Source of the DNA: Chiloscyllium plagiosum
Taxonomy: Eukaryota
Length of the DNA stretch: 20,000 nucleotides
Reading direction: 5' to 3'
Assembly: GCF_004010195.1 (NCBI RefSeq)
Contig: NC_057718.1
Span: 9,342,366 to 9,362,365, forward strand
Below the pieces are notes generated by a model. The model saw nothing but the letters and a program-made list of their open reading frames with translations, did no database searches and was not told the DNA's origin. Positions 1 through 20,000 of this stretch are shown piece by piece (position 1 is the first letter of the stretch; every line of letters starts with the position of its first letter). A program made the translations under genes and the position numbers.

Positions 1-302
1 AAAACCGGAGGCATAGTTTAAGTGAGAGGGGAAAAGATTTAAAAGGAACCTGAGGGGCAACGTTTTCACGTAGCGGGTGGTGTGTGTATGGAATGAACTG
101 CCAGAGGAAGTGGTAGACACAGGTATAGTTACAAAATTTAGACAGGTGAGTGAATAGGAAATGTTTCGAAGGTTATGGGCCAAACACGGATAAATGGGAC
201 CAGTTTAATTAGGGAAACCTGATCAGCATGGAGTAGTTGGACTGAAGAATGTGTTTCCATGTTGTGTGACTCTATCACACTTTGACTCTATGTCTCTATG
301 AC
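1..302 (+). mobile_element. CR1-clade LINE (HER1-like) 3' end fragment
   Basis: Degenerate end of ORF2 (RVVCVWNELPEEVV) plus 3' UTR ending in GACTCTAT-type 8-bp repeats; same sequence as the copies at 478, 10046 and 11349. Confidence 0.9.
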
Positions 303-477
303 AAGGACACCCAGGTCCTTTCACACATTCCATTTTCCAACTTCTCACCATTCCAAAAGTATTCTGCACATCTGCTTCTCCAACCAAGGTGGGTAGCTAC
401 TCTGTGGGAGTCAGTCAAATGCACTTCAAGTTCATTAACTTCCCAAAGTGTTAGCTACTAAGCTCCATAAGAAGGTG

Positions 478-1089
478 GTGTTTGGTACACTTGCCTTTAT
501 TGGTCTGTGCATTGACTATATGAAGTGGGATATGATGTTGCGGCTGTACAGGACATTGGTTCAGCCACTTTTGGAATGCTGTGTGCAATTCTGGTCTCCC
601 TCCAAAGGAAGGATGGTGTGAAATTTTAAAGAAATGATTGACAAGGATGTTGCCAGCATTGGAGGGTTTGAGCTAGAGGGAGAGGCTGAATTGGCTGGGG
701 CTGTTTTCCCTGGAGCGTCAGAGACTGAGGGGTCACCTTATAGAGGTTTATAAAATCATGAGGGGCTTGGCTAAGGTCTTTTCCCTGGGTTAGTGGAGTC
801 CAGAACTAGAGGGCGCAGCTTTAGGGTGAGCGGGGAAAGATTTAAAAAAGATCTAAGGAGCAACATTTTCATGCAGAGGGTGGTACGTGTATGGAATGAG
901 CTGCCAGAGGAAGTAGTGGAGGCGGGTACAATTATAACATTTAAAAGACATCTGGATGGGTATATGAATAGGAAGGTTTAGAGAGATATGGACCGAATGT
1001 TGGCAAATGAGACAAGATTAATTTGGGATAGCTTGTCGGCATGGACTGAAGGGTCTGTTTGCGAGCTACATATCTCGATGACTCCATGA
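478..1089 (+). mobile_element. CR1-clade LINE (HER1-like), 5'-truncated
   Basis: ORF 793-981 (SRTRGRSFRV...QRVVRVWNELPEEVVEAGTIITFKRHLDGYMNRK) is the typical CR1 ORF2 C-terminus; degenerate tail near 1070-1089. Confidence 0.93.
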
Positions 1090-1091
1090 GG

Positions 1092-1300
1092 TTATCCCTA
1101 GTATCCTGGTTAGTATTTATGCCTCAAACAACATCAAAGGACAGGATGATACTGTCAGTACTACACGGCTGATTGTGGGAGTTTGCTGTACACAGCATCA
1201 CTTTTCCTACATTACAATGGCAGCCATACTTGTATAGGTTCCTCATGAGCTATTACACTGTGAAGTCCTGAGGTTGTAAAAACTGATTGGAATTGTATAA
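1092..1300 (+). mobile_element. DeuSINE-like (SacSINE1/AmnSINE-type) degenerate 3' half
   Basis: tatttatgcctcaaacaacatca...gtgggagtttgctgtacaca...ttcctacattacaa aligns by eye with 10692-11092 (reverse) and 16972-17165; family name from recalled consensus. Confidence 0.65.
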
Positions 1301-1488
1301 CCTCTTCAAAATCTCTGTGCAAAAAAAAAAAAATCAGTGATGTGAACCATGGCAACATTAATGATTCTGGGTGTTCATTTTTGGATGGAGTTGACATATC
1401 TCAATGAAGTAGCTCCAGAACAACAGAAATGCAGCAGAACGCAGCACTGGTAGGCCAGAGGGACAACCAAAATCTCAAACCCAGTAGA

Positions 1489-1612
1489 GAATTGAATTGA
1501 ATTGAATTTATTGTCACGTGTACAGAGGCACAGTGAAAAGTTTTGTCTTGTGATCAGTACAGGCAGATCACAGGATTAAATAGCATAGGTAAGTAAATAA
1601 AGGAAAGAATGC
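1489..1612 (-). mobile_element. 3' tail of a non-LTR retrotransposon (Rex1/RTE-X/L2-like)
   Basis: Minus strand ends ...cacgtgacAATAAA followed by a (TTCAA)4 microsatellite tail (plus strand GAATT x4 at ~1489-1508). Confidence 0.55.
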
Positions 1613-1833
1613 CACAACGAAAGGAGTGAAATCCACAGTGAGGCAGAGAACAAAGAGTTACCACAACATGAAGTCTTGATGATTCATCAGAACAGGTTCT
1701 GACAGGACCAAGGCATGAGAACACAGACAAACATCTCCAGCTACCAACACGGGGATGAGACCATCCTTCTCTCACACCGTGAACTGATCAATCGGATTCA
1801 GTGGAAGGGAAAGAGGGCAAGAAAGAAAAGGTG

Positions 1834-1935
1834 GACAGACATGAGTTTACATGGTACCTTTCACAACCTCCCAATACCAACAAAGTACGTCTGAGGTACT
1901 ATCACTGTCCAACACTGGAAATGCAACAGCCACTT
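1834..1935 (-). mobile_element. DeuSINE-like 3' tail remnant
   Basis: cctttcacaacctc...aagtac...tcactgt...ggaaatgcaacagcca resembles the reverse complement of the tail of the other DeuSINE-like copies. Confidence 0.45.
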
Positions 1936-1944
1936 TTTAAAATT

Positions 1945-2415
1945 GAACTGACGGACGTGGGCATCATTGGTTGCGCCGGTATTTATTGCCCGTCCTTAAT
2001 TGCCCCCGAGAAGGTGGTGAGCTGTCTTCTTGAACCGCTGCCGTACAGAGGAATCTTGATATCTGGCATTCGATTATCCGAATGTCGGATGATCCAGCAA
2101 GATCGCAAGGTCCCAATGCTCGGCTAAACTATAATATCCGGCATTCAATTATCCAAAATTCGATTAACCGAATGAAATACTCTCCCCCGGTGCTATTGGA
2201 CAATCGAGGTTCCTCTGTAGTTAAGAGTGTAGCTATACCCGGAGTGACATTATGGAGAGAATTCCAGGAATTTGACCCAGTGACCTTGAAGGAACAGCTA
2301 TCTATTTCCGAGTCAGGACAGTGAGTGGCTCGGAGGAGAACTTGCAGATAGTGGTGTTCCTGTGTATCTGGTGCCTTTGTCCTTCCAGATGGAAGTGGGT
2401 TTGGAAGGCTCTGTA
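1945..2415 (-). mobile_element. LINE 3' end fragment (CR1/L2 group), probable partner of the MetaSINE-like family; interrupted by a MITE
   Basis: Terminal ~60 bp (gacgtgggcatc...tatttattgcccgtccttaattgcc) matches the SINE tail at 14250-14300, then diverges into different sequence. Confidence 0.7.
2046..2217. mobile_element. 172-bp MITE, Tc1/mariner-pogo (Tigger-like)
   Basis: TA at 2044-2045 and 2218-2219; terminal inverted repeats CAGAGGAATCTTGAT (2046-2060) and ATCGAGGTTCCTCTG (2203-2217), 13/15 complementary; internal ATTCGATTATCCGAA-like repeats. Confidence 0.88.
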
Positions 2416-2489
2416 ACCTGGATATGTTCCTTTCCCCTGGAGGGGGCAACCCCTTGTCAATGTACATATTTAACTTGGTTCATTTCCAG

Positions 2490-2564
2490 GCCAGCCACAG
2501 AGAATGATTTAAAAAAGCACAAAACACAGTCAAAGCAGATGATTTGCAAGGGATCTTTGGTAAA
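2490..2564 (+). CDS. Candidate internal coding exon of an unidentified host gene (PATENDLKKHKTQSKQMICKGSLVK)
   Basis: Acceptor catttccAG (2488-2489), consensus donor GTAAGT (2565-2570), 75 nt, only one open frame, apparently non-repeat sequence. Confidence 0.4.
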
Positions 2565-2733
2565 GTAAGTGAACTGCAGTTAGGGAGGAGGAATTTGTGG
2601 TATTGTCCGCGTGACCATTCTTGGGGCCAGATGGTATTTGCCACCTTTAACAGTATGTGGCACTGGGTATGGTGTCTGAATTAGTTCACCGCCACCAATC
2701 CTCTTTTGTCTTTGCTTTCACCTGCACCTACAG

Positions 2734-2755
2734 AGTGATTCGTGATCAAGAATAA
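2734..2755 (+). CDS. Candidate terminal coding exon (VIRDQE*)
   Basis: Strong polypyrimidine tract 2699-2729 then CAG (2731-2733); joining to the previous exon gives aa|a = Lys; stop TAA 2753-2755; AATAAA at 2751 and 2823. Confidence 0.35.
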
Positions 2756-2829
2756 AGCACAGTAAGGTACCTACTAAAGAAACACTATTCTTAGACAACG
2801 AGGATATTTATTGCATGACTGCAATAAAT

Positions 2830-3450
2830 ATAAGACCATCACACCATACGATATAGGTGCAGAATTAGGCCATTTGGCCCATCATGTCGGTTCCACCATT
2901 CAACGATAGCTGATATGTTTCTCAATCCGTTGTCCTGCCTTCTCCCTACGTCAGATGGCAGGGTGGCTCACAGGGCCAGGAACCTGGGCTCAATTCCAGC
3001 CTTGAGCAACTGTTGATGTGGAGTTTGCTCCCAGTGTCTGCATGGGTTTCCTCTGGATTCTCTGGTTTCCTCCCACAATACGAAGACGTGCAGATTAGAT
3101 GAGTTGGCCATACTAAAATTGTCCCATAGTGTTCAAGGATCTGTAGGTTAGGGGAATGGGTCTGGGTGGGTTGTCCTTTGGAGGGTCAGAGTGCACTAGT
3201 TGGGCCAAATGTAGGGATTCTATGATAATGCCTGCACCCCTTACAAATCAAGAATCTATCTATCTCCGTCTTAAATATGCCCAATGACTTGGCCTCCACA
3301 ACCTTCTATGACAAAAAAATCCACAGATTCGCCACCTTTTGGCTGAAGAAACCCGTCCTCCTCAGTTCTAAAAGGTCATCCCTTAACTCTGTGTCTCCTA
3401 CTCTTGGAAACATATTTCCACATTCACTCTATCCAGGCCTACTCAGTATT
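2830..3450 (-). mobile_element. CR1 LINE 3' end (second subfamily), split by an HE1 SINE
   Basis: Tail taagaccat...gcagaattaggccatttggccc at 2830-2946; resumes at ~3226 with the reverse complement of the ORF2 end. Confidence 0.8.
2957..3224 (+). mobile_element. HE1-like V-SINE (diverged)
   Basis: tRNA-like head, V-domain GGGTTTCCTCTGGATTCTCTGGTTTCCTCCCACA, tail ...gtagggattctatga. Confidence 0.9.
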
Positions 3451-3632
3451 GTATTATTTCAAAGTGCTATGACGTTTTGTCAGGTGTAATGCACAAACAC
3501 TTCAGGGAGCTGGTTCAGGCATACCTGCTCCCTTCAGAGTCATCAGACTTCTTGTCTCCACCCACTCATGTCAAAAGTGAAATGGGTGGAGCCAATGTCA
3601 CTCAAATATTAACCCTTTCACATCCACTAGGG

Positions 3633-3975
3633 CATAGAGTCATAGAGATGTACAGCATGGAAACAACTTGCAGTCCAACTCGTCCATGCCCACCAGATAT
3701 TCTAACCTAATCTGGTCCCATTTTCCAGCACTTGGCCCATATCCTTCTAAACCCTTCCTATTCATATACCTATCCAGATGCCTTTTAAATGTTGTAATTG
3801 TACCAGCCTCCAGCACTTCCTCTAGTAGCTCATTCCATACATGCATCACCCTCTGTGTGAAAACGTTGATCCTGAGATCACTTTTATATCTTTCCCCTCT
3901 CACCCTAAACCTAAGCCCTCTAAGTTCCGGACTCCCCCACCCCAGGGAAAAGACCTTGTCTATTTATCCTACCCA
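3633..3975 (-). mobile_element. CR1-clade LINE (HER1-like) 3' end
   Basis: Minus ORF 3640-3903 (FTQRVMHVWNELLEEVLEAGTITTFKRHLDRYMNRKGLEGYG); tail CATAGAGT repeats at 3633-3648. Confidence 0.93.
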
Positions 3976-4769
3976 ACACATTTTGGGATTGAGCATCCAG
4001 TGGACAAGGAAGCACATATGGAAGGGGATGGAGGGATGGGACTGCAGGGAGCAGAAAGTAAAGGGATCCCTCCGTCAGCTGGAAGGTTGCTCTGGATCAG
4101 ACTGTTGCTAACAGCACGGGGTTCGAACCCCATTTTGCTCGGGGATGGAATGCCAGACGTGGGAGCTACAACCGGCTCAGGAAAGGACCTCCCAAGTCAC
4201 AACATGGAATTAAAATCGGAGGAGGAGGAGATTTGAGGCCTGTACATGTCAGTCTCAGTGAGTGACCATGAGGTGCTCTCAGTGTGCTCAATCCGTTCCG
4301 CCCTGCAATCACAACACAATTCCAGTCTTTAAGAGGGATTTAGGGTGGAAACAGCAAGGTTTATTGAGAAGGAATAGGATCAAAGAGACAGGGATCAGGA
4401 TTATGAGCTTAGCAAACTGTGAGCTCAGTGTGATGGGAGGTGTAGCTTCTTTTTGTTACCAATTTTTTTTTGCTTAAGCTTTAGCTCCTCTTCTGAGCCC
4501 TGCCCTGTCTTTATTCTGTTTTTCCCCAAAAAATAGTGTTTTCTTTTAAATTTCAGTCTTCTTAAAGCTTTGATTATTGTGAAGGGTTTGGGGGTGGGGG
4601 GCAGGTGGGGAAGTGAGGTGTTAGTCTCATGATGTAGGGTGGTCCAACAACCTTTCTCTGTCCTGAGCTTAAGTCATTTACCCTGAGCAAACCTATGCAG
4701 ACAGGCTATTCCACTGTAGGCACCATCACATCTCAGCCTGATCCTGACCATCGACCGAGAATGTGCAAG

Positions 4770-5030
4770 ATCCAGAGAGTGGATCAAACATGGAACTCAC
4801 TATCACAAAGAGAGCTTAAAACCAACACCACAAACCAGGAGAAGCTAGATACACACAGAGACAAAAGCAAGACAGGGAAGCACTGAGAGATTGGGATAAG
4901 AACACAAGTGAGGCTTAAATGCCCTTTATTCCTTCTTCAATTTTCTCCTCTCTCTCCTTCTGGTCAGCATGCATGAATTGGACTGAAAATTCTGTTTCTG
5001 TGCTGTATATCTCTATGACCATATGATTCT
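4770..5030 (+). mobile_element. Old CR1 ORF2-end remnant followed by a HER1-like tail
   Basis: QRVDQTWNSLSQ...EKLDTH (ORF 4695-4886) resembles the CR1 RVVxxWNxLP...LD motif; 4961-5030 is a HER1-like 3' tail. Confidence 0.55.
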
Positions 5031-5035
5031 ATTAC

Positions 5036-5806
5036 CATGGAAACAGACCCTTCGATCCAACTCATACATGCTGACCAAATATCCTAAATTAATCTAGCCG
5101 CATTGTCAGTATTTGGCCCATATCCTTCTAAACCATTCCTATTCATGTACCCCGATGCCTTTTAAATGTTATAATTGTACCAGCCTCCACCACTTCCTCT
5201 GGCAGCTCATTCCACTCACGCACCACCCTCTGCATGAAAAAGTTGCTCCTCAAGTCCCTTTTAAATCCTTCCCCTCTCACCTTAAACCTATACATTCAAG
5301 TTTTGGACTCCTCCACCCTGGGGAAAAGGCCTTGGCTACTTATCCTATCCATGCACCCCCATGTGGGTGATACGGTGGCTCAGTGGTTAGCACTGCTGCC
5401 TCACAGCACTAGGGACCCAGATTCAATTCCGGCCTCGGGCGACTGTCTGTGTGGAGTTTGCACATTCTCCCAGTGTCTGCGTGGGTTTCCTCCGGGTGCT
5501 CCGGTTTCCTCCCACAGTCAAAGATGTGCAGGTCAGATGAATTAGCCACGCTAAATTGCCCATAGTGTTAGGTGCATTAGTCAGGGTAAATATAGGGTCG
5601 GGGAATGGGTCTGGGTGGGTTTCTCTTCAGAGGGTCAGTATGAACTTGTTGGGCCGAAGGACTTGTTTCCGTACTGTAAAGTATCTAATCTAATGATTTT
5701 ATGAACCTCTAAGGTCACCCTTCAGCCTCCAATGCTCCAGGTAAACAGCCCCAGCCTATTCAGCCTCTCTCTGCAGCTCAAACTCTCCAATCCCGGCCAC
5801 ATCCTC
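5036..5806 (-). mobile_element. CR1-clade LINE (HER1-like) 3' fragment, split by an HE1 SINE
   Basis: Reverse complement of the 10046-10572 type; breaks at ~5363 and resumes at ~5693 (MWPGLESLSCRERLNRLGLF in ORF 5722-5925). Confidence 0.92.
5364..5692 (+). mobile_element. Full-length HE1-like V-SINE
   Basis: A box TGGCTCAGTGG (5376-5386), B box GATTCAATTCC (5420-5430), V-domain, ATCTA tail; ATG shared at both junctions. Confidence 0.95.
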
Positions 5807-6187
5807 ATCCTGAGGCCAAGGATACTGGGAGTCATGAACAGCCAGTGACGCATGACGTTTAGATTAAAAGTTCCACAATGGTCAACTATCTCAGTGCTAT
5901 GCACCAGAACAGAGGCTATGTACATTGAGTTCTTATGAATGAGATACTATATGATTTAGCACAGTTGGATAAAACTTGCTTGTGGAGTACTGTAGCTTAA
6001 TCAGCCGTTACCATTTAGATCACATTGTGTCAGCCTGAGTAAGCTATAGTTGGAACGTCTCAATATTAAATAATGTTACAGAGCATGTATTTTCACATTC
6101 ATTATAATTTGAAAGGCTGCTTAGTTATCACAATTTTGTTTTTTAAGCCATTATCTCTGTGGCTTGTTCCTAAGGTTCCTTCTCTTG

Positions 6188-6688
6188 ATTTTATTCACGG
6201 CCAAAACTGGTATTTGCTACCTCAATCCCAGTTGCCCTCAGCTTACTAGGGGCATTTCCAAAGGCAGTTAAAAGTCAACCTCATTGCTGTGGGTCTTGAG
6301 TCACGCGTAGGAGAAAGTGAGGACTGCCGATACTGGAGAGTCAAAGTCAAAAAGTGAGGTCACTGGAAAAAGCACAGCAGGTCAGGCAGCATCCGAAGAG
6401 CAGGAGAATCGATGTGTCAGGCATAACCTTTCATCAAGATTTCCTGCTGAAGGACTTATGTCCAGAACATCAACTCTCCTGCTCCTCGGATGCTGCCTGA
6501 CCTGCTGTGTTTTTCCAGCGCCACACATTTCAATTTGAAGTCACATGTAGGCCAGACCAGAGTAGCGCAGCAGATTTCCTTCTCTTAAAGGACGTGAGAG
6601 AATCAGTTGGGTTTTAAACGTTAATGCTAGCTGTCACAATCGCCATCAGTGAGACTTGCTTTATACTCCACATTTTTCTTTATATGTT
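6188..6688 (-). mobile_element. MetaSINE-like tRNA-derived SINE (3' part; head probably displaced to 8021-8116)
   Basis: Reverse complement of the family at 13307-13738 (cagatttccttc...aaggac, gtcaacc.cattgctgtgggtc); the MetaSINE label rests on recall of the GGGAAGGAAA.CTGCC.TC.TTACC.GGTCTGGCC domain. Confidence 0.7.
6312..6538. mobile_element. PLE-derived fold-back (inverted terminal repeat) insertion
   Basis: Inverted arms ~6363-6438 and ~6443-6518; TSD AGTCACGCGTAGG (6299-6311) / AGTCACATGTAGG (6539-6551); degenerate hammerhead motif in each arm. Confidence 0.8.
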
Positions 6689-7061
6689 TTTCATGGACTA
6701 GACCAGACCTCCACAAAATATATTACGACGGTTGCCTAGACCCTAATGTTTTCTTACTTTACAGATAAATTTGAAGTGCTGCGCTTCAGATGTAATATGA
6801 TTAGTCAACTTACTAGATGTTAATCAAAACACAATTTATTCAAATATTATAGTTAAAATTCAACTAAAAGAAAAAGGAACTTGGAAAAACTCTGTTGGAA
6901 AACTTAATAGAATAATAGATAGAGTAACTATTACTAATTAACTGTTCCATTATAGTAACATCTCATAAACACACCCCTTGGCAAAAGGCAAATCTAGAAA
7001 ACAAATTTTGTCTCACATGCAGTTCTCTAATCCAGGAGGAAAGAACATCAAGAAACAATTG

Positions 7062-7415
7062 TTTCTGCATGGGTTTCCCCGTATCTGTGTGGATTTCCTC
7101 CTGGTATTCTGGTTTCCTCCCACAATCCAAAGTTGTGCAGGTTAGGTGAATTGGACATGTTAAATTGCCCATAGTGTTAGTTGCATGAGTCAGGGGTAAA
7201 TATAGGGTAGAGCTGAAAATGTGTTGCTGGAAAAGCGCAGCAGGTCAGGCAGCATCCAGGGAACAGGAGAATCGACGTTTCGGGCATAAGCCCGGGCATA
7301 TAGGGTAGGGGAGTGGATCTGGGTGGGTTATTCTTTCAAGGATCGGTGTGGACTTGTTGGGCCAAAGGGCTTGATTTCATACTGTAGGGTATCTAATTTA
7401 ATCCATCTAATCTAA
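7062..7415 (+). mobile_element. HE1-like V-SINE, 5'-truncated, with a PLE-derived insert
   Basis: V-domain 7085-7130; ATCTA tail 7390-7415. Confidence 0.9.
7211..7297 (-). mobile_element. 87-bp PLE-derived insertion
   Basis: Perfect 11-bp TSD ATATAGGGTAG (7200-7210 and 7298-7308); minus strand reads GGGC-TTAT-GCCC-GAAACGTCGA. Confidence 0.85.
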
Positions 7416-7418
7416 TTC

Positions 7419-7462
7419 TGAGAGAGAGAGAGGGGAGGGGGAGAGACAGAGAGAGAGAGAGA
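7419..7462. repeat. Interrupted (GA)n microsatellite
   Basis: Read directly from the sequence. Confidence 0.9.
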
Positions 7463-7609
7463 AGCAGCACTGCCTCCTAACCCTGTTGAGACCCTAGCGA
7501 CAACTGCCGAAAGCTAACTAAAAATCCTGGATCTGTGCCAGCTTGACCACACCCATTCAGACTGCTTCTATTATTCCAACCTTGAAAAAAATTACCCAAG
7601 CATACACAA

Positions 7610-7921
7610 GGGTGGCATGCAAACCAGGGACCTGGGTTTGATTCCAGCCTTGGTGTGACTGTTTGGAATTTGCATGTCCTCCCCATGTCTGTGTGGGTTT
7701 CCCCTGGGTTGTCCTGTTTCCTCCCATAGTCCAAAGGTGTGCAGGTTAGATGAATTGGCTGTGCGAATTTGCCCATTGTGTTCAGGGAGAAGTAGGCTAG
7801 GCTCATTAGTCAGGGGAAATGTAGAATAACAGGGGAATGGGACTGAATGGGATATTCTTCAGAGAGTTGGTATGGACTTGTTGGGCCAAATGGCCTGTTC
7901 CAACACAGCAGGGATTCTATG
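7610..7921 (+). mobile_element. HE1-like V-SINE
   Basis: B box GGTTTGATTCC, V-domain, tail gggattctatg. Confidence 0.9.
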
Positions 7922-8432
7922 TTGAAAAATAATTGTTTGACTGCTCCACATCTGTCTCCCAATCTCTCTCTAAAAGAAACCAGGACAAAACAGAGCTCTT
8001 ATAGCCATAACATTGTCACATTTTTGAATCAACTTGCTACGACACACCGCTGGGGGAGGTGGGACTTGAAACTCGGTCTCCTAGCTGTGGTGGGGGGACA
8101 CTGCCACTGCACCATAGCCCTTACTCTGCAGTTTTGTCAATTGAGTTTAAATTCCACCAGCTGATGGAGTTTGGATCAATGTCCTCAGAACATCAGCCTC
8201 ATCATTGTGCATTGCCATCCCTGCAACATTACCACCACACCACTATTGGTCATGTGCGTGAACCACAGCTGAGCACAGGAAATACTTTAATTTACCATTT
8301 TACGCCATCAGGTTGACCCAAAGAGCCCTTTAGTCAACACCTCCTCCTTCTTAATTTGAACGTACCTTAGAATATCTACATTCCCATTCCTAAACATCTC
8401 ATCACCATGTCCTTCTCATTGGTGACTACCAA

Positions 8433-8754
8433 GGTGGCATGATGACACAGTGGTTAGCACTGCTGCCTCACAGCGCCAGGGACCTGGGTTCGATTCCAGC
8501 CTTGTGCGACTGTCTGTGTGGAGTTTGCACATTCACCCTGTGTCTGCGTGGGTTTCCTTCCACTGTCCAAAGATGTGCAGGTCAGGTCAATTCGCCATGC
8601 TAAATTGCCCGTAGTGATCAGGGATGTGTAGGTTAGGTACATCCATCAGGGGGAAATATAGGGTAAGAGAAATGGGTCTGGGCGGGTTACTGTTCAGAGG
8701 ATCAGTGTGGACTGGTTGGGTCGAAGGGCCTGTTTCTACAGTGTGGGGATTCTA
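8433..8754 (+). mobile_element. HE1-like V-SINE, full length
   Basis: A-box-like TGACACAGTGG, B box GGTTCGATTCC, V-domain with an internal deletion, tail ggggattctat. Confidence 0.93.
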
Positions 8755-9174
8755 TAAACTTCAATGCACAGTACTCATTAAGAGCCTTATCACTACTATT
8801 TGCCTACACTTTGAACCTCCCTGCTACACAACACTTTTGGTACCAGTGACCTGTTGCTGTTCTCAGAGGCCATTCTGCCCTCTCACAAAATGGTGTCCAA
8901 AATGGTGCACCTGATAGAGAGGGGAATAGGGTCACAGGGGACTCCAGCAATGCCTGGTGGTCATCCATCTATTTGATTGAACCTTTGGTGTGATGACATC
9001 CCTGAAATCCCGATCTATAAAATGTTCCATCTCCTGGATGCTCCTCAGATCAAGGATCTATTGCCCCAACCTGGAGCAAATGTACCCTTGGGGCAAGTTT
9101 TTGAAACATAACAGGGGAAGGCAAAGTGATGAGTGCCATCCACTGATGTAAACAGCTACCATGGTAACCAGACT

Positions 9175-9345
9175 GACGAGAGGGTAAAGAAACGAACAGA
9201 AGGAGGAGCAGAAAGGAAGTAAGAGGAGAAGAGAAGAGAAGGATGGCAGAAAGAGGAGGGGAGCATGAGAGGGAAATTGAAGGGGAAAGAAGGGAAGGTG
9301 GGAGGAGAGAGCAAAAGGAGACGAGAAAGAAGGAGGAGCGACCGG
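9175..9345. repeat. Purine-rich low-complexity tract (a second one lies at ~9850-10030)
   Basis: Almost entirely G/A on the plus strand. Confidence 0.8.
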
Positions 9346-9351
9346 ACAATG

Positions 9352-9494
9352 TATTCAGGGCTAATGCTGACAGATTTCTAACCAGAGAGGGGGATCACGG
9401 GCTATGAGGATAAGGCAGGGAAGTGGAGTCGTGGGCTATCAGATCAGCTGGCAGCACAGACTTGATGGGCCAAATAGCCTGCTACTGCTCTCAT
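9352..9494 (+). mobile_element. CR1 3' tail remnant (second subfamily)
   Basis: gacagattt...ggctatgaggataaggcagggaagtggag...gatgggccaaatagcct, similar to the reverse complement of 2830-2946. Confidence 0.65.
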
Positions 9495-10045
9495 GGCTGA
9501 ACAGAAAGGCAAAAACTGAAAGAGAAATAAAGAACATTTTGTCCTTTTGTAATAGACCAGGCTGCAAAGTAATGGAGTCAGTGCAATCAGACTATAATCA
9601 GTTTCTATTCAATTCACTGACTTCAGAGCCCTTTTAATGACGAGGTGATAACCTACCAATTCTGACTTAATTATAGTCCTAACGTAACCAACTATTAACA
9701 TTTGTTTTATCGAGTTCAGATACAGCAAACCAATTTGGCTTCACGTGAGTAACTAGTCATTACAATCTCTTTCAGATAAATCATACTCAAGCCTGGGATA
9801 CCCATCAGAGAATTATATTTAATCATTAAAATTATCTGTGGCCTCAAACAGAGGACAGAAGCAAGATGAGAAAATGAGGAAGTGGAGGGTGTAACAGGGA
9901 GGAAGAGAATGAAGGAGGAATTAATGGACAATGGAAAAGGAGAAAGGTAGAAAAGGAAAGACTAATGAAGGAAGTTAGTGGGGGGGAGAAGGAGAAGAGA
10001 GGAAATATGCAAAAGACAGGGAGAAAAAGGATGAAAGACTTGCAT

Positions 10046-10572
10046 TCAATTCTGGTCTCCCTGCTATAGGAAGGATGGTGTGAAACTTGAAAGGGTTCAG
10101 AAAAGATTTACAAGGATGTTGCCAGGGTTGGAGGGGTTGAGCTACAGGGAGAGGCTAAATAGGCTGGAGCTATTTTCCCTGGAGCATCGGAGGCTGAGGG
10201 GTGACCTTATAGAGGTTTACAAAATCATGAGGAGCATGGGTAGGATAAAGAGACAAAGTCTTTTCCCTGAGGTCGGGGAGTTCAGAACTAGAGGGCATAA
10301 GTTTAGGGTGAGAGGAGAAAGATATAAAAGAGACCCAAGGGGCAACTTTTTCACACAGAGGGTGGTGTGTGTATGGAATGAGCTGCCAGAGGAAGTGGTG
10401 GAGGCTGGTACATTTGCAACATTTAAAAGACATCTGTATGGGTATATGAATAGGAAGGATTGAGAGGGATTTGGGCCAAATACTGACAAATGGGACTAGA
10501 TTAGGTTAGGATACCTGGTTGGCATGGACATGTTGGATTGAAGGGTCTGTTTCCGTGCTGTACATCTCTATG
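10046..10572 (+). mobile_element. CR1-clade LINE (HER1-like), 5'-truncated, relatively young
   Basis: Uninterrupted 127-codon ORF2 C-terminus at 10080-10463 (LERVQKRFTRMLPGLEGLSYRERLNRL...RRLRGDLIEVYKIM). Confidence 0.96.
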
Positions 10573-10580
10573 CCTTGCTC

Positions 10581-10614
10581 TTCCTGATGAAGGGCTTTTG
10601 CCTGAAACGTCGAT
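10581..10614 (+). ncRNA. Minimal type I hammerhead ribozyme motif (putative)
   Basis: CUGAUGA 10584-10590, extra A, stem II GGGC/UUUU/GCCU 10592-10603, GAAA 10604-10607, CGUC with predicted cleavage after C10611; stem I only 2 bp. Activity unproven. Confidence 0.7.
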
Positions 10615-10690
10615 TTTCCTGCTCCTCGGATGCTGCCTGACACTCTAATCTAGACTCCGGTTTCCAGCATCTGCAGTCCTTGTTTTTACC
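10581..10690 (+). mobile_element. PLE-derived terminal repeat fragment
   Basis: Near-identical to 13540-13670 apart from an internal deletion. Confidence 0.85.
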
Positions 10691-11348
10691 CTTATAAAAT
10701 ACCTGACATCCTGAAGGACTCACAGCTGATGAAGTACAGTGGCTATTGCAATGTAGGGAGCCAACTTACCGAGCAAGATCCCACAAACAGCAACATGAGG
10801 ATGGCTAGATAATCTGTTTTAGTGATGTTGATTGAGAGGTAAATATTGACCAGGACACCAGGGAGTATTCACCAACGTTTCTCCAAAATAACGCCATAGG
10901 ATCTTTGGCCTCCACTGGAAGGCAGACAGAGCCTTTGGTTAAACACTCCTCAGCCCCTGGGGAGTGCTGCACTCCACCAGTACTCGACACATCGATTCCT
11001 TTTGTGCACAAGTTCTGAGGCAAATAGGACTTGAACCCACAGCCTTTCAATACAGAGGCATCAGCAGTACCTTAACTGGCCCACAGACTGAGGGAGAGAG
11101 TTAGCAGACGAGAGGAAATAAACTAATGAGGGAAGACAGAAGGATAAGCAGATTGTTTTCACAGAATGCCAGACTAACATCTTGCAAAGCGTCCAGCCAT
11201 TTTCTGCACAAGGCAAATAGCAATATGATGAATGAAAGTTGCTATATAAATGCAATTCTTTCTTTATATATTCAGAAAACTCTATTTTGATAAATTTCAG
11301 TAAATAAGTAGAATCCATGGGATTGTGAGCATTATATTGGACATTCCT

Positions 11349-11820
11349 TGAAACTTGAAGATTTACAAGGATGTTGCCAGGGTTGGAGAATTTGAGCTAC
11401 AGGGAGAGGCTGGAACAGGCTGGGGCCGTTTTCCCTGGAGCGTCAGAGGCTGAGGGGTGACCTTATAGAGGTTTACAAAATTATGAGGGGCATGGATAGG
11501 GCAAATAGACAAAGTCTTTTTCCTGAGGTTGGGGAGTCTAGAACTAGAGGGCATAGGTTTAGGGTGAAAGGGGAAAGATATAAAAGAGACCTACAGGGCA
11601 ACTTTTTCCACACAGAGGGTGGTACGTATATGGAATGAGCTGCCAGAGGCTGGTACAATTGCAACATTTAAGAGGCATTTGGATGGGTATATGAATAGGA
11701 AGGATTTGGAGGGGTATGGGCCGGTTGCTGGCAGGTGGGACTAGATTGGGTTGGGATATCTGGTCAGCATGGACGGGTTGGACCGAAGGGTCTGTTTCCA
11801 TGGTGTACCTCTCTATGACT
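11349..11820 (+). mobile_element. CR1-clade LINE (HER1-like), 5'-truncated
   Basis: Colinear with 10081-10572, with small indels; tail ctctatgact. Confidence 0.95.
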
Positions 11821-11930
11821 TATGCCTGAAACGTCGACTCTCCTGCTCCTCAGATGCTGCCTGACCTGCTGCGCTTTTCCAGCACCACACTTTTTGACTC
11901 CGACTCTCCAGCATCTGCAGTCCTTATTTG
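11821..11930 (+). mobile_element. PLE-derived terminal repeat fragment, truncated within hammerhead stem II
   Basis: tatgcctGAAACGTCgactctcctgctcctcagatgctgcctgacctgctg...ccagcatctgcagtcct. Confidence 0.85.
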
Positions 11931-12564
11931 CTCATATTGTACATTGGTGTCGTACAGAGAGTCTAAAGAGTTTTAGTACTGCAAGTGCTTGTTACTTCGA
12001 AAGTTGAATTTATTAGTAGAGTTGCTTTTCATTGAGCCTGGATTATCCACTTCAGTTCAGGAGCAGTATTTATTTCAGAGTTGCATGACCTTGGTGATTA
12101 ATAATCCCATTTGTACACTAACTGCTGAATCACTCCACAAACCCAACTCTTTTATAAATTGACAGAACATGGGAGGCAAATGGTTTACAAGCTAAAGAAA
12201 TCTTGCCTAAACTTATTAACAATTAACCAGAGATGTGAAGTTCAACAGAATTCAGCAATTGCTTAACGACGAGTACAAAATGTGTGGTCTTGTTGGACAC
12301 AATGATTGCAGAGACTCCACCAAAACAATACTGACCTGTCTGTGTGTAGCATTATGAGGGGCGTCATTACTGCAAACCCTTCATACAGCATAGAAATATC
12401 AGCACCTGTACATCTTGGATTGTCGACCAACATGTTCCAGATCTTGACAACTCTTGCAGTTGAAAAAGAATCAGTCTCATTCCTCTGGTTAGATATTTCG
12501 TAGACAGATTATGACACATCAGGAGGTCGGCAGGACACAGATGTCATGGGAACAGTGCTAGTCT

Positions 12565-13128
12565 TCTCCTGTGAGTGCCAGAATCTCTCCTCATAGCAGA
12601 GTAACAATTCTAATGTCTGGCACCCCTGTGCCCGTCCAGGCCACGTCAGTGCTATAGTCGGCTCCGTGTTCCAGGAATGAGAACACGGAAAGGATGGAGC
12701 GTGGTGAAAGCAGGCAGCACAGCTGAAAGATGGTGAGGTGCCCCAAGGGAGTGAAGTGGAGGGCATGCAGGCTTAGTGGCATAGGAGTTCGGGAGGTGGT
12801 ATGGGGAGGGCGAGACCAGGCGAGGGAAGATGCTGCAGAGGGAAGTGGGTGCAGTAGTGGAGGTGGAGTGAGTGTGAGGTAGCAGAGGGAAAAGTGTGGC
12901 ATTTATCCTGGTACAACGGCGAGGATCATTGAGCTTTTGAGGGGCATCAAGACCCTACTGACCCAGGTGGCAATCCTGGACTGCAGCTGCCAGGTTCTGG
13001 GTGGTGTGGCCTGCCGTCTCTGCCAGTCCCTCCAAGAAGAGGAGCCCTCTCCTACGTACCAACCCCTCAACCAGCACCTTCAGATCTCTGTCTAAGGATC
13101 ATGGTGACACCTTCCCCTTTTCAGACAT
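12565..13128 (-). pseudogene. Decayed PIF/Harbinger Myb/SANT-like (NAIF1/MSANTD-type) DNA-binding gene
   Basis: From ATG at 13128: MSEKGKVSP*SLDRDLKVLVEGLVRRRGLLF, then after frameshifts SRIATWVSRV and QKLNDPRRCTR; then a C/T-rich intron-like tract; then TGTGVPDIRIVT/YEE/ILAL. Confidence 0.65.
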
Positions 13129-13306
13129 CTTCAGAGAATGCCCTTGATGAAGGAAAGCTTCAGAATGCTCCCAACTGACTTCAAAAAGTAGCATTAGCAC
13201 CAGGGATGATGGGTTTTTTTAGCAGGTACCCAGCGAGTGGCAAGTTGTTCTCGGAGTGGTGCATGATGAGATGGAGATAGAATTGGATGCGAGGGAAGGC
13301 ATGGGG

Positions 13307-13738
13307 CAGGGAAAGCAATGGCCTAGTGGTATTATTGCTAGAATATTAGTCCATTGCTTTAGGAACCTGGGTTCAAATCCCACCATGACGGATGAATTCA
13401 ATAAAGAATTTGGATTTAAGGTTACATTGATGACCGCAATTGTTGGAAAAACCCAACTGGTTTGTTACTGCTTTTCAGGGAAGGAAATCTGCCATCTTTA
13501 CCTGGTCTGGCCGAGATCCACAACAATGTGGTTGCTGTATTCCTGGTGAAGGGCTTTTGCCCGAAACGTTGATTTTCCTGTTCCTCGGATGCTGCCTGAA
13601 CTGCTGTGCTTTTCCAGCACCACTCTAATCCAGAATCTGGTTTCCAGCATCTGCAGTCATTGTTTTTACCTAGCAATGTGGTTGCATCTAACTGCCTCTG
13701 GACGATTGGTCTAGCTAGAGATACCCAAATTCCACAAG
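13307..13738 (+). mobile_element. MetaSINE-like tRNA-derived SINE
   Basis: A box TGGCCTAGTGG (~13319), B box GGTTCAAATCC (~13370), central cagggaaggaaatctgccatctttacctggtctggcc. Confidence 0.8.
13536..13671 (+). mobile_element. PLE-derived insertion with a hammerhead motif (A6 to G)
   Basis: TSD CAATGTGGTTGC (13524-13535 and 13674-13685); CTGGTGA-A-GGGC-TTTT-GCCC-GAAA-CGTT at 13543-13570. Confidence 0.88.
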
Positions 13739-14366
13739 AGCCAAAGGGCCTGTTTCCACACTAAGTAATCTAATCTTAATCTGATTTTAAATGGATTTTA
13801 AAAAAGGGAGTTAATGAGATGGGTTTGGTAAGATACAGCGAGAAATCTCACAGGGCCTCAGACCTCCTGCAAATACTCAACACAACTCACGCTTGGCCGA
13901 GAAAAAGGTAAAATCCAGCCACTTGGCACGAGGGTAAAAGCACAGTGCATGCTGGAAATCTGGATTAAAGGAAGAAAGTGGGGAAATTTTGATGGGAATG
14001 AGGAGCGAACGATTAACATTTACTCTGTCTCACTCTCCACATGCTTCCTGGCTGAATATTTACAGGATTGTTCAACACCTTGATGTTGACTTAAGGCAAA
14101 GTCCAACTCAGTTTCAGAGAATTGTGAAAGAGAAACTTCTTTACACGGAGAACTATGAGACTTTGGATTTCACTGACCCAGGTAGTGCCCCAGTAAGGAA
14201 CTAAGGCTGTTTTTAACATTATGCAGATTTTTTTCTTTATTCATTCATGGGATGAGGGCATCGCTAGCCAGTCAGCATTTATTACCCTTCCATAATTGCA
14301 CAAAGGGCAATTAAGAGTCAACCACATTGCTGTTTGTTCTGGAATCACATGTAAACCAGACCAGGT

Positions 14367-15006
14367 GGAGAGGAGGCAGGAAGGACACAGCAAGCCAGGC
14401 AGCATCACAGCAGGTGGAGAAGTCGACGTTTCGGCTGGGAGGAGCAGAAGAGGGAGGGAGGGTGTGGGAAGGAAGTCAGGGGATGGGACGAGAGGTTATT
14501 TGAAATTGGAGAACTCAGTGTCGAGTCCTCCGGGCTGTAGGCTGCCCAGGCAGATGAGGTGTTAGATTACATTACATTAGATTACATTACAGTGTGGAAA
14601 CAGGCCCTTCGGCCCAACAAGTCCACACCGACCTGCCGAAGCGTAACCCACCCATACCCCTACATTTACCCCTTACCTAACACTACGGGCAATTTAGCAT
14701 GGCCAATTCACCTGACCTGCACATCTTTGGTCTGAAAGAGGAAACTGGAGCACCCGGAGGAAACCCACGCAGACACGGGGAGAAAGTGCAAACTCCACAC
14801 AGTCAGCCGCCTGAGGCAGGAATTGAACCCGGGTCTCTGGCGCTGTGAGGCAGCAGTGCTAACCACTGTGCCACCGTGCCGCCAATTTGCAGTGTGGCTC
14901 GTTGTGGCAATGGAGGAGGCCAAGAGTGGTCATGTTGGAGAGGGAGTGGGAAGGGGAATTGAAATGGGCGGTGACTGGGAGATCCGGTCAGCCCCTGCGG
15001 GCTCAG
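14367..15006 (-). mobile_element. Penelope-like element 3' fragment: GIY-YIG endonuclease C-terminus plus terminal repeat
   Basis: Minus translation PDLPVTAHFNSPSHSLSNMTTLGLLHCHNEPHCKL, then the SINE insertion, then HLICLGSLQPGGLDTEFSNFK* (stop 14496-14498); CCGAAACGTCGAC downstream at 14422-14434. Confidence 0.88.
14564..14884 (-). mobile_element. Young full-length HE1-like V-SINE
   Basis: Intact A/B boxes and V-domain, many CpGs retained, long AATGT/AATCT tail at 14564-14590. Confidence 0.96.
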
Positions 15007-15599
15007 CTTCCTGAAGGACATTAGTGACTCTGGTAGGTTTTTCCCGACAATCAACGACAGTCTCGTAGTAACTATTACACTCTTGATCCCAGAAGGAATA
15101 ACAAGGGTTAAAAGTTTCCTGGAACAGGACAGGTAGATGTGGCCTTGCTCACAAGCCGTGTAAACACGAAGACAGATTGGTTCACACATTCGGCTTGCAT
15201 CTCTGTTGTGAACACCACGCACTTGTTTACATTGTGTTCTCATTTTCCTTTGTTTGTGTGCCCTTTCTCCCTCACGAGTCACAGTTGAATTGTTCCATAA
15301 TTTTGCCGAGTAGATCCTGTTAGTCCTGAGCAAAGCAGAATGCACAGCAGGAACTTCCGGGAACTGCTTGTCCTTGTAGTTAATCACCCGTCTATGCTTC
15401 TCATCTGAATACCTGCCACAGAACCAGCCGAACTGCGGGTGGAAACGAACCGACGAGTAGAGAGGACGGATTCCAGCTGATTTTTCCTTTTAGCAAAATG
15501 TTTTATACCTCCATTAACCTCTTATCATATCAAAACACGATAGGCCTCTCACTTGTTTTCAAATAGTATGTTCCTGTTTCAAATCATTAACAGAAGCAA

Positions 15600-15745
15600 T
15601 CAGTTGAGGCATTCAAGAGGGCATCGGGTGATTATTTAGATAGAAAGAACTTATGGGAGTTTGGCACTAAGCTAAAATGCTGAGAGGTCCAGTACTGACA
15701 TGATGGGTTCAATGGCCTCCTTGTGCAATGTAACAATGCACTGAT
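15600..15745 (+). mobile_element. Old CR1 3' tail remnant
   Basis: gaggcattcaagagggcat...gat (FKRALD-like) and gacatgatgggttcaatggcctcctt tail. Confidence 0.55.
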
Positions 15746-15825
15746 TTTGCAAAGGGACAGAGTAAATGGTAAGCGTCAAGTGTGCAAGAAGTGATTATTC
15801 ACAGCTAGTGGGAAGTCCCTTAATA

Positions 15826-16345
15826 GAATCCCTACAGTGGGCTATTCGGCCCATCGAGTCTGCACCAACCCTCTGAAGAGCATCCCACCCAGACCCATCC
15901 CCCTACCTCTCACCATATTTCCCATGGTCTAACCCAGCAAACCTGCACATTCTGGGACACTATGGAGAAACCAAAACAAAACCTGCGGATGCTGCAAATC
16001 AGAAACAAAAGCAGATGTTGCTGGGAAAGCTCAGCAGGTCTGGCAGCATCTGTAAAGAGAGAAATCAGAGTCAACATTTCGTGCTGAGTGACTCTTCCTC
16101 AAAATGCTAACTCCGATTTCTCTCCACAGATGCTGCTGAGCTTTTCCAGCAATTTCTGTTCCTGGACACAACAGGCAACTTCCCACAGCCAATCCACCTA
16201 ATGGACATCATCTGATTGTGGGGAGGAAACCAGAGCAAACCCATGGGGAGAACGTGCAAACCCCACACAGACGGCCGCCCGAGGCTGGAATCGAACGCAG
16301 GCCATTGTGAGGCAGCAGTGCTAACCACCGAACCACTGTGCCACC
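15826..16345 (-). mobile_element. HE1-like V-SINE split by a PLE-derived insert
   Basis: Tail tagaatccctacagtg at ~15825; head (cagcagtgctaaccac) at ~16313-16345. Confidence 0.88.
15966..16160 (-). mobile_element. PLE-derived fold-back insertion, second subfamily
   Basis: Inverted arms (gctgggaaagctcagcag...cagcatctgt versus acagatgctgctgagcttttccagc); minus strand TTGAGGA-A-GAGTC-ACTC-AGCAC-GAAATGTT; degenerate TSD around ggacac. Confidence 0.7.
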
Positions 16346-16489
16346 CTCATGAATGGTCAGGCATTAGTTCCAGTTTAGCAGTTGACTTGGTTCAGAAAGT
16401 TGTGGGTGTAAGCCTGACTGCAGGAACTACCAGTGCAGTGCTGAAGGAGATCTGCACTGTCAGAAGCACCATCTCTCAGATGACGAACG

Positions 16490-16787
16490 TCTTGAAAATC
16501 ACATGAGATCGTGGTGGGACTAGACAGAGTGAATACCTGGAGCACGTTTCCTCTCGTAAGAGACACTAAAACTAGGGGACGTGGTTTGAAAATAAGAAAT
16601 AGAGATAAGGAGTTGTTTTTTTTCTCTCCGAGTTGTCAGAGTGTGGAAATCCCCTTCCCAGAAGGGAATGGAAGCTGGATCCTTAAACTTATTTAAGGCT
16701 GATTTTGATGGAATCAAGGGTTATGGGGGACAGACAGGACAGTGGAGTTGAAGACAAACCAGAACAGCCATGAAATTATTGAATTCA
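16490..16787 (+). mobile_element. Old CR1 3' fragment
   Basis: ORF 16511-16696 GLDRVNTWSTFPLVRDTKTRGRGLKIR. Confidence 0.8.
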
Positions 16788-16971
16788 AGACAAAAAAACT
16801 GCAGACGCTGGAATCCAAAGTAGACAAAGCAAGAGAAAGGAGAGTAGGTTTGATGAACGAAGGAACCTACATGTGCCCCTGATTCATATGTGTCTGTATC
16901 CACTGTCCCTTTAAGGTGGCGGGTCAACATGTAAAAGATCCTGTGTTACTATTTTGGAGAAGGCCAGGGAA

Positions 16972-17165
16972 GTTACCGCCAGTGTTTTAGCCAATGGTCA
17001 TCTCTCCACCAGCATCACTAAAACAGATTATCTAGTCATTATCCCATTACAATTACAGGATTTTATAGTGTGCAAATTATTCTTCCATATTTTCTAAATT
17101 CTAGAATTGGTTACGCTTCAAGAGGCACTTAAATGGCTGTCAATGAACTGTGAGAGGTCATAGAA
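16972..17165 (+). mobile_element. DeuSINE-like 3' half
   Basis: catcactaaaacagattatctag is the exact reverse complement of 10805-10827. Confidence 0.7.
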
Positions 17166-17584
17166 ACATAGGCACATAGAAAATTGCCATGGAAGTAGGC
17201 CAGTCAACCCTTCAAACCTGTTCAGCTATTCAGCATGGCTGATCATCCAACTCCAATTCCCACTTTCTCCCCATTTCCTTTTGATCCCTTCAGCGCTAAG
17301 AACTGTATCCAACTCCCTCTTGTAAACATGCAATGTTTTGACCTCAACCACTTTCTATAACAGAGAATTCCACAGTTTCACCAGTCTCTGGGTGAAGAAA
17401 TTTCTCAAAGTCACACAGCACGGAAACAGACCCTTCGGTCCAACCAGTCCATGCCGACCATAATCCCAAACTAAACTAGTCCCACCTGCCTGCGCTTGGC
17501 CCATATCCCTCCAAATCTTTACTCATTCATGTAATTATCTGATCATCTTTTAAATGTTGTAATTGTACCCACATCCACCACTTC
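17161..17584 (-). mobile_element. Two adjacent CR1 3' ends (17161-17407 second subfamily; 17408-17584 HER1-like)
   Basis: Similar to 2830-3450 and 3633-3975 respectively. Confidence 0.85.
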
Positions 17585-18081
17585 ACCTCCACTGCTGCTG
17601 CCTGGGACTCAATTTTGGGGCTGCCTGGGACTTGCTTTGGGGACCCTCCCCAACAGGCCTGCCCCCACCGCTGCGACCAAGGGCCTGCCTAGGACTTGCC
17701 AGAGGCTTGCCTCCACTGCTGCTTTTGCCTGAGGCCTGCCTCCACCACCCCTGCCTGGGACTCGCCTTGGGCCCCTCCCCACAACCTCCACCACTACTGC
17801 TGCTGGAGGCCCACTTCCACCACCAACGCCTGGGACTCGCCTTGGGGCCCCTCCACCACTACTGCTGCCTGGGACTCAATTTTGGGGCTGCCTGGGACTT
17901 GCCTTGGGGACCCTCCCCAACAGGTCTGCCCCCCACTGCTGCAACCAAGGGCCTGCCTAGGACTTGCCTGAGGCCTGCCTACAACGACCGCTGCCTGGGA
18001 CTCGCCTTGGGCCCCTCCCCACAACCTCGACTACTACTGCTGCCTGGGACTCAATTTTGGGGCTGCCTGGGACTTGCCTTG
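17585..18081. repeat. GC-rich higher-order tandem repeat (~2.3 units)
   Basis: GGGACTCAATTTTGGGGCTGCCTGGGACTTGC at 17604, 17871 and 18046 (periods 267 and 175), built from a recurring CTGCCTGGGACTYGCCTTGG sub-motif. Confidence 0.92.
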
Positions 18082-18756
18082 GTCGTGATCTCCAACATCC
18101 TGCCCTTCATTGCCAGCGAGCTCTTTCTCCCCCACCTCACCACCCTGGGGGAGATCTGGTCGGGTGTCCAACCGCTCCTGCTTGGTCTTAAGGACCCCAC
18201 CCTCTGACACATATACTCCTTCCGACACCAGGTGTTCATTTGCCTGGCCCGGGAGGAGGTCACCGAGGGCTCTTTCACCCTCCTCCACGAAGCCACGGCC
18301 TACTGCGCCTTCTGGACGGCGTGCGGTGCCACCTGTGCCTCGAGGTGGGGCACATTAGAAAAAACTGCCCCACCCAGAAGGCTGCCCAGCCCACACCAAC
18401 GGCTGATGGTGGTGCCACCGCACCCACTCCCCCTCCCCCGAAGTCAACACCACAGGCCCCAGCACCAGAGGCTCCCAATGCTCCAGCCTCTGGCAGGGAG
18501 GGGGGTGAGCGTCCGGCCGGCCAGAAGGCGCTCAAGAAGACGCGATGCCTCAGGCCCACCCACGGGGAGACCACCCTATCCCCTTCCCCGACACCTAGCC
18601 CATGACCTGCCCCGCCCCAGCACAACAATGGCCCTGCGGCTGTGCCAGCGTCGCCCCAGGCCGGGAACCCTGACCCCCAAACCCGTGCCTGATCCTGGAC
18701 CCACTGACCCCACATCCACCCCCCACCCCAATAGAGAAACCCCTGGGGCTTCAACA

Positions 18757-18794
<38 letters not shown>

Positions 18795-19853
18795 TGCCCA
18801 GCCAACCCTGGCACTAACCTGGGGGGAACCACCGCTGCCCTACCTCCTGCAGCAACTGTGTCTCTGGGCCCCGGAGAGGGAACTGGGCCTCTGCCTGCCC
18901 GCCATCACCTGATAAACCAGGGGTGGGGCAGGAAGTGACACGGCTGACCCTCCCCACCCTGGCCACGGCCCCTGTCTTCCCCCAGCCAATCGTATTCTGG
19001 GAAAGGCTAGGGGGAGGGACCTCGGGCCCCATGACCACCAAGGTGGGCGGGAAGGGGAAGACCCATAAATTCCCCCCTGTCTCTCCAGGGGATGAGCCAA
19101 TGGTGCTTCTCGACTGTCCTGCACCGCGGCCTGACCTACCCAAATCCCCAGGGGCTACAGCAGGGCCTTGTGCTGCCTCAACTCCTCTGGCCCCTGGGGA
19201 GGGCTTTAATAACCATGTGGGCCGTGGTGCGGGTGACAACGGAGGACCCTCTGCTGGGTCGTCGAGCGGTGGAGGGGAGGAAGGTGTTATCCTTGCTCCT
19301 CCCTCCTCCCTCCCAGACTGTTTTTCTGGGGGCCTTGGCCCTGGGGGAGGATCTTTTTCCCGAGGAGCTGGGCGTCCCGGTGTCGGGAGAGGAGCGGGGC
19401 CTCGAGCCTCTGCCGCCCAACCACCCGAACTTGGGGTGTTCTGGGAAGGGGTGCGCTGAGGAAGGTACCGCTGGTGACCCTGGGGGTTTGAGGCCAGTTG
19501 GTGCCAGACCAGCCCCCATCCTCTCGGTGGGGGAGGGGTCGGTGACCGAGGGCGACCTCCCGGAGGGTTCGGGTTCGGGATCGGTGGCGGACACCGGGGA
19601 CGACGCGGACTCTGTCTGCAGTGACATTTTTGAGTCCCAGGTGCCCCCCACCGTTGTCCCCCTCATCCCCCTCGAGGAACTCTGGGAATTTGTTGAGGAA
19701 ACTCTGAGTCGCCGGGATAGAGCCCAACTGGCGCTCGACCGCTGCAGCTCCTTTGAAAGAGTTTACTGGTCGGCCCACGCTGCTCGCCAGGCGCCTGGGC
19801 TCAACATGAACGAGCGAAAGCGAGTCAGGAACTTCCTGGGGCACTCCTGGTGA
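18082..19853 (+). pseudogene. Tx1-clade L1 ORF1 (N-terminally truncated, disrupted)
   Basis: VVISNILPFIASELFLPHL...LGLKDPTL*HIYSFRHQVF (Tx1 ORF1 RRM-like motif); CCHC knuckle CHLCLEVGHIRKNC at 18327-18368; long Pro-rich linker; stops at 18205 and 18603 plus frameshifts. Confidence 0.88.
18757..18792. repeat. (CCGAGC)6 microsatellite inside Tx1 ORF1
   Basis: Six perfect units. Confidence 0.95.
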
Positions 19854-19949
19854 GGGCGAGGGACTTCTGTGCCCCTCCCTTGTCCCCCCAGTAAATGTAT
19901 ATATCGGTTTTTTAAACTGTACTGGTGGTGGTTGCACAATGCTTCCGAC

Positions 19950-20000
19950 ATGGAGACGACTATAGCCAGCCTCAACATCAACGGCACCGGGAAGTAACAG
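19950..20000 (+). pseudogene. Start of Tx1 ORF2 (APE endonuclease motif I)
   Basis: METTIASLNINGTGK* with a premature TAA at 19995-19997; S/T-L-N-I-N-G is the canonical L1/Tx1 endonuclease N-terminus. Confidence 0.85.

Follow-up and report, generated by a model that had tools for sequence, protein, structure and literature searches.

All canonical EN+ Penelope-like elements (PLEs) have been reported to carry minimal hammerhead ribozymes, according to the available portions of two articles (PMC4209133, PMC8557442). Cervera and de la Pena (2014) found minimal type I hammerheads in the repeats (pLTRs) that flank every PLE they examined, and their account, as far as its text was available, characterises these motifs by the absence of helix III, a palindromic 15.2/16.2, one unpaired base following A9 and G10.1-C11.1 as a conserved pair; helix I measures 4-5 bp, with 2 bp in D. 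virilis, and helix II mostly 6-8 bp (PMC4209133). In vitro activity was low and was reported only for dimers or trimers, and copy numbers of ~4,000 in coelacanth and 9,000 in Xenopus were called remarkable (PMC4209133). An earlier sequence-only reading of the locus treated below took it as established that such hammerheads cleave as dimers; this is indeed a published model, but one with low measured activity and not settled fact.

Two further systems are close to the present one. The hammerhead of the Poseidon element of Anolis carolinensis was found to cut only with protein and to be dispensable for insertion in vitro, and in the accessible part of that study no RNA-seq reads end at the cut (PMC11167929). 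Non-LTR retrozymes are PLE-derived, non-autonomous elements built of type I hammerhead repeats in tandem, from which circular RNAs arise, and the available text of a preprint reports them in a single sampled cartilaginous-fish species (bioRxiv 10.64898/2026.07.22.740005). Apart from this 2026 preprint, whose supplements may name species and families, no literature on cartilaginous-fish hammerheads was found.

The DNA analysed here, referred to as the window, is a 20-kb stretch (20,000 nucleotides) of the genome of Chiloscyllium plagiosum. Read directly, its positions 10581-10614 are ttCCTGATGAAGGGCTTTTGCCTGAAACGTCGAt, and by its layout the motif contained in them is of a known kind, a Penelope-type minimal hammerhead. 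All hammerhead boxes (C3 U4 G5 A6 N7 G8 A9, G12 A13 A14, A15.1/U16.1 and H17) are present at 10584-10611. In the window copy, C3-A9 (CUGAUGA) occupies 10584-10590 and is followed by the unpaired extra A at 10591; helix II consists of 4 bp (10592-10595 with 10600-10603: G.U, G-C, G-C and C-G) closed by loop 2, UUUU (10596-10599), after which come GAA at 10604-10606 and the palindromic, loop-less ACGU at 10607-10610. Since C17 is 10611, with GA following at 10612-10613, the predicted cut lies between 10611 and 10612. The outer pair of helix II (10.1-11.1) is G-C in the family; this copy, whose T at 10603 falls on a CpG, has G.U instead. Likewise, the 5' strand of helix I is AUUC in family copies and has C at 10580 in the window copy. 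Table 1 gives the coordinates of these and the other features of the window.

Table 1. Features of the repeat family and its neighbours in the 20-kb window
Feature	Position	Strand	Basis or remark
Minimal type I hammerhead motif	10584..10611	+	Sole descriptor match in the window; family features from the consensuses
Helix I, 5' strand	10580..10583	+	UC 10582-10583 pairs with GA 10612-10613
Helix I, 3' strand (GAUU)	10612..10615	+	Followed by a stretch variable between sublineages
Terminal unit copy (motif and tail) of the Penelope-like element	10581..10690 (nhmmer 10566-10697)	+	3' end matched to family end
Unit copy with broken core (A6>G, U17; motif at 13543)	13535..13674	+	nhmmer and alignment
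Head-to-head inverted pair of two decayed units	6313..6530 (minus arm 6313-6458, plus arm 6437-6530)	.	nhmmer
5'-truncated copy, begins inside helix II, lacks the CUGAUGA box	7213..7293	-	nhmmer
5'-truncated copy, begins in helix II, directly behind a (presumed) CR1-like LINE 3' end	11815..11929	+	nhmmer
5'-truncated decayed copy, begins at the 3' side of helix II	14326..14434	-	nhmmer
Old subfamily D copy: N7 = G, U17, different loop, lacks C3	15973..16101	-	nhmmer
Different, LINE-like repeat, 3' end; adjoins the 10581 unit	10088..10580	+	No Pfam family

The motif stands out from the composition of the window. A descriptor script that asked for CTGANGA with 0-1 extra base, four or more pairs in helix II, GAAA, 15.2 and 16.2 able to pair, and finally U and H returned exactly one site, 10584, across both strands of the 20 kb; of 500 dinucleotide-shuffled versions of the window, a single one contained any site. 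The sequence-only reading had claimed every core base, an extra A after A9 and a loop-less palindromic ACGU, and had proposed a descriptor search as a check; direct reading and the descriptor bear out all three, the sole match being the site that it had named. Rfam gave a different picture: over the whole window no family reaches threshold at gathering score, and at E<=10 there are 17 matches, weak microRNA-like or other, with 0 hammerheads, while slices of 121 and 151 bases gave no match to a hammerhead model. Compared with the canonical type I hammerheads of Rfam (Hammerhead_1, HH9, HH10), the motif has the same core and strand topology and likewise a helix II of 4 bp, but it lacks the helix III hairpin and the loop 1-loop 2 contacts, and it has no Rfam match.

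The resemblance to the pLTR hammerheads of PLEs, in so far as the available text of PMC4209133 describes them, is closer. Both have the same boxes, the unpaired base between A9 and 10.1, G10.1-C11.1 (here in the family consensus), the palindrome and no helix III, and both lie in the terminal repeat of an element with reverse transcriptase (RT) and GIY-YIG endonuclease, mostly dispersed as solo units or opposed pairs. The differences are as follows: helix II here has 4 bp and a 4-base loop against 6-8 bp there; helix I has 2 bp against 4-5 bp there, the D. virilis variant alone being reported with 2 bp; the subfamilies here are highly uniform, as that text reports for D. virilis only; and the copy number lies far above the ~4,000 of coelacanth and the 9,000 of Xenopus (PMC4209133). 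The Anolis Poseidon hammerhead, too, is a pLTR hammerhead of a vertebrate PLE, and its insertion from uncleaved RNA matches the cut-spanning copies described below; unlike the present motif, which starts a terminal unit ~250 bases past the end of the open reading frame (ORF), it overlaps the ORF start, and its protein-assisted cleavage has been shown, whereas cleavage here is predicted from sequence (PMC11167929, accessible part). With the non-LTR retrozymes, as described in the available text of 10.64898/2026.07.22.740005, the repeat shares its PLE derivation, its non-autonomous nature and its hammerhead; retrozymes are, however, tandem arrays with a hammerhead in each unit, and no tandem array of the unit occurs in the 20-kb window.

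The parent element could be read from copies that extend upstream of the motif. In these, an ORF ending ...LGTLQPQGINVDF precedes the motif, which lies ~250 bases downstream of the end of the endonuclease coding part and heads a terminal unit of ~130 bases ending in ...TTTTTACC. The 292-aa ORF at locus L012 matches three longer proteins, the best named one being an uncharacterised protein of the shark Stegostoma tigrinum (59% identity), and the second match, P0002 (902 aa), contains both RVT_1 (8.5e-11) and GIY-YIG (1.2e-7). Residues 721-898 of P0002 align with the L012 ORF (46% identity, E 1e-47) and residues 487-652 with an RT fragment at L016 (47%, E 2e-52), the YIDD box included. On the genome's own ORF pieces Pfam found GIY-YIG only (L010 ORF, E 0.005, 17.5 bits against a cut-off of 22.6) and no RVT_1; six short ORFs and four of five longer ORFs had no Pfam match, and a PDB sequence search likewise returned none. 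The low-identity ORF matches that were inspected are decayed copies of the same family, and no unbroken full-length copy of the element was seen among the loci inspected. 'Open frames' of 890-2191 aa beside ORF matches were considered as intact elements and rejected, as they are runs of N; at L021 and L022, N runs of 3.3 kb and 0.7 kb beside ORF matches give false 'open frames' of more than 1000 aa. A cysteine linker read by eye precedes the endonuclease (C-HRRN-C-KT-C in L016 and L013, C-KRRR-C-FT-C in P0002). Since a CX2-5CxxC linker at this place has been tied to the Neptune and Nematis clades (PMC8557442, available part), the C-X4-C-X2-C form suggests the Neptune group as a tentative placement.

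The insertions themselves are of a PLE type. At L050, a unit, the 5' part of the element and a second unit follow one another between target duplications, which is a partial-tandem insertion, and at L051 a head-to-head pair, of a kind that is frequent, is flanked by a ~20-base duplication; partial-tandem and head-to-head insertions with target duplications have been described for PLEs in the available text of PMC8557442. Among the first 100 matches listed, three direct motif pairs were 406-523 bases apart, and the two direct pairs that were inspected are partial-tandem PLE insertions. From the upstream RT/GIY-YIG ORF together with these insertions it follows that the repeat unit is, as judged from sequence, the terminal non-coding unit of an EN+ Penelope-like retroelement. 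A short non-autonomous derivative of the element was also seen (L004 1008-1898 and L006 1087-1639), in which a partial tail and ~130-350 bases of the element's 5' part are joined straight to the 3'UTR, motif and tail.

Whether the core is better kept than its surroundings was asked of 85 copies aligned from 0.30 Mb of this genome's sequence, from which consensuses were drawn for subfamilies A (n=24), B (n=10), C1 (n=12), C2 (n=8) and the old D (n=10, a weakly supported consensus of old copies). Within C3-H17 the five consensuses vary only at N7 (U, A or G), at the fourth pair of helix II with loop 2 (C-UUUU-G, C-UUAU-G or U-CACU-G), at 11.1 (10.1-11.1 being G-C in A, B, C1 and D and G.U in C2) and at H17 (C, or U in subfamily D). 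Of the neighbouring columns, 23 of 47 differ between consensuses, while this holds for none of the 13 essential positions (Fisher p = 0.0009, with all rows aligned to an A-type query and subfamilies that share ancestry and are not independent). A core no better conserved than its flanks had been named in the sequence-only reading, together with a consensus dimer that does not cleave, as grounds for giving the ribozyme up, and the core turned out to be better kept. The extra A after A9 and the ACGU palindrome occur in all subfamilies, as does a helix II of 4 bp with a 4-base loop, and in every subfamily helix I has two Watson-Crick pairs (G1.1-C2.1, A1.2-U2.2) followed by U.U and A-U. An extended helix I was rejected, there being no complementarity past 2-4 positions in any subfamily, and the subfamily alignments hold no covariation in helix I within this genome. 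In the contig sets, variants at 10% or more inside the motif are C>T at three CpGs only. The positions that vary between subfamilies are, then, those that a hammerhead would tolerate; the far tail, however, is as conserved as the core, and therefore conservation alone is not specific to a ribozyme. The 5-6-base stretch right after GAUUU, 5-10 bases past the predicted cut, differs among near-identical young copies; its variants each recur in several copies (e.g. L001, L004, L006, L046), making it a sublineage change hot spot, and it shows no covariation with the upstream strand.

Distant relatives extend the comparison beyond the shark. A profile search with the ORF found four metagenome loci that encode relatives (L052-L055), and in two of these, L052 (45% aa identity) and L054 (59%), the same hammerhead block was recognised by eye ~140 bases past the ORF end, in flanks unrelated to the shark ones. 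Both keep G5, A6, G8, A9, the extra A, GG.C...GCC, GAA and ACGU, while N7, the loop and H17 vary. Each locus has one core change (L052 U4>C, L054 C3>U), as would be expected of single decayed copies. The strict descriptor found no site at any of the four loci, and neither it nor inspection by eye found a motif in L053 and L055. At 2.1-1.1 the three shark rows have C-G and the two relatives, L052 and L054, have A-U; helix I has three pairs in both relatives. Read from these alignments, the switch amounts to one putative compensatory event; with five rows that are effectively two lineages, and with 26 of 500 shuffles reaching the observed covariation score, the covariation is weak on its own.

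Taken together, the best explanation is that 10584-10611 is a PLE minimal hammerhead at the front of a ~130-base terminal unit, and that 10581-10690 is one short insertion, a reading held at a probability of roughly 85%. In the RNA, CUGAUGA and GAA would form the catalytic core around helix II (GGGC/GCCC, loop UUUU), with G1.1-C2.1 and A1.2-U2.2 as the only pairs of helix I before U.U and A-U. Helix III would be absent within a single copy and would arise only upon pairing of the palindromic ACGU of two copies, after which the RNA would be cut behind C17 (window 10611). Activity is probably weak, and may need a second copy, the element's own protein or both. What the data show directly are the motif, its position in a PLE, how it is conserved and how many copies there are; folding into an active dimer, cleavage and a role in processing of the element's RNA are what we infer from the sequence by likeness to the known motifs.

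Predicted folds suggest how weak this activity might be. The favoured fold of the monomer, at -15.7 kcal/mol, keeps helix II and pairs U4-G8 with C15.2-G1.1, so that the core is hidden, while the hammerhead-compatible state lies at -7.2 kcal/mol. A double-hammerhead dimer held by the 4-bp ACGU is predicted at -18.9 against a dimer minimum of -37.5. The sequence-only reading was correct in calling stem III loop-less, but the folding model places the 4-bp helix between two molecules a long way from the favoured structure. Changes at N7 cost the competing hairpin one of its pairs, and thus this hairpin finds no support in covariation. The folds predict a low intrinsic activity, in line with the published assays.

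The family is abundant. In the 3.56-Gb genome, the motif 30-mer (with C or T at 11.1) has 43,781 matches at up to one mismatch, against 0 for the reversed 30-mer, and the C1 form (N7 = A) has 72,188; because a copy that is a single mismatch away from either pattern may be counted under both A/B and C1, the combined number is at least 72,188 and at most 115,969. The earlier description of an abundant short repeat was therefore, if anything, an understatement. A census of 42 copies (34 in 200 kb, from 20 randomly placed regions, and 8 in the window) contains the whole motif in 21 copies and an intact one in 5, and the 34 per 200 kb extrapolate to roughly half a million tail copies genome-wide.

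The majority of copies are short, beginning only a little before C3, as the earlier idea of ribozyme-bearing 'mini-elements' seeded in the genome had anticipated. C3 is reached by 28 of the 42 census copies, and a recognisable 3'UTR continues upstream in 6 of these and not in the other 22, of which 8 belong to subfamily D, for which there is no upstream reference. When contigs of three sequencing runs (organisms A, C and D) were placed on an A-type copy, k-mer depth stayed high from the end of the tail as far as the fourth base before C3 and then dropped ~6-fold, a drop to which subfamilies whose upstream sequence differs contribute. There, 59, 89 and 99 contigs pass into unlike flanks (agreement ~0.35), and the same junction is found within single insertions, twice at L050 and at the centre of L051. 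The A-type query accounts in part for the cluster of alignment starts at -12..+2. No pile-up of copy starts was seen at G1.1: 5 of the 42 copies start within +21..+33, and the top-ranked loose contig ends listed include none at G1.1. Inverted pairs with an arm starting at G1.1 (L041/2957, L038/2203) were considered as a sign of cleavage and set aside, as snap-back priming at the motif hairpin explains them equally well. The copies thus include the cut site, and most of them start ahead of it; the template RNA seems to begin just before the core, and uncleaved RNA appears, from these copies, to be what usually serves as the insertion template. Three points go beyond the known picture: how far the family has been amplified, how uniform each subfamily is while N7 and the loop differ from one subfamily to the next, and how sharply the unit begins on its 5' side, just ahead of C3.

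This 5' boundary lends weight to the strongest rival explanation, namely that the block is kept for a job other than self-cleavage, as part of an internal promoter or as a hairpin for the RT or endonuclease, with its hammerhead likeness an inherited relic. The 22 copies without upstream homology, the contigs that run off at the depth drop and the L050 and L051 junctions, which sit at the unit start within insertions flanked by target duplications, all count on its side, although 8 of those 22 are the subfamily D copies without an upstream reference. So do the favoured fold that sequesters the core, the 2-bp helix I and the lack of an Rfam match. The first base of the unit lies in the word TCATTC/TTATTC, which looks like a polymerase II initiator. 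Furthermore, PLE clades without hammerheads proliferate well, as the available text of PMC8557442 states. Set against this are the confinement of variation, between subfamilies and in distant relatives, to N7, loop 2 and H17, with catalytic bases invariant in the consensuses, a pattern that neither a promoter nor a plain hairpin predicts, and the change of the 2.1-1.1 pair on both sides between lineages. A role of this type and cleavage are moreover not exclusive, and as an account that does away with self-cleavage the relic is judged unlikely, though it merits attention.

A bolder extension of the preferred hammerhead reading is put forward tentatively, as a suggestion with the odds against it: the ~130-base unit may be a self-contained mini retroelement whose template RNA begins 1-4 bases upstream of C3, with the ribozyme as a brake or switch and not a processing step. 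If so, the hammerhead would be the very 5' end of the RNA and helix I would never exceed 4 pairs. As copies span the cut site, the ribozyme would normally be silent during copying, and as cleavage would remove the 5' end of the RNA, it would act as a brake or switch. The 72,188-115,969 near-intact motifs would then be the largest hammerhead reservoir among those found reported for a vertebrate genome.

Copies within the window illustrate how the family decays and where it inserts. With a 175-base query from a genome copy, nhmmer detected 8 copies of the unit in the 20 kb; about 7 had been counted from sequence alone, and all the places named then are real copies, the minus arm at 6313-6458 being the one missed. 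An unbroken core is found in the 10584 copy alone among the eight. Its unit begins 3 bases upstream of C3, ends ...TTTTTACC like the family and lacks ~21 tail bases after 10645. The sequence-only reading had put this copy forward as the best candidate for retained activity; as a lone copy with a wobble at 10.1-11.1 and a 2-bp helix I, of a type of motif for which published in vitro cleavage is poor, it is no more than a candidate. The copy at 6444 has A6>C plus two changes in GAA, and the one at 15973-16101 has a short inverted part upstream.

Two of the window units, which differ in subfamily and truncation point, each adjoin the 3' end (...CTCTATG...) of a LINE-like repeat, at 10515-10587 and 11760-11832. 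For the repeat at 10088-10580 the name 'CR1-like' is tentative and comes from a C-terminal motif; Pfam gave no match. The two junctions suggest a target preference for the terminal simple sequence of the LINE-like repeat, or template switching. They would also fit a rival account in which the motif belongs to the 3' tail of a LINE-like (CR1-like) repeat, or to a SINE borrowing that tail, and not to a PLE, as the unit directly follows such an end at both 10581 and 11815. Genome-wide, however, the unit follows the GIY-YIG/RT ORF, and other copies have unrelated flanks; the window junctions differ in subfamily and in truncation (c3-3, +7), and therefore are separate insertions at a similar target. 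A LINE origin is accordingly very improbable. Least credible of all, to the point of being negligible, is a chance resemblance in an abundant repeat: a few hundred chance descriptor sites are expected in 3.56 Gb (0.002 per 20 kb) and one could have been amplified, but the motif occupies the place known for PLE hammerheads, has in its extra base, G10.1-C11.1 and palindrome three traits not forced by the boxes, and is kept in subfamilies and in distant relatives with unrelated flanks.

Other repeats in the window were noted in passing. The head-to-head unit pairs at 6373-6508 and 16039-16139 form long hairpins with weak microRNA-family matches (mir-1791, 38 bits against 75 needed, for the 6313-6530 hairpin; mir-2131, 27.8 against 92), and such pairs could pass for microRNA genes. 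A different abundant repeat (families D1, D3, D11, D14 and D16-D18) lies at 2964-3245, 5366-5694, 7076-7402, 7656-7926, 8433-8761 and 14583-14883, and is probably a SINE, to judge from its tRNA-like head (a word of the ...GGTTCGATTCC... type). Direct repeats of 66-81 bases, unrelated to the motif, occupy 17586-18108 in a GC-rich block (62-66% GC from 18 kb on).

For annotation, the units and their head-to-head pairs mimic microRNA hairpins and are best masked as Penelope-like repeats. Insertion from uncleaved RNA, which the copies in this genome suggest, agrees with the in vitro result for Anolis in the accessible part of PMC11167929. In conclusion, the analysis places a Penelope-type minimal hammerhead in a cartilaginous-fish genome at a scale unreported in the literature searched, and a family so uniform and young is a good natural test set for asking whether minimal motifs cut in vivo, and what for.
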